Shown: in pieces, positions 1 through 64,000 of the stretch
How the letters are laid out: each line of letters starts with the position of its first letter
Position numbering within the stretch: position 1 is the first letter of the stretch
Source: Alphaproteobacteria bacterium
GTDB taxonomy: Bacteria; Pseudomonadota; Alphaproteobacteria; UBA8366
Direction of reading: 5' to 3'
Length of the DNA: 64,000 nucleotides
Assembly: GCA_965228425.1 (NCBI GenBank)
Contig: OZ245815.1
Span: 1,090,495 to 1,154,494, forward strand
The notes under the pieces: model-generated
Database searches by the model: none
What the model was told of the DNA's origin: nothing
Seen by the model: only the letters and a program-made list of their open reading frames with translations
Program-made: the position numbers and the translations under genes

Positions 1-659
1 TTGCCCATGCTCTTTCCGCGGTTGTCGTCCGTATCGGCGGAAATGGCGATCAGGCGGACCATCGGCGGCGGATAACCGAACGCCTTTTTGAAGTCCGAGA
101 CGATGTCGATGGATTCCATGAACCAACGGCCGGTCGGGCTGTCGCCGGGCCGCAGGATGATGATCTGGCCTTTCGATTTGAAATACGGATTCTCGATCCG
201 GTCGCCGCGGTTGCGGGTGCCGCCCCACACATAGGTAAGGACTTTGCCGCGAAGCGGCGATGTTCGGGTCCATTTGCCGACCTGATCCAACAAGGACCAG
301 CGGCTCGGTGGCGCGTCTTCGGTATCGAAACAGATATGGATCGCCAGCGGCCGGTCATCCTTGCCCTTCGTCGACAGGTCCGTCGACGGCGGCGTCATAT
401 CGACGCGCCAACGCCAACTCAGCCGCCTTACCGGGGTGGCCGATTTGGGTAGCTCACGATACAGGAAACCCACGCTTTCCGATGCGGATACTTCAATCGC
501 GCCGTCCGGTGCGGCGCGAAATTCGGTCGCGGCCTTGCCAGGGATTTTCAGGGTTTTCCACCCGGATAGGGTGTCTCGACCGCCTTCCCTGGCGGTTCCG
601 GTGGCGGCGTTTCCTGCAATAAGGAGAGCTGCGGCGAGGGCAAACAGAGGTATCTTCAT
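1..659 (-). CDS. DUF3047-like secreted protein; the 3' end runs off the left edge of the window
   Basis: Absent from the ORF track because it has no stop inside the window. The minus frame is open from the ATG (complement of 657-659) to position 1, checked codon by codon. MKIPLFALAAALLIAGNAA looks like a signal peptide. The body (LSWRWRVD, KGKDDRPLAIHICFD, LTYVWGG) resembles DUF3047 as I remember it. Confidence 0.6.
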   Translation of the reverse strand, partial: MKIPLFALAAALLIAGNAATGTAREGGRDTLSGWKTLKIPGKAATEFRAAPDGAIEVSASESVGFLYRELPKSATPVRRLSWRWRVDMTPPSTDLSTKGKDDRPLAIHICFDTEDAPPSRWSLLDQVGKWTRTSPLRGKVLTYVWGGTRNRGDRIENPYFKSKGQIIILRPGDSPTGRWFMESIDIVSDFKKAFGYPPPMVRLIAISADTDDNRGKSMG

Positions 660-772
660 ACGCAGCAATATTGTCAAAGCGTGAGCCGATTTGAAATAAC
701 AACTGCTCACACAAATGACAGTGCTGCGCGATCTAATCCTAAGGCCGGCCGGCGCCCGGTGACATTAGGGGA

Positions 773-1912
773 TCAGCCGCGTTGCCAGACCGCGCCGCTT
801 TCCAGCAGGGATGCGACATCCCCTTGCGACATGCCCCAATCTTCCAGGGCCGACGCGGTATCGGCGCCCGGCTGCGGCGGCGGGCATTGGACCTCGAGTT
901 CGGTTCGACTGAACCGCGGCGCGGGGGCGGGTTGGACGACGCCGTCGATCTCGATGAACGTGTCGCGTGCCTTCATATGCGGATGATCCGGGGCTTCGCC
1001 CATGGACAGGACCGGCGCGAAACAGACATCGGTGCCTTCCAGGATGGCGCACCATTCGTCCCGGGTCTTTTGCTTGAACAGCGCCCGCAGCTTGTCTTTC
1101 ATCTCCGGCCATTTGTCGCGGTCGAGCTGGTCCGGAAGGGGCTCCTTCTCCAGGTCGAGGCGTTGCAGGAGCTCGGCATAGAATTGCGGTTCGATCGAGG
1201 CGATGCTGATGAACTCGCCGTCCTTCGTCTCATAAGCGCCGTAGTAATGTGAGCCGCCGTCGAGTTGATTGGCTTCGCGCTCGTCTTTCCAAACGCCGAT
1301 GGATCGCAGGCCATATGCCGCGGTGATAAGCGAAGCGGCGCCGTCGACCATGGCGACGTCCAGAACCTGCCCTTTGCCGGATTTCGAAGCTTCCAGGATC
1401 GCGCTGACCATGCCGAGCGCCAGATACAGCGCGCCGCCGCCGAAATCGCCGACGATATTGAGCGGCGGGGACGGCGGACCCTCCTTGGGTCCGATGGCGT
1501 GCAAGGCGCCGGTCAGGGCGATGTAGTTGATGTCGTGGCCCGCGGCCTGGGCGAGAGGACCGTCCTGGCCCCAGCCGGTCATCCGGCCATAGGCCAGTTT
1601 CGGGTTCCGGGCGAGGCAGACATCCGGGCCGACGCCGAGCCGCTCCATGACGCCGGGGCGAAATCCCTCGATTAGGCCGTCGGCTTGATCGACCAGCTTG
1701 AGCGCCGTCTCGATTCCGTCGGGATGTTTCAGGTCGATCGAGACGGACCGGCGGCTGCGGTTCAAGATGGGGGACCGGAACATCGGCTGATCCGGGTCGA
1801 CGCGGTCGATGCGCAGGATATCCGCGCCCAAATCCGCCAGCAGCATCGCGCACATCGGCCCCGGGCCGATTCCCGCAAATTCGACAATCTTCACGCCAGC
1901 TAAGGGTCCCAT
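773..1912 (-). CDS. Family III CoA-transferase (CaiB/BaiF type, alpha-methylacyl-CoA racemase-like)
   Basis: ORF 773..2050 trimmed to ATG 1912, with AGGAGA just upstream. MGPLAGVKIVEFAGIGPGPMCAMLLADLGADILRIDR is the canonical family III N-terminus. Length 379 aa. Confidence 0.85.
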   Translation of the reverse strand: MGPLAGVKIVEFAGIGPGPMCAMLLADLGADILRIDRVDPDQPMFRSPILNRSRRSVSIDLKHPDGIETALKLVDQADGLIEGFRPGVMERLGVGPDVCLARNPKLAYGRMTGWGQDGPLAQAAGHDINYIALTGALHAIGPKEGPPSPPLNIVGDFGGGALYLALGMVSAILEASKSGKGQVLDVAMVDGAASLITAAYGLRSIGVWKDEREANQLDGGSHYYGAYETKDGEFISIASIEPQFYAELLQRLDLEKEPLPDQLDRDKWPEMKDKLRALFKQKTRDEWCAILEGTDVCFAPVLSMGEAPDHPHMKARDTFIEIDGVVQPAPAPRFSRTELEVQCPPPQPGADTASALEDWGMSQGDVASLLESGAVWQRG

Positions 1913-2079
1913 CGTATCTCCTTTCATGAAAAAAACCGCCTTGCCGGCAGCAAGCCTCAGGGGCGGCGGGCCTGTCAAATCGATCGGACGCGAACGCCAT
2001 CGCCGGGCCGGTCGCACCCTGACTTGCCGATAAAAGGCGCGCTGGGTCATTCTAGGACCATGGTGCGGGTGACTTCTTC

Positions 2080-3639
2080 ATGAGCAAGCTGATGGACGCC
2101 AAGGACGCCGCTGCCTTGGTGACGGACGGTATGACCTTGGCGGTCGACGGTTTCGTCGGCGCGGCGACGCCGGAGGAATTGCTTTGCGCGTTGGAGTCCC
2201 GGTTCCGGGAACTCGGCGCTCCGAGGGACCTGACGGTGATCGCATCCACCGGGCAAGGGGATGCGCAAGGACGCGGTCTCGACCGGCTGGCGCATGCCGG
2301 GCTGATCGGCCGTCTGATCACATCCTATCTGAACTTGAACCGTGTGCTGCAGAAACGGCTGATCGACGACGAATTGCAAGGATATTTGCTGCCGCTCGGC
2401 GTCATTGTCCAGCTCTACCGGGAGATTGCGGCGGGACGGCCCGGGCTGATCACGCATATTGGCCTGAACACCTTCGTCGACCCCCGCCAGGAGGGTGGCC
2501 GCGTGAACGCCTGTACCGTCGACGACCTGGTGGAGGTGGTGACGCTCGCCGGGCAGGAATGGCTCTTTTACCCGAGCATGAAGCTGGATGTCGGTTTCCT
2601 GCGCGGCACCACGGCGGATGCGGACGGCAACATCACGATGGAGCGCGAGATCGCGACCTTCCAAGGCCCATCCTTCGCGCAGGCGGTGCGCAATTCCGGC
2701 GGCACCGTCATCGCCCAGGTGGAACGTGTCGTCGAGGGTGGCACGCTCAAGCCCCGCGACGTCGTCATTCCCGGCCATCTTGTCGATCACGTGGTTCTGG
2801 GGACGGCGGAGAACCATCGGCAGACCTTTGCGTCGGCATACAATCCGTTGTTCTGCGGCGAGGACCGTGCCGAGATCGGCGAGATCGCGCCGGTTCCCTT
2901 GGATACGCGGAAGTTGATCGGCCGGCGGGCGGCGATGGAACTGAGGCACGGCGATGTGGTGAATCTGGGGGTCGGAATCGCCGGCTATGTCGCGACCGTG
3001 GCGCGCGAGGAGGCGTGCGGCGACGCATTCACGTTGACCGTCGAATCCGGCGCGACCGGCGGCTATCCTGCCTACAATCTCGATTTCGGCGCGTCGATCA
3101 ACGCCGGGTCCGTGATCGATCACACCTACCAGTTTGATTTCTATGACGGCGGCGGGCTCGACATCACGATCGTCGGGCTGGCGCAGATGGACGCCGCCGG
3201 CAATGTGAACGTCTCGAAACTGGCGCACCGGATTCCAGGCGTCGGCGGATTTTTCAACGTAACGCAGGGGGCGGAGCGGGTCGTCTTCTGCGGTCTGTTC
3301 ACGGCGGGCGAACAGGAAATTGCCGTGACACCCGAGGGGCTGCGCATCGACCGGGACGGCGCGATGATGAAATTCGTCGAACAGGTCGAACAAGTCACGT
3401 TCAATGCCAAGCAGGCCTTGGCGAAAGGCCAGCGCGTGACCGCGATGACCGAGCGGGGCGTGTTCGAGATCACGGAGGACGGCCCGGTCTTGGCCGAGAT
3501 TGCGCCGGGAGTCGATCTGGAACGCGATATCGTCGCCCGCATGGCGTTTCGCCCGGCTGTCAGTCCCACCCTGTCGCTCATGCCCGCCGAGATATTTAGC
3601 CCCGGCCGTTTCGACCTTCCGCAATACCTGAACCGCTGA
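2080..3639 (+). CDS. Family I acyl-CoA:carboxylate CoA-transferase, fused alpha/beta type (YdiF / propionate CoA-transferase-like)
   Basis: 519 aa. The N-terminus KLMDAKDAAALVTDGMTLAVDGFVG and the internal LTVESGATGG (catalytic Glu region) fit fused family I CoA-transferases. It is divergent from 773..1912 across 167 bp. Confidence 0.8.
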   Translation: MSKLMDAKDAAALVTDGMTLAVDGFVGAATPEELLCALESRFRELGAPRDLTVIASTGQGDAQGRGLDRLAHAGLIGRLITSYLNLNRVLQKRLIDDELQGYLLPLGVIVQLYREIAAGRPGLITHIGLNTFVDPRQEGGRVNACTVDDLVEVVTLAGQEWLFYPSMKLDVGFLRGTTADADGNITMEREIATFQGPSFAQAVRNSGGTVIAQVERVVEGGTLKPRDVVIPGHLVDHVVLGTAENHRQTFASAYNPLFCGEDRAEIGEIAPVPLDTRKLIGRRAAMELRHGDVVNLGVGIAGYVATVAREEACGDAFTLTVESGATGGYPAYNLDFGASINAGSVIDHTYQFDFYDGGGLDITIVGLAQMDAAGNVNVSKLAHRIPGVGGFFNVTQGAERVVFCGLFTAGEQEIAVTPEGLRIDRDGAMMKFVEQVEQVTFNAKQALAKGQRVTAMTERGVFEITEDGPVLAEIAPGVDLERDIVARMAFRPAVSPTLSLMPAEIFSPGRFDLPQYLNR

Positions 3640-3665
3640 ACCGTTAGCAGGGAGACCAACCCATA

Positions 3666-4805
3666 ATGTCCGACGACACCAAGCAATTCCCGAAAATCAC
3701 CGAGCAGGGCATGGACGCGCTGCGTCAGCGGATCGGGGTCAAGATCGAAAACACGCTCGAACCGTGGTGCCATGAAGCGACGCGGGACAACATCCGGCAT
3801 TATGCGCACGGAATCGGCGACGACAATCCATTGTGGTGCGATCCCGAATACGCGGCCGACACGCCGCATGGCGGGATCATCGCGCCGCCGTCGTTCCTAT
3901 TCGCCTGCAGCCGGATCATTTCGGGATATGTCGGCGGACTGCCGGGCGTGCATGCGATGTGGGCCGGAGCCGACTTCACCTGGCACGGTGTCATCCGCCG
4001 GAATGACGAGATTCACACGGAAGCGTCGCTCAAAGACCTGATCGAGCACGATACGCGGTTTTCCGGCCGGGCGGTGCAGCAGATTTACCATGTGAAGTTC
4101 TTCAACGGTGGCGGCGACCTGCTGGCGGAGGCGGACAGCTGGTGCTTTCGGACGGATCGCGATGCGGCGCGGGAAGAAGGCACGAAATACACCGAGCTTA
4201 AGGAAAAGCCCGACGTCGCGTATAGCGAGGCCGATCTGGCGGAATTCTACAAACATTACGAGGAGGAAGATGTCCGCGGGGCCACGCCGCGCTATTTCGA
4301 GGATGTCTCGGTCGGCGACGCGGTGCCGCGCATCGTCAAGGGGCCGATGACGGTTACCGGATTCATTGCCTACGCGCAGGGCTGGGGCGGTCTGTACATC
4401 CGCGCCAATAAACTCGCCTGGAAACAGGTCAAGGCGCACCGGGGACTGGGTATCAAGAATAAATACGGCATTCCCGATTGTCCGGAACGGGTGCATTGGG
4501 AAGACGAATTTGCAACGCGTGTCGGCGCGCCCGCCGCCTATGACTACGGGCCGGAGCGTTGTTCCTGGATGACGCACCATTTGACCAACTGGATGGGCGA
4601 CACAGGGTTTCTAAGGTCTTGTTATACGGAGATTCGCCGGCATAACCCAGTGGGGGACATGTTGTTCATCGACGGGACCGTGAAACGCAAATTCGTCGAG
4701 GATGGATTCGGTTATATCGAGATCGAACAACAGGCGGTGCAGCAGGATGGCGAGCTTTCGGCGCGGGGACATGGCGTCGTGCGGCTGCCGATGCGCAAAA
4801 AATGA
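3666..4805 (+). CDS. MaoC/FAS1-like double hot-dog acyl dehydratase (R-specific enoyl-CoA hydratase family)
   Basis: 379 aa, starting 27 nt after the CoA-transferase. RHYAHGIGDDNPLWCDPEYA is a typical MaoC-like dehydratase signature, and the length fits two hot-dog folds. Confidence 0.7.
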   Translation: MSDDTKQFPKITEQGMDALRQRIGVKIENTLEPWCHEATRDNIRHYAHGIGDDNPLWCDPEYAADTPHGGIIAPPSFLFACSRIISGYVGGLPGVHAMWAGADFTWHGVIRRNDEIHTEASLKDLIEHDTRFSGRAVQQIYHVKFFNGGGDLLAEADSWCFRTDRDAAREEGTKYTELKEKPDVAYSEADLAEFYKHYEEEDVRGATPRYFEDVSVGDAVPRIVKGPMTVTGFIAYAQGWGGLYIRANKLAWKQVKAHRGLGIKNKYGIPDCPERVHWEDEFATRVGAPAAYDYGPERCSWMTHHLTNWMGDTGFLRSCYTEIRRHNPVGDMLFIDGTVKRKFVEDGFGYIEIEQQAVQQDGELSARGHGVVRLPMRKK

Positions 4806-4941
4806 GCAGGTTTAACCTGTTGCACCTCCGTCACCCTGGGTAACATTGATGCGGTTGTGTAAACCATAGTTGTTGACCATAGGCGTGCACTGGGGGTTTA
4901 TTCCCGATAGGGCACGCCGATAGTTTGAAGAAAGGTTCACG

Positions 4942-5988
4942 ATGCTGTTTCGCAAAACAATAATGTCGCTCGTTTGCATGGGCGCGTTGGTCTTTGGGTC
5001 GACGCTGGCCGCGGCGAACGACAAGGGGCTGTACATCGGCGGTGCCGGCGGCCTGAACTTTCTGACGGAAGATTCCGATCTCAATTCCGCCGATGCGGAA
5101 TACGAAGATTGGGGTTGGGCGGTCTCCGGCGCCATCGGGTATGCGCTGGGCAACGGCATACGGCTTGAGACCGAGGTCGGCTATCGTCCGAACGACGTCG
5201 ACAACATCAGCGGCGTCACGGGCGGTTCGGGCGATGTCGATGTCCTTAATTGGATGTTCAACGCCCTATATGATTTCAAGCAACTCAACCTGCCGGTCAC
5301 TCCCTATATCGGTGGCGGTATCGGTATCGCGCATGTCGATTTCGATGGCGTGACCCCGGTCGCAGGCAGCACGATCGATGACTCGGATATCGGTTTCGCC
5401 TTCCAGGGTATTGCCGGACTGTCCCTGGCGCTGACGGAAAATCTGGCCGCGACGCTCGACTATCGCCACCTGCGCGTGCCGCATGTCAGAGTGAACACCA
5501 ACGGCGGCACCGGCGTCGACAGCGACTATGCGACCAATCAGGTGATGATCGGCCTGCGCTATACGTTCGGTGCGCCGCCGAAGCCGGCCCCCGCGCCGGC
5601 ACCGGTCAAGCAGCCGGAACCTGCGCCGAAGCCTGCACCCGCACCCAAGGTGCAGTTGCAGCCGAGGGAATTCATCGTCTTCTTCGACTTCGATCAGTCG
5701 ACGCTGACGCCGGAAGCACAGAAGATCGTGAACGATGCCGCCGCCGAAGCGCGAAAAGGCTATGTGCGGATCAAGCTCGCCGGCCATGCCGACCGGGCGG
5801 GTTCCTCGCAGTACAATATCGGCCTGTCGCAACGGCGTGCGAACGCGGTGGAAGCCGAATTGCGCCGTCTCGGATTGTCGTCGACGGATATCGCGACCGA
5901 AGCCAAGGGTGAGGCCGAGCCTCTCGTCCCGACGGCTGACGGTGTTCCGGAGCCGCAGAACCGGCGCGTTGAAATCATGATGCAGTAG
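4942..5988 (+). CDS. OmpA-family outer membrane protein (N-terminal beta-barrel, Pro/Ala linker, C-terminal peptidoglycan-binding domain)
   Basis: Signal peptide MLFRKTIMSLVCMGALVFGSTLAAA. The Gly/aromatic-rich barrel half ends in LRYTF. C-terminal OmpA motifs are FFDFDQSTL, GHADRAGSSQYNIGLSQRRANAV and NRRVEI. Confidence 0.85.
   Translation: MLFRKTIMSLVCMGALVFGSTLAAANDKGLYIGGAGGLNFLTEDSDLNSADAEYEDWGWAVSGAIGYALGNGIRLETEVGYRPNDVDNISGVTGGSGDVDVLNWMFNALYDFKQLNLPVTPYIGGGIGIAHVDFDGVTPVAGSTIDDSDIGFAFQGIAGLSLALTENLAATLDYRHLRVPHVRVNTNGGTGVDSDYATNQVMIGLRYTFGAPPKPAPAPAPVKQPEPAPKPAPAPKVQLQPREFIVFFDFDQSTLTPEAQKIVNDAAAEARKGYVRIKLAGHADRAGSSQYNIGLSQRRANAVEAELRRLGLSSTDIATEAKGEAEPLVPTADGVPEPQNRRVEIMMQ
5575..5649 (+). 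repeat. Low-complexity Pro/Ala-rich linker coding repeat (PPKPAPAPAPVKQPEPAPKPAPAPK) inside the OmpA-family gene
   Basis: Residues 212-236 of ORF 4942..5988 are reiterated PAP/KPA units. Such hinges are typical between the barrel and OmpA domains. Confidence 0.7.
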
Positions 5989-6024
5989 GTTTCGATAGCG
6001 ACCTAACAGCAACTTAAACGGCAA

Positions 6025-6055
6025 CCGGCCGGACCCTTGGGTCCGGCCGGTTTTT
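6025..6055 (+). terminator. Rho-independent terminator after the OmpA-family gene (possibly bidirectional)
   Basis: Perfect 10-bp stem CCGGCCGGAC / GTCCGGCCGG with loop CCTTGG, followed by TTTTT. It sits between convergent genes ending at 5988 and 6112. Confidence 0.7.
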
Positions 6056-6111
6056 CGTTGGGTTCATTGCGGTACGCTGACCTTACGTCTTTGTCCGCGC
6101 CGCAACGGTGC

Positions 6112-6681
6112 TTATTTTTTCGGTTGTAACGTGGTCGTTCGCAGGGGGTTGCACGCCGCGCTTGCGAGCTGAGTGGACCCGTTATAATTCAGCGCCAAAT
6201 GCGCGAGATTGACCCGGCTTTCCGCGGTTTTTTGGAATAGCGTGGTCGCATCGGCGCAAAACTGATCGCGATCCGCATTACTGCTTGCCGATGCCTCGTT
6301 GGCGAGCCGCGTGACGAAGCGGTTCAATCGACGGGGACCCGATTTGCCATAGCGGCGTTTGAATTCCCGGCGGATGGCCGTGCCGTATTTCTTGAGACTT
6401 GCCCGATGATTGATGACGAAGGCGTTGTAATCCGCGCGTGCGCCGCAAGACAGCGCCGCCACCATCAACTTCGTCTGCAGCCGGCGTACTTCGATCGATA
6501 CGGCGCCGGCCGACGCCCGATCTTTGCCATATGCCGAACACTGATTTGCCAAACCCGTTGACACCGGCGCCACGACGGCACCCATCAACGCCAGGCCGAA
6601 TACGCGCGCACTCATGCGGCGGCCTGCTTTCGCAGCCGCCGGACTGAATCGGAGTTTCCGTTGCATCTTCATGAGCTTCAT
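6112..6681 (-). CDS. Hypothetical secreted protein
   Basis: ORF 6112..6756 trimmed to ATG 6681 (AAGGAC upstream). It has a basic N-terminus plus the hydrophobic stretch VFGLALMGAVVAPVSTGLA, and four Cys. I recognise no family. Confidence 0.5.
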   Translation of the reverse strand: MKLMKMQRKLRFSPAAAKAGRRMSARVFGLALMGAVVAPVSTGLANQCSAYGKDRASAGAVSIEVRRLQTKLMVAALSCGARADYNAFVINHRASLKKYGTAIRREFKRRYGKSGPRRLNRFVTRLANEASASSNADRDQFCADATTLFQKTAESRVNLAHLALNYNGSTQLASAACNPLRTTTLQPKK

Positions 6682-6860
6682 GAACTGTCCTTTGTTCCGA
6701 TGGTCTCTGTCAAGAGCACGAGAGATCAATTCGGTTTTGTGCTCACCCGAAGCCACGGTCGCACCCGCGCCGTTAACATAAAATAAAGCTATATGGTTAA
6801 CTGCCGCCCAATTGCGGCAACAATAAGAATACGGCTTCTGACGTCCGTGACGCGAGCCGA

Positions 6861-8450
6861 TTAGGAAGAATGTTCCTTTGTTTTTAGGAATTTAAGGCTT
6901 TCCCAGTCTTCTTCGGCCTTCTCGAGATGCCAGGCATTGCGCGCCAGGAAGACCGGCGCGCCGGTGTGGTCCTCGGCCATAGCGGACTCGTTGGCGTCGC
7001 GAAATTTCTTCAGCTCGCGCGCATCGTCCGCCTCGACCCAACGCGCCGTATGAAGCGTCGTGTTCTCGAACTTAACCGGCACGTCGTATTCGGTGCGGAT
7101 GCGATCGGCGAGAACTTCGAACTGCAGCGGCCCGACGACGCCGACGACCCAATCCGCGTCCATGCGCGGTTTGAAAACGCGCGCGGCGCCCTCTTCGGCG
7201 ATCTGCTGGAGTGCGCGGGACAGGTGCTTGGCCCGCATCGGGTCGGCCGGCCGGGCCTTCTGTAAGATTTCGGGCGCGAAACTCGGGACGCCGTTGAAGC
7301 GAAGCTCCTCACCCTCGGTCAGCGTGTCTCCGATCCGCAGATTGCCGTGGTTGGGAATGCCCAGGATATCGCCCGCCCAGGCTTCTTCCGCCAATTCACG
7401 GTCGCGCGCCATGAACAGCATCGGATTGTGCAGGTTCAGCATCTTGCCGGTGCGGACATGCTTCAGCTTCATGCCGCGCTTGAAATGCCCGGAACACAGC
7501 CGCATGAACGCAATGCGGTCGCGGTGCTTCGGGTCCATATTCGCTTGGATCTTGAAGACGAAGCCGCTGACCTTGTCGTCGCTCGGCTCCACCGTCCGAA
7601 CATCGGCGCTGCTGCTGCGGGGCGGCGGGGCCAGGTCGCCTAGACCTTGCAGTAATTCCCGAACCCCGAAGTTATTGATCGCGCTGCCGAAAAAGACCGG
7701 TGTCATATTCCCTTCGCGATAGGCGTCGAGATCGAATTGCTGGCACAGGCCGCGCGCCATCTCGACATCCTCGCGCAGTTTCTCCGCGGCGTAATCCGGC
7801 AGCAGCGTGTCCAGTTTCGGGTCGTCCAATCCGTCGCAGACCGCCCCTTCGTCCGGTGCGTCCGCGGTGCCTTTGTCGACCAGCATCAACCGGTCATGGA
7901 ACAGGTCGAAGCAGCCGAGGAATTGCCGTCCCATGCCGATTGGCCAGGATGCCGGCGACGGTTCGAGCGCCAGCGTCTGTTCGATCTCGTCCAGCAGATC
8001 GAACGGCTCCTGGCCTTCCCGGTCCAGCTTGTTGATGAAGGTGATGATCGGCACGTCGCGCAGCCGGCACACTTCGAAGAGCTTGCGGGTCTGCGCCTCG
8101 ATGCCGCGCGCGCTGTCCAGCACCATGACCGCCGAGTCCACCGCCGACAGCGTCCGGTATGTATCCTCGCTGAAGTCCTCATGGCCCGGCGTGTCGAGCA
8201 GATTGAAGGTGCAGTCGCCGTAGTCGAAGGTCATGACCGACGAGGCGACCGAGATGCCGCGCTCGCGTTCCACCTTCATCCAGTCGGAATGGGCGCGGCG
8301 CTGGTCGCCGCGTGCCTTCACCGCTCCGGCAAGCTGAATGGCGCCGCCAAACAACAGCAATTTTTCGGTCAAAGTGGTCTTGCCGGCATCCGGATGCGAG
8401 ATGATCGCAAAGGTCCGGCGCCGGGCCACGGGTTCTGGCAAACTGCTCAT
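6861..8450 (-). CDS. prfC: Peptide chain release factor 3 (translational GTPase)
   Basis: RRRTFAIISHPDAGKTTLTEKLLLFGGAIQLAG contains the G1 motif, DTPGHEDF is G3 and NKLDR is G4. Trimming to ATG 8450 gives 529 aa, the usual RF3 length. Confidence 0.93.
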   Translation of the reverse strand: MSSLPEPVARRRTFAIISHPDAGKTTLTEKLLLFGGAIQLAGAVKARGDQRRAHSDWMKVERERGISVASSVMTFDYGDCTFNLLDTPGHEDFSEDTYRTLSAVDSAVMVLDSARGIEAQTRKLFEVCRLRDVPIITFINKLDREGQEPFDLLDEIEQTLALEPSPASWPIGMGRQFLGCFDLFHDRLMLVDKGTADAPDEGAVCDGLDDPKLDTLLPDYAAEKLREDVEMARGLCQQFDLDAYREGNMTPVFFGSAINNFGVRELLQGLGDLAPPPRSSSADVRTVEPSDDKVSGFVFKIQANMDPKHRDRIAFMRLCSGHFKRGMKLKHVRTGKMLNLHNPMLFMARDRELAEEAWAGDILGIPNHGNLRIGDTLTEGEELRFNGVPSFAPEILQKARPADPMRAKHLSRALQQIAEEGAARVFKPRMDADWVVGVVGPLQFEVLADRIRTEYDVPVKFENTTLHTARWVEADDARELKKFRDANESAMAEDHTGAPVFLARNAWHLEKAEEDWESLKFLKTKEHSS

Positions 8451-8584
8451 CGTGTTGATCGGTCCGTCGGCTATGTCTGCGGCGTGATGCACGCCCCTGG
8501 GTTCCATGACCCGGGTGTATGCGATGTTCAATATGAAGATGACGCCTTGATCAATCCTTTACATGCGGATCGCGGCAGGAATCT

Positions 8585-9556
8585 TCAACCGGCGGACATC
8601 GCCAGCATCTTGTCCACGACCGACTCGGTGACGTTGCCGCCGGTAAGCGTGGCCACCGTTTTGCGCGTCGTATCGACCTTGCCGCCGAGAAACGCTGCGG
8701 CGGCGACGACGCCGGCCGGCTCGCCCATCAGTTTGCCCCGGTACAGGATCGTCCGGAAGGCGTCGGCGATATCCTGTTCGCTGATCAGGACGATCTCGTC
8801 CATGTATTCCTGCAAATGGCTGAACGGATACTCGCCCGGCCGCCGCGCCGACAGGCCGTCGGCCATGCTCTCCCAATAGTCGATGGCGGTGGCTTCGCCC
8901 TGCTGCATCGAGACATAGGCGGCGTTAGCCTTTTCCGGCTGGACGCCGATCACCTTGATGTCGGGCTTGCTGAGCTTCACCGCCGTCGCGATCCCGGCAG
9001 CGACGCCGCCGCTGCTCACCGGCACCAGGACGGTTTCCACGTCCGGGCAATCCTCGACGATTTCCAGGCCGATGCTCGCATGCCCGGCGACGATCGGCGG
9101 GTATTCCCAATTGTCGATCGCGGTCATGCCGCGTTCCTCGGCCAACCGGTCCACCGTCGGCTGGCGCTCCAGCGCGTCGGTGCCGCAGAACACGACCTCT
9201 GCGCCGTAACCCTTGGTGTTGTCCACCTTGAAGGGGCTGGTGTTGTCGAGCATCACGACGACGACGGGCACGCCCATGCTGGCCCCGGCATAGGCATAGG
9301 CCTGGGCGAAATTGCCGGAGGACGTGACCACCAACCCGCGTTTGCGCTGCTCTTCGGTCAGCGACCGCAGCACCGTGTAAGCGGCGCGCACCTTATAGGC
9401 GCCCGTCACCTGCAGGTTCTCGCATTTCAGGAAGAGCTTTTCGCGGCCCACCTCGGCGGAATTGCGGGCGAGCGGCACGATCGGCGTATGGCGGATGAAA
9501 TCGGGCAGCGCGTCGCGCGCTTCCTTGATGTCGTCGAGCGTGGTCAGGCGGGGCAT
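8585..9556 (-). CDS. PLP-dependent threonine/serine dehydratase family enzyme (PALP fold)
   Basis: ORF 8585..10252 has a 232-aa non-homologous 5' extension, so I trimmed it to ATG 9556 (323 aa). Motifs: HTPIVPL, FLKCENLQVTGAYKVRAAY (PLP-Lys region), SSGNFAQAYAYA and the Gly loop VSSGGVAAG. Confidence 0.8.
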   Translation of the reverse strand: MPRLTTLDDIKEARDALPDFIRHTPIVPLARNSAEVGREKLFLKCENLQVTGAYKVRAAYTVLRSLTEEQRKRGLVVTSSGNFAQAYAYAGASMGVPVVVVMLDNTSPFKVDNTKGYGAEVVFCGTDALERQPTVDRLAEERGMTAIDNWEYPPIVAGHASIGLEIVEDCPDVETVLVPVSSGGVAAGIATAVKLSKPDIKVIGVQPEKANAAYVSMQQGEATAIDYWESMADGLSARRPGEYPFSHLQEYMDEIVLISEQDIADAFRTILYRGKLMGEPAGVVAAAAFLGGKVDTTRKTVATLTGGNVTESVVDKMLAMSAG

Positions 9557-9688
9557 CGGTCTCTTGGCGTTGCTGCGGGATAGACCGGCACTATGGGCGA
9601 GCGAGATATGCGGCGCAAGCGGCGGCGTGCGGAGCGCGGTCCTCTGGGATATAACGAAGCAGAGCATGAGAATGGTGGGGAGCACCCG

Positions 9689-10933
9689 ATGAAGTTGACG
9701 GACTACGAGGAAAGCATCCGCGCGGGCGATCTGGGCGAGCCGCGACGGCTCGCGCTGGAGCATCAAATCAAGGTCGGGCAATTCTTCGACGCCGAGGATC
9801 TGGTGGAGATCAGCCAGGTGCATCTGATGGCCGATACGGAATCGCTGGGAGCGGCGGGTGTCGAGTTTCTGGAAAAGGTCGCGGGCTACCCCAAAGACGA
9901 GCGGCGTACGGTGGTGCCGACGGTGACCGATCCGCGCGGCACCGATTTCAACGCCTACAAGCGACTGAAGCAGCAGGAAGATTGGGTCGATCTGGAACGC
10001 CGAGCGGTCGACGCGTTCCAATCGCTCGACGTGATGATGACCGATACCTGCATCAACTATCAGGTGATCATCCCGCCGGTGCAGGGCGAACATGTGGCGT
10101 TCGGCGACACCGGGTCGAGCATCTACACCAACAGCGTGCTGGGCGCCCGGACCAATTTCGAGGGCGGTCCCTCGGCGCTGGCCGCCGCGCTGACCGGGCG
10201 GACGCCGCGCTACGGATTTCATTTGGACGAGCGCCGCCGCGGCACGTCGCATTACGTGCTGGAAACCCGGCCGCAGGACTGGGCCGACTGGGGCGCGGTC
10301 GGCGGCATCATCGGCCGGGATATGGGGTCCTATTGGGAAGTGCCGGTGATCGACGGTATCGACGGGACGCCGACCTCAGATGAGATGAAACATCTCGGCG
10401 CGGCGATGGCGAGTTTCGGGTCGACGCCGTTGTTCCATATGGTCGGGGTTACGCCGGAAGCGCCGTCGCTGCAGACGGTGTTCGACGGGTCACCGCCGGA
10501 CCCGGTCCGCATCACCCGCGCCGACATCGATGCCTTCTACGATTCCTACGGCGTGTCGGACGACCGGCTCGACGTGGTGGTGTTCGCCGCGCCGCAATTG
10601 TCGCTGTTCGAGTTGCAGCGCCTCGGCCATCTGCTTGACGGTCGCAGGGTCAGTGACGCGACCACCCTGATCGCGGCGACCGCGCCGGAAATCAAGAAGG
10701 CCGCCGACCGGATGGGGATCACCGCGCAGATCGAGGGCGCCGGCGGCATCCTGCTTGAAGGGGTCTGCTTCTACCAGATGTACGCTCGCGAGGTCGGCGA
10801 GGCGAACGGTTGGAAGCGCCTGATGAGCAACTCGGCGAAGATCGTGAACATTCTGGGCGGTTACGGTTATGAGCCGGTCCTGTCCACCATGGAGCGGTGT
10901 GTCGATTCGGCCGTCGCCGGGAGGATCGTCTGA
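9689..10933 (+). CDS. Aconitase X (AcnX) large/catalytic subunit, DUF521-type
   Basis: Trimmed to ATG 9689 (GGGGAG upstream), giving 414 aa. MKLTDYEESIRAGDLGEP...QVHLMADTESLG and the overall layout match my memory of DUF521/AcnX proteins. Confidence 0.78.
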   Translation: MKLTDYEESIRAGDLGEPRRLALEHQIKVGQFFDAEDLVEISQVHLMADTESLGAAGVEFLEKVAGYPKDERRTVVPTVTDPRGTDFNAYKRLKQQEDWVDLERRAVDAFQSLDVMMTDTCINYQVIIPPVQGEHVAFGDTGSSIYTNSVLGARTNFEGGPSALAAALTGRTPRYGFHLDERRRGTSHYVLETRPQDWADWGAVGGIIGRDMGSYWEVPVIDGIDGTPTSDEMKHLGAAMASFGSTPLFHMVGVTPEAPSLQTVFDGSPPDPVRITRADIDAFYDSYGVSDDRLDVVVFAAPQLSLFELQRLGHLLDGRRVSDATTLIAATAPEIKKAADRMGITAQIEGAGGILLEGVCFYQMYAREVGEANGWKRLMSNSAKIVNILGGYGYEPVLSTMERCVDSAVAGRIV

Positions 10934-11343
10934 TGGCCGATCGGATCATCCAAGGACATGTGGGTATCGGCGATACGGTCACCGGACCGGCGCTGGTGGC
11001 CGACGATAACTTCAGCGCCCGCTACGACCTCAACCGGATCGATGGCACTTTCTCGCGCGAGGCACACAAGCTGTACGGCCGGAGCTATCTCGGAAATGTG
11101 CTGATCCTCAACATCGCTAAGGGCGGCGTGGCGACGGCCTGGATGCTGTATGAAATGGTGTCCCGCGACCGGGCGCCGCTGGCGCTTGTGCTGAACTACG
11201 CCAACCCGATCATGGCGCAGGGGGCCGCGCATGCGGATTTCCCGCTGCTCGACCGGTTCGATTGCGATATCACAGCCGCGGTGAAGACCGGCGACCGGGT
11301 CACGGTGGACCCGGCGGCGGGGCAGCTTATCGTCCACGAATGA
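10933..11343 (+). CDS. Aconitase X (AcnX) small/swivel subunit, DUF126-type
   Basis: The ATG at 10933 shares one nt with the upstream TGA (TGATG), indicating translational coupling. 136 aa. GPALVADDNFSARYDL and ILNIAKGGVATAWMLYEM are DUF126-like. Confidence 0.78.
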   Translation: MADRIIQGHVGIGDTVTGPALVADDNFSARYDLNRIDGTFSREAHKLYGRSYLGNVLILNIAKGGVATAWMLYEMVSRDRAPLALVLNYANPIMAQGAAHADFPLLDRFDCDITAAVKTGDRVTVDPAAGQLIVHE

Positions 11344-11365
11344 CGCGGCACGCGCCCGTTCAGCG

Positions 11366-12235
11366 CTAACCTTCGGCTTGGAAGGTCTGCAAGATTTGCT
11401 CGACCGCGGCGTCGACCTTGAGCTGCAGCATCTTCTCGCCGATTTCGGCGCTCGCCCGCGTCGGGTCGCCGATAACGCCGCTGGCCGCCATGCCGGCCTC
11501 GCTGCTCGACCGGCGCCGGTCCAGCCGGATACCGGCGGGATGCACCGCCAGCAGTTCCGACGTATCGCGGATGCCCGCGTGGCTGCCGATGGCGGTTTCG
11601 CTTTCGCCGCTGGTCAGCAGCCAGTCGACCTGGCCGTTGGCGCTGTAGTAATTCGCGACATGCAGGACGGCGACGCCGGAACCGATCCATTCCTCGTTCA
11701 GCTTCTTCGCGACCGTCGCCTGAATGGCCTGGTTCCCGCCGCTATCGCCGATGAAGCAAATCGTTCTGAAACCGTGCGCTTTCAAACTGCGGGCCGTCGA
11801 TTCGAGAACCGCGGCGAACACGTCCTCGGAAACGCTGATCGTTCCCGGGTAAGCCATGTGACCCGTCGGCGGTGAAATTTTGCCCTCGGGCACATAGGAC
11901 ATCACCGGCGTGACCAGCGCGTTGCCGAGCTGTTGCGCGATCTTGCCGGCGGTATGCCGAACCACATAGTTGTGCTTGCCCAGCACCATGTGCGGGCCGT
12001 TCTGTTCGGTACCGCCGGTCGGGACGATGGCGGTGGTGTGGCCGGCGCGGACCAATGCGCGCACCTCGGTCCAAGTCAGGTCTTCCAGATGAACCGGCAG
12101 GTTCTCGGTTGCGATCGGGGTGACGTCCCGGTATTCGCCGGTGTCGGTGCCGTTCAGCAATTGATTCGGCAGATAGGTCAGGCCGGCAACGCCCGCGACC
12201 GCGAGGACGGCGGCTACGATGAGTACGCGCTTCAT
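11366..12235 (-). CDS. Creatininase-fold amidohydrolase family protein with N-terminal signal/anchor
   Basis: MKRVLIVAAVLAVAGVAGL is a signal or anchor sequence. Family motifs: LEDLTWTEV, IVPTGGTEQNGPHMVLGKHN, YPGTISV and CFIGDSGGNQ. The start overlaps the upstream stop (ATGA). Confidence 0.75.
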   Translation of the reverse strand: MKRVLIVAAVLAVAGVAGLTYLPNQLLNGTDTGEYRDVTPIATENLPVHLEDLTWTEVRALVRAGHTTAIVPTGGTEQNGPHMVLGKHNYVVRHTAGKIAQQLGNALVTPVMSYVPEGKISPPTGHMAYPGTISVSEDVFAAVLESTARSLKAHGFRTICFIGDSGGNQAIQATVAKKLNEEWIGSGVAVLHVANYYSANGQVDWLLTSGESETAIGSHAGIRDTSELLAVHPAGIRLDRRRSSSEAGMAASGVIGDPTRASAEIGEKMLQLKVDAAVEQILQTFQAEG

Positions 12236-13227
12236 GTCTGGCTCCGTTTAGGGGAATGGTATTTTGCGAAGACGATCCGGAACGGGCGCGCATAAAGCTG
12301 CCACACGCTGTCGAAGGCTTGGTGTTCGTCTCCGTCGAGTCCGAAATTCAGGGTCTCGCGGCTCTTCGGCACATAAAGGGTCCCGGCGAAGGCGTCCCAG
12401 AAGGCGAAGATGAATCCGAGATTCTTGTCGAAATGCTTCTCGGCGCTGCTGTGATGGATTTGATGTTGCGCGGGGCTGATCAGGAAATGACTGACCGCCT
12501 GCGGGTAGCTGACCCAGACATGCGAATGCCGCAAATTGTATCCGGCGAGATAAAACAGAAAGAGAAAGATGTTGAGGTTGAACAACACCACGGTCGTCGG
12601 CGATGCCGCGTATATCGTCCGGAAGATACCGTCGACTACGCCCAGGATCAGCGCCGACAGGAAGCCGGTCAGGATGTCGTCGACCGGGTGCATGCGATAG
12701 ACCGTAATCGGCGTCAGGACTTCCGCCGAGTGATGCACCTTATGGAATTCCCACAGCGCGGGGACCTTATGCTGCAGAAAATGCGCGAGGAAGATGGCGC
12801 CATCCATCGCAATGATCATGATAAGCGTGTAGCCGATATGGTCGCCGGCGCCGGGGATAAGGCCCCAACCGTCCGAGCCGGCAAGCGGCGCCAGCGCGCT
12901 CTTGGTCAGGCCGGCGACCGCCGGGGCGCCCAGCAGGATCGGGCTAACGATCAGCGCCATGCCGAAGGCGTTGATGACGAAATACTTGTAGTCGACGATG
13001 GCGGAGCGGTGCAGAAACACGTCACGCGGCAGCAGGAATTCCTTGAATTCGCGCCAGCCGGCCACTGCCGGTCCAATTCGCCCATTAAGAGTCCGGCCGT
13101 AAAGATAGGCGCCGGCGGCGATGATCCCGGCGGACAGCAGATACAGCCAATAGATCCGCTGATCTCCCATTACGGGATAGAAAAACGGCGAAATCGCCTT
13201 CGCGAAGATGCTGAGCGCGGTGTCCAT
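12232..13227 (-). CDS. Fatty acid hydroxylase / sterol desaturase superfamily integral membrane di-iron enzyme
   Basis: Several hydrophobic helices plus His boxes HFLQHKVPALWEFHKVHHS and HSHVW...HQIHHS. 331 aa. Confidence 0.8.
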   Translation of the reverse strand: MDTALSIFAKAISPFFYPVMGDQRIYWLYLLSAGIIAAGAYLYGRTLNGRIGPAVAGWREFKEFLLPRDVFLHRSAIVDYKYFVINAFGMALIVSPILLGAPAVAGLTKSALAPLAGSDGWGLIPGAGDHIGYTLIMIIAMDGAIFLAHFLQHKVPALWEFHKVHHSAEVLTPITVYRMHPVDDILTGFLSALILGVVDGIFRTIYAASPTTVVLFNLNIFLFLFYLAGYNLRHSHVWVSYPQAVSHFLISPAQHQIHHSSAEKHFDKNLGFIFAFWDAFAGTLYVPKSRETLNFGLDGDEHQAFDSVWQLYARPFRIVFAKYHSPKRSQT

Positions 13228-13330
13228 ACAGAAGTCCCCGATGAGGCCACTTTTTAGGACTTTGGCCTTAAGAAGTTGTTAACTTATGGGAGCGGAATCG
13301 GGGTCTGCCGCGGTCGGGGAGAGTGGGACT

Positions 13331-14119
13331 ATGCAGCGGTATCGAATGGCGCTTGTGACCGGGGCGACGAGCGGGATCGGCACGGCCTTTGCCGAGGCGT
13401 TGCCGCGGGAGACCAGCTTGCTGTTGACCGGACGGGACCGCGCGGCGTTGGATGCACTGGCCGAGAGACTTGCCGCCGAGGGGCGCACGGTCGAAACCCA
13501 TGCCGCCGATCTGGCGGCCGAGGCCGACCGGGCCGAATTGGTCGACTGGGCCGAGGCGCTTGGTGTCGATCTGTTGATCAACAATGCCGGGCTCGGCGTG
13601 TTCGGGCCCGTGACCGGGAATGCCCTCGACCGCGAGATGGAGATGATCGCGGTCAACGTCACCGCCGTCGTTCACCTGACCCGCGCGCTGCTGCCCGGCA
13701 TGACCGCGCGGGCGCGCACCGACGGTGGACGCGCGGGGCTGATCATCGTATCCAGTGTCGTCGCATTCACGCCGGTGCCCATGCTTGCCACCTACGCCGC
13801 CACCAAAACGTTTGAACTAAGCTTCGGCGAGGCGCTTGCCGACGAAGTGAAGGACGCGCCGGTCGATGTGCTGGTGCTGTGTCCGGGCGCCACGCGGACG
13901 AAATTCTTCGATCGGGCCGGGATGGCCAAGACGCCGGGCTATTCGGAAATGCCGGAACCGGTCGCCCGCAAGGCGTTGCGCGCCTTGGGCCGGAAGCGGG
14001 TTCTGGTGAGCCAGCCGCCGGCACGGACGGCGCTGCTGTTGGCGACGGCGCGGCGGCGGCTGATGGTAGCCGGGGCGGGCCGGGTGATGCGGCGGATCGC
14101 GGGACGCGAGGGGGAATGA
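13331..14119 (+). CDS. Short-chain dehydrogenase/reductase (SDR)
   Basis: Trimmed to ATG 13331 (GGGGAGAG upstream). MALVTGATSGIGTAFA is the TGxxxGxG motif, followed by NNAG and YAATK (YxxxK). Confidence 0.85.
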   Translation: MQRYRMALVTGATSGIGTAFAEALPRETSLLLTGRDRAALDALAERLAAEGRTVETHAADLAAEADRAELVDWAEALGVDLLINNAGLGVFGPVTGNALDREMEMIAVNVTAVVHLTRALLPGMTARARTDGGRAGLIIVSSVVAFTPVPMLATYAATKTFELSFGEALADEVKDAPVDVLVLCPGATRTKFFDRAGMAKTPGYSEMPEPVARKALRALGRKRVLVSQPPARTALLLATARRRLMVAGAGRVMRRIAGREGE

Positions 14120-15801
14120 GCACCGTGAAAACCGACGGCGCCGCGATGTATTTCGTGGCGCGCGATCTCGACTCCGAGCGCGTGATCGGCCTGGATATGG
14201 CGGTCGAGCGCCTGATCGACGCCTATCTCCGCTATGCCCGGCAGGAGCGGCTGTTCTGTTACGCCGAGAACACGGACGCCTTCGAGCAGTTCAAGCAGCG
14301 CGCGGTCGCGCAGGGACGGGCGGCGGACGATTGCGCCTTTATTGCGCTCACCGAATCCGAACGCTTGATCGAGGCGGGTTGCCTGATGCAGCCGGATCCG
14401 AACATCGCGCCTTATGCCTGGACGCGCCGGGCGCAGGACCAGCGTGCCTACAGCTTGTGCGGGATCAGCCACACCATGTCCTCCGCCGCCGTGATGGATG
14501 CGGTCGCCAATTGCGTGCACTACCCGACACAGGAATGGGACGCGATCATTTGTCCGTCGCGGGCGATTGCGGGTGCGATTCAAGCGCTATGGGACGAATG
14601 GCGCGCCTATTTGGCGGACCGGGCCGGCGGGCGTATCGCCTGTCCGGTGCAGTTGCCGATTGTGCCGTTGGGAATCGATACGGATGAATTTGCCAAGAAT
14701 CGCGATGTCGGCCGCGGGGTCGCCCTGCGCCGGGAACTAGGGTTGACCGACGATGCCTTCGTGATGCTGTTCCACGGCCGGATTAGTTTCTATTCCAAGG
14801 CCCATCCGCTGCCCTTTCTGCAGGCGGCGGAGCGGTTGGCCGAACGGCTGTCGACCCCGGTCAGCATGGTCTTCTACGGATATTTCGACACCGAGCGGTT
14901 CGAGGCGGAATTCAACGCCCTGGCGGCGGAGGTCTGTACGAAAGCCGAGGTTCGCGTCGTCGCCAACAGCGATTCCCGGTTCCCCGATGGGGTGTGGCCC
15001 GGCGCCGACGTCTTCCTGTCCCTGGCCGATAATATCCAGGAAAGCTTCGGGTTGGCGCCGATCGAGGCGATGGCGAGTGGGTTGCCGGTCGTCGCGACCG
15101 ACTGGGACGGATACCGCGACACGGTAACGAACGGTGTCGAAGGTTTTCTGGTGCCGACACTGACCCCGCCGCCGGGGGCGGGCAGCGCCAATGCGACGCG
15201 CTACCTTGCCGGCGAGGACAGCTACGGCAGTTTTATCGCGGGCGCCAGCCAGACCACCGCGGTGGATGTCGAAGCGGTCACGGACGCTTTGCACGAATTG
15301 GCCGTGAATACGGACCTGCGTCACCGTATGGCGGAAGCGGGCGTGCAAAGGGCCGAGTCGATCTATGACTGGCGGTATGTCATCCCGGCATACGAAACCG
15401 TGTGGGAAGAACTCGCCGGCCGGCGCGCGAAAGGCGCGGAATCGGCGGCCCGGTCACCGCATCGCGCCGCTCATCCGCTGCGGCCGGACCCCTACAGGAT
15501 GTTCGCGGGCTTTCCAACGGAACATCTCTCGCTGCAGGACAGGATCGAGATCGCGGCAACATCCGTCGAGACAATAAATCAGTTGATCCGGCATCGCATG
15601 AACATGTTCACGCCGGACATCCTGTTGAGTGCGGACGATATTGCGGCATTGGTCAATGCCGTGGGGCGCCGTCCCGGCACGGCGCTTGCGGTGCTGGTTC
15701 CCGATCTCGCGAACGACGATCCGGCGCGTCTGCTTCGGACGGTGGCCTGGATGGTGAAGCTGGGATACCTGCGGCGCCTTGCGCCGGCCCCGGAACGGTA
15801 G
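14116..15801 (+). CDS. GT-B glycosyltransferase (GT4 / group 1 family) with extra C-terminal region
   Basis: The ATG at 14116 overlaps the SDR stop (ATGA). ESFGLAPIEAMASGLPVVATDWDGYRDTVTNGVEGFLVP is the classic GT4 EX7E region. 561 aa. Confidence 0.8.
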   Translation: MSTVKTDGAAMYFVARDLDSERVIGLDMAVERLIDAYLRYARQERLFCYAENTDAFEQFKQRAVAQGRAADDCAFIALTESERLIEAGCLMQPDPNIAPYAWTRRAQDQRAYSLCGISHTMSSAAVMDAVANCVHYPTQEWDAIICPSRAIAGAIQALWDEWRAYLADRAGGRIACPVQLPIVPLGIDTDEFAKNRDVGRGVALRRELGLTDDAFVMLFHGRISFYSKAHPLPFLQAAERLAERLSTPVSMVFYGYFDTERFEAEFNALAAEVCTKAEVRVVANSDSRFPDGVWPGADVFLSLADNIQESFGLAPIEAMASGLPVVATDWDGYRDTVTNGVEGFLVPTLTPPPGAGSANATRYLAGEDSYGSFIAGASQTTAVDVEAVTDALHELAVNTDLRHRMAEAGVQRAESIYDWRYVIPAYETVWEELAGRRAKGAESAARSPHRAAHPLRPDPYRMFAGFPTEHLSLQDRIEIAATSVETINQLIRHRMNMFTPDILLSADDIAALVNAVGRRPGTALAVLVPDLANDDPARLLRTVAWMVKLGYLRRLAPAPER

Positions 15802-15807
15802 ACGGCG

Positions 15808-16293
15808 CTACGCGCCCGCCGTGGCATCGAGCGGCAGCGCCGTGCCGTATTTCACCTGTTTCAGCGAGAAGCTCGACTTGATGCTGGTGACGCCGGCTAC
15901 CTTGGTCAGGTGATCCATTAGAAATCGCTCATAGGCCGCCAGATCGGCGACGACGACCCGCAACAAGTAGTCCGCGTCGCCGGTCATCAGATGACATTCC
16001 AGAACCTCCGGCCAACCGAGGACGGCCGATTCGAAAATCTCCAAAGCCGATTCCGCCTGCCGCTCCAACGAGACTTGGATGAACACGCTGACCGGCAAAC
16101 CCGCCGCGCCGGGGTCGACCAAGGTCACATAACGCGCGATGACCCCGCTTTGTTCGAGATCGCGGACCCGCCGCCAACAGGGTGACGGCGACACACCGAC
16201 GGCGGCCGCGAGGTCGACGTTGGAGATGCGCGCGTTTTCCTGGAGCCGGGTCAAGATGCGGCGATCTATCTCATCTAAGGTAGTTTTGGGCAC
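15808..16293 (-). CDS. Lrp/AsnC family transcriptional regulator
   Basis: LDEIDRRILTRLQENARISNVDLAAAVGVSPSPCWRRVRDLEQSGVI is the HTH, followed by an RAM/AsnC_trans_reg-like C-terminus. I prefer the GTG at 16293 (161 aa); the ATG at 16347 is an alternative. Confidence 0.85.
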   Translation of the reverse strand: MPKTTLDEIDRRILTRLQENARISNVDLAAAVGVSPSPCWRRVRDLEQSGVIARYVTLVDPGAAGLPVSVFIQVSLERQAESALEIFESAVLGWPEVLECHLMTGDADYLLRVVVADLAAYERFLMDHLTKVAGVTSIKSSFSLKQVKYGTALPLDATAGA

Positions 16294-16317
16294 ATTCCGT
16301 TCCAAATAAAGCCTAGA

Positions 16318-16335
16318 TTGGCACAATATTGCCAA
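16318..16335. promoter_or_regulatory. Inverted repeat TTGGCA-N6-TGCCAA in the Lrp / E1 divergent intergenic region (candidate operator)
   Basis: The sequence is TTGGCACAATATTGCCAA with perfect 6-bp arms. It lies in the 133-bp AT-richer gap between the starts at 16293 (-) and 16427 (+). Confidence 0.4.
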
Positions 16336-16426
16336 TACAAGCTTCATTAACGCAATCTTTGCAAGGATCGTCTTAGCTTCCGGACATATAATGGCGATAG
16401 GTTCACAGTCGATACAGGAGTCGGTG

Positions 16427-18808
16427 ATGGCCGCCCCGCTGCGCCTGGTCAAGGGCCAGGACGATGCCCGTCAGCCCCAGGAAAAACTGCGCATCCTCTC
16501 GGAAATCGAGCGGAAGGTGTTATGGCTGTCTTCCTGGACGATCCACAACGCGAACCACGTGCGGCCCGCCCGCGACGGGTTGAAGGTCGGCGGTCACCAG
16601 TCCTCCTGCGCATCGGCGGCCACGCTGCTGACGGCGTTGTATATGGATGTGCTGCGGCCGCATGACCGGGTCGCGGTGAAGCCGCATGCCAGCCCGGTCT
16701 ATCACGCGTTGATGTATCTCCTCGGCAAGCAGACCCAGGAAAACCTCGAACTATTCCGGGGGCTCGGCGGGGCGCAATCCTACCCGTCGCGGACCAAGGA
16801 TGCCGACGACGTCGATTTCTCCACCGGTTCGGTGGGGCTCGGCGTGGGTGTCACGCTCTTCGCCTCGCTGGTGCAGGATTATGCCCGCATGCATGCGTTA
16901 AACGCCGCCGATTCCGAGGCCGGGCGCATGGTCGCCCTGATGGGGGATGCCGAGCTGGACGAGGGCAACATCTTCGAAGCGCTGCTCGAAGGCTGGAAAC
17001 ACGACGTCCGGAATTTGTGGTGGGTGATCGATTACAACCGGCAGAGCCTGGACGGCGTGGTCAACGACCAACTGTTCCAGAAGATCCAATCCTTCTTCGA
17101 TACCGTCGGCTGGAATGTGGTGACGCTGAAATACGGCAAGCGCCTGGAGGCGGCACGGGACGGGCCGGCGGGCGAGGCGCTGCTGCAATGGATCGACGAA
17201 TGCCCGAACGATCTGTATTCCGCGCTGACCTTCAAGGGCGGCGAAGCTTTCCGCGAGCATTTGAAGACCGAATTGCAGGGCACCTCCGGGCTCGGCGAAT
17301 TGCTCGCCAGCCACGACGACCTGTCGCTGCACCGTCTGGTGACCAATCTGGCCGGGCACGATATGGAATCGGTGTTGGAGGCTTTCCATGGGGCAGCCGA
17401 CGACGATCGGCCGCAATGTTTCGTGGCCTACACCATCAAGGGTTTCGGATTGCCGCTCGCCGGGCACAAGGACAACCATGCCGGCCTGATGAACCCGGAT
17501 CAGATGGCAGCTTTCAAAGCGTCGATGCGCATCCCCGACGGCAAGGAATGGGACCCGTTCGCAGGGCTGGAGGCGGCCGAGGAGGCGTTGACCGAATTCC
17601 TGCAGGAGGTGCCGTTCGCCGCGGCGGCGACCCGCCGGCACAGCGCGCCGCAGATCGCCGTGCCGAAAAGCTTTCCGGTACCGTCCGGGACCAGCTTGGC
17701 GACGCAGCAGGCGTTCGGCCAGATCATGAACGAACTCGCGCAAGGCGACAGCCCGTTGGCGCGCCATATCGTCACCACATCCCCCGATGTGACGGTGTCG
17801 ACCAACTTGGGCGGTTGGGTGAATCAGCGCGGCTTGTTCAGCCGCAAGGAACGGCCCGATGTCTTCCGCGAGGAGAAAGTCGCGTCGGTGCAGAAATGGG
17901 TGCGGTCGCGCGACGGCCAGCATATCGAACTCGGCATCGCCGAGAACAACCTATTCCTGGCGCTGGCCGCGTTGGGCTTGTCGCACTCCCTGTTCGGCGC
18001 CCGGTTGCTGCCGGTGGGCACGCTCTACGATCCGTTCATCAATCGGGGCCTCGATTCGATGCTCTACGCCTGTTATCAGGACGCCCGTTTCATGGCCGTG
18101 GCGACGCCGTCCGGCGTGACCTTGGCGCCCGAAGGCGGGGCGCATCAGTCGATCAACACGCCGTTGATCGGGATGTCGATCGACCGGCTCGCCTATTTCG
18201 AACCGGCGTATGTCGACGAGTTGGCGGCGATCATGGCCTGGGGCATGCGCTACATGCAGGAAGACGACGGCGGATCGGTATACTTGCGCCTGTCCACGCG
18301 GGCGCTCGAACAACCCGATCGCAGCTTGAGCGACACGGACCGTCAGGCGATCTGCGCCGGCGCTTATTGGGCGGTGCCGCCCGCGCCCGGCTGCGATCTT
18401 GCCATCGCCTATACCGGCGCGGTGGCCCCGGAAGCGTTCGCCGCGCATGCGGAACTGCTGGACGACGTGCCGGGAGCCGGGCTGCTTGCGATCACATCGC
18501 CCGATCTGCTGCATGCGGAATGGCTCGCGGCCGGAAAGAAACGCGCGGCCGGCGATCGCATGGCGCAATCGCATGTGGAGACGCTGCTCGGCGAACTGGG
18601 CGCCGGGGCGGCGTTGGTCACCGTGCTGGATGGTCATCCCGCGACCCTTTCCTGGTTGGGATCGGTCGGCGACCATCGGGTTTCAGCGCTTGGCGTGGAG
18701 AAATTCGGGCAGTCGAGCGATATCCCAGACGCCTTCCGCTTTCATGGCATCGACGCCGACGCCATCCTGGACGCGGCCGCAGCGGCCTGTTTGGCGCGAC
18801 TCCGATAG
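16427..18808 (+). CDS. Homodimeric-type 2-oxoacid dehydrogenase E1 component (AceE-like, ThDP-dependent), short form
   Basis: Trimmed to ATG 16427 (AGGAG 6 nt upstream), giving 793 aa. ILSEIERKVLWLSSWTIHNANHVRP...GLKVGGHQSSCASAATLLTALY and GDAELDEGN match AceE-type E1. No E2 or E3 gene is adjacent. Confidence 0.8.
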   Translation: MAAPLRLVKGQDDARQPQEKLRILSEIERKVLWLSSWTIHNANHVRPARDGLKVGGHQSSCASAATLLTALYMDVLRPHDRVAVKPHASPVYHALMYLLGKQTQENLELFRGLGGAQSYPSRTKDADDVDFSTGSVGLGVGVTLFASLVQDYARMHALNAADSEAGRMVALMGDAELDEGNIFEALLEGWKHDVRNLWWVIDYNRQSLDGVVNDQLFQKIQSFFDTVGWNVVTLKYGKRLEAARDGPAGEALLQWIDECPNDLYSALTFKGGEAFREHLKTELQGTSGLGELLASHDDLSLHRLVTNLAGHDMESVLEAFHGAADDDRPQCFVAYTIKGFGLPLAGHKDNHAGLMNPDQMAAFKASMRIPDGKEWDPFAGLEAAEEALTEFLQEVPFAAAATRRHSAPQIAVPKSFPVPSGTSLATQQAFGQIMNELAQGDSPLARHIVTTSPDVTVSTNLGGWVNQRGLFSRKERPDVFREEKVASVQKWVRSRDGQHIELGIAENNLFLALAALGLSHSLFGARLLPVGTLYDPFINRGLDSMLYACYQDARFMAVATPSGVTLAPEGGAHQSINTPLIGMSIDRLAYFEPAYVDELAAIMAWGMRYMQEDDGGSVYLRLSTRALEQPDRSLSDTDRQAICAGAYWAVPPAPGCDLAIAYTGAVAPEAFAAHAELLDDVPGAGLLAITSPDLLHAEWLAAGKKRAAGDRMAQSHVETLLGELGAGAALVTVLDGHPATLSWLGSVGDHRVSALGVEKFGQSSDIPDAFRFHGIDADAILDAAAAACLARLR

Positions 18809-18907
18809 GCGGCGGCAAACCGGACCGGGCGAGGCTTGCACTTCCTGGCCATCACCGTAGGATGACCACGGGTCGCGACGGGCGCGATTGCAGGGTCGAG
18901 GCATCCA

Positions 18908-19438
18908 GTGCGTTTCAGCCTTCACAGCACACTTGTCGTTGCGGCGTTGACCGCCGGGATCGCCGCCTGCGCGCCGGTCGCCGATAAGGGGACAGTCGGC
19001 GATGCGGAAGGAACGGCGGCGCCGGCGGCCACCGCCCCGTCGGAACCCTTGCCGGTCCTGGACGGCGGCCTCGGGCAGTATTCGATGGGCGGCCTGTTGG
19101 GCGGTCCGAACGGCGATGCCGGGACGGTTACCGGCATTTCGATCAAGGGTGCGTTGTTGCAGGGGCCATTCGTCACATTCCTGGAGCGCAGCGATATCGA
19201 TCGTGCCTACAAGTCAGCCAGCCATACGCTGGAAACACAGCCGTCGGGTCAGACCCGAATCTGGCGCAATCCCCAAAACGGACATTGGGGAACCATGACC
19301 CCGGCCCGGACCTATTTGAATGCCGAGGGACGGTATTGCCGCGAATACCGGCAGACCGTCACGATCGGCGGTCAGGAGCACCAGGCCGGCGGCACGGCCT
19401 GCCGGAGCGACGACGGCGTCTGGCGCGTCGTCAGCTAA
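18908..19438 (+). CDS. Lipoprotein, surface-antigen-like (COG4520-like C-terminal domain)
   Basis: GTG start. The lipobox is LTAGIAAC. A Gly-rich segment is followed by a C-terminus (RYCREYRQTVTIGG...GGTACRSDDGVWRVV) like alphaproteobacterial 17-kDa surface antigen family proteins. Confidence 0.65.
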   Translation: MRFSLHSTLVVAALTAGIAACAPVADKGTVGDAEGTAAPAATAPSEPLPVLDGGLGQYSMGGLLGGPNGDAGTVTGISIKGALLQGPFVTFLERSDIDRAYKSASHTLETQPSGQTRIWRNPQNGHWGTMTPARTYLNAEGRYCREYRQTVTIGGQEHQAGGTACRSDDGVWRVVS

Positions 19439-19450
19439 CGGCGATCGTTC

Positions 19451-19963
19451 CTAGGAATCCGGGTCCGGCTTCAGCACGCGATGCAGGTCGAGCACCGGCG
19501 TCTTCACGTCGGTCTGGCACAGCATGTCATGTACCTGACCCCGATGGTGGGTCTGGTGATTGAAGAAATGGCTCACCAGCATGTCGACCGGATCGTCGAA
19601 CAGTCGCCCCTCATTATTCTCGTACCGGATGGTTCCGGCGAGAAAGGCGTCGGTGACGGTCTCCGCAAATTCCTCGATCCGAATGTCTTTTTCCGTCCGT
19701 GCGGCGCACAGCGCGTCGAAGTTGTCATAGAGGATCGCATCGAGGCCGGTCGACGGAACGTCGCGTCCTTCGAACCGGGCAAGCCAGATCCGGTCGCCGA
19801 CCATGATGTGGTTGAGCGTGCCGTGAATGCTCTTGAAGAAGGCGGGGCGGGTCTGTTTGCGGGCCGCGTCGGTCAGTTCGGCGCAGCAAGCGTATAGCCG
19901 TTCATTGGCGAGTCGGTTGTAGCGCGCCAATTGCCGGACCGTATCGACGAAACGCGCGGCCAT
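19451..19963 (-). CDS. DinB-family (four-helix bundle, metal-binding) protein
   Basis: 170 aa. YNRLANERL...SIHGTLNHIMVGDRIWLARFEG...FNHQTHHRGQV shows the DinB His triad pattern. Confidence 0.8.
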   Translation of the reverse strand: MAARFVDTVRQLARYNRLANERLYACCAELTDAARKQTRPAFFKSIHGTLNHIMVGDRIWLARFEGRDVPSTGLDAILYDNFDALCAARTEKDIRIEEFAETVTDAFLAGTIRYENNEGRLFDDPVDMLVSHFFNHQTHHRGQVHDMLCQTDVKTPVLDLHRVLKPDPDS

Positions 19964-19979
19964 GGCCGGGGCGCCGCGG

Positions 19980-21350
19980 TCAGTTGCCCGCGACGGTCAT
20001 GCCGTCGATCCGGACTGTCGGCGCGTTCACGCCGTAGCGGAACTCCAGATCGTCCGCCGCCTGCATGTTGAGGAACATGTCCTTGAGGTTGCTGGCCACG
20101 GTCATCTCGCTCACCGGATAGGCGATCGCGCCATCCTCGATCCAGAACCCGGCCGCGCCGCGGCTGTAGTCGCCGGTCACGTTGTTGATGCCGAAGCCCA
20201 TCAATTCGTTGACGTAGAATCCTTCCTTGATATCGCCGATCAAGGCGTCGCGGCTTTGCGCGCCGGGCGTCAAATAGAGATTGGTGGTCGACGGGGAGGG
20301 CGGGCCGCTGGTGCCGCGCGATGCCCGTCCGGTGGTTTCCAGCCCGAGCTGCCGCGCCGCGCTGAGGTCGAGTACCCAGCTCTTGAGCACACCGTCCTCG
20401 ACGAAGGCGATGGACTCGTTGGCGATGCCTTCCGCGTCGAAGGGTTTGGAGGCGAGGCCGCGCTTGCGGTGCGGGTCGTCGATGATCGACAGCCCCTTCG
20501 GCAGGATCTGTTCGCCCATGCTGTCCTTCAGGAAGCTGGTGCCCCGGCCGATGGCGGTGCCGTTGATCGCGCCCGCGAGATGCCGCAACAAGCCGTTGGA
20601 CACGCGCGGGTCGTAGACCACGGGCACTTTCTTGGTGCCGACCTTGCGGGGGTTGAGCCGCCGTACCGCGCGCTCGCCGGCCAGCCGGCCGACCTCAGCC
20701 GGGTCGTCCAGATCGGCGGTGTAGACCGCGCTGGTGAATTCGTAGTCGCGTTCCATCCCGGTGCCTTCGCCTGCCAGCATGGCCGCGCCGATGCTCTGCC
20801 GCGAAACGGCATAGCTGCCGGAGAAACCATTCGAGGCCACGAGCGCCACGCCCGAGCGGCCCCAGCTCGCCTCCGCGCCCTCGGAATTGGTGACGCCGTC
20901 CACGGCACGGGCGGCGTCTTCGCACTCACGCGCGCGTTCGATCAACGCTTCGGGTGCCGGTTCTTCCGTGTCGCAGATTTCGAGATCGGCGACCGGGCCC
21001 GTAAATATCTGACCCGGATCGGCGAGGCCGCAATAGGCGTCTTCCGGAACCGTGCGGGCCATCGCGACGGCGCGGTTGACCAGCTCCTTCAACGCCGCCG
21101 GCGATGCGTCGGACGAGGAGACGATGGCCTGTTGCTTGCCGATCAGCACGCGCAGGCCGAGGTCGGTGCTTTCCGACCGCTCCAGTTTCTCGATCTCGCC
21201 CAGGCGTTGGGAATGCGACAATGAAACGCCCGACACGGCGATAGCGTCGGCGCTATCCGCACCCGCGGCCCGGGCCTTACCGATAAGGTCGGATAACAGG
21301 TCGAGCGCTTCTTGTTCATTGGCGAGTGTCGACGATGAATCGCTGGGCAT
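19980..21350 (-). CDS. pmbA: Metalloprotease PmbA (TldE)
   Basis: Trimmed to ATG 21350 (456 aa). Family-wide similarity includes ...GVSLSHSQRLGEIEKLERSES...GLRVLIGKQQA and the C-terminal GMTVAG. Confidence 0.88.
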   Translation of the reverse strand: MPSDSSSTLANEQEALDLLSDLIGKARAAGADSADAIAVSGVSLSHSQRLGEIEKLERSESTDLGLRVLIGKQQAIVSSSDASPAALKELVNRAVAMARTVPEDAYCGLADPGQIFTGPVADLEICDTEEPAPEALIERARECEDAARAVDGVTNSEGAEASWGRSGVALVASNGFSGSYAVSRQSIGAAMLAGEGTGMERDYEFTSAVYTADLDDPAEVGRLAGERAVRRLNPRKVGTKKVPVVYDPRVSNGLLRHLAGAINGTAIGRGTSFLKDSMGEQILPKGLSIIDDPHRKRGLASKPFDAEGIANESIAFVEDGVLKSWVLDLSAARQLGLETTGRASRGTSGPPSPSTTNLYLTPGAQSRDALIGDIKEGFYVNELMGFGINNVTGDYSRGAAGFWIEDGAIAYPVSEMTVASNLKDMFLNMQAADDLEFRYGVNAPTVRIDGMTVAGN

Positions 21351-21401
21351 AGGGCAGGTCTTTCCGTCTCTCAGAGGGGCAGGTGTCCGGCGAACGGACA
21401 T

Positions 21402-21659
21402 TCACTGAAAATGGGTCAGGATCGAGATGATTACAACCAAGATCAATAGTGTCAGCGTCAACAGGAATAGTTTCCGGGCGCGGGCGAATTCCTCGGGCGT
21501 GACCATCGGCGTTTCGCCGGTTTCCTCGGCCAGGAGCCGCGCGCGCTCCTCGCGGCGTTCGCGCAGCCGCCGCATGATATATCGCGATGCCAAGAAAAGG
21601 ATGCCGACCGCTAGGGCGATCGCCCAGGCATATTCGCGGATCAGGTCGTTCGACGTCAT
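21402..21659 (-). CDS. Small two-helix membrane protein (hypothetical)
   Basis: 85 aa. Two hydrophobic helices flank the highly charged RRLRERREERARLLAEE. It lies 51 nt upstream of pmbA on the same strand. Confidence 0.45.
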   Translation of the reverse strand: MTSNDLIREYAWAIALAVGILFLASRYIMRRLRERREERARLLAEETGETPMVTPEEFARARKLFLLTLTLLILVVIISILTHFQ

Positions 21660-21699
21660 GTGCCGCAGTATAGGCGAGCCGCCGCATAAGGTGAATCGC

Positions 21700-22119
21700 T
21701 TAAGGCCGCCCGCCGATCCAGAACAGGTAAAGCGCGTAGAGGCTGACCAGCACCAGCATCAGCCACGTCGCCGTCTGCCCGACGATCCGCCCGAAAGAGG
21801 GCCCGGTCGTGCTGTACAGACCCTGTGCATGCAAGACCCGGCCGACGAACAGGCTCGCGCCCAGTACATGCACTGCAGCCACCGGCGCTCCCAGCATCTC
21901 GGCGATGAGCAGCAGCACCAGGCCCAACGCCACGTATTCCGAGTTGTTTGCGTGCACGCGAATTGTCTGCAGCAGCGCCGCATCATTGCCGTCGCCGAGG
22001 TCGATGCGTTCCCTGGCCCGATGAAGACTGACGCGGATGGCGAGAAAGACGGCAAGCAGGCCGTTCAGCCCCGCATAGAGCGCGGTGACGAGCGGCAACG
22101 TGATTTGCACGGATTGCAT
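21700..22119 (-). CDS. MAPEG-family membrane protein (glutathione-S-transferase-like)
   Basis: Trimmed to ATG 22119 (GGGGGAA upstream), giving 139 aa. VTALYAGLNGLL...RAHANNSEYVALGLVLL...RVLHAQG fits the MAPEG pattern. Confidence 0.75.
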   Translation of the reverse strand: MQSVQITLPLVTALYAGLNGLLAVFLAIRVSLHRARERIDLGDGNDAALLQTIRVHANNSEYVALGLVLLLIAEMLGAPVAAVHVLGASLFVGRVLHAQGLYSTTGPSFGRIVGQTATWLMLVLVSLYALYLFWIGGRP

Positions 22120-22293
22120 TGGAATTCCCCCGTTTTGATCTGACACATCCCGAGGCAAGTTTACGCTGCCGCCTTACGTCCGGCGTTCACCCTTGCGTGA
22201 GGGAAAAGCAGCACCGTCCCCAACACGTCTTTGGCGTTTGAGGTGGATTTCATCGGCATGATACCGTTGGCGTCAACCGAGAGGAGTGGACCC

Positions 22294-22734
22294 ATGACGG
22301 AAGTACCCAAATCGAGCGGTCCGGCGCCGGGATTTGCCAAGTCGCCCGGCTATCGCGTTGATATGGAGCCCAGCCCGAACCGCATTCGGGTGAAGATCGG
22401 CGATGAGGTGATCGCGGACTCGACGAATGCGTTGCTCATGCTCGAGACCAATCACAAGGACTTCTATTACTTTCCGCGTGCCGACATCCGCATGGATTTG
22501 ATGGTGCGCAGCGACAGCACGTCGTTCTGACCCTACAAGGGCCATGCGGCCTACTACTCCGTGCGAGTAGGCGATCGAACCGAAGAAGACATAGCCTGGT
22601 CTTATGAGACTCCGTATGACGAAGGAGAGTCCTACGCGGGGTATATCGCCTTCTATTGGGATAGGGTGGACCAATGGCTCGCGGACGAGGACGAAATCGC
22701 CGAGCAACCGTATAGAGCCGGCGAAAAGAAATGA
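22294..22734 (+). CDS. DUF427-domain protein interrupted by one in-frame TGA (22528-22530) at the conserved Cys position: candidate selenoprotein, or a recent pseudogene or sequencing error
   Basis: ATG 22294 with GAGGAG upstream. 78 codons are followed by TGA, then 67 more open codons in the same frame to TGA 22732-22734. The joined sequence ...NHKDFYYFPRADIRMDLMVRSDSTSF-x-PYKGHAAYYSV...DIAWSYETPYDE...GYIAFYW reads as a single DUF427 domain. Confidence 0.6.
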
Positions 22735-22771
22735 TGACTCGGCCGGTTAGCGGCGAAATGGTGGAGGTCTC

Positions 22772-23773
22772 ATGACTATGATTTTCCGGCAGCAGATCGG
22801 CGATGCGACCGCGTGGAAAAGCGCCGAGATGAAAGCGCGCGACGATTGGTTGCACGTCCTGACGGAGGCCGAGGTCGACGATCTCGACCGTGCCTTGCGC
22901 GCGGTACAGCAACGGGGTTTGGAAATGGCCGCGATCACGAAAAGTGATTTCCCCTTGCCCGTGCTGGAGCCTTTCCTCGCCGATTTGGAGAAGACCGTAC
23001 GCACTGGCCGCGGTTTCGCATTGCTGCGCGGCATTCCGGTAGAACGTTATACGGCAGAAGAGGTTTTCCTCATTAAATGGGGCATCGGCACGCATCTGGG
23101 CGAGAAGGTTTCCCAGAACGCCTATGGGGACCTGCTGGGTCATGTCTACGATCACGGGCGCGATCCGAATTCCACCCGAACCCGGGGCTATCAGACGAGT
23201 GGTGAGCTACGGTTTCATGTAGACCGCGCAGACATGACGTCGCTTCTTTGTTTGCGCAAGGGCCGGAAAGGCGGATTGAGCCGCATCGTCAGTTCCATGT
23301 CCGTTCATAACGAGATCCTTGCCCGGCATCCCGAATATCTGCCGCCCCTCTATGAAGGCGTGCCCTATATCCATATCGAGGAAGCGGGCGAGATGCGAAG
23401 CTGGAAGGAGCCGGTCTTCAGCGTCACCGACGATGTGCTGAGCTGTTCCATCCGCCGCAACACGGTGCAGAAGGCGATCGACCGGTCGGGTATCGAAATG
23501 ACGCCGCTCGAGACGGCATCCCTTGAATTTTTCGATGCGGTCGCGGAAGACCCCGAATTCGTCCTCGAGATGGAACTCGAGCCTGGCGACATTCAGTTCG
23601 TCAACAACTACACCATCCTGCACGGCCGGACGGCCTTCGTCGACGATGCGGCGCCGGAAAAGAAGCGCCATCTTGTGCGCCTCTGGTTGCGGTTCTTCTC
23701 CCCCCGTCCGACCGCCGCGTTCATCCGGGAACAGTACAACGGAATCGAGAAGATGCTGGAGCGCGAGGCTTAG
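22772..23773 (+). CDS. TauD/TfdA-family Fe(II)/2-oxoglutarate dioxygenase
   Basis: 333 aa with GGAGG upstream. GFALLRGIPVERY..., FHVDRAD (HxD) and NNYTILHGRTAF (distal His) fit the family. Confidence 0.8.
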   Translation: MTMIFRQQIGDATAWKSAEMKARDDWLHVLTEAEVDDLDRALRAVQQRGLEMAAITKSDFPLPVLEPFLADLEKTVRTGRGFALLRGIPVERYTAEEVFLIKWGIGTHLGEKVSQNAYGDLLGHVYDHGRDPNSTRTRGYQTSGELRFHVDRADMTSLLCLRKGRKGGLSRIVSSMSVHNEILARHPEYLPPLYEGVPYIHIEEAGEMRSWKEPVFSVTDDVLSCSIRRNTVQKAIDRSGIEMTPLETASLEFFDAVAEDPEFVLEMELEPGDIQFVNNYTILHGRTAFVDDAAPEKKRHLVRLWLRFFSPRPTAAFIREQYNGIEKMLEREA

Positions 23774-23792
23774 CGGATGTGCGGTGCGGGAC

Positions 23793-24245
23793 TCAGTCCG
23801 GCGTGTCGTGCCCGGGCGGGATGATGATCTCGGCGCCAAGTTGGGTCACGATCGACCCGACATCGAAGAACACCGTTTCACCCAAGATCTTGTCATCCCG
23901 GAAGTGCCACGCGACCAACGAGCGGATGCGAACACGCTTGCCCGTCGCCGGGATGCCGAAAAAAGAACCTCGATGAGTTCCGGTCCACTGGTTTTCGGTG
24001 ACGATACAATCCTCGTCCGCCGAGAGGAATCGGTGGATTTTGACGTTGAAGTCGGGGAAGGCTTCCCACAAGAGACGATATCGCTCCGCGACCTTTTCGG
24101 GACCAACGAAACGTTCCGGGAAACCGGCGATGTCGTTGAAGCAATCCATCGTGAACCCGTCGAGTACACGGTCCATATCGTGTGAGCTTTCGGCCTCCAA
24201 ATGGTCCTCGAGTACCGCGAGACGCTCGGGCGGAATGTTTGCCAT
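23793..24245 (-). CDS. SnoaL-like ester cyclase (NTF2-fold)
   Basis: 150 aa. ...YRLLWEAFPDFNVKIHRF...WTGTHRGSFFGIPATGKRVRIRSLVAWHFRDDKILGETVFFDVGSIVTQLG is the typical predicted ester cyclase pattern. Confidence 0.8.
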   Translation of the reverse strand: MANIPPERLAVLEDHLEAESSHDMDRVLDGFTMDCFNDIAGFPERFVGPEKVAERYRLLWEAFPDFNVKIHRFLSADEDCIVTENQWTGTHRGSFFGIPATGKRVRIRSLVAWHFRDDKILGETVFFDVGSIVTQLGAEIIIPPGHDTPD

Positions 24246-24393
24246 GTTCGGCTCCTTACGGGGGTGTTCCTGTGGCTTTCCGGTAGATCAACATGTTCGG
24301 CGTAGACGCTACCACGCCGGTGCCGCCCTGTAGCGTTCCGCGACATGCCGTCCGCTGCCGTATTCCGTGATCGGGATTTCCTATCAAAAATGA

Positions 24394-24426
24394 GAGTTCA
24401 ATTAATTGGAACTCGCAATCTTGCGA
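24394..24426. promoter_or_regulatory. Two abutting palindromes (candidate operator) upstream of the DUF533 gene
   Basis: GAGTTCAATTAATTGGAACTC (24394-24414) has arms GAGTTC/GAACTC and a CAATTAATTG core. TCGCAATCTTGCGA (24413-24426) follows. Both sit in an AT-rich patch 63-95 nt before ATG 24489, with a possible TTGGAA-N17-CTAATT promoter overlapping. Confidence 0.4.
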
Positions 24427-24488
24427 CACTAATTCAGGTTGTCTAGGGCGCACTCCCGCGTCCCAGGCAGGAAAAGCGAGGCTGAAAG

Positions 24489-25256
24489 ATGAATCCGCAG
24501 GCGCTACTCGATCAACTCCTAGGGTCGCAGACCACGACGGCCGCCGGCGAAAAGCTGCGGTCGGCATCCAACAGTCTGTCCAATCCGACCGCGAAGGTTG
24601 CGTTGGGCGGCGTCGCGGCGGGTGGTCTTCTCGGTCTCTTGCTCGGCAACAAGAAAGCGCGCAAGAAGGTTGGCAAACTCGCGGGCGGCGTCGTCGGATA
24701 TGGTGGTGCGGCGGCCTTCGGCGCACTGGCGCACCGCGCTTATCAGAATTGGCAGGACCAGAAATCCCACCCGGCGCAGGCGGCGCCCGCACAAACTCCC
24801 CATACCCCCTCGTCGCCTGCGCCGGCCCCTTCCGGCACGTTGCCGCCGATGGAGCCGCGGTTCGATCCAACGGCCAATGTCGGGAAAGACGGTCGCCCAT
24901 TCGCGCTCACGCTTGTTCGTGCGATGATTGCGGCGGCGAATGCCGACGGGCATATCTGCGAGGACGAACGCAAGGCTATCCTCTCGCACCTGTCGGACCT
25001 GCAACTAGACGCGGAGGACAAGAGCTTCGTGTTCGAGGCGCTGATGACGCCGTCGACGCTCGACGAGATCGCCGACCTTGCCAACGGCCCCGAGCAGGCG
25101 ACGGAGGTCTATCTGGTGTCGCGCATGGCGATCGATCCGGACGATCCGGCGGAACAAGCCTATCTCGACAGTCTCGCCCGCCGGTTGGCGTTGCCGCCGG
25201 AGCTTGTCGCGGAACTGGAGAGCCAGGTGAAGGCGCAAATCTCGATCGCCGCCTGA
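24489..25256 (+). CDS. DUF533 / TerB-like (YebE-family) membrane-associated protein
   Basis: 255 aa. A Gly-rich hydrophobic segment and a Pro-rich spacer precede the C-terminal domain LVRAMIAAANADGHICEDERKAIL...YLVSRMAIDPDDPAEQAYLDSLARRLALP, typical of the TerB/DUF533 fold. Confidence 0.75.
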   Translation: MNPQALLDQLLGSQTTTAAGEKLRSASNSLSNPTAKVALGGVAAGGLLGLLLGNKKARKKVGKLAGGVVGYGGAAAFGALAHRAYQNWQDQKSHPAQAAPAQTPHTPSSPAPAPSGTLPPMEPRFDPTANVGKDGRPFALTLVRAMIAAANADGHICEDERKAILSHLSDLQLDAEDKSFVFEALMTPSTLDEIADLANGPEQATEVYLVSRMAIDPDDPAEQAYLDSLARRLALPPELVAELESQVKAQISIAA

Positions 25257-25273
25257 AAGTAACGCTTCCCGCG

Positions 25274-26029
25274 CTATCGGGCCTCCCAGGACGGCGGGCG
25301 CTTCTCGACGAAGGCTTGCATTCCTTCCTTGGCATCGCGTGTTTGCAGCAGGCGGTCGAGAATCGCGTGCGCTTGCGAGACCGCTTCGTCATAGGGAAGG
25401 TCGATGGTGGAGAGGGTGGACTGTTTCGCCGCCTGGACCGCGAGCGGGGCGTTGGCGAGTATCTTGCCGGTGATCGTTTCGGTCGTGGCCTCGAGTTCGG
25501 ACTCGGACACGACGTGATTGACGAGGCCCAGCGCCTGCGCCCGGTCTGCCGGTAGCAAATCGCCCGTGAACATTAGCTCGAGCGCGATGTTGACCGGCAC
25601 CGCGCGCGCCAGCGACGAGGGACCTCCGATCGAGCAGATGCCGATCTTCGTATGCGGCCAGCCCATCCGGGCAGTCTCGGTAATGATCCGGACGTCCGAT
25701 CCCATCACGATACCCGCACCGCCGGCGAGGCACAGACCCTGCGCCGCGCAGACCACCGGCTTGTGGAAGGCCTTCAATCCGCGGAAGACCGGCGCAAAGA
25801 AATCACCGCCGGGCTCGGCCTGCCCGGATAGTTCCTTCACATCCTGTCCCGTGCAGAAATCATCGCCGCTGGCGCGGATCACCAGCAGCCAAACGGAGTC
25901 ATCTTCCCGCGCGTCGGTGAGATAACCCGTCAACGCATCGAGCCCTGCCTGATCCAGCGCGTTCTTCATCTCGGGCCGGTCGAGCGTGATTGTCGCGACC
26001 TTGTCCTCAACCGCGTACAGCACAGACAT
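25274..26029 (-). CDS. Enoyl-CoA hydratase/isomerase (crotonase) family
   Basis: 251 aa. VATITLDRPEMKNAL, FCTGQDV and AAQGLCLAGGAGIVMGSD are crotonase signatures. Confidence 0.88.
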   Translation of the reverse strand: MSVLYAVEDKVATITLDRPEMKNALDQAGLDALTGYLTDAREDDSVWLLVIRASGDDFCTGQDVKELSGQAEPGGDFFAPVFRGLKAFHKPVVCAAQGLCLAGGAGIVMGSDVRIITETARMGWPHTKIGICSIGGPSSLARAVPVNIALELMFTGDLLPADRAQALGLVNHVVSESELEATTETITGKILANAPLAVQAAKQSTLSTIDLPYDEAVSQAHAILDRLLQTRDAKEGMQAFVEKRPPSWEAR

Positions 26030-26051
26030 TGCTTGTTTCTCCCCCGTATCC

Positions 26052-27263
26052 TTATTCCGTCGCGTCGTCTTCGACCCTGACGATGCCGGCTTCGATCAGC
26101 GTCTCGATCGCGTTTGCCGACAGCCCGCCTACGTCGCGCAGGACCGTGCGCGTATCCTGACCGATCCGATGCCCGGCATGTTTCGCCCGGCCGGGGGATT
26201 CGGATAGATGCGGCACCGGTGCGGCCATGGTGATCGAGTCCAGGTCGTCGTCCGGCACCGGCACCAGCATGTCGCGCGCCTTGTAGTGCGGGTCGGCGAA
26301 GATGTCGGCCATGTTGAAGATGCGGGTCGCCGGTACCTGCGCCGCGCCCAGCCGGTCTTCCAGATCCGTCAGCGGCAATCCCACGGCCCAATCCGCGACG
26401 ATCCCGTCGATCTCGTCGGCATTTTCGTTCCGGGCCGCCGCCGTCTTGAATTTGGCGTCGTCGGCGAGCGCCGGTTGTTCCATCACTTCGCACAGCCGGC
26501 GGAACACCGAGTCCGCGAAAGCGGCGATCAGGATGTATTGGCCGTCGCCGGTGGCGTAGAGGTTGTTCGGCGTCGCCCCCGGCATCCGCGAGCCGACCCG
26601 CTCGACGACGGTGCCGAGCTTGTCGAAATTTTGGGCATAGGGCTCCATGAAGCTGAACGCGCATTCGGAGAGGGCGGCGTCGATACACTGCCCCTGGCCG
26701 GTCAGGGCGCGGTGGTGCAGCGCGGTGAGCACCCCGAACGCGCCATAGAGGCCGGTGATGTAATCGGTGAGCGCCGTCGCCATGCGTCCCGGCGGCCGGT
26801 CGGGATCGCCGTTGATGTAACGCAGCCCGCTGACCGCTTCGCCGATCACGCCGTAGCCCGGCCGCTGCGCATAGGGGCCGGTCTGGCCGAATCCGCTGAT
26901 TCGCAGCATCACGAGACGCGGATTGATTTCGTTGAGCGCGTCGTATCCCAGGCCCCATTTCTCCATCTGGCCGGGCCGGAAATTCTCGATGAGCACATCA
27001 CTTTCGGCGGCGAGCTGCCGGATCAGGTCACGGCCCTCCTCCGTGCGCAGGTCGATCGCGACGGTGGACTTGCTGCGGAAGAGGCTGGCCGCATACAGCG
27101 ATTTGCCCTCGAAACTGTCGCCGACGGCGCGCAGGGTGTCGCCCGCGACATCCTCGACCTTGATGACCTCGGCGCCGAAATCCGCCAACAGCCGGCCGCA
27201 AAAGGGGGCGGCGATCGTCGACCCCAACTCCAAGACACGAAAGGAAGAGAGCGCTTCAGGCAC
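26052..27263 (-). CDS. Family III CoA-transferase (CaiB/BaiF type)
   Basis: ORF 26052..27776 has a 171-aa Arg-rich non-homologous extension. The GTG at 27263 gives 403 aa starting VPEALSSFRVLELGSTIAAPFCGRLLADFGAEVIKVED. It lies 22 nt upstream of the crotonase gene. Confidence 0.85.
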   Translation of the reverse strand: MPEALSSFRVLELGSTIAAPFCGRLLADFGAEVIKVEDVAGDTLRAVGDSFEGKSLYAASLFRSKSTVAIDLRTEEGRDLIRQLAAESDVLIENFRPGQMEKWGLGYDALNEINPRLVMLRISGFGQTGPYAQRPGYGVIGEAVSGLRYINGDPDRPPGRMATALTDYITGLYGAFGVLTALHHRALTGQGQCIDAALSECAFSFMEPYAQNFDKLGTVVERVGSRMPGATPNNLYATGDGQYILIAAFADSVFRRLCEVMEQPALADDAKFKTAAARNENADEIDGIVADWAVGLPLTDLEDRLGAAQVPATRIFNMADIFADPHYKARDMLVPVPDDDLDSITMAAPVPHLSESPGRAKHAGHRIGQDTRTVLRDVGGLSANAIETLIEAGIVRVEDDATE

Positions 27264-27376
27264 GTCTGTGTGTTCCGTCTTTGATTTTTGGTTCCGGTGA
27301 ACGATACCACTCGAAACCCAAAATCCACCAACCGGACGGGCGGATCGCTGCGCCCTCGGTAGCCCAGGAAACAGGT

Positions 27377-28375
27377 TTAATCGGGAAGGCCGAGCCAGTC
27401 GCGGCGGTAGCGCCGCCACTCCGACGCATCGGTGGTCCAGTTCGCATAGATCGCGACGCCGGGAGACTGCAGCATGCTTCTGGACGCAAGGCCGTTGCGA
27501 ATTCCCCTCAACCCCGAACGCATGTTCTCGGCGCCGGGCCGGAAGCTGAGGCGGTTTTCCTCGTAGGTGGGCACGCCCATGAAAACCGTTACCCGACCCG
27601 GCGTCAGCGCGAGGATTTTCCGCGTCTGCCAAGCCACCAGCGTGCCGTAAAGCCAGTCGGTCGGAAGTCCCGTGTCGTACATCATGACGGCGACCTGATC
27701 GACGCGGCCGCTGACCGCGCGATGGTAGGCCTGGGTCCAGAATCCTGCATGCGTGCCGGCAGCCTGCGTGAGCCATGCGAGGCCCGGAAGAGGTTCGATC
27801 TCGTCGGTCGCCATCGAGAGCACCGCGCCGCGGTCGCGGGTGATGCGCCGTGTCTCGTCCAGCAGTGAGAGGAGATGCGGGTTACCGCTGCTGGGCTCGA
27901 TGTTGTAGTGAATGCCGCCGAACCCGAGATTCAGGAATTGCCGTGCCGTCGTGACGATCGCTTGGCGGACGGCCGGCTGCGACAGATCGAGCGGTCCGCC
28001 GCCGCGCTTCTCGACCTGTCCGATCCAGGCTTGGACGCGAAGTCCCGGCGCATACCGCCGCATTTCCTGGATCAGCCGACCGGCCGCGGGATACCGGCTG
28101 GGATCGATCGTGCCGTCGGCCAACAGCGGGCCGACATGGAAGAATCCGTCCGTGAATTTATGGCGGATCAAATGCGCCGCGAGATCGCGATAGGCGCCGG
28201 GTAATTGCAGCGCGCCGACCCATTTATGCGCGAGCCAAACCGCATTCGGGCCGAGTACACGGCGCGGCGGCGCAACGTCGCGATTGTAATCGACATACGC
28301 ATAGAGGAGTGCGGCAGACGCTAGCGTCACCGATAAGAGTACCGCGGCAACCGCAATACGACGGATCGCTCTCAT
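27377..28375 (-). CDS. Membrane-anchored hypothetical protein (possibly a glycoside-hydrolase-like TIM barrel)
   Basis: 332 aa with the N-terminal anchor IAVAAVLLSVTLASAALLYAY. Segments such as FGGIHYNIEP and VAVMMYD are reminiscent of GH-like (beta/alpha)8 proteins. The family assignment is uncertain. Confidence 0.55.
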   Translation of the reverse strand: MRAIRRIAVAAVLLSVTLASAALLYAYVDYNRDVAPPRRVLGPNAVWLAHKWVGALQLPGAYRDLAAHLIRHKFTDGFFHVGPLLADGTIDPSRYPAAGRLIQEMRRYAPGLRVQAWIGQVEKRGGGPLDLSQPAVRQAIVTTARQFLNLGFGGIHYNIEPSSGNPHLLSLLDETRRITRDRGAVLSMATDEIEPLPGLAWLTQAAGTHAGFWTQAYHRAVSGRVDQVAVMMYDTGLPTDWLYGTLVAWQTRKILALTPGRVTVFMGVPTYEENRLSFRPGAENMRSGLRGIRNGLASRSMLQSPGVAIYANWTTDASEWRRYRRDWLGLPD

Positions 28376-28443
28376 CGTGCAATCGTGTCCGAATTTCCCG
28401 CCGATTTCATGGCGGCCGTTGGGAGTTTCGGCGGCACACGCGC

Positions 28444-28479
28444 AAACGAAAACCGGGGAGGGCGCGACGCCATCCCCGG
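28444..28479 (-). terminator. Rho-independent terminator of leuA
   Basis: On the minus strand, CCGGGGAUGGCG-UCG-CGCCCUCCCCGG (an interrupted long stem, plus coordinates 28453-28479) is followed by UUUUCGUUU. It starts 25 nt after the leuA stop. Confidence 0.7.
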
Positions 28480-28504
28480 TTTCAATGTCTAACGTGCGGC
28501 CTGA

Positions 28505-30175
28505 CTACGACTTCAGTGCCCGGTTCACCGCGCAGGTTACCGCCTGGAGCGACGCCGTCACGATGTTCGGGTCGCGGCCGACGCCGTAGATCTTCTCGCC
28601 ACCGACCTCCGCCTCGACGAAGGCGATGGCCGTGGCGTCCGCGCCCATGCCGACCGAATGTTCGCTGTAGCTATAGACCTTGATGCCCTTGCCGGTCTCT
28701 TTCGTCAGCGCATCCACATAGGCGTCGATCGGGCCGGTGCCGCGGCCTTCGATCGTCATCTCGCCGCCGTTCTTCTTCACGGTGGCGGTGAGGCGGCGGA
28801 TTTCCGACGCGTGGGTGTCGGGGATCGTCTGGTGGTCGACGAAGCCGTAGGGCGATTCGGCCTTGAGGTATTCGGTCTCGAAGGCCGACCAGATGTCTTC
28901 CGGCTTCTGCTCCTGACCGGTGTCGTCGGAAATGCCCTGTACCACGCGGGAGAACTCGATCTGGAGGTTGCGCGGCATCTGCACGCCGTATTCCTCCTCC
29001 ATGATATAGGCGATGCCGCCCTTGCCGGATTGGCTGTTGATGCGGATGACTTCTTCGTAGACCGCGCCGACGTCTTCCGGATCGATCGGCAGGTAGGGCA
29101 CGTCCCATTCGCCGCTGTTCGAATCCTTCATCGCCGCCAGGCCCTTCTTGATCGCGTCCTGATGGCTGCCGGAAAACGCGGTGAACACCAACTCCCCCGC
29201 ATAGGGATGGCGCGGATGCACCGGCAACTGGTTGCAGTATTCGGCGGTCGCCCGCAGTTCGCGCATGTTGCGCATGTCGAGTTCGGAATCGAGCCCCTGG
29301 CTCACCATGTTCATGGCCAGCGTGATGACGTCCACGTTGCCGGTCCGCTCGCCGTTGCCGAACAGCGTGCCTTCGATCCGGTCGGCCCCGGCCATCACGC
29401 CCAGTTCGGCGGCGGCTACGCCGGTTCCCCGGTCGTTATGCGGATGCAGCGACAGCACGACCCGGTCGCGGTTCGTGAAGTTGCGGTGCATCCACTCGAT
29501 CTGGTCGGCGTAGATGTTGGGCGTCGCCACCTCGACCGTGGCCGGCAGGTTGATGATGGTCTTGTTCGACGGGCTCGCGTCCCAGATGTCCATCACCGCT
29601 TCGCAGACCTCAAGCGCGTAGTCGAGTTCCGTCTGCGTATAACTCTCGGGCGAGTATTCGTGGATGACCTCGGTCTCCGGCACCGTCGGGATCAACTGCT
29701 TGATCAATTCCGCCCCGTCGGTCGCGATCTTCTTCACGCCCGCCCGGTCTTCGCGGAACACCACGCGGCGCTGCGTCGTCGACGTCGAGTTGTAGAGATG
29801 CATGATCGCCCGCTTCGAGCCCGCGATGGACTCGAAGGTGCGGCGGATCAATTCCTCGCGCGACTGGGTCAGCACCTGGATCGTGACGTCTTCCGGGATC
29901 AGGTCCTCGTCGATGATCTGGCGGACGAAGGCGAAATCCGTATCCGACGCGGAGGGGAAGCCGACCTCGATCTCCTTGAAGCCCATCTTGCAGAGCGTCT
30001 GGAACATGCGGAGCTTGCGCTCCGGTCCCATCGGCTCGATCAGCGCCTGGTTGCCGTCGCGCAAATCGACGGAACACCAGGTCGGGCATTTGGTGATTGT
30101 CTTGCTTGGCCACTGCCGGTCCGGCAAATCGATCTGCGGGAACGGCTTGTATTTCTCCACGGGCATGAAGGCCAT
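28505..30175 (-). CDS. leuA: 2-isopropylmalate synthase (long, LeuA type 2)
   Basis: 556 aa with AGGAG upstream. YKPFPQIDLPDRQWPSKTITKCPTWCSVDLRDGNQALIEPM, LHPHNDRGTGVAAAELG and GNGERTGN are diagnostic. Confidence 0.93.
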   Translation of the reverse strand: MAFMPVEKYKPFPQIDLPDRQWPSKTITKCPTWCSVDLRDGNQALIEPMGPERKLRMFQTLCKMGFKEIEVGFPSASDTDFAFVRQIIDEDLIPEDVTIQVLTQSREELIRRTFESIAGSKRAIMHLYNSTSTTQRRVVFREDRAGVKKIATDGAELIKQLIPTVPETEVIHEYSPESYTQTELDYALEVCEAVMDIWDASPSNKTIINLPATVEVATPNIYADQIEWMHRNFTNRDRVVLSLHPHNDRGTGVAAAELGVMAGADRIEGTLFGNGERTGNVDVITLAMNMVSQGLDSELDMRNMRELRATAEYCNQLPVHPRHPYAGELVFTAFSGSHQDAIKKGLAAMKDSNSGEWDVPYLPIDPEDVGAVYEEVIRINSQSGKGGIAYIMEEEYGVQMPRNLQIEFSRVVQGISDDTGQEQKPEDIWSAFETEYLKAESPYGFVDHQTIPDTHASEIRRLTATVKKNGGEMTIEGRGTGPIDAYVDALTKETGKGIKVYSYSEHSVGMGADATAIAFVEAEVGGEKIYGVGRDPNIVTASLQAVTCAVNRALKS

Positions 30176-30594
30176 GGTCTTAACTCCTGTCTGTCTTCGG
30201 CTGCGTCTTTACCGATTTATGGGGTGTTCGTAAACCGCGGCGCGGCTACGGCCACCGGGAGGCCGCTTCAGTCCCGGCGACCGCCGGTAAGTCGCAGCGA
30301 CAGGATCAGCCCGGAAACCGGGCCGATGGGATGCGCACCAATGCCGACACCCCGCGGGGCGGAGTCGGACTCAGGCTGGAAATCTGGAAAGGAAATCATC
30401 GAACGGAACCTTGTTAACCGGCGGAAATACCAGGACGAACGGGCAACCCCGACGCTTCAGAGCGTCGGGCCTATAAGTCGCAGGCCAAGCAGCCGGGTTC
30501 CGGTTCCGATAATCATGCGGCGGACTGTAGGCCGAAATGCGTGGGATGGCAAGGGGTTGGCTCGTTGCCCGGCAGGTCCGACTTTCGCCGTCCC

Positions 30595-31194
30595 TCACAT
30601 CGCCAGATTGAACGACACGCTGATCCGCTCGTCGTCGGTGGCGCTGGGTCTCACGCTGTGGCGCAGGCAGCTGCGGAACAGCACGATCATGCCTTCCTCC
30701 ACCGGCATTTCGAGCGCCATCGAGTTGAGGGCGTTCATCTCGGTATAGGGCGGGGCCAGCATCTCGCCGTCCATCGGCGAGTGAAACATCAGCCCGGAAC
30801 TGCCGGGCGGTGCTTTCACGTAGTAGCTGCCGCTGATCAGGTTGTTGGCGTGCAGATGGACTTCCTGGCCATCCTTCGGTCCATAGATGTTGAACCAGCA
30901 GTCGCTGATCCGAAGCGGGTATTGCCGGTGGTCGAGCCGGAGCGTGTCGGCGAATTCAAATGCTTCCCGCAGGATGATGTCGCGCAGCGGCGCGAATTCC
31001 GGCATTTCGTGCAGTTGGTCCGCGCTGTTCAACGTCGTATAGACGCTCGATACCCATGAATCGGGCCGGGCGTTCGGCGTTACCGCGCGGATTTGTTCGA
31101 TCGTCTGCAGTAAGGTGCGATTGAGTGTTTCCGCGTCTTCTACTTCGCTGATCTGTACAACCGAAGGGAAGATCGTCTTGAGTTGGCGTCCCAT
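30595..31194 (-). CDS. Small cupin-type 2OG-Fe(II) oxygenase (TIGR02466 / 2OG-FeII_Oxy_5-like, named from memory)
   Basis: ORF 30595..31287 trimmed to ATG 31194 (AGGGAA upstream), giving 199 aa. CWFNIYGPKDGQEVHLHANNLISGSYYVKAP...GLMFHSP...GMIVLFRSCLRHSV shows the HxH/N...H facial pattern of this family. Confidence 0.7.
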   Translation of the reverse strand: MGRQLKTIFPSVVQISEVEDAETLNRTLLQTIEQIRAVTPNARPDSWVSSVYTTLNSADQLHEMPEFAPLRDIILREAFEFADTLRLDHRQYPLRISDCWFNIYGPKDGQEVHLHANNLISGSYYVKAPPGSSGLMFHSPMDGEMLAPPYTEMNALNSMALEMPVEEGMIVLFRSCLRHSVRPSATDDERISVSFNLAM

Positions 31195-31394
31195 AGCGTT
31201 CCCTGTTCGCGATATTCGGAGACTTTTGTCCCTCTCATTCGCGGTGTCTCGGGCTCGGCGCCCCATTTTCGCTGTAAATTGAGTCATCGACGAAGCGCGT
31301 AAAAAGCCCGACAGCGCGCCACGACAATCGATTTACGGAGGGATAGTAGGCCAAATTCTGCTGAAGCACCACTGAGAGTAGCGGTGCAATGGAA

Positions 31395-32537
31395 TTACAC
31401 GTTTGCTGCCGCATGCAGGTTTTCATTCCGTCCGACATGGCCGCCATGCAAAGACGGCGCCTCGGCGGGGAAGGGGCGCGATCCTGTGGCGCGGAACCAA
31501 CTGTCATGCACCAGCACGTGCGTGCGGATCGTCGGCCAGACGACGTCGCCGAGGAATTTCTGGTCGCAGTTGAAGGTCTTGGTGCCGCTTTGCAGGTACG
31601 GTGCGTAATGCGGGGCAAGATCCGGCAGGAGGCCGCCGGTGCCGCCCCACATGCCCGCCAGCAAAAGGTCCGTATGGGTGAAGTAGTCTCGCATCGCGTG
31701 AAACGGCACGCCGCTGTCCAGCCACGCCGAGACGGCGGCCGCCTCGCGCGGGTTGATGACGCTGTCCGCGTCGCGCACGAGGAAACGGTCGACGGCCGGG
31801 TCGGACGCAACGTCGAAGCGCCAGAACAAACCCTCCAGGAAGTCGCCGCCGTCGTCTTTCAAGATCACGTCGGCCTTTGCCGCAAGCAGGGCGGCGATCG
31901 TCGCGCCGGGCACGTCGCGGCCGCAATAGAAACGGCAGCACCAGCCGGGATAGATCCGCGGCGCGACCTGCGCGTTGCGGACGGCGCCGTCGAGATAGCG
32001 CGGCGTCTGTCCCCACAGGCTGAAGGCGATGACGTTGCGGCGCGACCGGTCCGGCCGGAATGCCGGTGCCCGCGTGTCGGGCAGCGCGCGGAGCGGGGGC
32101 CGGGCGGCAGCGCGTTCGTCCTTCAGGGTCAGCGCGCGCTGGCCGTGATGGCGGGCGCGCACATGGTTGCCGAGACGGCCGTACAGCTCGGTCAATCCGT
32201 CGTGGATTGCCGGGCGGCCGGGATGCAGGATGCGCACCCGTTCGAGCCAGACCAGCGCTTCCATGAGACGCCCGGTCGACATGAGAAGGCGGGCGATATT
32301 CTGCATCGTGTCCGCATCGCGCGGGAATAGCCGATGCGTTTTCTGCAGACAGTCGAGGGATGCCCCGTAATCACGCTTCGCGAAGCGGTACAGCAAAAGC
32401 AGCTTGTGTTCGTGCAGGTCGGGCGCGTCCGGGTGCGCCCGGATGAGCGCGGCCATCCGGTCGGCGGCGGCGTCGACGTGTCCGCTGACGTAGAGTTGCT
32501 GAATTGCCTCGCGCGTTTCGATGCGATGCGCGTCCAT
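31395..32537 (-). CDS. TPR-repeat protein fused to an uncharacterised DxD glycosyltransferase-like domain
   Basis: 380 aa. The N-terminal ~130 aa are helical TPR-like repeats. The C-terminal ~240 aa contain NVIAFSLWG, YPGWCCRFYCG, FLVRDADS (DxD-like) and HAMRD...LLAGMWGG. Confidence 0.6.
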   Translation of the reverse strand: MDAHRIETREAIQQLYVSGHVDAAADRMAALIRAHPDAPDLHEHKLLLLYRFAKRDYGASLDCLQKTHRLFPRDADTMQNIARLLMSTGRLMEALVWLERVRILHPGRPAIHDGLTELYGRLGNHVRARHHGQRALTLKDERAAARPPLRALPDTRAPAFRPDRSRRNVIAFSLWGQTPRYLDGAVRNAQVAPRIYPGWCCRFYCGRDVPGATIAALLAAKADVILKDDGGDFLEGLFWRFDVASDPAVDRFLVRDADSVINPREAAAVSAWLDSGVPFHAMRDYFTHTDLLLAGMWGGTGGLLPDLAPHYAPYLQSGTKTFNCDQKFLGDVVWPTIRTHVLVHDSWFRATGSRPFPAEAPSLHGGHVGRNENLHAAANV

Positions 32538-32736
32538 CGGTTCGTTCGGCTCGTGACCCGGATGCGCCGTGACGGCGCCTGTCCCGCGACCGTATCCCCG
32601 GCGTCTTAACGCGGGGTAAATGCGGATTGTTGCGCGGACACCCGTCTCGTCGGGCAGACCTGCTGGGAACCGGAGTTTCCGGGCGGTCGGCTTTCAAAAA
32701 TACGCACGGGCCGGAACCTGCGCGCCCGTCCCGCGC

Positions 32737-33804
32737 TTAGTTCAGCCGCAGATCCAGGATATGCTGCGGGCTGGCCTCCAATTCGCCTTTCTCAACCCGC
32801 TTCACGATATCGGTCAGCGCGGCGTTGGCCGGCGTGTCGATGCCGATTTCCTGGGCCTTGCCCACGATGAATCCGTTCAGGAACTCGATCTCGGTCCGGC
32901 GGCCCTTGACCATGTCCTGCCCCATCGACGGGCGGTGCGCACCGCCGCCGGGCTTGTTGGCCTCTTCCAGGCGGTGGGCGTCGTATTCGGCGGTGGCCGC
33001 CGAGTCGCCCTCGCCGGCGCGGGCGATGATCTCGGGATCGATATGATGGATTTCCTCCAACTGATAGCCGAGCGCCTGGCCGACCCGGATCGCCTCGCTG
33101 CCGAGGCGCGCGCCGAACCCGCGCAACACGTCATTGGTCAGGATGTCCTTGCTGATCAGCCCGGTGCAGGCCGACATGCCGTTCGCCATGGCGTTGGTCA
33201 CCAACTTCGACCAGCGTTCGCCCCACAGGTTGTCCGTGACCTTGGCGGAGTCCGACAGCGCGACCAGCCGGTGCACCTCCTTCACACGGTCGGTGATGCG
33301 GCCGTGCACCTCGCCGACACGGAACACCGTGTGGCCTTCGCCTTTCTTGCCGCTGGCCCGGCGGACATGGCCCGGCTCGCAGATGTCGACGGTGATCGAG
33401 CTCGCGATCGATCCGACGACCCGGCCCCAACCTACGACGCCAGCGATGGTTTCCTCGTTGATGCAGTTCTGCAGCGAGACGATGAACCCGCCGGGCGAGA
33501 GATACTGCTGGATCATGGTGGTCGCCCAGGCGGTGTCATAGGACTTCACGCAGACGAAAGCGATATCGATGGGGTCCTGCTTGCTGAGGTTCTGAAGCTC
33601 GGTGATGTGCAGCGCCTTCAGCGGGTCGGTCGACCATTCCGGGACGTCCTGGATATGGCTGATCTTCATGCCGTTGCTGCGCATGGCGTCGACATTCTCG
33701 GGCCAGAAATCCACGAAGGTGATGTCCTCGCCCGCCTGCGCCATGTGCGCACCCGCGTATCCGCCGACCGCACCCGTTCCGACAACCGCTATCCGTGGAC
33801 CCAT
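32737..33804 (-). CDS. 2-dehydropantoate 2-reductase (ketopantoate reductase, ApbA/PanE) family oxidoreductase
   Basis: Trimmed to ATG 33804 (GAGGAG upstream), giving 355 aa. MGPRIAVVGTGAVGGYAGAHMAQAG is the Rossmann GxGxxG, followed by the family C-terminal domain. Confidence 0.8.
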   Translation of the reverse strand: MGPRIAVVGTGAVGGYAGAHMAQAGEDITFVDFWPENVDAMRSNGMKISHIQDVPEWSTDPLKALHITELQNLSKQDPIDIAFVCVKSYDTAWATTMIQQYLSPGGFIVSLQNCINEETIAGVVGWGRVVGSIASSITVDICEPGHVRRASGKKGEGHTVFRVGEVHGRITDRVKEVHRLVALSDSAKVTDNLWGERWSKLVTNAMANGMSACTGLISKDILTNDVLRGFGARLGSEAIRVGQALGYQLEEIHHIDPEIIARAGEGDSAATAEYDAHRLEEANKPGGGAHRPSMGQDMVKGRRTEIEFLNGFIVGKAQEIGIDTPANAALTDIVKRVEKGELEASPQHILDLRLN

Positions 33805-33887
33805 CCGTCTCGCTCCTCTTCCGGCAAAAACATTGATTTTTTGCACCGTAAGACGGATCGGGAGGTGCTTGCAAATTCGCGGCTCGG

Positions 33888-33992
33888 CTATGGCGCCAAC
33901 AGCAGCTTGATGGCGTAGCCGAGGATGCCGACCGCAGCGACGCCGGCGATCCAAAGGCCGACGAACCACAGCAGCCGGTGCAGCGTGGACAT
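33888..33992 (-). CDS. 34-aa membrane peptide, DUF2474-like, third gene of the cytochrome bd (CIO-type) operon
   Basis: Below the ORF-track size cut-off. The ATG (complement of 33990-33992) shares one nt with the cydB TGA (TGATG). It encodes MSTLHRLLWFVGLWIAGVAAVGILGYAIKLLLAP, and the TAG is at 33888-33890. I verified it codon by codon. Confidence 0.6.
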   Translation of the reverse strand: MSTLHRLLWFVGLWIAGVAAVGILGYAIKLLLAP

Positions 33993-34996
33993 CAGTGATA
34001 TCCCTCGGACGGATCGACCTTGCCGCGGAACACCCAATAGACGTAGGCGGTGTAGCCGAGGATGGTCGGAATCAGGACCGCCGCGCCGATCAGCAAAAAG
34101 AGGAGACTCTTATCCGGCGCGGCCGCCTGCCAGATGGTGATGCTGGTGGGCACCATGTAGGGATAGAAGCTGATCCCGATGCCGGCGTAACAGAGGATGA
34201 ACAGGCCGAGCGCCGCAAGGAACGGCTGCGTGTCGCGCCGGTCCGCGAGCCCGCGGTAGAGCATCCAGGTGCAGGCGAGGAGCAGCGCGGGCACGATCAT
34301 GCTGAACGCCGCGGTCGGCCAGGTAAACCATCGCTCGAGGTATATCGGCCGCAGGAAGGGCGTCCATAGACTGACCGCGCCGATCAGGGCCAGCGTGGCC
34401 ACGCCGGTGACCCAGGCATAGCGGCGGACCTGCCGTTGCAGCACCCCGTCCGTCTTCATGACGAGCCAGGTCGCGCCGAGCAGCGCGTAGCCGATAACGA
34501 GGGCGGCGCCGGTCAAGAGGCTGAAAGGCGTTAGCCAATCCCACCAGCCGCCGGCGTATGCCCGGTTCGCGACCTCGATGCCCTGCACCAGCGCGCCGAG
34601 CGCGATGCCTTGCGAGAAAGCCGCGACAACCGATCCGCCGGCGAAGCTCCAGTCCCAGAGGAACCGGCCGCGCTGCGTCCGCCAGCGGAACTCGAAGGCG
34701 ACTCCCCGGAATATCAGACCGAGAAGCATCGCGATGATCGGGGCGTAGAGCGCGGGCAGGATCGTTGCGTAGGCCAGTGGAAAGACGGCGAACAGCCCGC
34801 CGCCGCCCAGGACGAGCCATGTCTCGTTGCCGTCCCAGACCGGCGCGATCGAGTTCATGGCGACCGCACGGTCGTGCTCGCCCCGGATCAGCGGGAACAG
34901 GATTCCGACGCCCAGGTCGAAGCCGTCGAGAATGACATAGGCAAGGACGGCGAAGGCGATCAGCGCGGCCCAGATGAGGGGAAGATCGAATTCCAT
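33992..34996 (-). CDS. cydB: Cytochrome bd-type quinol oxidase subunit II
   Basis: Trimmed to ATG 34996 (GGGAGGG upstream), giving 334 aa. MEFDLPLIWAALIAFAVLAYVILDGFDLGVGILFP is the canonical CydB N-terminus. Confidence 0.9.
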   Translation of the reverse strand: MEFDLPLIWAALIAFAVLAYVILDGFDLGVGILFPLIRGEHDRAVAMNSIAPVWDGNETWLVLGGGGLFAVFPLAYATILPALYAPIIAMLLGLIFRGVAFEFRWRTQRGRFLWDWSFAGGSVVAAFSQGIALGALVQGIEVANRAYAGGWWDWLTPFSLLTGAALVIGYALLGATWLVMKTDGVLQRQVRRYAWVTGVATLALIGAVSLWTPFLRPIYLERWFTWPTAAFSMIVPALLLACTWMLYRGLADRRDTQPFLAALGLFILCYAGIGISFYPYMVPTSITIWQAAAPDKSLLFLLIGAAVLIPTILGYTAYVYWVFRGKVDPSEGYH

Positions 34997-35000
34997 TCCG

Positions 35001-36419
35001 CTACCCTCCCGTTTCGGCACCGGGACGCCGCGTGCTCAGCACGGCCGGCGCCGGTGTGATGCCGGCGGCGCGGGTCGGGCCGATATCCTCGCCGTCCCCG
35101 GCGATGCCGGGACTCTTTCCCATAAGCCGCAGGATGTAAAAGGTGCCGGCGCCGAAAACGACGGAATAGACCAGGACGAACCCGATTAGCGACGGCCCAA
35201 CGGCGGCGGCGGCCATCGATGACGCGGAATCGTATGTCCGCAGGAGCCCGTGCACCGTCCAGGGTTGCCGCCCGACCTCGGTGGTGACCCATCCGGCCAG
35301 TACGGCGAGAAATCCCGCCGGTCCCATCGCCACGGCCGCGCGCTGCAGCCAGATTGCCTGGAACAGTGTTCCGCGGAAGCGCATCACGGCGCTCCACAAC
35401 CCGATTGCGACCATGGCGAGGCCGACGCCGACCATGATCCGGAAACTCCAGAACACGATGGCGGCGGGCGGCCGGTCCTCCTTTGGCCAGTCGGTCAGGC
35501 CCTGCAGTTCGCCGTCCCAATCATGGGTCAGGATCAGTGACCCCAGTTTCGGAATCTCGATGGCGTATCGCGTTGTCTCGGCTTCGTCGTCCGGCAGGCC
35601 GAACAGGATCAGCGGTGCGCCATTCTGCGTTTGGTAATGTCCCTCCATCGCGGCGATCTTCTGCGGCTGATGTTCGAGGGTGTTGAGACCGTGCAGGTCG
35701 CCCGCGACGACCTGCAACGGCGCTACCAGCAGCGCCATCCACATCGCCATGGAGAAATTGATCTGCGCCCCCCGATCATGCCGGTTGCGCAGCAGATGCC
35801 ACGCGCCGACGGCGCCGACCACAAAGGCGGTTGTCAGGTATGCCGCCATGGTCATATGAACGAAACGATACGGGAAGGACGGATTGAAAACGATCTTCCA
35901 CCAATCGACAGGGATGAACTGCCCGGCGTCGTTGACGGCATATCCGGCTGGCGTGTGCATCCAAGAGTTCGCCGACAGGATCCAAAAAGCGGAGAGCAGC
36001 GTTCCGACGGCAACCATTGTCGTCGCGAAGAAATGCAGTCTCGGTCCGACTCGGTTTCGGCCGAACAGCATGATGCCGAGGAAACCCGCTTCCAGGAAAA
36101 AGGCCGAGAGGACTTCATAGCCCATCAACGGTCCGAGGATCGGGCCGGTCCGGTCGGAGAAGACGCTCCAATTCGTGCCGAACTGGTAGCTCATGACGAT
36201 TCCCGACACCACGCCCATCCCGAAGGCGACGGCGAAGATCTTCTTCCAATAGTCGAAGACCTTCATGTAGCTGTCGTCGCCGGTGCGAAGCCACAACGCC
36301 TCTAAAACCGCCAGGAAACTGGCCAATCCGATGGTGAAGGACGGAAAGATGATATGGGCGGAAACGGTGAAGGCGAACTGGATGCGCGCCAGCAGTATGG
36401 GGTCCAGATGGTCGAACAT
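35001..36419 (-). CDS. cydA: Cytochrome bd-type quinol oxidase subunit I (short Q-loop, cyanide-insensitive oxidase-like)
   Basis: 472 aa. LLARIQFAFTVSAHIIFPSFTIGLA..., GWVTTEVGRQPW. The length indicates a short Q-loop. Confidence 0.92.
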   Translation of the reverse strand: MFDHLDPILLARIQFAFTVSAHIIFPSFTIGLASFLAVLEALWLRTGDDSYMKVFDYWKKIFAVAFGMGVVSGIVMSYQFGTNWSVFSDRTGPILGPLMGYEVLSAFFLEAGFLGIMLFGRNRVGPRLHFFATTMVAVGTLLSAFWILSANSWMHTPAGYAVNDAGQFIPVDWWKIVFNPSFPYRFVHMTMAAYLTTAFVVGAVGAWHLLRNRHDRGAQINFSMAMWMALLVAPLQVVAGDLHGLNTLEHQPQKIAAMEGHYQTQNGAPLILFGLPDDEAETTRYAIEIPKLGSLILTHDWDGELQGLTDWPKEDRPPAAIVFWSFRIMVGVGLAMVAIGLWSAVMRFRGTLFQAIWLQRAAVAMGPAGFLAVLAGWVTTEVGRQPWTVHGLLRTYDSASSMAAAAVGPSLIGFVLVYSVVFGAGTFYILRLMGKSPGIAGDGEDIGPTRAAGITPAPAVLSTRRPGAETGG

Positions 36420-36571
36420 CGCTTCGCTCTCCGTGCGGCAACAGGTCCGGAGCTATGGACACGGCAAACGTATGCCGTGGGACGATCCGATCAACCGGGG
36501 AAACCGCGTCCAATTGCCTCAAGCCGCGGGAAACGACGCGACCCATTGACGCGGTGCCCGGTTTTCCGGCC

Positions 36572-38182
36572 CTAGGGTAGTTTGTAGTCTGCGAAGCGGG
36601 CGCGCAACGCCGTCTTCTGGAACTTGCCTGTCGAGGTGCGTGGGATCTCGTCGATGAATTCGACCGCGTCCGGAATCCACCACTTGGCGAATGATTCACC
36701 GATGAACGATTGTACCGCCTCGGCGGTGAGCGCCGATCCGTCCTCGGTGACGACACAGGCGAGCGGACGTTCGACCCATCGGTCGTGCGGGATCGCGATC
36801 ACCGCGGCCTCACGGATTTCCGGGTGACCCATCAGCGCGTTTTCGACATCCACCGAGCTGATCCATTCGCCGCCGGATTTGATCAAATCCTTGGTGCGGT
36901 CGGTGATCTTGACATAGCCCTCGGCGTCGACGGTCACCACGTCGCCGGTTCGGAACCAGCCGTCATCGGTCCAACTGTCGATGTCACCCTCGGGATTGTA
37001 ATAGGAACTGGCGATCCACGGCCCGCGCACCTGCAACTCGCCCATGGTTTCGCCGTCCCAAGGCGCCGGACCGTCGTCGCCCATAACCCGGATATCGACG
37101 AAGGGTAAGGGGATGCCCTGTTTCGCCAGAGTGGAGAATTGCTCGTCCTCGGTCATCCGGTCGAAGGCGGGCTTCGGGACGCCGGTCGTGCCGACCGGGG
37201 TCATCTCGGTCATGCCCCAGGCATGGATGACCTGGTGCCCCAAACCGTTGAAGTCCCGGATCATCGATTCCGGCGCGGCCGACCCGCCGATGATGACCTT
37301 GAGGTCGGGCCGAAGAGAAAAATCCTGCGGCCGCCGCTTCAGCGCGTCGAGCACCGGCAGCCAGATCGTCGGGACGCCGGCGGTCAGCGTGACGCCTTCG
37401 TCGCCCAGAAGCTCCAACACGCTGTCCGCATCCGCATGGGGGCCGGCGAAAACGATCTTCGATCCGGCCATGACCGCGGCGACCGGCATGCCCCAGGCAT
37501 TCGCATGAAACATCGGCACGATCGGCAGGATGCAATCGCGCATCGACAGGCCGAACACATCGGGCGCGTTCACGGCAAAGGTATGAAGGACCATGCCCCG
37601 ATGACTGTAGGCGACGCCTTTCGGTTTGCCCGTCGTGCCGGACGTGTAGCACATGCCGCAGGCGTCGTTCTCGTCGATCGCGGGGTAGTCGAAATCGCCG
37701 GTCGCGGTCGCAACGAGGTCTTCATAGTCTTCCATTCCGGCCGGCAGTTCACCGCCGCTGCGGACGACGAAGATGCGCTCGAAATCGACCTTGTCCTTGA
37801 ACCCGTCCAGGATCGGCAGCAGGTCCTGGTCGACGACCAGGAAGCGGTCGCCGGCGTGGCGCGCGATGTAGGCCAGTTCGTCGGCATGAAGCCGCAGGTT
37901 CAGGGTGTGCAGCACGCCGCCGGCACAGGGGACGCCGAAATAGGCTTCCAGATGGGTCGCATTGTTCCAGCACAGCGTGCCGACACGGTCGCCGGGTTTC
38001 AGCCCGGCCGTGAGCAGCGCTTCGGCGAGCAGGCGTGCGCGTTTGTAGAAATCCGCGAAGGTGCAGCGATGGACCGACCGGTCGGACTGACGCGAGACGA
38101 TCTCCTGCGCGCCGTGCAGCCGCCCGGCATGCTCCAGGATCGTCGGGAGCGTCAACGGGTAGTCCATGATCGTGCCGCGCAT
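36572..38182 (-). CDS. AMP-dependent acyl-CoA synthetase / fatty-acid-CoA ligase
   Basis: Trimmed to ATG 38182 (GGGAGGA upstream), giving 536 aa. YTSGTTGKPKGV is the AMP-binding motif; GWFRTGDV and KSGGEWIS also match. Confidence 0.88.
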   Translation of the reverse strand: MRGTIMDYPLTLPTILEHAGRLHGAQEIVSRQSDRSVHRCTFADFYKRARLLAEALLTAGLKPGDRVGTLCWNNATHLEAYFGVPCAGGVLHTLNLRLHADELAYIARHAGDRFLVVDQDLLPILDGFKDKVDFERIFVVRSGGELPAGMEDYEDLVATATGDFDYPAIDENDACGMCYTSGTTGKPKGVAYSHRGMVLHTFAVNAPDVFGLSMRDCILPIVPMFHANAWGMPVAAVMAGSKIVFAGPHADADSVLELLGDEGVTLTAGVPTIWLPVLDALKRRPQDFSLRPDLKVIIGGSAAPESMIRDFNGLGHQVIHAWGMTEMTPVGTTGVPKPAFDRMTEDEQFSTLAKQGIPLPFVDIRVMGDDGPAPWDGETMGELQVRGPWIASSYYNPEGDIDSWTDDGWFRTGDVVTVDAEGYVKITDRTKDLIKSGGEWISSVDVENALMGHPEIREAAVIAIPHDRWVERPLACVVTEDGSALTAEAVQSFIGESFAKWWIPDAVEFIDEIPRTSTGKFQKTALRARFADYKLP

Positions 38183-38346
38183 TCCATCCTCCCGATCGCG
38201 GCCGTTTCTTTCTGGGGCCGGTCCGCGCGTCCAACCATAGCACCGGGGAATACCGACCCCAAAAGGCGAATGACAGGTGATGCATTTGCCGCAGGCTGCG
38301 TCGGCCCTGTATAGGAAAGTCCTCACTATCGAAGGGGCACTTCGCC

Positions 38347-39120
38347 ATGCCGGAGTTCGAGACGATCGACTACGTCGTGACCGACCGGGTCGCTGAAATC
38401 ACCATGCGCCGGGCGCCGGTGAATGCGATCAACCATGCGCTGATCGACGATATTCTTGCGGCCTATCAATTGGCGCGGGATGACGAAAGGGTGCGCGCGA
38501 TCATCCTGACCAGCGCGTACGATACGGCGTTCAGCGCCGGCATGGATTTGGCGATGATCCGGGGCGGCAGTGGTCTCGACCTGCGCCGGTTCCTGGAGAA
38601 GCTCTACTTCGGGATGCACGACATCCAATACCGGATGGGCAAGCCGACCATCGCCGCGTTGACCGGCCCGGCCCGGGCAGCGGGCGTAACCTTGGCCGTT
38701 TCCTGCGACGTGCTGATCGCCAGCGAGCGGGCCAGCATCGGCTATCCGGAAATCGACGTCGGCGTGATTCCCGCAATGCATTTCGTTCACCTGCCGCGCC
38801 AGATTGGGCGGCATAAGGCGTTCGAGATGCTGTTCGGCGGCAAGCCGATTTCAGCCGCCGAAGCCGAGCGTCATGGCCTGGTCAACCGCGTGGTGCCGCA
38901 GGACGACGTGATGACGGAGGCACGGGCGCTGGCACAGGAATTCGCCGCCAAATCCCCGGTCGTCATGCAACTCGCCCGTGATGCCTTTCTGCGGGCCAAT
39001 GACTTCGAATACCGCCGTGCGATAGAGAATACGGTCGAGACGATCTGCAATATCATCGCGACCGACGACGCGCAGGAAGGCCTCGCCGCCTTCAACGAGA
39101 AACGCAAACCGAACTGGTAA
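38347..39120 (+). CDS. Enoyl-CoA hydratase/isomerase (crotonase) family
   Basis: 257 aa. VAEITMRRAPVNAI, FSAGMDL and GPARAAGVTLAVSCD match the family. It is divergent from the acyl-CoA synthetase across 164 bp. Confidence 0.88.
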   Translation: MPEFETIDYVVTDRVAEITMRRAPVNAINHALIDDILAAYQLARDDERVRAIILTSAYDTAFSAGMDLAMIRGGSGLDLRRFLEKLYFGMHDIQYRMGKPTIAALTGPARAAGVTLAVSCDVLIASERASIGYPEIDVGVIPAMHFVHLPRQIGRHKAFEMLFGGKPISAAEAERHGLVNRVVPQDDVMTEARALAQEFAAKSPVVMQLARDAFLRANDFEYRRAIENTVETICNIIATDDAQEGLAAFNEKRKPNW

Positions 39121-39123
39121 GTA

Positions 39124-40029
39124 TCAGCGGCGGAACCACGCGATATACGCTTTGATTCCGTCCTCGATCGTCCATTCGGGTGTCCAACCCAGGTCCTGTT
39201 CGGCGGCGCTGAGGTCCAGCCGCTCGCGGACCGGGTCGTCCGGGTTGCCGCGTATTTCGATGTCGGCGGTCCGGAATTCGGACCACACCAGTTCGGCTAT
39301 CTGTTCCATCGACGGGTAGTCGGGGCCGGCGACGTTATAGGCGTATTGCGGCGGTGTGGGCGCGTCCAGGGCCGCGACCGTCGCGGCGGCGACATCAGCC
39401 ACGTAGACAAAAGGCCATCGCCGTCCGGCGCCGGTCGGCAAGCGTGTGGGTCGCCCGGCCACGGCATCCTCGATCATCGTCCGGATGACGCAGTCGGTGG
39501 CCCGCCTCGGCCCGTACACGGTGGAGTAGCGCAGTCCGATGGCGTCCAGCCCGTATTCCGCACGATAGGCCGCAAGGACATGATCCGACGCCGCCTTGGT
39601 CGCGCCGTAGACGCTTTCCGGCCGCAGCGTCGCGTCTTCGCGCACCGGTCCATTGTCCATGGCGCCGTAGGCGGACACGGACGAACAGTAGACGAAGCGT
39701 TCGATGCCGTGTCGATACGCCGCTTCGGCAAGGTCGAGCGTCGAAACGACGTTTGTCGTCGTGATGTGATGCGGCGCGTCGCGCGAGAGCATCGGCCCGG
39801 AGATTCCGCCGGCGTGGACGATCTTCGTAATGCCATACTGTTCGAGAAGCGCCGATGTCGCGTGAAAATCTCCGAAGCCCGTATCGAGATAGGTCACGCC
39901 CGGCAGTCGATCGGGCGGCGGCGCGGGGTCCAGCCCCACCACCCGGTCGCCGCGGGCGGTGAGCAGCCCGATCAAAGGATTGCCGACGAGGCCGCTCGAT
40001 CCGGTAACCAAAACGGTATCCGCCGTCAT
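39124..40029 (-). CDS. NAD-dependent epimerase/dehydratase (extended SDR)
   Basis: VLVTGSSGLVGNPL is the Gly-rich motif and YGATKAASD is YxxxK. I prefer ATG 40029 (GGAG 8 nt upstream); ATG 40044 is possible. Confidence 0.85.
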   Translation of the reverse strand: MTADTVLVTGSSGLVGNPLIGLLTARGDRVVGLDPAPPPDRLPGVTYLDTGFGDFHATSALLEQYGITKIVHAGGISGPMLSRDAPHHITTTNVVSTLDLAEAAYRHGIERFVYCSSVSAYGAMDNGPVREDATLRPESVYGATKAASDHVLAAYRAEYGLDAIGLRYSTVYGPRRATDCVIRTMIEDAVAGRPTRLPTGAGRRWPFVYVADVAAATVAALDAPTPPQYAYNVAGPDYPSMEQIAELVWSEFRTADIEIRGNPDDPVRERLDLSAAEQDLGWTPEWTIEDGIKAYIAWFRR

Positions 40030-40171
40030 TGTTGTCGCTCCCATTGTCCAACGGCCGCGAACACCGTTCGACCGCGGCTGGTAACCAAATATTCACCATA
40101 ACTATCTAACAATCGGAGATGCATATCAGGCGGTTCACCTATCCGCCTAAAATTTTTCACGCAGGCTAATA

Positions 40172-42571
40172 GTGTTGAGCGATATTTCGATGGGATTTTC
40201 GGTCCGGCACATCGATCGAATTCTGAAGCGATGTGCCGTCTGCATACTCTTTGTCTTGTGCGTTCAATCGGCCTCGTTCGCGGCGCCGACCGGTTCCGCT
40301 GCGCATTCCAAGGCGCCGGAGTTTCATATCTATCGTGTTCTCTTCATCAGCTCCTACCACGCATCTTTTCCATCGTTTTTGAAGCAGTTGGACGGAATTC
40401 GGGCCGGTTTCCGCGAGTCAGGGTTCGAAAACTGGAACATCGCGGTCGACGTGGAATTCATGGACAGCAAGCGCTTCCCCTATCGGGCTGCCGCGACCCG
40501 GCTTAGAGATACGCTGAAATCCAAGTTTGCGACTCTGCCACCGTACGATCTGGTTATCGTCGGCGACGACAATGCGCTGAGTTTCTCCCGCGAGCATGCA
40601 AAATCGCTGCTGAAGGGGATGCCGGTCGTCTTTCTCGGCGTGAACGATCGCAAGCGTGCAGTGGCATTGAGCGGGAACGGGAGCACGACCGGCGTTGTGG
40701 AATCCCGGTCGCTGCGCGAGACGATCCAGGGCATGCAACGCCTCTACCCGGCGGCGAAGTCCTTTCATCTTCTTGTGGACCGCACCCGGACCGGACGGAT
40801 CAACAGCGCAGCGGCGAAACGTGAGGCGGCACGGTTTCCGGCGGTCGACTTTCACTATATCGATGTGGGCGAATTGGGTTACGACGAGGCATTCGAACGG
40901 TTGCGTTTGCTGCCCCCTGATGAGCCCTTGCTTATCCTAAGCGCGTACCGGGACAAAAGTGGCCGAGCGCTCTCCTTTCCGGAAATGCTCCATTCCGTCC
41001 AGACGGTCTATCGCGGCGCCATCTTTGCCCTGCAGGAACACGGTATCGGGCAGGGCGTGTTGGGTGGCAGGATTGTCAGCCATTTCGAACAGGGACGGGT
41101 CGCGGCGACGCTCGCGGCGAGGGTGCTTCGGGGCGACGCCATCGCGTCCGTACCCGTCGTATCCGAAAGCCCCAACGTGTTCGTGTTCGACTATTCTCAG
41201 TTGCGCCGTTTGGGTCTCGACCGCACTCGATTGCCGGCGGGTGCGCAGATCGTGAATCAACCGGTCAGCGTTTTCGATACGAATCCGCTTCTGATGATTG
41301 GCGGCGTGGCGTTCTTGATCCTGCAGACGGGGGTGATCGTGGCGTTGGTGGTGACCGTACAGCATCGCCGCCGCGCCGAATCGGAATTGCGGGAAGCGAT
41401 GCAGGAGGCGGCACAGGCAAACGCCGCCAAGACGGAATTTCTGTCGAATATGAGCCATGAGTTGCGGACCCCGTTGAACAGTATTATCGGGTTCGGCCAG
41501 ATCATCGAGATGTCGCCCAAACCGCTGCAGACCGAAACGTTGAAGGAATACGCGTCCCATATTACGAACGGCGGCCAGCACCTTCTGAAGCTTATCAATG
41601 AGGTGTTGGATCTCGCCAAGGTCGAAGCCGGCCATCAGGACCTCTCGATCGAGAGTTTCGACCCGGCCGAGGCGATTACGCGGGCACTGAATATGATCCG
41701 CGCGTCCGCGGATAAACGGGGGGTCACGGTCGACGGCTTCCACGGGCTAAAGGGCAGTTATACGATTTTCGCCGACCGCATGCGGTTTCAACAGGTGTTG
41801 CTCAATCTTCTCTCCAATGCCGTGAAATACAATCGCGACGGCGGCCGCGTGACACTGACCGCCGAACACCGCAAGGGCGGCTCGGTCCGGTTCACGGTGG
41901 TGGATACCGGCAAGGGCATTCCCGAGAAATGTTTGGAAGGACTGTTCGAGCCCTTCGAACGATTGGGCGAACAATACGGCGATGTCGAAGGGACCGGGAT
42001 CGGCCTTACGATTTCCAAGAAGATGATTGAGAAGATGGGCGGCGAGATCGGCGTGGAAAGCGTGGTCGGGCATGGCAGCGCATTCTGGGTCGAACTGCCG
42101 CGTGGAGAGACCTTCGGTACGGCTCTGGAGCCCGCGGACGACACGGCGGCCGAAGCCATCGCGGGGCCGGGCGCGACCCCCTGCGAGATACTGTATATCG
42201 AGGACAACGCATTCAACTTGCGTGTTTTGGAAGCGATGTTCGGCGAATTTCCCGGTTACCGGTTGCGGACAGCGACCGATGGCGAGAGCGGCCTCGAAGC
42301 GGCGCGCGCCCGGCGCCCGGATATGATCCTCCTCGACATCAATCTGCCGGGCATCGATGGCATTGAAACGGCGGATCTGATGCGGCGTGATCCGACGTTG
42401 GCGGATGTGCCCATCATCGCGGTCAGCGCCAACGCCATGGATTGGGAGATCGATCGCGCCCGCGACGCGGATTTCGATTCCTACATCACCAAACCCATCG
42501 ACGTGCAGATATTGCGCCGGGAATTGGCGACCTGGTCGCGCGGCCGGTCGCCTGACCGTGCGAGCGCGTAA
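40172..42571 (+). CDS. Hybrid sensor histidine kinase / response regulator with periplasmic substrate-binding-protein-like sensor domain
   Basis: 799 aa, GTG start. A signal/anchor is followed by a ~330-aa periplasmic domain resembling ABC-type substrate-binding-like sensors, then TM LLMIGGVAFLILQTGVIVALVV. HisKA is SHELRTPLNSI, HATPase is DTGKGIP...GTGIGLTISKK, and REC is ILYIEDNAFN...DMILLDINLPGIDG. Confidence 0.88.
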   Translation: MLSDISMGFSVRHIDRILKRCAVCILFVLCVQSASFAAPTGSAAHSKAPEFHIYRVLFISSYHASFPSFLKQLDGIRAGFRESGFENWNIAVDVEFMDSKRFPYRAAATRLRDTLKSKFATLPPYDLVIVGDDNALSFSREHAKSLLKGMPVVFLGVNDRKRAVALSGNGSTTGVVESRSLRETIQGMQRLYPAAKSFHLLVDRTRTGRINSAAAKREAARFPAVDFHYIDVGELGYDEAFERLRLLPPDEPLLILSAYRDKSGRALSFPEMLHSVQTVYRGAIFALQEHGIGQGVLGGRIVSHFEQGRVAATLAARVLRGDAIASVPVVSESPNVFVFDYSQLRRLGLDRTRLPAGAQIVNQPVSVFDTNPLLMIGGVAFLILQTGVIVALVVTVQHRRRAESELREAMQEAAQANAAKTEFLSNMSHELRTPLNSIIGFGQIIEMSPKPLQTETLKEYASHITNGGQHLLKLINEVLDLAKVEAGHQDLSIESFDPAEAITRALNMIRASADKRGVTVDGFHGLKGSYTIFADRMRFQQVLLNLLSNAVKYNRDGGRVTLTAEHRKGGSVRFTVVDTGKGIPEKCLEGLFEPFERLGEQYGDVEGTGIGLTISKKMIEKMGGEIGVESVVGHGSAFWVELPRGETFGTALEPADDTAAEAIAGPGATPCEILYIEDNAFNLRVLEAMFGEFPGYRLRTATDGESGLEAARARRPDMILLDINLPGIDGIETADLMRRDPTLADVPIIAVSANAMDWEIDRARDADFDSYITKPIDVQILRRELATWSRGRSPDRASA

Positions 42572-42577
42572 ACCGCG

Positions 42578-44095
42578 TCACTTCCAGATTTTGGTGCCGC
42601 TGCCGGGCAGGCCGAGGTCTTGCCACATGGCGTCGACCTTTTCGATCACGGCGTCGGACATGCGGATTTCCGTGCCCCATTCCCGGCTGACCTCCGACGG
42701 CATCTTGTTCGTCGCGTCGAGGCCGATCTTGGAGCCGAGGCCGGAGACGGGGCTGGCGAAGTCGAGATAGTCGATCGGCGTGCCCTCGATCACCGTTATG
42801 TCGCGCGCCGGGTCCATCCGGGTAGCGACGGCCCACATCACGTCTTTCCAGTCGCGGGCGTCGATCTCGGCGTCGACCACGATCACCCATTTCGTGTAGG
42901 TGAATTGCCGCAGATAGGACCAGACCCCCATCATGACGCGCTTGGCGTGGCCGGGATACGCCTTACGGATCGAGACCACTGCGATGCGATAGGAACAACC
43001 CTCCGGCGGCAGCCAGAAATCCTCGATTTCCGGGAATTGCTGCTGCATCAGCGGGATGAAGACCTCGTTCAACGCCTCGCCGAGGACGCTGGGTTCGTCC
43101 GGCGGCCGCCCGGTGAAGGTCGACAGGTAAATCGGATCGCGCCGCATGGTGATCGCGCTGATCCTGAAAACCGGAAATCGCTCGACCGAATTGTAGTAAC
43201 CGGTATGGTCGCCGTAAGGACCTTCGTCGCCGTATTCATCGAGGCTGACATGCCCTTCGATGACGATCTCGGCGTTGGCCGGAACCTTCAGCGGCACGGT
43301 CTTGCAGTCCACCAGCTCGGTGCGCTTTCCCCGCAGCAGGCCCGCAAAATGATACTCCGACATCGTATCCGGCACCGGCGTGACGGCGGCGAGGATGCTG
43401 GCGGGGTCCGCGCCGATCACGGCGGCGGCGGGCAACGGCTCGGCCTTTGTGTCTTTCCACCGCGCATGATGTTGTGCGCCGCCGCGATGCTTGAGCCAGC
43501 GCATCAGGGTGGTGTCCCGGCCGGTCACCTGCATGCGGTAGATGCCGAGGTTGAAGTCGTCTTCGCGCCGGCCACCGGGGCCTTTGGTGACGACCAGCGG
43601 CCAGGTGATCAGCGGTGCGGGCTCGCCCGGCCAACAGGTCTGCACCGGCAGCTTGGCGAGATCGATTTCGTCGCCCCGCCATGCGACCTCCTGGCAGTCG
43701 GCGCGCGAAACCGTTTTGGGCTTCATGGTCATTGCCGACTTAAGGAGCGGCAGTTTGTCGATGGCGTCGCGCACGCCGCCGGGCGGTTCCGGTTGGCGCA
43801 GCGCGGCCAAGGTTTCGCCGAGCGCCCGCAATTGGTCCGGTGCGCGGCCCATGCCGGCGGCGACCCGGTCGACGGTCCCGAACAGGTTGACCAGCACGGG
43901 CATGGCTTGCGGGTTACCCTCGCCGTCGACGGGATTTTCGAACAGGACGGCAGGGCCGTTTTCCGCCAGCAGGCGAGTCTGAATTTCGGTCATCTCCAGC
44001 ACCGTGGAGACGGGATGCGGGACGCGCACGAGCCGACCGTCCGCTTCCAGGGCGGCGATGAAATCGCGCAGTGATGCATACGGTTTCGATGACAT
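42578..44095 (-). CDS. ubiD: UbiD-family (prenyl-FMN dependent) decarboxylase, 4-hydroxy-3-polyprenylbenzoate decarboxylase-like
   Basis: 505 aa. [20 protein letters not shown]...[20 protein letters not shown] is the typical UbiD N-terminus. ubiA lies 2.4 kb away. Confidence 0.88.
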
Positions 44096-44294
44096 GGCCG
44101 CACCCTAACGCGCCGGTTGCCGGTTGGCCATCGCTGCCCGCCCGCCGGCGCGGCGGGACGGCGTGAGCGGCCGGGACCTGTTCGGAACGGCGCAAATTCA
44201 GCATGCCGGGGACGCCAGAGTGCGTTACTTGACCACACCGGACTGTCCTGCTCGACTATGTGTTTCGCGAGCTTTTTCGCTTCTGGGAGCATGT

Positions 44295-45017
44295 ATGTCG
44301 GACCCCAACGATATTCTCGCCCGCGCGCGCGAGTACCCTTACGCGTTGCCGGGCCGTTCCTATATCTGGTCGGGGACGCAGGCCGACCCGATGCATGTCG
44401 AGGCGTTCGATCCAACGATGACGGAAGGCCGGACGCCGGTCCTTGCCGTCGGTTCGAACCAGTCGCCGCAGCAATTGGCGCGGAAGTACGGCGTCGGCAG
44501 CCATCACACGATCCCGGTGCAGCGGGCCACGCTTGCCGATTTTGACGTGGTGTTCGCCGCCCATATCTCCACCTATGGCGCCGTGCCGGCCATGTTGCAG
44601 CGTTCGCCCGGCGTCGATGTGACGCTCTATGTCACCTGGCTCGACGGCGCGCAGCTCGACATCATGCACGCGACCGAGGGCAACTATCACTTTGCCGAAA
44701 TTGCCGATGTCGATCTTCGGCTCGATGGCGACGTGGCGCGGGAGTCGGTTTTTCTCTACGTGGCGCGGTTGGGTCACCTCGTTCACGAGGATGGGCCGAT
44801 CAGCCTCGGCGCGGTGCCGGCGGCGGGGCGCAAGAATGCGGTGCGGTCGACGGCGGAGATGCTGCGGCATGTCCAGGACCGGCTCGAGCACGACGGCGAT
44901 CATGACGACTTCGTGCTGCGCCTGGTCAGTGACCTCGACTATCGCCGGGCTTGTATCGACCGGCTTGCGGAAGATTCCGTGCCCTTCGACTACCAATATC
45001 GGATCGTCGAGCCATGA
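44295..45017 (+). CDS. Hypothetical protein, possibly gamma-glutamylcyclotransferase (GGCT/AIG2)-like
   Basis: Trimmed to ATG 44295 (GGGAG upstream), giving 240 aa. VLAVGSNQSPQQL and MHATEGNYHFAEI loosely resemble the GGCT-fold YGSNxxxxL and E...Y motifs. The family call is weak. Confidence 0.5.
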   Translation: MSDPNDILARAREYPYALPGRSYIWSGTQADPMHVEAFDPTMTEGRTPVLAVGSNQSPQQLARKYGVGSHHTIPVQRATLADFDVVFAAHISTYGAVPAMLQRSPGVDVTLYVTWLDGAQLDIMHATEGNYHFAEIADVDLRLDGDVARESVFLYVARLGHLVHEDGPISLGAVPAAGRKNAVRSTAEMLRHVQDRLEHDGDHDDFVLRLVSDLDYRRACIDRLAEDSVPFDYQYRIVEP

Positions 45018-45826
45018 AGACCGCAATCAAACTGCGCCGCGATAAGATTTCCGTTGGGGCGCTCGACACGGGCGGCCGGATCGGCAAGTCGGCCTATGAA
45101 AAGAAGCTGGCGGCGCTGCAACAGCGCATGCAGACGATCCTTCAAGCCTATCTTCACACGGGCGACCGCGCGGTCGTGGTGTTCGAAGGGGTCGATGCCG
45201 CCGGCAAGGGCGGGACGATCCGGCGGTTGACCAGCGTCTTGGATCCCCGCGCTTATAAGGTTTGGCCAATCGGGGCGCCCAACGCGGTGGAGCGCAAGCA
45301 GCATTACCTCACCCGGTTCTGGGGACGCCTGCCGGAACACGGCAGACTCGCGGTGTTCGACCGTTCCTGGTACGGCCGGGTGCTGGTCGAGCGCGTCGAG
45401 CGGTTCGCCACGAAAGCGGAATGGCGCCGCGCATATGCCGAGATCAACGAATTCGAACATATGTTGATCAATGACGGCGTCCGGCTGGTGAAAATCTTCC
45501 TGCACGTGTCGCCGGACGAGCAGTTGGAGCGATTCAAACAGCGTGTCAACGACCCGTTGAAACGGTGGAAGCTCACTTTCGAGGACGTGCGAAACCGGGA
45601 GAAATGGGATCTCTACGAAATCGCGATCGACGAGATGATCGCCAAGACCTCGACGGTAGAGGCCCCGTGGCGCGTTATCGCCACCAACCAAAAGAAGCGG
45701 GCGCGAATCGACGCGCTGACCCTCATCACCGACCATATGGCCGCCGGTGTCGATCTCAAGCCGCGGCCGCTGGATCCGGAGCTGCAGGCGGCGGCGGAAG
45801 AGACACTCGGTCTGAGTTTCGACTAG
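45014..45826 (+). CDS. ppk2: Polyphosphate kinase 2 (PPK2) family
   Basis: The ATG at 45014 overlaps the upstream stop (ATGA). 270 aa. VVVFEGVDAAGKGGTIRRL is the Walker A; YLTRFWGRLPEHGRLAVFDRSWY is the PPK2 signature. Confidence 0.88.
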   Translation: MKTAIKLRRDKISVGALDTGGRIGKSAYEKKLAALQQRMQTILQAYLHTGDRAVVVFEGVDAAGKGGTIRRLTSVLDPRAYKVWPIGAPNAVERKQHYLTRFWGRLPEHGRLAVFDRSWYGRVLVERVERFATKAEWRRAYAEINEFEHMLINDGVRLVKIFLHVSPDEQLERFKQRVNDPLKRWKLTFEDVRNREKWDLYEIAIDEMIAKTSTVEAPWRVIATNQKKRARIDALTLITDHMAAGVDLKPRPLDPELQAAAEETLGLSFD

Positions 45827-46521
45827 TCCGCCGCGAATTTCCAAACGACTGCATTGCGCACGTCGGTGTCTTCCAGTTCCCGCGTCGTCTTCACCGCGTA
45901 GCGCACGACCCATTCGAGTCCGTTTTTCGGCAGATAGGTGCGGCCCGGATCGCCAAGCAGGACGGTGCGGCCGTTGCGCGATAGATGCAATAACCATTGC
46001 GTCACCCGGTCGGACAGCGGTTGCTCGTAACAGATATCGCCCGCGAGGACGACATCCCAGGGCCCATCCTGCCCGATCAGATCGTCTTGCGTGGCCGTCA
46101 CCGCTGTCTCGTTGAGGGTGGCATTGAGATCGATCGCCGTGGCGGCAAAGGGATCGATATCGCAGGCGATCACGGAAGCGGCCCCGGATATCGCCGCGGC
46201 AATCGCCACCAGTCCGCAGCCGCTGGCGAAATCGAGTACCCGCTTTCCCGCGACGACATCGGGATTGTCGAGAATGTAGCGCGCCACCGCCTGTCCGCCG
46301 GCCCAGGCGAAGGCCCAGTAGGGCGGCGGGATGCCGAGATGCGCCAGGTCTTCTTCCGTCGCCTGCCAGATCGGCACGATTTCGGTCGCCAGATACAGCC
46401 GGATTTCAGGGATCAGCGGCGGCGTTTCGACGGCGGTGTTCGCCTCGATAAAGGTTCTGGGATCTTTAGCCAAGCGGCACGCCGCCCGCAAGCATGGCGG
46501 CCAGAACCAGCAGGCCGGCAT
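45823..46521 (-). CDS. Class I SAM-dependent methyltransferase (PrmA / lysine methyltransferase-like)
   Basis: KRVLDFASGCGLVAIAAAISGAASVIACDIDP is SAM motif I. The start is uncertain. ATG 46521 would overlap ubiA by 56 nt. TTG 46473 overlaps only the ubiA stop region. Confidence 0.7.
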   Translation of the reverse strand: MPACWFWPPCLRAACRLAKDPRTFIEANTAVETPPLIPEIRLYLATEIVPIWQATEEDLAHLGIPPPYWAFAWAGGQAVARYILDNPDVVAGKRVLDFASGCGLVAIAAAISGAASVIACDIDPFAATAIDLNATLNETAVTATQDDLIGQDGPWDVVLAGDICYEQPLSDRVTQWLLHLSRNGRTVLLGDPGRTYLPKNGLEWVVRYAVKTTRELEDTDVRNAVVWKFAAD

Positions 46522-47410
46522 AGCGGTTGGATTTGAACTTGGCGAGACAGTCCGCCGGATCGTCCAGGTTTACCGTCGCCGCCTGGCGCGCCAGTTGGAA
46601 CGCGGCATAGGCCAGGAAGGGATAGGCCGTCCAGCGCAGATCCGCCGTCCAGAAGGCCGCGACCAGGAGGACGACGGTGAGGGTGTAGAAGAACCAAAGC
46701 CACGGCCGTGTCTTCGTTCCGAATTTGAGCGCGGTGGATTTCACGCCGATCAACGCATCGTCTTCCTTGTCCTGGTGGGCATAGATCGTGTCGTATCCCA
46801 GCGTCCAAGCAATCCCCGCCGCGTAGAGCAACAGCGCCGGTAGGGCCAGGGATTCGGTGACCGCCGCCCATCCGACCAGCGCGCCCCAATTGAAGGTCAC
46901 GCCCAGGAACGCCTGCGGCCAGTATGTGATGCGCTTCATCAGCGGATAGAGCGCCACCAGCACCAGCGACGAAATAGCGACGGCGATGGTAAAGGGATTG
47001 AAGAAGACCAACACTGCCAAGCCGACGAGCATTTGCGCGGCCAGGAACACGACCGCCTGGGTCACGCTAATTGCGCCGCTCGGAATCGGCCGGGTGGCGG
47101 TGCGTGCGACGCGGGCATCGAAGTCCCGGTCCAGGATGTCGTTCCAAGTGCAGCCGGCGCCGCGCATGACGAGCGATCCGATGGCGAAGAGCAGCCCGTA
47201 TTGCAGCGACCGCAGCGGGTCCGGGCCGAGCACGGCCGCCGTGGCGAGGGCGGTGCCCCACCAGCAGGGGATCAGCAGGAGCCACGTGCCGATCGGCCGG
47301 TCCAGGCGGGCCAGCCGCAAATAGGGCCGGACAGGGGCGGGCACGATCCGGTCGATCCAGTCGTCGGTGGCGATGTCGCTCGCGCTATGGCTGGGGCTGC
47401 CGTCGGTCAT
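46466..47410 (-). CDS. ubiA: 4-hydroxybenzoate polyprenyltransferase
   Basis: 314 aa. YLRLARLDRPIGTWLLLIPCWWG, NDILDRDFDARVARTATRPIPSG (Asp-rich motif) and YDTIYAHQDKEDD match UbiA. Confidence 0.9.
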   Translation of the reverse strand: MTDGSPSHSASDIATDDWIDRIVPAPVRPYLRLARLDRPIGTWLLLIPCWWGTALATAAVLGPDPLRSLQYGLLFAIGSLVMRGAGCTWNDILDRDFDARVARTATRPIPSGAISVTQAVVFLAAQMLVGLAVLVFFNPFTIAVAISSLVLVALYPLMKRITYWPQAFLGVTFNWGALVGWAAVTESLALPALLLYAAGIAWTLGYDTIYAHQDKEDDALIGVKSTALKFGTKTRPWLWFFYTLTVVLLVAAFWTADLRWTAYPFLAYAAFQLARQAATVNLDDPADCLAKFKSNRYAGLLVLAAMLAGGVPLG

Positions 47411-47463
47411 GGGCTAATCTTGCCGGTGAGTGGTAGACGGCTCAAGCGATGGAGACAGGAAAA

Positions 47464-48222
47464 ATGCGGCATAGGGCGAAAGCCCGGCTTTATGTCGAGG
47501 ACGATCTTGGCGACGCCGCGACCGTAGGCTTGCCTGCGGCGCAGGCGCATTACCTGCAGCACGTCCTGCGGCTCGGGTCCGGCGACATGATCGCGCTGTT
47601 CAATGGCCGTGATGGGGAATGGCATGCCAGGATCGACGGTTTCGGCCGCGGTTGGTGCTCGCTGGTCGTCGAAACACAGACGCGCCAGCAGGGTACGGAA
47701 CCGGATATATGGTTGATGTTCGCGCCGATCAAACGCGCCCGTCTCGATTTCCTCGTCCAGAAGGCGGTCGAGTTAGGGGCATCGCGGTTGCAACCGGTCA
47801 TGACCCGGCACACCGATGTGAAACGGGTCAATGTCGAACGCCTGCGCGCCAATGTCGCCGAAGCGGCGGAGCAATGCGAGCGGACGACCTTGCCGGCGGT
47901 GGGCGAGGCGCTGTCGTTATCGGCGGTCTTGGCGGACTGGCCTGCCGGGCGCCGCATCCTTCTTTGTGCCGAAACGGGTCCCGCGCGGCCGATCCACGAC
48001 GTGCTGACGGCGGCGTCAACGGCCGGACCGCCAGCCGGTTGGGCGATCCTGACCGGCCCCGAGGGCGGCTTCGAGCCCTCCGAACTTGACGCACTCGGAA
48101 AACTGCCCTTTGTTACGGCGGTAAGTCTGGGGCCTCGCATCCTTCGTGCTGAAACCGCCGCCTTATCCGCCCTCGTTTGCTGGCAGTCGGTTCTCGGGGA
48201 CTGGCACGCCGATCGGGTCTAA
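47464..48222 (+). CDS. rsmE: 16S rRNA (uracil1498-N3)-methyltransferase
   Basis: Trimmed to ATG 47464 (GGAGACAGGA upstream). ARLYVEDDL...HYLQHVLRLGSGDMIALFNGRDGEW and the C-terminal ILTGPEGGFEPSEL...LGPRILRAETAAL are RsmE motifs. Confidence 0.88.
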   Translation: MRHRAKARLYVEDDLGDAATVGLPAAQAHYLQHVLRLGSGDMIALFNGRDGEWHARIDGFGRGWCSLVVETQTRQQGTEPDIWLMFAPIKRARLDFLVQKAVELGASRLQPVMTRHTDVKRVNVERLRANVAEAAEQCERTTLPAVGEALSLSAVLADWPAGRRILLCAETGPARPIHDVLTAASTAGPPAGWAILTGPEGGFEPSELDALGKLPFVTAVSLGPRILRAETAALSALVCWQSVLGDWHADRV

Positions 48223-48244
48223 ACCACGGAAAGCACCTTCGAAT

Positions 48245-49612
48245 ATGGCTGCACCTGCGTCTGCTGGCGGCGAAGTCATCACCGATAAAAAGCAGTTGGT
48301 CGAGTATCTGGAGCACGGCATCAAGCCGCCGTCCGAGTGGCGGATCGGCACCGAGCACGAGAAGTTTGCCTACGATCTGACCGACAACAGTCCGCTGCCG
48401 TATGAGGGCCGGCCCGGCATCAAGATGTTGTTGGAGGGACTGCAGCGGTTCGGCTGGCAGCCGGTCGAAGAGAAAGGCAACGTGATCGCGTTGACCCATC
48501 CGACCAACGGAGGCGTGACGCTGGAGCCCGGCGGCCAGTTCGAATTATCCGGCGGGTTGTTGAGCAATATCCATGAGACCTGCAATGAGGTGCACACTCA
48601 TCTCAACCAGGTGCGCGAGGTTTGCAATGAGATCGGCGCCGGGGTCATGGGCCTCGGGTTCAATCCGAAATGGCGGCGCGACGACATCCACTGGATGCCG
48701 AAGGGCCGCTACAAGATCATGCGTGAATACATGCCGAAAAAGGGCACCCTCGGCCTGGACATGATGCTCCGCACCTGCACCGTCCAGGTCAATCTGGATT
48801 TTTCGTCCGAAGCGGACATGGTCAAGAAGATGCGCGTCGCCATTGCGCTCCAGCCGGCGGCGACCGCGCTGTTCGCCAATTCACCCTTCACCGAGGGCAA
48901 GCCGAACGGTTTCGCGAGCTTCCGCAGCCATACATGGACCGATACCGACCCGGACCGTTGCGGGATGCTGCCCTTCGTGTTCGACGAAGGCTTCGGGTTC
49001 GAGCGGTGGGTCGACTACGTGCTCGACGTGCCGATGTATTTCGTCTACCGCGACGGCGTCTACCACGACGTTTCGGGCAAGTCCTTCCGCGATTTCATGG
49101 CGGGCAAGCTTGCAGGGTTCGAAGGCCAGGTGCCGCATATGGGCGACTGGGATGATCAGATCACCTTGCCCTTCCCCGAGGTCCGGCTGAAGCGCTTCAT
49201 CGAAATGCGCGGCGCCGATGGCGGCCCGTGGGCGCGACTCTGTGGATTGCCGGCGCTGTGGGTCGGTCTTCTATACGACGATGCGGCGCTCGATGCGGCC
49301 TGGGACATGTGCAAGGACTGGACGATCGAAGAGATGTCGGCGATGCGCGACGCGGTGCCGAAACACGCGCTTAGGGCCCCCTTCCGGGATGGCACGGTGC
49401 AGGATATCGCACGGCGGATGGTGGATCTGGCGGCGGACGGGCTGCGCCGTCGCGCCATTCCCGACGTCGACTATGTCGACGAGGTACCTTATCTCGACGA
49501 GTTGAAGGAAATCGCCGAGTCCGGAATTTCGCCGGCGGAGCGGCTGCTCGCCCTGTACAACGGCGAATGGCAAGGCGACATCGACCGCGTCTACGCCGAC
49601 ATGTCCTACTGA
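48245..49612 (+). CDS. gshA: Glutamate-cysteine ligase, plant/alphaproteobacterial type (GCS2)
   Basis: Trimmed to ATG 48245 (455 aa). WRIGTEHEKFAY, GGVTLEPGGQFELSG and RFIEMRGADGGPW are family signatures. Confidence 0.9.
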   Translation: MAAPASAGGEVITDKKQLVEYLEHGIKPPSEWRIGTEHEKFAYDLTDNSPLPYEGRPGIKMLLEGLQRFGWQPVEEKGNVIALTHPTNGGVTLEPGGQFELSGGLLSNIHETCNEVHTHLNQVREVCNEIGAGVMGLGFNPKWRRDDIHWMPKGRYKIMREYMPKKGTLGLDMMLRTCTVQVNLDFSSEADMVKKMRVAIALQPAATALFANSPFTEGKPNGFASFRSHTWTDTDPDRCGMLPFVFDEGFGFERWVDYVLDVPMYFVYRDGVYHDVSGKSFRDFMAGKLAGFEGQVPHMGDWDDQITLPFPEVRLKRFIEMRGADGGPWARLCGLPALWVGLLYDDAALDAAWDMCKDWTIEEMSAMRDAVPKHALRAPFRDGTVQDIARRMVDLAADGLRRRAIPDVDYVDEVPYLDELKEIAESGISPAERLLALYNGEWQGDIDRVYADMSY

Positions 49613-49634
49613 ATATGCCGACCGTCGTCGGCGA

Positions 49635-50087
49635 TCACAGAGGTTTGCGCATGAAGACGCGCTGATATCCGGCCTGTTCGCCCCGGTGGGTCTCTTCCCA
49701 TCCCAGCTTTTCGTAGAAGGCGACATTGTCGGCCATCACGACATGGGTGTAGAGGCGAATTTCGTCATATCCGCGCCGCCGGGCTTCGCATTCGGCAAAA
49801 GCCACGAGTTGTTTGCCAACACCTTGTCCTTGCGTGTCCGGCGCGGTCGCCACGTTGTCGAGCAACAAATACCCGTCCGCGTCGATAAGGATGAGGATTC
49901 CCAAAATGTTTGCCTGGGCGTCCAGCACGAAGGCCTCGCCTGCGGCGATTCGGGCGTCATAGTCATCCAACATGGGACCGGGCGGTCTATCCATCTGCGG
50001 CAGGTAGACGGCATAGGCTGCATCGACGACGGCGCGGATCGCGGCCGCATCGGGTGAGATAGCGGGACGGATTGATCCGTCGGCCAC
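49635..50087 (-). CDS. GNAT-family N-acetyltransferase
   Basis: 150 aa, GTG start. VATAPDTQGQGVGKQLVAFAECEARRRGY is the acetyl-CoA binding Q/RxxGxG motif. Confidence 0.8.
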   Translation of the reverse strand: MADGSIRPAISPDAAAIRAVVDAAYAVYLPQMDRPPGPMLDDYDARIAAGEAFVLDAQANILGILILIDADGYLLLDNVATAPDTQGQGVGKQLVAFAECEARRRGYDEIRLYTHVVMADNVAFYEKLGWEETHRGEQAGYQRVFMRKPL

Positions 50088-50140
50088 CGGTCAGCCTTTC
50101 TTCGAATGCCAGCGGCGGGAACGTCACCCCGCCAAACGCA

Positions 50141-51574
50141 CTATGCGGCGGTGCCGCCGACCGTCAGTCCGTCTATGCGCATGGTCGGTTGCCCGACCCC
50201 GACGGGGACCGATTGGCCGTCCTTGCCACAGGTGCCGACACCGTCGTCGAGCTTCGTGTCGTTACCGATCATCGAGACCTTGGTCAGCACGTCGGGGCCG
50301 TTGCCGATCAGCGTGGCCCCCTTGACCGGCGCGCCGAGCTTGCCGGCCTCGATCTGATAAGCCTCGGTGCAGGTGAAGACGAACTTGCCGCTGGTGATGT
50401 CCACCTGGCCGCCGCCGAAGTTCACCGCATACAGGCCGTTATCGACAGAGGCCAGAATTTCGCCCGGGTCCTTGTCGCCGTCCAGCATGTAGGTGTTCGT
50501 CATGCGCGGCATCGGCGCATGCGCATAAGACTGACGCCGGCCGTTGCCGGTCGGCTCCATGCCCATGAGCCGGGCGTTGAGCCGGTCCTGGATGTAGCCG
50601 ACGAGGATGCCGTCCTCGATGAGCGTGGTCGAACTGGCGGTCGTTCCCTCGTCGTCGACAGTCAGCGAGCCGCGCCGATCGGGGATCGTACCGTCGTCTA
50701 CCACGGTGACGCCGGGCGATGCGACGCGCTCGCCCATCAGGCCGGCGAAGGCCGAGGTTTTCTTGCGGTTGAAATCACCCTCCAGGCCGTGACCAACGGC
50801 TTCGTGCAGCAACACGCCGGGCCAGCCCGGGCCGAGCACCACCTGCATTTCGCCGGCAGGCGCAGGGACCGATTCGAGATTGACGACGGCTTGGCGCAGC
50901 GCTTCATCGACCTGCCCTTGCCAAGCAGCCGGGTCGAGATAGGCGGCGAAACTGGTACGGCCGCCGGCGCCGTGGCTGCCGCTTTCCATGCGGTCGCCTT
51001 CGCCGGCCACGATCATGACGTTGAGGCGCACAAGCGGGCGGATATCGGCGACGCGGTAGCCGTCGGGCCGGATGATCTGGACCGCCTGCCATTCCCCGGC
51101 GAGCGAGGCCATCACCTGTTTCACTCTACTGTCCTTAGCGCGTGCATAGGCATCGATCTCAGCCAACAGGCTCACCTTCTTTTCGAAGGGGATTTCGCCC
51201 AGCGGATTGTCGTCCGTATACAGGCTACGGTTCGTCGGCGCCGGGGCATCCGAGAAACTGCCGCTGTGGCCGCTCTTGACCGCCTGCACCGTCGCCGCGG
51301 CGCGGCGCATGGCCGCTTCCGACACTTCGGACGAATGGGCATAACCCGTGGCGTCGCCGGCGACGGACCGCAGGCCGAACCCGTGCGAAGTGTCGAAACT
51401 GGCACTCCGCACCCGGCCATCATCGAAAGAGATGCTCTCGGACTGGCAATATTCGAGAAACAGCTCGCCGTCATCCACGCCGGTGAGGGCCTCGGCCGCG
51501 ATATCGGTGACGCGGTCCCGGTCCAGGCCGGTCTTGCCGAAAAACAGGTCGTCTGTCGTGGCCAAGTTCGTCAT
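50141..51574 (-). CDS. tldD: Metalloprotease TldD
   Basis: 477 aa. GELFLEYCQSESISFDDGRV, HEAVGHGLEGD (HExxxH-type) and the C-terminal MRIDGLTVGG match TldD. Confidence 0.92.
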   Translation of the reverse strand: MTNLATTDDLFFGKTGLDRDRVTDIAAEALTGVDDGELFLEYCQSESISFDDGRVRSASFDTSHGFGLRSVAGDATGYAHSSEVSEAAMRRAAATVQAVKSGHSGSFSDAPAPTNRSLYTDDNPLGEIPFEKKVSLLAEIDAYARAKDSRVKQVMASLAGEWQAVQIIRPDGYRVADIRPLVRLNVMIVAGEGDRMESGSHGAGGRTSFAAYLDPAAWQGQVDEALRQAVVNLESVPAPAGEMQVVLGPGWPGVLLHEAVGHGLEGDFNRKKTSAFAGLMGERVASPGVTVVDDGTIPDRRGSLTVDDEGTTASSTTLIEDGILVGYIQDRLNARLMGMEPTGNGRRQSYAHAPMPRMTNTYMLDGDKDPGEILASVDNGLYAVNFGGGQVDITSGKFVFTCTEAYQIEAGKLGAPVKGATLIGNGPDVLTKVSMIGNDTKLDDGVGTCGKDGQSVPVGVGQPTMRIDGLTVGGTAA

Positions 51575-51957
51575 GGTGTCGGGTCTCCGTATAGCGGTTG
51601 AACGCGCAATCTAAATTTCTATCGACAGGAGTGCCGCGGCCGCGCCCCGGCAACTCGGTTCCTGGTCATATATGTATACCTGGCAAGCGTCGCTTCCACA
51701 TCCGCGAATTCACAATTGCACATGCCGGCCGCGGCCAATCGAGTCGTCGATGGCACAGGAGGCGCTGACAGGAAACCCTTGCAATTTGGCATATTTGACG
51801 ACAGTTTCCGATTTTGCGACATAGTGTCGCTAGGTGTCCAAGGTCAATACGGCGGGTGGTATACATGCTGCCGTTTCAGGGGTGGTTTCTTGGAATTTTT
51901 CGACCTTAACGGATTATGCGCCGGCTAACGGCTGGCGATTTTACGGGGGAAGTAAGC

Positions 51958-54466
<2,509 letters not shown>

Positions 54467-54497
54467 AGGCGGATGAAGCATTCGGCGGAGATAACGC

Positions 54498-55418
54498 GTG
54501 TCTGATACGGCTTATCGCGTAGATGCGGCAGCGGCCGCCTCGGACCTGCCTACGGCGGAGTTGGGCGACTATATGGCCCTGATGAAGCCGCGGGTCATGT
54601 CGCTGGTCGTGTTCAGCGGCCTCGCGGGTCTGCTTGCGGCGCCGGGTGAGTTGCATTGGTTGCTCTCCGCTGTCGTTGTACTGGCCATTGCGAGCGGCGC
54701 CGGTGCAGCGGGCGCCATCAACATGTGGTACGACCGCGATATCGATGCAGTGATGGAGCGGACGAGCAATCGGCCGATTCCCTTGGGCCGTGTCGATCCC
54801 GACGAGGCGCTGACCTTCGGCGTCGTTCTGGCCTGCGGTTCGGTCCTGTTGATGGGGATCGCGGTGAACTTCGTGGCGGCGGGGCTGTTGGCGGTCAGCA
54901 TCCTGTTCTACGTGTTTGTGTACACGATGTGGCTCAAGCGCCGGACGCCGCAGAATATCGTGATCGGCGGTGCGGCCGGGGCCTTTCCGCCGGTGATAGG
55001 CTGGGCCGCCGTGACCGGCACGGTCGGCATCGAATCATTGGTTCTTTTCCTGCTCATCTTCATGTGGACGCCGCCGCATTTCTGGGCGCTGGCGCTGTAC
55101 CGCTGCGGTGACTACGCGGCGGCAGGCGTGCCGATGCTGCCGGTGGTGTCGGGCAAACGCGAAACCAAACGACAGATCGTTATCTACACCGTCCTAATGG
55201 CGCCGGTCGCGGTGGCGCCGACGCTGCTCGGGTTTGCAGGCTGGATATACGGGGCGGCGGCGATCTTGTTGAGCGCGATCTTCATCGCCGGCGCCGTAGC
55301 AATTTGCCGCGATGACACGGACCGGAGCGCGAAGCGGACCTTCGGTTTCTCGATCTTCTATCTATTTGCGCTCTTTGGCCTGCTCATGATCGATCGTGTG
55401 CCGGGAGCGGCCGGGTAG
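54498..55418 (+). CDS. ctaB: Protoheme IX farnesyltransferase (heme O synthase)
   Basis: 306 aa, GTG start. YMALMKPRVMSLVVF, NMWYDRDIDAVMERTSNRPIP and WTPPHFWALA match the family. Confidence 0.92.
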   Translation: MSDTAYRVDAAAAASDLPTAELGDYMALMKPRVMSLVVFSGLAGLLAAPGELHWLLSAVVVLAIASGAGAAGAINMWYDRDIDAVMERTSNRPIPLGRVDPDEALTFGVVLACGSVLLMGIAVNFVAAGLLAVSILFYVFVYTMWLKRRTPQNIVIGGAAGAFPPVIGWAAVTGTVGIESLVLFLLIFMWTPPHFWALALYRCGDYAAAGVPMLPVVSGKRETKRQIVIYTVLMAPVAVAPTLLGFAGWIYGAAAILLSAIFIAGAVAICRDDTDRSAKRTFGFSIFYLFALFGLLMIDRVPGAAG

Positions 55419-55444
55419 CGGATGGTTCAATGGTTGACGGAATA

Positions 55445-55597
55445 ATGTCCAAAGACGATGGCAAGTCCGACAAGTCCTACCAGAGCGAGATGCACCGCAA
55501 GCAGCGCACCAAAAATCTCGCCCTGATGGCCGTGCTGGTCGGGTTCTGCGTACTGGTGTATTTCGTTGCGATCATCCGCATGAGCGGCGGGAGCTGA
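55445..55597 (+). CDS. 50-aa single-pass membrane protein between ctaB and ctaG (hypothetical)
   Basis: Below the ORF-track cut-off. ATG 55445 to TGA 55595-55597 encodes MSKDDGKSDKSYQSEMHRKQRTKNLALMAVLVGFCVLVYFVAIIRMSGGS. It ends 4 nt before the ctaG ATG. A small ORF at this position is common in alphaproteobacterial cta clusters (from memory). Confidence 0.5.
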   Translation: MSKDDGKSDKSYQSEMHRKQRTKNLALMAVLVGFCVLVYFVAIIRMSGGS

Positions 55598-55601
55598 TTC
55601 G

Positions 55602-56213
55602 ATGGCAATGACGGTGACCACGCCGGCGGCCCGGAAGAACAAGCGCATGCTAGGGGTCCTTGTCCTGTTCGTGGCGGGCATGGTCGGCGCGTCCTACGCC
55701 GCGGTCCCGCTGTACAAGATATTTTGCCAGGTCACCGGCTTCGGCGGCACGACGCAGGTCGCCGCCGAGGAAAGCCCGGTCGTCCTCGACCGGAAGATGA
55801 CCGTGCGCTTCGACGCAACGGCGAACGGTGTGCCCTGGACCTTCCAGCCGGTGCAGCGAAAGGTCGATCTCAAGGTCGGCGAGTCTGCCGTCGTCTACTA
55901 TCGCGCGACCAACACGTCGGACCGCGCCGTCGTCGGCACGGCGACATTCAACGTGACGCCGCTCAAAGTCGGCCAGTATTTCAATAAGATCGAGTGTTTC
56001 TGCTTTACCGAACAACGGCTCGAACCGGGCCAATCGGTGGACATGCCCGTCACCTTTTTCGTCGATCCGGAGATTGCACAAGACCGCAATCTGGAAGAGG
56101 TCAAAACGATCACGTTGTCCTATACGTTTTTCCCGGTCGAACAAGAGCCGGAGGTCAAGAAACGGTCGGTGAGCCGACTTGATCGCGCCGATACGGCACA
56201 AGGACTTAACTAA
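55602..56213 (+). CDS. ctaG: Cytochrome c oxidase assembly protein CtaG/Cox11 (copper insertion)
   Basis: 203 aa. YAAVPLYKIFCQVTGFGGTTQ and CFCFTEQRLEPGQ are Cox11 signatures. Confidence 0.92.
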   Translation: MAMTVTTPAARKNKRMLGVLVLFVAGMVGASYAAVPLYKIFCQVTGFGGTTQVAAEESPVVLDRKMTVRFDATANGVPWTFQPVQRKVDLKVGESAVVYYRATNTSDRAVVGTATFNVTPLKVGQYFNKIECFCFTEQRLEPGQSVDMPVTFFVDPEIAQDRNLEEVKTITLSYTFFPVEQEPEVKKRSVSRLDRADTAQGLN

Positions 56214-56265
56214 CCAGCAAGGCCCACGGCGATATCCTGCCGCGGAATGAAGTGGGGAAGAAAGA

Positions 56266-57105
56266 ATGACTGCTGAAGCCCATCACGACGAAGTCAAACA
56301 CGACTACCATCTCGTCGATCCTAGTCCGTGGCCTGCATTGGGCGCTGGGGCGGCGTTTGCGCTGACATTCGGCACCGTGGCGTATATGCACCCCGACATC
56401 TTTGGCGCGGAGGGCGAAGATACCGTCAAGGCGCTTGGGATTTGGGCTTTCATGCCCGGGGTTCTCCTCATTCTGCTGACCATGTGGCTATGGTGGCGGG
56501 ACGTGATCAAGGAAGCGACCCACCAGGGACATCACACGCCGGTGGTGCAGATCGGTATGCGCTATGGCATGACGCTCTTCATCGCGTCCGAGGTGATGTT
56601 TTTCGTCGCCTTCTTCTGGGCCTTCTTCAATTCAAGCCTGTTCCCGAAAGTCGATCCGGCAATCTGGCCGCCTGAGGGCGTGGAGACGTTGCCGACCTTC
56701 GGCGTGCCGTTCATGAACACGCTGATCTTGCTGCTGTCCGGCTGCACCGTCACCTGGGCGCATCATGCGCTGCGGGAAGGCAATCAACGCGCGCTGATCA
56801 CCGGGCTCGGGCTGACCATTGTCCTCGGCGTGATTTTCACCGGCTTCCAGGCCTACGAATATATCCACGCGGCATTCGGATTTTCCGATGGCATCTATTC
56901 GTCGACCTTCTACATGGCGACCGGCTTCCATGGGTTCCACGTGATTATCGGCACCACCTTCCTGATCGTGTGCTGGTTCCGGGCCCGAAAGGGGCATTTC
57001 AAGGCAGACCATCATTTCGGCTTCGAAGCCGCGGCCTGGTATTGGCATTTCGTCGACGTGGTCTGGCTGTTCCTGTTCTGCTGCATCTACTGGTGGGGCA
57101 GCTAA
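56266..57105 (+). CDS. ctaE: Cytochrome c oxidase (aa3) subunit III
   Basis: 279 aa. [29 protein letters not shown] and [12 protein letters not shown] match subunit III. Confidence 0.93.
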
Positions 57106-57116
57106 GGGTTCATTGA

Positions 57117-57506
57117 ATGCGGAGAACGACAACTGCCGTTTCTCCGTTTTCCGCCGGTTTGCGATGCCGATGTCCACGATGTGGGATCGGGGAGTTGTTC
57201 GACGGTTTCCTCACGGTGGCCGACAGGTGTCCCGCCTGCGGGCTCGACTTTAGCGTTGCGGATAGCGGCGACGGGCCCGCGGTGTTCATCATCTTCATCG
57301 TCGGCCCGATCGTGACCGGATTTGCTCTGTGGACCGAAATGACGTTCCAGCCGCCGTATTGGGTGCATATCGTTCTATGGGGACCGGCCGTGCTGGCCGG
57401 TTGCCTGCTGCTGTTGCGGCCATTCAAGGCGACGTTGGTGGCGCTGCAGTACCGGCACCGCGCGGGCGATACAGGGCATCACACCTTCCACGACGATGCA
57501 GAATAG
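57117..57506 (+). CDS. DUF983 zinc-ribbon membrane protein
   Basis: 129 aa. The CPRCGIGELF...CPACG zinc ribbon is followed by two hydrophobic helices. This is the usual position after ctaE in alphaproteobacteria. Confidence 0.8.
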   Translation: MRRTTTAVSPFSAGLRCRCPRCGIGELFDGFLTVADRCPACGLDFSVADSGDGPAVFIIFIVGPIVTGFALWTEMTFQPPYWVHIVLWGPAVLAGCLLLLRPFKATLVALQYRHRAGDTGHHTFHDDAE

Positions 57507-57510
57507 GAGC

Positions 57511-58215
57511 ATGACGGTGGGGTTTCGACCGACATTATGGCCGACCTTGTTCACGGTTCCCGCGTTGATCGCGCTGGTCGCCCTTGGGCTCTGGCAGGTC
57601 CAGCGCCTGCATTGGAAGGCGGACCTTATCGAGAAACTGCAGACCCGTTCCACCAGCGCTGCGGTGGCGCCGCCGGGGCCGTCGGACGATTTGACGGCAT
57701 TCGAATTCCAGCGCGTCACGATGACCGGTCGTTTCCGTCATGACAGCGAATTGTACCTGGTAAGCCGTTCGTTGCGCGGCAGTCCGGGGTTACACGTATT
57801 GACGCCGTTCGAACGGGGCGGCGGTTTGCCCGCCGTTATGGTCAACCGGGGTTGGGTGCCGTTCGACAAGCAGGATCCGGCGACGCGTGCCGAAGGTCAG
57901 GTAAAGGATACGGTAACGATCGAAGGCATTGTCCGGTTGCAACGGCCGCCCGGCTGGTTCACCCCCGACGACGATCCGAAAAAGAACAACTGGTTCACCA
58001 TCGACAGCAAGAAGATGTCGCAGGTCACCGGCATACCGTTGGCCAATGGATATTACGTTGTCGCCGACAAGGCGGAGACGTCCGGCGATTTTCCGGTTGG
58101 CCGGCAATGGCGGATGGATATTCGTAACAATCACCTTGAATATGCGATTACGTGGTTCGCGCTTGCCGCCGCCCTTCTTGTCATCTATCTGCTGTACCAT
58201 CGCAATAGATCATAA
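57511..58215 (+). CDS. SURF1-family cytochrome oxidase biogenesis protein
   Basis: Trimmed to ATG 57511 (TAGGAG upstream). LGLWQVQRLHWKADLI, VNRGWVP and NNHLEYAITWFALA match SURF1. Confidence 0.85.
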   Translation: MTVGFRPTLWPTLFTVPALIALVALGLWQVQRLHWKADLIEKLQTRSTSAAVAPPGPSDDLTAFEFQRVTMTGRFRHDSELYLVSRSLRGSPGLHVLTPFERGGGLPAVMVNRGWVPFDKQDPATRAEGQVKDTVTIEGIVRLQRPPGWFTPDDDPKKNNWFTIDSKKMSQVTGIPLANGYYVVADKAETSGDFPVGRQWRMDIRNNHLEYAITWFALAAALLVIYLLYHRNRS

Positions 58216-58245
58216 ACCTCGGCCTCGCCGGCGACCGGAATCTTC

Positions 58246-59751
58246 ATGACAGGTAAGACGACCGCGTATCAGCGTTTGGAAGCGCATTTTCACGACATTT
58301 GCGTTCTGGAAGATACGATCCGTATCCTCCATTGGGATCAGGCTACGAACATGCCGCCGGGCGGCGCAGTCGCGCGGGCCGAACAGTTGTCGCGGCTGGC
58401 GGTGATGCGGCACGACAAACTGACGGATGCCGGCCTTGCCGACGATCTTGCGGCGGCCAGCGCGGCGGCGGATGCGTTGGACCTTTGGCCGACCGCCAAT
58501 CTGCGCGAAATGCGCCGCATCCACAAAAAGGCCGGTGCGGTACCGGCCGATTTGGTCGCTGCCCATAGCCGCGCCTGTTCGCTGTGTGAGATTGCCTGGC
58601 GAAAAGCCCGCCAAGACGATGATTTTTCGGCGATCGTCGAATCGCTCGGCGAATTGCTCGATCTGACCCGCGCCATCGGGGCGGCCCGGGGCGAGGCGCT
58701 GGGATGCTCGATCTACGATGCGCTGCTCCAGGATTACGAACCCGGCGGGTCCAGCGCGTATATCGAGCCCTTGTTTGACGACCTGGCGGCGTTCTTGCCT
58801 GACTTTCTCGACGATGTCTTGGCCCGGCAGGCGGTGACGGGCATGCCGTTACGGCCCGATGGGCCGTTTCCCACGGAGGCGCAACGCGCCTTATGCCGCC
58901 GGATGGCGGAAACGGTTGGACTGGATTTTGATACCGCGCGCGTGGATGAAAGCGCGCATCCGTTTTCCAGCGGCGTGCCCGAGGACTCGCGGATCACCGT
59001 GCGCTACAACGAGGATGATTTCGGCGAAGCGCTAATGGCGGTCCTGCACGAGGCCGGACATGCCATGTACGAGCGCGGCCGTCCCGCAGATTGGCGATAT
59101 CAGCCGGTCGGTCGGGCGCGCGGTATGGTGCTGCACGAAAGCCAATCCCTGTTGTTGGAGATGCAAGCCTGCCGAACGGCGGAATTCTATGACTGGGCGA
59201 CACCGGCTTTGCAGGAGACCTTCGGCGGCGACGGACCGGCTTGGACACGGGAAAACCTGCTGCGATGGGCCACCCGGGTCGAGCGCGGGTTTATCCGGGT
59301 GGATGCCGACGAGGTCACCTATCCGGCGCATGTCATCCTGCGCTACCGATTGGAGAAGGCCATGCTGTCGGGCGATCTGGGATTGTCGGACCTGCCGGCG
59401 GCTTGGAACGACGGCATGGCGGGTTTGTTGGGCGTCGTGCCGCCGGACGACCGGCAAGGCTGCCTGCAGGATATTCACTGGTATGCGGGCGCCTGGGGCT
59501 ATTTCCCGACCTATACGTTGGGTGCGTTGGCCGCGGCGCAGATCTTCCAGGCCGCAACGGCGGCCGATCCGCAGATATTGCCGTCGATCCAACAGGGTGA
59601 TTTCACGCCGTTGATGGGTTGGCTCCGTCGGCATGTCCACGGCCACGGCTCGTGCCATGCGACGGACGATCTGATCCGCAATACGACGGGGGCGCCGCTG
59701 GCCGCGGACGCCTTCAAGGCGCATCTGCGGCGGCGGTATCTCGACGGCTAA
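58246..59751 (+). CDS. M32 carboxypeptidase (Taq-type metallocarboxypeptidase)
   Basis: 501 aa. Motifs: HPFSSG, HEAGHAMYE (HExxH), DRQGCLQDIHW and GYFPTYTLG. Confidence 0.9.
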   Translation: MTGKTTAYQRLEAHFHDICVLEDTIRILHWDQATNMPPGGAVARAEQLSRLAVMRHDKLTDAGLADDLAAASAAADALDLWPTANLREMRRIHKKAGAVPADLVAAHSRACSLCEIAWRKARQDDDFSAIVESLGELLDLTRAIGAARGEALGCSIYDALLQDYEPGGSSAYIEPLFDDLAAFLPDFLDDVLARQAVTGMPLRPDGPFPTEAQRALCRRMAETVGLDFDTARVDESAHPFSSGVPEDSRITVRYNEDDFGEALMAVLHEAGHAMYERGRPADWRYQPVGRARGMVLHESQSLLLEMQACRTAEFYDWATPALQETFGGDGPAWTRENLLRWATRVERGFIRVDADEVTYPAHVILRYRLEKAMLSGDLGLSDLPAAWNDGMAGLLGVVPPDDRQGCLQDIHWYAGAWGYFPTYTLGALAAAQIFQAATAADPQILPSIQQGDFTPLMGWLRRHVHGHGSCHATDDLIRNTTGAPLAADAFKAHLRRRYLDG

Positions 59752-59829
59752 AGACGGAAACCCGCCGCAACTTGCCCCATTTGTGCGGTGAGGCTAGGTT
59801 AGCGCACCGTGTTGGGAGGAAACCAAACA

Positions 59830-61236
59830 GTGCGCTACATCAGCACTCGCGGCGAAGCGCCGATTCTGTCGTTCGACCAGGTATTGCTGGCCGGATTGGC
59901 CGAGGATGGCGGCCTATATGTCCCGGAATCCTGGCCGCAATTTACGGCCGACGACCTCCGGGAAATGCGGGGGCTGACCTATCCCGAACTCGCCATCCGG
60001 GTCATGACGCCGTTCATCGGCGACCGGATCGAACCGGCTGATTTCGCTGCGATCGTGCACGAGACCTATGACGATTTCGGGCACCCGGCCGTCGCGCCGA
60101 TGGTCCAGCTCGGTCCTGATTTCTGGCTTCTCGAATTGTTCCATGGCCCGACGCTGGCGTTCAAGGACGTGGCGATGCAGCTGCTCGGCCGCCTGTTCGA
60201 CCACGTGTTGAGCAAGCGCGGCGAGCGGATCACGATCGTCGGCGCCACCTCGGGCGATACCGGCGCGGCCGCGATCGAGGCGTGCCGGGGCCGTTCGGCG
60301 ATCGAAATCTTCATGCTGTATCCGCATGAACGTGTTTCCGACGTGCAGCGCCGTCAGATGACCACCGTCGATGCGCCGAACGTCCATACGATCGCGGTCG
60401 AGGGCACCTTCGACGACTGCCAGGATTTGATCAAGGCGATGTTCAACGACACGGGCCTGCGCAACGAGTTGAAGCTGTCCGCGGTGAACTCGATCAACTG
60501 GGCGCGCGTGATGGCGCAGATCGTTTATTACTTCCACGCGGCGCTGGCGTTGGGCGCACCCGACCGGACGGTCAATTTCGCCGTCCCGACCGGGAACTTC
60601 GGCAATGTCTATGCAGGGTATGCCGCGCGGGCCATGGGGTTGCCGATCGACAGTTTCGTGGTCGCATCGAACAGCAACGACATCCTGACCCGCTTCTTCG
60701 ACAGCAACGATATGTCGATCTCGGGTGTCGAGCCGACATTGTCGCCCAGCATGGACATCCAGGTGTCGAGCAATTTCGAGCGGCTTCTGTTCGATCTGCT
60801 CGGCCGAGACGGCGATGCGGTCAAACAAGCGATGGCGCAATTCCGGGACAAGGGCGCGCTGCCGCTGGACGCCGCGCAGTGGCAACGTGCGACCGAACTA
60901 TTCACCGGGTACAAGGTCGACGATACGCGGACCAAAAAGGTCATCGCCGAGGTTTTTGCGAAGACCGGCGTTTTGATCGATCCGCATAGCGCGGTCGGTG
61001 TCGATGCCGCGTCCTTCCGGCGGCCCGAGGGCGGCGATCCATTGGTTGCGCTGGCGACGGCACATCCAGCGAAATTCCCCGATGCGGTAGAGGAATCGGC
61101 GGGTGTTCGCCCCGATCTTCCGGCTCGGCTTGCGAACCTGCATGACCGGGACGAGCATATGAAAATCCTCCCGAACAGCCTGGATGCGCTGCGCGAATTC
61201 GTGCGCGAGACGTCCGCGCTGCGAGGCGCCGCATGA
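59830..61236 (+). CDS. thrC: Threonine synthase
   Basis: The GTG at 59830 (GGGAGGA 9 nt upstream) gives the typical N-terminus (M)RYISTRGEAP. FHGPTLAFKDVAMQ is the PLP-Lys region. 468 aa. Confidence 0.92.
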   Translation: MRYISTRGEAPILSFDQVLLAGLAEDGGLYVPESWPQFTADDLREMRGLTYPELAIRVMTPFIGDRIEPADFAAIVHETYDDFGHPAVAPMVQLGPDFWLLELFHGPTLAFKDVAMQLLGRLFDHVLSKRGERITIVGATSGDTGAAAIEACRGRSAIEIFMLYPHERVSDVQRRQMTTVDAPNVHTIAVEGTFDDCQDLIKAMFNDTGLRNELKLSAVNSINWARVMAQIVYYFHAALALGAPDRTVNFAVPTGNFGNVYAGYAARAMGLPIDSFVVASNSNDILTRFFDSNDMSISGVEPTLSPSMDIQVSSNFERLLFDLLGRDGDAVKQAMAQFRDKGALPLDAAQWQRATELFTGYKVDDTRTKKVIAEVFAKTGVLIDPHSAVGVDAASFRRPEGGDPLVALATAHPAKFPDAVEESAGVRPDLPARLANLHDRDEHMKILPNSLDALREFVRETSALRGAA

Positions 61237-62492
61237 CGGTCGCTCTGACCACCTTGAACAATGGCTTCCGCATCGTCAGCCACAATATGCCGTCGGTCGA
61301 ATCCGCTTCGGTGGGCGTTTGGGTCGGTGCCGGGACGCGCAATGAACCCGCCGAGGTCAACGGCGTCGCCCATCTCTTGGAGCATATGGCCTTCAAGGGA
61401 ACACGGCGCCGCAGCGCTGCCGACATCGCGGAGGAGATCGAGACCGTCGGCGGTCATTTGAACGCCTATACCAGCCGCGAGAGCACGGTTTACTACGCCA
61501 AGGTGTTGAAGGACGATGTCCCGTTGGCGCTGGACATCCTGGCCGACATCTTGATGAACGCGACCTTCGACGACGAGGAACTGAAGCGCGAACGCGCGGT
61601 CATCTTGCAGGAAATCGGGCAGGCCCATGACACGCCGGACGACCTGATCTTCGATAACTTTCAATCGACCGCCTATCCGGACCAACCGCTCGGCCGTCCG
61701 GTGCTCGGCAGTGCAGACGTCGTGCGGGCCATGCCGCGCGAAACCATCATGGAATACATGCGTCAGGCCTATGCGAGCGACCGGATGGTGCTGGCGGCGG
61801 CGGGCCGCGTCGATCATGACGCACTGGTCGAATTCGCGGATCAGCATTTCAGCGGCCTGCAGTCCGACGGCAGCTTGGTGTCGGCGCCAGCGCACTATTC
61901 GGGGGGCGAGCAACGGGACGACCGCGACCTCGAGCAACTCCATATGGTGTTAGGCTTCCCGGGCGTTTCATACGGCGATGAAGACTTCTACGCGGCGACG
62001 ATCTTGTCCACGCTGTTCGGCGGCGGCATGTCGTCGCGTCTGTTCCAGGAAATTCGAGAGAAGCGCGGCCTCGTTTATTCGATCTATTCCTTCGCGTCCT
62101 ATTATTCCGATGGCGGTCTGTTCGGCATTTACGCCGGTACTGGCGACGCCGAAGCCGGGTCCCTGATGCAATCGGTCTGCGAGGAAATCGTCCGCCTGCC
62201 GGGCACGATCCACGAAGACGAGGTCATCCGTGCACGCAACCAACTCAAGGCCGGTACGCTGATGTCGCTGGAATCGACCGGCTCGCGGTGTGACCAGCTC
62301 GGTCAGCAGACACTCGCGTTCGGTGCGCCGGTCTCATTGGAAGAACAAGTCCGGCGCATCGAGGCGGTGGATGCGGCCGCGGTTGCGCAGTTTGCGCGCC
62401 GGACCTTTACCGGACGCCCGACAATCGCGGCGATCGGGCCCTCGAAACAGTTGCCCGGGCTCGACGGCATTACCGGCATGCTGGCCATTTAG
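61233..62492 (+). CDS. M16-family (pitrilysin / mitochondrial-processing-peptidase-like) zinc peptidase
   Basis: The start overlaps the thrC stop (ATGA). 419 aa. GVAHLLEHMAFKGT is the HxxEH motif. Confidence 0.88.
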   Translation: MTVALTTLNNGFRIVSHNMPSVESASVGVWVGAGTRNEPAEVNGVAHLLEHMAFKGTRRRSAADIAEEIETVGGHLNAYTSRESTVYYAKVLKDDVPLALDILADILMNATFDDEELKRERAVILQEIGQAHDTPDDLIFDNFQSTAYPDQPLGRPVLGSADVVRAMPRETIMEYMRQAYASDRMVLAAAGRVDHDALVEFADQHFSGLQSDGSLVSAPAHYSGGEQRDDRDLEQLHMVLGFPGVSYGDEDFYAATILSTLFGGGMSSRLFQEIREKRGLVYSIYSFASYYSDGGLFGIYAGTGDAEAGSLMQSVCEEIVRLPGTIHEDEVIRARNQLKAGTLMSLESTGSRCDQLGQQTLAFGAPVSLEEQVRRIEAVDAAAVAQFARRTFTGRPTIAAIGPSKQLPGLDGITGMLAI

Positions 62493-62517
62493 CGGTGCGA
62501 AGGTCGGGGGCGGCGGC

Positions 62518-63126
62518 ATGTTCGGAATTTTCTCTGGTCGGATGCCTACGGTCCGGATCGACGGCAGTCGGGTTTACGTGCGTCCGCCGAAGAAGCGCGA
62601 TAGCGCTGAATGGGTTCATCTGCGGCAACTGAGCCGTGATTTCCTGGTGCCCTGGGAACCCGCCTGGCCCACGGATGCGGCGACGCCGGCGGCTTTTAAT
62701 CGGCGTTACCGGCGGTTCTGTCTCGATTGGCAGAGCCGGACGGGATTTGCTTTCTTCATCTTCGAGCAGTCCAGCGATGCGCTGACCGGCGGCATCACGC
62801 TGTCGAATGTCCGGCGTGGCGTCGCGCAATGCGGCAGCATCGGGTATTGGATGGGTGAACCTTTTGCCGGCCAGGGATTTATGACCGAGGCGGTGGCGCT
62901 CGTATTGTCCTTCTCTTTCGATACTTTGGGATTGCATCGCGTGGAGGCGGCATGCTTGCCGCATAACGACGCAAGCCGGCATCTGCTACTGAAAACCGGG
63001 TTCCAGGAGGAAGGCATCGCGCGCCGTTATCTCCGTATCAACGGACGATGGCAGGATCACGTGACCCATGCGATCCTGCGCGACGATTTTAAGAATTCGA
63101 ACGGGCGGATGCCCAACGTACCGTAG
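62518..63126 (+). CDS. GNAT N-acetyltransferase, RimJ/RimL-like
   Basis: ORF 62290..63126 trimmed to ATG 62518 (202 aa). GYWMGEPFAGQGFMTEAVALVL...LGLHRVEAACLPHNDASRHLLLKTGFQEEG is typical for the ribosomal-protein N-acetyltransferase subgroup. Confidence 0.82.
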   Translation: MFGIFSGRMPTVRIDGSRVYVRPPKKRDSAEWVHLRQLSRDFLVPWEPAWPTDAATPAAFNRRYRRFCLDWQSRTGFAFFIFEQSSDALTGGITLSNVRRGVAQCGSIGYWMGEPFAGQGFMTEAVALVLSFSFDTLGLHRVEAACLPHNDASRHLLLKTGFQEEGIARRYLRINGRWQDHVTHAILRDDFKNSNGRMPNVP

Positions 63127-63128
63127 CC

Positions 63129-63734
63129 TCAGGCGTGTCCGGCATCGCCGGACAGAAGCGCCGGGTCGAAACCGATCTTTCCGATCGCCCGCTCCCATTT
63201 CGTGCCCAGCTCGCCGTCGAACAGCAATGTGTCGTCCGACGGCACGTGCAGCCAGGCATTCTGCTGAATTTCTCCGTCCAGCTGGCCGGGCCCCCATCCG
63301 GCATACCCGAGGGCGAGAATAGAATGGCGCGGGCCCCGTTTCTCGGCGATGTCCTTCAGGATATCCACGGTCGCCGTAAGACCAATCAGCGGGTCGACCT
63401 TGATCGTGCCGCTCTTTTCATAATCCGCCGAGTGCAAGACGAATCCGCGCCCTGTCTCGACCGGGCCGCCGAAAAAGACCGGCAGGCTGGGCGCGGAGGT
63501 CTCGGTGTCGATGTTCAATTGCTCCAGCAACTCCGGAAAGGAAATGCCGTCGATCTGCCTGTTGACGACCAGCCCCATAGCCCCTTCGGCATTGTGGACA
63601 CACATGTAGATGACCGATTTTTCGAACCGGGGGTCGCGCATGTTGGGCATGGCGATCAACAGATGGCCGGTCAAATAACCGCCATCCGAAGCACCCGGCG
63701 TTTCATCGAAAACATCCATCGGGCAACCCGTCAC
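63129..63734 (-). CDS. YqgE/AlgH-family (UPF0301) protein
   Basis: 201 aa. GHLLIAMPNMRDPRFEKSVIYMCVHNAEGAMGLVVNR is the family signature. GTG 63734 or ATG 63719 is the start. Confidence 0.88.
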   Translation of the reverse strand: MTGCPMDVFDETPGASDGGYLTGHLLIAMPNMRDPRFEKSVIYMCVHNAEGAMGLVVNRQIDGISFPELLEQLNIDTETSAPSLPVFFGGPVETGRGFVLHSADYEKSGTIKVDPLIGLTATVDILKDIAEKRGPRHSILALGYAGWGPGQLDGEIQQNAWLHVPSDDTLLFDGELGTKWERAIGKIGFDPALLSGDAGHA

Positions 63735-63941
63735 CGCGTTCGCTGCTCAAAGACACCCTATATTAAGGGCTGATTCGCCGGTTTTGAACCCAAAGGCGGA
63801 CTAAGACCATCGAACGCGGACCGTCCCCTAGCGGATACGCACGTAAAATTGAGGGGATTCCTCTGCCGGTCGAGACTATATTCACCATCAGGGCACGGTG
63901 CTGATGGGCATGCGCAACAATATGGTTAATAAAGGATTAAC

Positions 63942-64000
63942 GTGATCTACCGACTCGCGATTCGCATCGGCGCCGTGGTTGCGCTGGTAGCCTCATTGAT
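63942..64000 (+). CDS. Possible 5' end of a gene running off the right edge (hydrophobic N-terminus)
   Basis: GTG 63942 is preceded by AAAGGA. The 19 visible codons read VIYRLAIRIGAVVALVASL, which looks like a signal or TM segment. This is too short to judge. Confidence 0.25.
   Translation, partial: MIYRLAIRIGAVVALVASL

What the first reader, a model, noticed from the sequence alone, without database searches (positions are those of the whole stretch)
22294..22734. DUF427 gene with a single in-frame UGA at the conserved Cys codon, followed by a SECIS-like hairpin
Seen in the sequence: the frame opened by ATG 22294 (GAGGAG RBS) hits TGA at 22528-22530. It then stays open in the same frame for 67 more codons, up to TGA 22732-22734. 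Both halves read as one DUF427 domain: ...FYYFPRADIRMDLMVRSDSTSF-[TGA]-PYKGHAAYYSVRVG...DIAWSYETPYDE...GYIAFYWDRV. As I remember the family, the core motif is T-x-C-(P/E)-(W/Y)-K-G-x-A-x-Y-Y, so the TGA occupies the column of the conserved Cys. A perfect 7-bp hairpin GCCTACT/AGTAGGC (22549-22555 and 22566-22572) has a 10-nt loop ACTCCGTGCG containing GU. It begins 19 nt after the UGA, which is inside the distance range described for bacterial SECIS elements. Established knowledge: a UGA aligned with Cys in homologues, with an intact downstream frame, is the standard signature used to discover selenoproteins. Inference: this could be a Sec-containing DUF427, and I do not recall that family among described selenoproteins. 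Equally possible are a very recent TGC/TGT-to-TGA nonsense mutation or a base-calling error. No selA, selB, selD or tRNA-Sec gene lies in this window.
Basis: partly seen in the sequence, partly recalled or inferred. Interest (0 to 1): 0.72.

Follow-up and report, generated by a model that had tools for sequence, protein, structure and literature searches.

The report
Uncatalogued selenoprotein family: Sec-containing DUF427
The in-frame TGA in this small gene is almost certainly a selenocysteine codon, because dozens of bacterial species keep the same TGA at the family's conserved cysteine, which points to a selenoprotein family absent from the catalogues I could check and marks that cysteine as the likely active site of a protein of unknown function.

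Summary
ATG 22294 opens a frame that hits TGA at 22528-22530 and stays open to TGA 22732-22734. The joined 146-aa product matches Pfam DUF427 end to end, and the TGA falls on the nearly invariant Cys of the C-P-[FYW]-K-G motif.

It is not an error or a recent nonsense mutation. A TGA-anchored DNA pattern found the same arrangement in 64 species-representative genomes from several phyla, 21 metagenome contigs and one further contig, and every hit is an in-frame DUF427 gene. Five syntenic relatives of the window (80-90% nucleotide identity) keep the TGA. The part after it is under strong purifying selection (dN/dS 0.03-0.16).

A hairpin that fits the bacterial SECIS geometry follows the UGA in each main clade. 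In the window's clade it pairs in 144 of 144 cells and retains rare codons. Cys-form orthologues of another clade lack it. In two Chloroflexota genomes the gene sits beside selD, which is itself a selenoprotein there.

DUF427 is absent from a 2026 catalogue of 119 prokaryotic selenoprotein families and matches no NCBIfam model. Public annotations truncate the gene at the TGA.

Sec machinery could not be checked in the window's own genome, and the protein's function remains inferred.

The parts
22281..22286 (+). Shine-Dalgarno-like GAGGAG, 7 nt upstream of the start codon
   Evidence: Read directly from the sequence. The orthologue in L001 starts at the equivalent ATG.
22294..22734 (+). Full DUF427 gene read through the internal TGA: 146 aa with selenocysteine (U) at residue 79
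   Evidence: PF04248 matched over 1-93 of 93, E 1.7e-31. The AlphaFold model has pLDDT 88.2 and TM 0.9 to PDB 3DJM. dN/dS is 0.07-0.26 upstream and 0.03-0.16 downstream of the TGA against orthologues.
22528..22530 (+). In-frame TGA, inferred Sec codon, at the column of the conserved Cys in C-P-[FYW]-K-G
   Evidence: Alignment A1 shows Cys in at least 90% of homologues at this column. The TGA is conserved in 64 genomes, 21 metagenome contigs and L001.
22554..22570 (+). Conserved SECIS-like hairpin: 5' arm CUACUC 22554-22559, loop CGUGC 22560-22564, 3' arm GAGUAG 22565-22570. The loop starts 29 nt after the UGA.
   Evidence: 144 of 144 cells pair in 24 distinct clade A sequences, with a C-G/U-G/U-A series at the closing pair; slid controls give 35-61%. 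The 3' arm retains the rare codons GUA (3.8% of Val) and CGA (7.4% of CGN Arg). Synonymous diversity is 0.24 here against 0.44 and 0.50 in the flanks. Loop length, stem length, G at loop position 2 and spacing all fit the published bSECIS model. The isolated stem is only -5.5 kcal/mol.
22549..22572 (+).
   Evidence: It folds at -8.4 to -8.9 kcal/mol in the window. The outer pair fails in 18 of 24 orthologues and the second pair in 4 of 24, while the inner five pairs are conserved.
22732..22737 (+). True stop: tandem TGA TGA
   Evidence: Read directly from the sequence. TGA is an ordinary stop in this window, ending 20 of 55 long ORFs, so the internal TGA needs a local signal to be recoded.

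Best explanation
The gene 22294-22734 encodes a 146-aa DUF427 (beta-tent fold) protein in which UGA 22528-22530 is decoded as selenocysteine. The inferred mechanism is the standard bacterial one: SelB carrying Sec-tRNA(Sec) binds a SECIS hairpin inside the coding sequence just after the UGA, with its core at 22554-22570, and delivers selenocysteine to the ribosome. The gene belongs to a widespread Sec/Cys family found in Alphaproteobacteria, Dehalococcoidia and other Chloroflexota, Acidimicrobiia (Ca. Poriferisodalis), Tectomicrobia, Nitrospinota, Gemmatimonadota and others, mostly marine or sponge-associated MAGs. Sec replaces the nearly invariant Cys of the C-P-[FYW]-K-G motif. Shown here: family membership, the Cys column, conservation of the TGA, purifying selection on the downstream part, and a conserved structured RNA after the UGA. 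Inferred: that the inserted residue is Sec, that the hairpin is the SelB-binding SECIS, and that the Cys/Sec residue is a redox-active or nucleophilic catalytic residue, as it is in most known Sec/Cys families.
For: 1. The TGA falls on the conserved Cys column, and PF04248 spans both halves.
2. A TGA-anchored pattern with about 1 chance hit expected (my estimate) gave 64 hits in species-representative genomes and 21 in metagenomes. All are in-frame DUF427 genes, and L001 adds one more.
3. The window is syntenic with L014, L031, L039, L065 and L001 at 80-90% nucleotide identity, and all keep the TGA.
4. dN/dS downstream of the TGA is 0.03-0.16 at dS 0.36-1.9.
5. TGA is otherwise a normal stop here, including this gene's own stop.
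6. Each main clade has a hairpin 14-30 nt after the UGA, built from different sequences. Clades B and D, L003/L008/L060 and L058 pass the published energy threshold and are rare among synonymous shuffles (p at most 0.03).
7. In clade A, 144 of 144 cells pair, with covariation and retained rare codons. In clade C, codons +6 to +12 are invariant at synonymous sites in 24 distinct sequences.
8. Natural control: Cys-form orthologues at 73-75% identity, with the same neighbours and the same local peptide, use common codons and lose the hairpin (+2.2 and -0.2 against -5.8 kcal/mol).
9. In L049 and L052, selD lies next to the Sec-DUF427 gene and itself carries TGA at its canonical Sec site SHGAG-U-ACK, followed by a strong hairpin.
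10. Sec forms are scattered among Cys forms in a rough NJ tree, as in other Sec/Cys families.
Against: Sec machinery (selA, selB, selC, selD) was not demonstrated for the window's genome or for any clade A genome. The window's conserved hairpin is weak as an isolated stem (-5.5 kcal/mol against the model's -7.5) and is not unusual against synonymous shuffles on one sequence (p = 0.16). Clade E hairpins have no G in the first two loop positions, and L059 has no qualifying hairpin. The covariation in clade A rests on essentially one compensatory event, which coincides with a low-GC subclade. The Cys-form control has only two independent sequences and belongs to clade C, not clade A. There is no protein-level evidence. 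SelD alone also serves selenouridine synthesis, although a UGA-containing SelD does imply Sec decoding.
Confidence: 0.9

Rival explanations
1. The gene is a pseudogene, or the TGA is an assembly artefact: a recent TGC/TGT-to-TGA nonsense mutation or a base-calling error in an ordinary Cys-type DUF427 gene.
For: A single in-frame stop in a single sequence is what a fresh nonsense mutation or an error looks like, and no Sec machinery lies in the window.
Against: The same TGA is present in 86 other independent assemblies from different projects and technologies. These include five syntenic relatives with dS of 0.36-1.9 relative to the window. The downstream 60 codons have dN/dS of 0.03-0.16, as constrained as the upstream half.
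Confidence: 0.01
2. The UGA is recoded or read through, but not as selenocysteine. For example, Trp, Cys or Gly could be inserted by a near-cognate or suppressor tRNA, helped by the leaky UGA-C context and the downstream structure.
For: The UGA is always followed by C (the Pro codon CCN), which from my own knowledge is a weak termination context. Sec machinery was not shown for clade A genomes. The window's hairpin is modest.
Against: The recoded position is exactly the conserved Cys, the hallmark of Sec/Cys pairs. The hairpin geometry matches the bSECIS model, with spacing of 18-33 nt and G then U at the start of the loop in most clades. The host lineages use TGA as a normal stop, including for this gene. 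In L049 and L052 the gene lies beside a Sec-containing selD. Non-Sec read-through would not explain repeated replacement of one specific Cys in at least six lineages.
Confidence: 0.05
3. Translation really stops at 22530. The functional product is the 78-aa N-terminal fragment, or the gene is split into two polypeptides.
For: Public gene callers annotate exactly such fragments: P0018, and about 40 clusters of 69 aa for clade C.
Against: The residues immediately after the TGA (P-[FYW]-K-G-x-A) are the most conserved in the family, and no start codon precedes them. The downstream frame is under strong purifying selection in register with the upstream frame. The fold needs both halves, since strands 70-77 and 85-92 flank the site in a model with TM 0.9 to 3DJM. 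A split exactly at the Cys codon arising independently in many lineages is not credible.
Confidence: 0.02

Closest known systems
Bacterial selenoprotein genes with Cys-containing homologues (for example Sec/Cys forms of SelD, peroxiredoxin, AhpD-like and OsmC-like proteins, as listed in Table 1 of PMC13188914)
   Same: There is an in-frame UGA at the position of a conserved Cys. A stem-loop lies inside the coding sequence 16-37 nt downstream with G then U at the start of the loop. Sec and Cys forms are mixed in the family tree. Gene callers truncate the gene at the UGA. The family is enriched in marine and symbiont bacteria.
   Different: The protein family, DUF427 (PF04248, beta-tent fold), is not among the 119 catalogued families or subfamilies and matches no NCBIfam model. 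It has no thioredoxin-like fold and no UxxC or CxxU motif. The Sec sits alone in a U-P-[FYW]-K-G loop.
DUF427 / PF04248 (PDB 3DJM, Rhodobacter sphaeroides RSPH17029_0682)
   Same: The domain matches in full. The sequence match to 3DJM has E 3.8e-17, and the model superposes at TM 0.9 and rmsd 1.3 A. The C-P-x-K-G motif and the A-W-S-Y-E motif are the same.
   Different: The members described so far, and the solved structure, carry Cys. Here the codon is UGA. No function is known for any member.
MsrB / SelR (methionine-R-sulfoxide reductase), another beta-tent fold protein with Sec and Cys forms
   Same: DUF427 is assigned to the same fold class in PMC4287342. From my own knowledge, MsrB has a catalytic Cys that is replaced by Sec in mammalian MsrB1.
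   Different: There is no detectable sequence similarity, and DUF427 systematically lacks the zinc site. Foldseek found only weak yippee-type matches (E 0.3-1) and no MsrB match. Whether the Cys/Sec positions are equivalent was not tested.

Membership tests
DUF427 (Pfam PF04248, NTP_transf_9) | Significant full-length match to the family HMM, above the gathering threshold | tested here: met
   108.3 bits against a cut-off of 22.1, E 1.7e-31, profile positions 1-93 of 93 spanning the TGA.
DUF427 (Pfam PF04248, NTP_transf_9) | Same fold as the solved family member 3DJM | tested here: met
   AlphaFold model with pLDDT 88.2 and pTM 0.82. Foldseek to 3DJM gives E 2.6e-10, TM 0.87-0.92 normalised to the target, and rmsd 1.3 A.
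Bacterial selenoprotein gene | In-frame UGA aligned with a conserved Cys in homologues | tested here: met
   The TGA column is Cys in at least 90% of aligned homologues. Close Cys-form orthologues exist for clade C.
Bacterial selenoprotein gene | UGA conserved in orthologues, with the downstream frame under purifying selection | tested here: met
   64 genomes, 21 metagenome contigs and L001 all carry it in frame. Downstream dN/dS is 0.03-0.16.
Bacterial selenoprotein gene | bSECIS geometry: 3-9 nt apical loop, 4-16 bp stem, G in the first two loop positions, 16-37 nt from the UGA to the loop (model quoted in PMC13188914) | tested here: met
   The window has a 6-bp stem, the 5-nt loop CGUGC (G at position 2, then U) and 29-nt spacing. 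It is conserved in 24 of 24 clade A sequences.
Bacterial selenoprotein gene | bSECIS stability: MFE of -7.5 kcal/mol or lower | tested here: inconclusive
   The conserved 6-bp register is -5.5 kcal/mol. The window-specific 7-bp register is -8.4 to -8.9 but has a 10-nt loop. Clades B and D and several singletons pass, while clades A, C and E do not pass as isolated contiguous stems. No dedicated bSECIS predictor was available.
Bacterial selenoprotein gene | Sec machinery (selA, selB, selC/tRNA-Sec, selD) in the same genome | not testable with these tools
   It is absent from the 64-kb window and from all flanks. There is indirect support in other members: a Sec-containing selD lies adjacent to the gene in L049 and L052.
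Bacterial selenoprotein gene | Selenium shown in the protein (75Se labelling or mass spectrometry) | not testable with these tools
   This needs an experiment.
Catalogued prokaryotic selenoprotein families (119 in PMC13188914; NCBIfam selenoprotein models) | Match to a listed family or domain identifier | tested here: not met
   PF04248/DUF427 is not in Table 1. There are no NCBIfam hits for representatives of clades A, B and C. It is not mentioned in the deep-Sep or GOS supplements or in the BSepDB text. No paper in the library combines DUF427 with selenoprotein.

The most novel reading that the evidence does not exclude
DUF427 is a previously unrecognised and phylogenetically broad selenoprotein family, found in at least seven phyla and especially in marine and sponge-symbiont bacteria. 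Its single conserved Cys/Sec residue, in the U/C-P-[FYW]-K-G loop of a zinc-less beta-tent fold, is the catalytic redox or nucleophilic centre of an enzyme class that is still unknown. In some lineages it may be tied to selenium or thiol metabolism, given the adjacency to selD and neighbours of the MAPEG, DinB/mycothiol-S-transferase and pyridine-nucleotide-disulfide-reductase families.
Probability: 0.6. Interest if true: 0.7.

Novelty: new member of a known kind. Interest (0 to 1): 0.66.

Why it matters
First, it adds a widespread family to the prokaryotic selenoproteome that is missing from the current catalogues and annotation models. Public databases therefore hold these genes only as truncated fragments (about 40 clusters of 69 aa for one clade alone), and a curated model would correct many genomes at once.

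Second, Sec/Cys pairs are among the most reliable pointers to catalytic redox cysteines. This gives the first concrete, testable functional clue for DUF427, a family with a solved structure since 2008 and no known function: mutate or assay Cys/Sec79 in the C-P-x-K-G loop.

Third, the hits are concentrated in MAGs named for sponge-associated and marine lineages (Ca. Poriferisodalis, Dehalococcoidia, Tectomicrobia, Nitrospinota) and in Tara contigs. This suggests that selenium use matters in those communities.

Fourth, the closely related Sec and Cys orthologues with and without the hairpin are a clean natural system for studying how a SECIS evolves inside a coding sequence.

Tried and rejected
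1. Whole-region MFE z-scores for the hairpin were uninformative for the window's clade (z about 0 on dinucleotide shuffles; z 0.46 on synonymous shuffles). I replaced them with conservation and covariation tests.

2. I looked for a second selenoprotein gene in the window as independent evidence of Sec decoding, first with a GC3 filter and then with a codon-usage model. Only the DUF427 TGA is credible. The other two candidates overlap confirmed genes on the opposite strand.

3. I looked for Sec machinery in the window. The flanks of L066-L086 were also negative.

4. An exact look-up of the neighbouring TauD protein, meant to identify the source record, found nothing on record.

5. The TauD and MAPEG neighbours as a functional link: they are present only in close syntenic relatives and not in distant clade A members, so this is ordinary synteny.

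6. Fold search for an enzymatic precedent returned only 3DJM and weak yippee-type beta-tent matches.

7. Literature: most "DUF427" hits are prefix matches to DUF4277 or DUF4278. One automated EC association (deoxyhypusine monooxygenase, score 0.333, "Silver") is too weak to use. Nothing was found on Ca. Poriferisodalis or on sponge-symbiont selenoproteins.

8. I left the third protein-database search unused, because I saw no query that would reach the sel genes of the clade A genomes.

Full report
OBSERVATION

The sequence is as described.
- GAGGAG lies at 22281-22286 and the start ATG at 22294.
- The in-frame TGA is at 22528-22530. The same frame then stays open for 67 codons, to TGA 22732-22734, which is followed directly by a second TGA.
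- The joined 146-aa translation matches Pfam PF04248 (DUF427, identifier NTP_transf_9) over all 93 profile positions (E 1.7e-31, 108 bits against a gathering cut-off of 22.1).
- TGA is an ordinary stop in this window, ending 20 of 55 long ORFs and this gene itself, so the genetic code is not reassigned.

THE TGA IS CONSERVED, NOT AN ACCIDENT

The first hint came from the protein search. The closest hit, P0018 (85% identity), ends at ...SDNTSF, exactly where the window's TGA falls. Its contig (L001, a JGI metagenome) carries TGA at that codon, and the frame continues PYKGHASYYSVRVGDRTEEDIAWS to the contig end.

I then designed a DNA pattern anchored on TGA and the nearly invariant residues (U-P-[FYW]-K-G-x-A-x-Y-...-W-[SG]-Y). 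It matches the window once, with 0 expected from shuffles. By my estimate it carries about 40 bits, so about one chance match is expected in the genome collection.

The scan of 185,579 species-representative genomes returned 64 loci. In every one, the DUF427 N-terminal half lies in frame upstream of the TGA and the conserved C-terminal half follows it.

The hosts are all MAGs:
- about 20 Dehalococcoidia and other Chloroflexota;
- about 28 Acidimicrobiia and other Actinomycetota, many named Candidatus Poriferisodalis;
- 7 Alphaproteobacteria;
- Tectomicrobia, Nitrospinota, Gemmatimonadota, Betaproteobacteria, a Lambdaproteobacteria candidate and Baltobacteraceae.

A clade-specific version of the pattern found 21 more genes in metagenomes, including Tara Oceans contigs. 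All are again in frame.

The window is syntenic over several kb with L031 (89.5% nucleotide identity), L014 (88%), L039 (84%), L065 (83%) and L001 (80%). These are related but distinct species, and all keep the TGA.

Against these orthologues, the 24-60 codons after the TGA have dN/dS of 0.03-0.16 at dS 0.36-1.9. That is as tight as, or tighter than, the upstream half. Sequencing error, a recent nonsense mutation and a dead C-terminal remnant are therefore excluded.

THE RNA AFTER THE UGA

A 2026 review quotes the bacterial SECIS model: an apical loop of 3-9 nt, a stem of 4-16 bp, G in the first two loop positions, 16-37 nt between the UGA and the loop, and an MFE of -7.5 kcal/mol or lower (PMC13188914).

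Each main sequence clade has a hairpin at that position, built from different sequences:
- Clade A (the window's): CUACUC-CGUGC-GAGUAG, spacing 29 nt.
- Clade B (Dehalococcoidia): GGACGCC-AGUUAUUGG-GGCGUCC, spacing 18 nt, -12.0 kcal/mol.
- Clade C (Acidimicrobiia): GCUACU-GGUC-AGUAGC, spacing 25 nt.
- Clade D (Gaiellaceae and other Actinomycetota): ACGGCCAG-GUA-CUGGUCGU, spacing 20 nt, -10.2 kcal/mol.

Clades B and D, L003/L008/L060 and L058 pass the energy threshold and are rare among synonymous-codon shuffles (p at most 0.03).

For the window's clade a single sequence is not convincing. The isolated stem is -5.5 kcal/mol, and 16% of synonymous shuffles do as well. The comparative signal is much clearer:
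- In 24 distinct clade A sequences the 6-bp register pairs in 144 of 144 cells. Only 1 of 500 shuffles reaches that, and slid controls give 35-61%. The closing pair shows a C-G / U-G / U-A series.
- Four-fold sites in the loop show all four bases, whereas the two four-fold sites in the 3' arm that face a U show only purines.
- That arm keeps GUA, the rarest Val codon in this genome (3.8%), in 20 of 24 sequences. The window also uses CGA there (7.4% of CGN Arg).
- Synonymous diversity at codons +5 to +15 is 0.24 against 0.44 upstream and 0.50 downstream. In clade C it is 0.08 against 0.36 and 0.25, and codons +6 to +12 are invariant in 24 distinct sequences despite the codons UCA, GUA and GCA, which I take to be rare in such GC-rich lineages.

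A natural control exists for clade C. P0090 and P0091 are Cys-form orthologues at 73-75% identity. They have the same neighbours and the same local peptide S-Y-W-S-V. They use UAU/UAC UGG UCG/UCA GUG ACG, and the hairpin collapses: +2.2 and -0.2 kcal/mol against -5.8.

LINK TO SELENIUM METABOLISM

The window contains no tRNA, no Rfam family and no selA, selB or selD.

There selD lies divergently within about 1 kb of the Sec-type DUF427 gene. Both SelD genes carry TGA at the canonical Sec site SHGAG-U-ACK (the UxxK motif in the review's table), followed by a strong hairpin. Those genomes therefore decode Sec.

THE PROTEIN

The AlphaFold model is confident (pLDDT 88.2, pTM 0.82). It superposes on PDB 3DJM, deposited as "protein of unknown function from DUF427 family", at TM 0.9. 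The next matches are weak yippee-type domains. This agrees with the published assignment of DUF427 to the beta-tent fold, alongside MsrB, Mss4, yippee and CULT but without their zinc site (PMC4287342).

Residue 79 lies in the loop between strands 70-77 and 85-92.

No function is known. By analogy with other Sec/Cys families, I infer that this residue is a redox-active or nucleophilic catalytic centre. That is an inference, not a result.

Neighbours differ between clades, which hints at thiol or redox chemistry but gives no conserved partner:
- MAPEG and a TauD-family dioxygenase in the window and its close relatives only;
- a pyridine-nucleotide-disulfide-type reductase in clade C;
- a DinB/mycothiol-S-transferase-like gene in L049;
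- an in-frame fusion to a PEP-mutase-family domain in L082.

A rough NJ tree without support values places Sec forms among Cys forms in at least six places.

COMPARISON WITH WHAT IS KNOWN

Mechanistically this is a standard bacterial selenoprotein gene. The family is not catalogued in anything I could check:
- PF04248 is absent from the review's table of 119 families and subfamilies.
- No NCBIfam model (release 20, June 2026) matches representatives of three clades.
- The deep-Sep and GOS supplements and the BSepDB text do not mention it.
- No paper in the library combines DUF427, PF04248 or COG2343 with selenoproteins.
- Public annotation truncates the gene. About 40 clusters of exactly 69 aa are clade C genes cut at the TGA, including the RefSeq MAG NZ_OZ242344.1 (P0124 is the L013 fragment).

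I cannot exclude a mention in a subscription paper or a database that is not held here.

VERDICT

My confidence is about 0.9 that UGA 22528 encodes selenocysteine.

The finding is a new member of a known kind: a selenoprotein family missing from the current catalogues, decoded by the known bacterial mechanism.

The main gaps are Sec machinery in this genome, protein-level proof, and the biochemical function of DUF427.

Noticed in passing
L052:5684-6730 (+) and L049:3607-4653 (+): The selD genes carry an in-frame TGA at the canonical Sec site (SHGAG-U-ACK; L052 position 5732, L049 position 3655), followed by a strong hairpin AGCUCAGC-CCG-GCUGAGCU. They lie divergently next to the Sec-type DUF427 gene and are followed by ABC-transporter genes (ABC_tran in L052, Phosphonate-bd in L049).
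   Followed up: partly
L082 (metagenome contig Ga0055584_100001841), gene around 3863-3940: A Sec-type DUF427 domain is fused in frame to a C-terminal PEP_mutase / isocitrate-lyase-family domain (427 aa; PF13714, E 5e-67). This fusion may hint at a substrate class.
   Followed up: partly
L006, L011, L023, L061 (clade D); L005, L034, L037, L060 (two-domain forms): In clade D the Sec lies in the only region that matches PF04248, at the C-terminal end of a longer protein; by eye the region before it looks like a degenerate, Cys-less DUF427 half. L034, confirmed by Pfam as a two-domain protein, has Sec in the first domain and Cys in the second; L005, L037 and L060 have long downstream extensions that look the same.
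   Followed up: partly
Clade C loci, e.g. L013:6197-6274 and L020:2572-2648: In most clade C loci a tRNA-Pro(GGG) gene lies a few hundred to about 1,000 nt upstream of the Sec-DUF427 gene, and where checked (L013 and the Cys-form loci L087-L091) a Pyr_redox_2/Reductase_C gene lies convergent downstream. The downstream reductase is thus shared with the Cys-form orthologues.
   Followed up: partly
Protein database hits P0094-P0190; P0018: About 40 clusters of exactly 69 aa from NCBI, ENA and Logan are clade C DUF427 genes truncated at the TGA. P0124 is the product called in RefSeq MAG NZ_OZ242344.1. This is a systematic mis-annotation that one curated model would fix.
   Followed up: yes
window:21427-22143 (+) versus window:21700-22158 (-): The 238-aa plus-strand ORF has no Pfam hit and overlaps, antisense, a MAPEG-family gene (PF01124, E 7.7e-18) that is conserved in L001, L014, L039 and L065. 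The plus-strand ORF is probably spurious.
   Followed up: partly
window:22772-23773 (+): A TauD/TfdA-family dioxygenase gene starts 37 nt after the DUF427 stop on the same strand and has its own GGAGG. It may be co-transcribed, but the pairing is found only in close relatives (L014, L031, L039, L069, L071).
   Followed up: yes
window:22732-22737: The selenoprotein gene ends in a tandem TGA TGA stop. The same codon therefore serves as Sec at 22528 and as stop 204 nt later.
   Followed up: no
window:24489-25256 (+); window:19451-19963 (-): A DUF533 protein (PF04391, E 1e-57) and a DinB-family protein lie within 3 kb of the gene. A DinB_2/mycothiol-S-transferase-like gene also follows the DUF427 gene in L049. 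This is a possible thiol-transferase theme, and I did not test it.
   Followed up: no
Clade E loci L002, L034, L037; L059: The clade E hairpins (GCGUCC-UACU-GGACGC) are very stable, and in L034 and L037 (borderline in L002) the region is significantly more structured than synonymous shuffles. They lack a G in the first two loop positions. L059 has no hairpin that meets the model. These may be non-canonical bSECIS variants.
   Followed up: no
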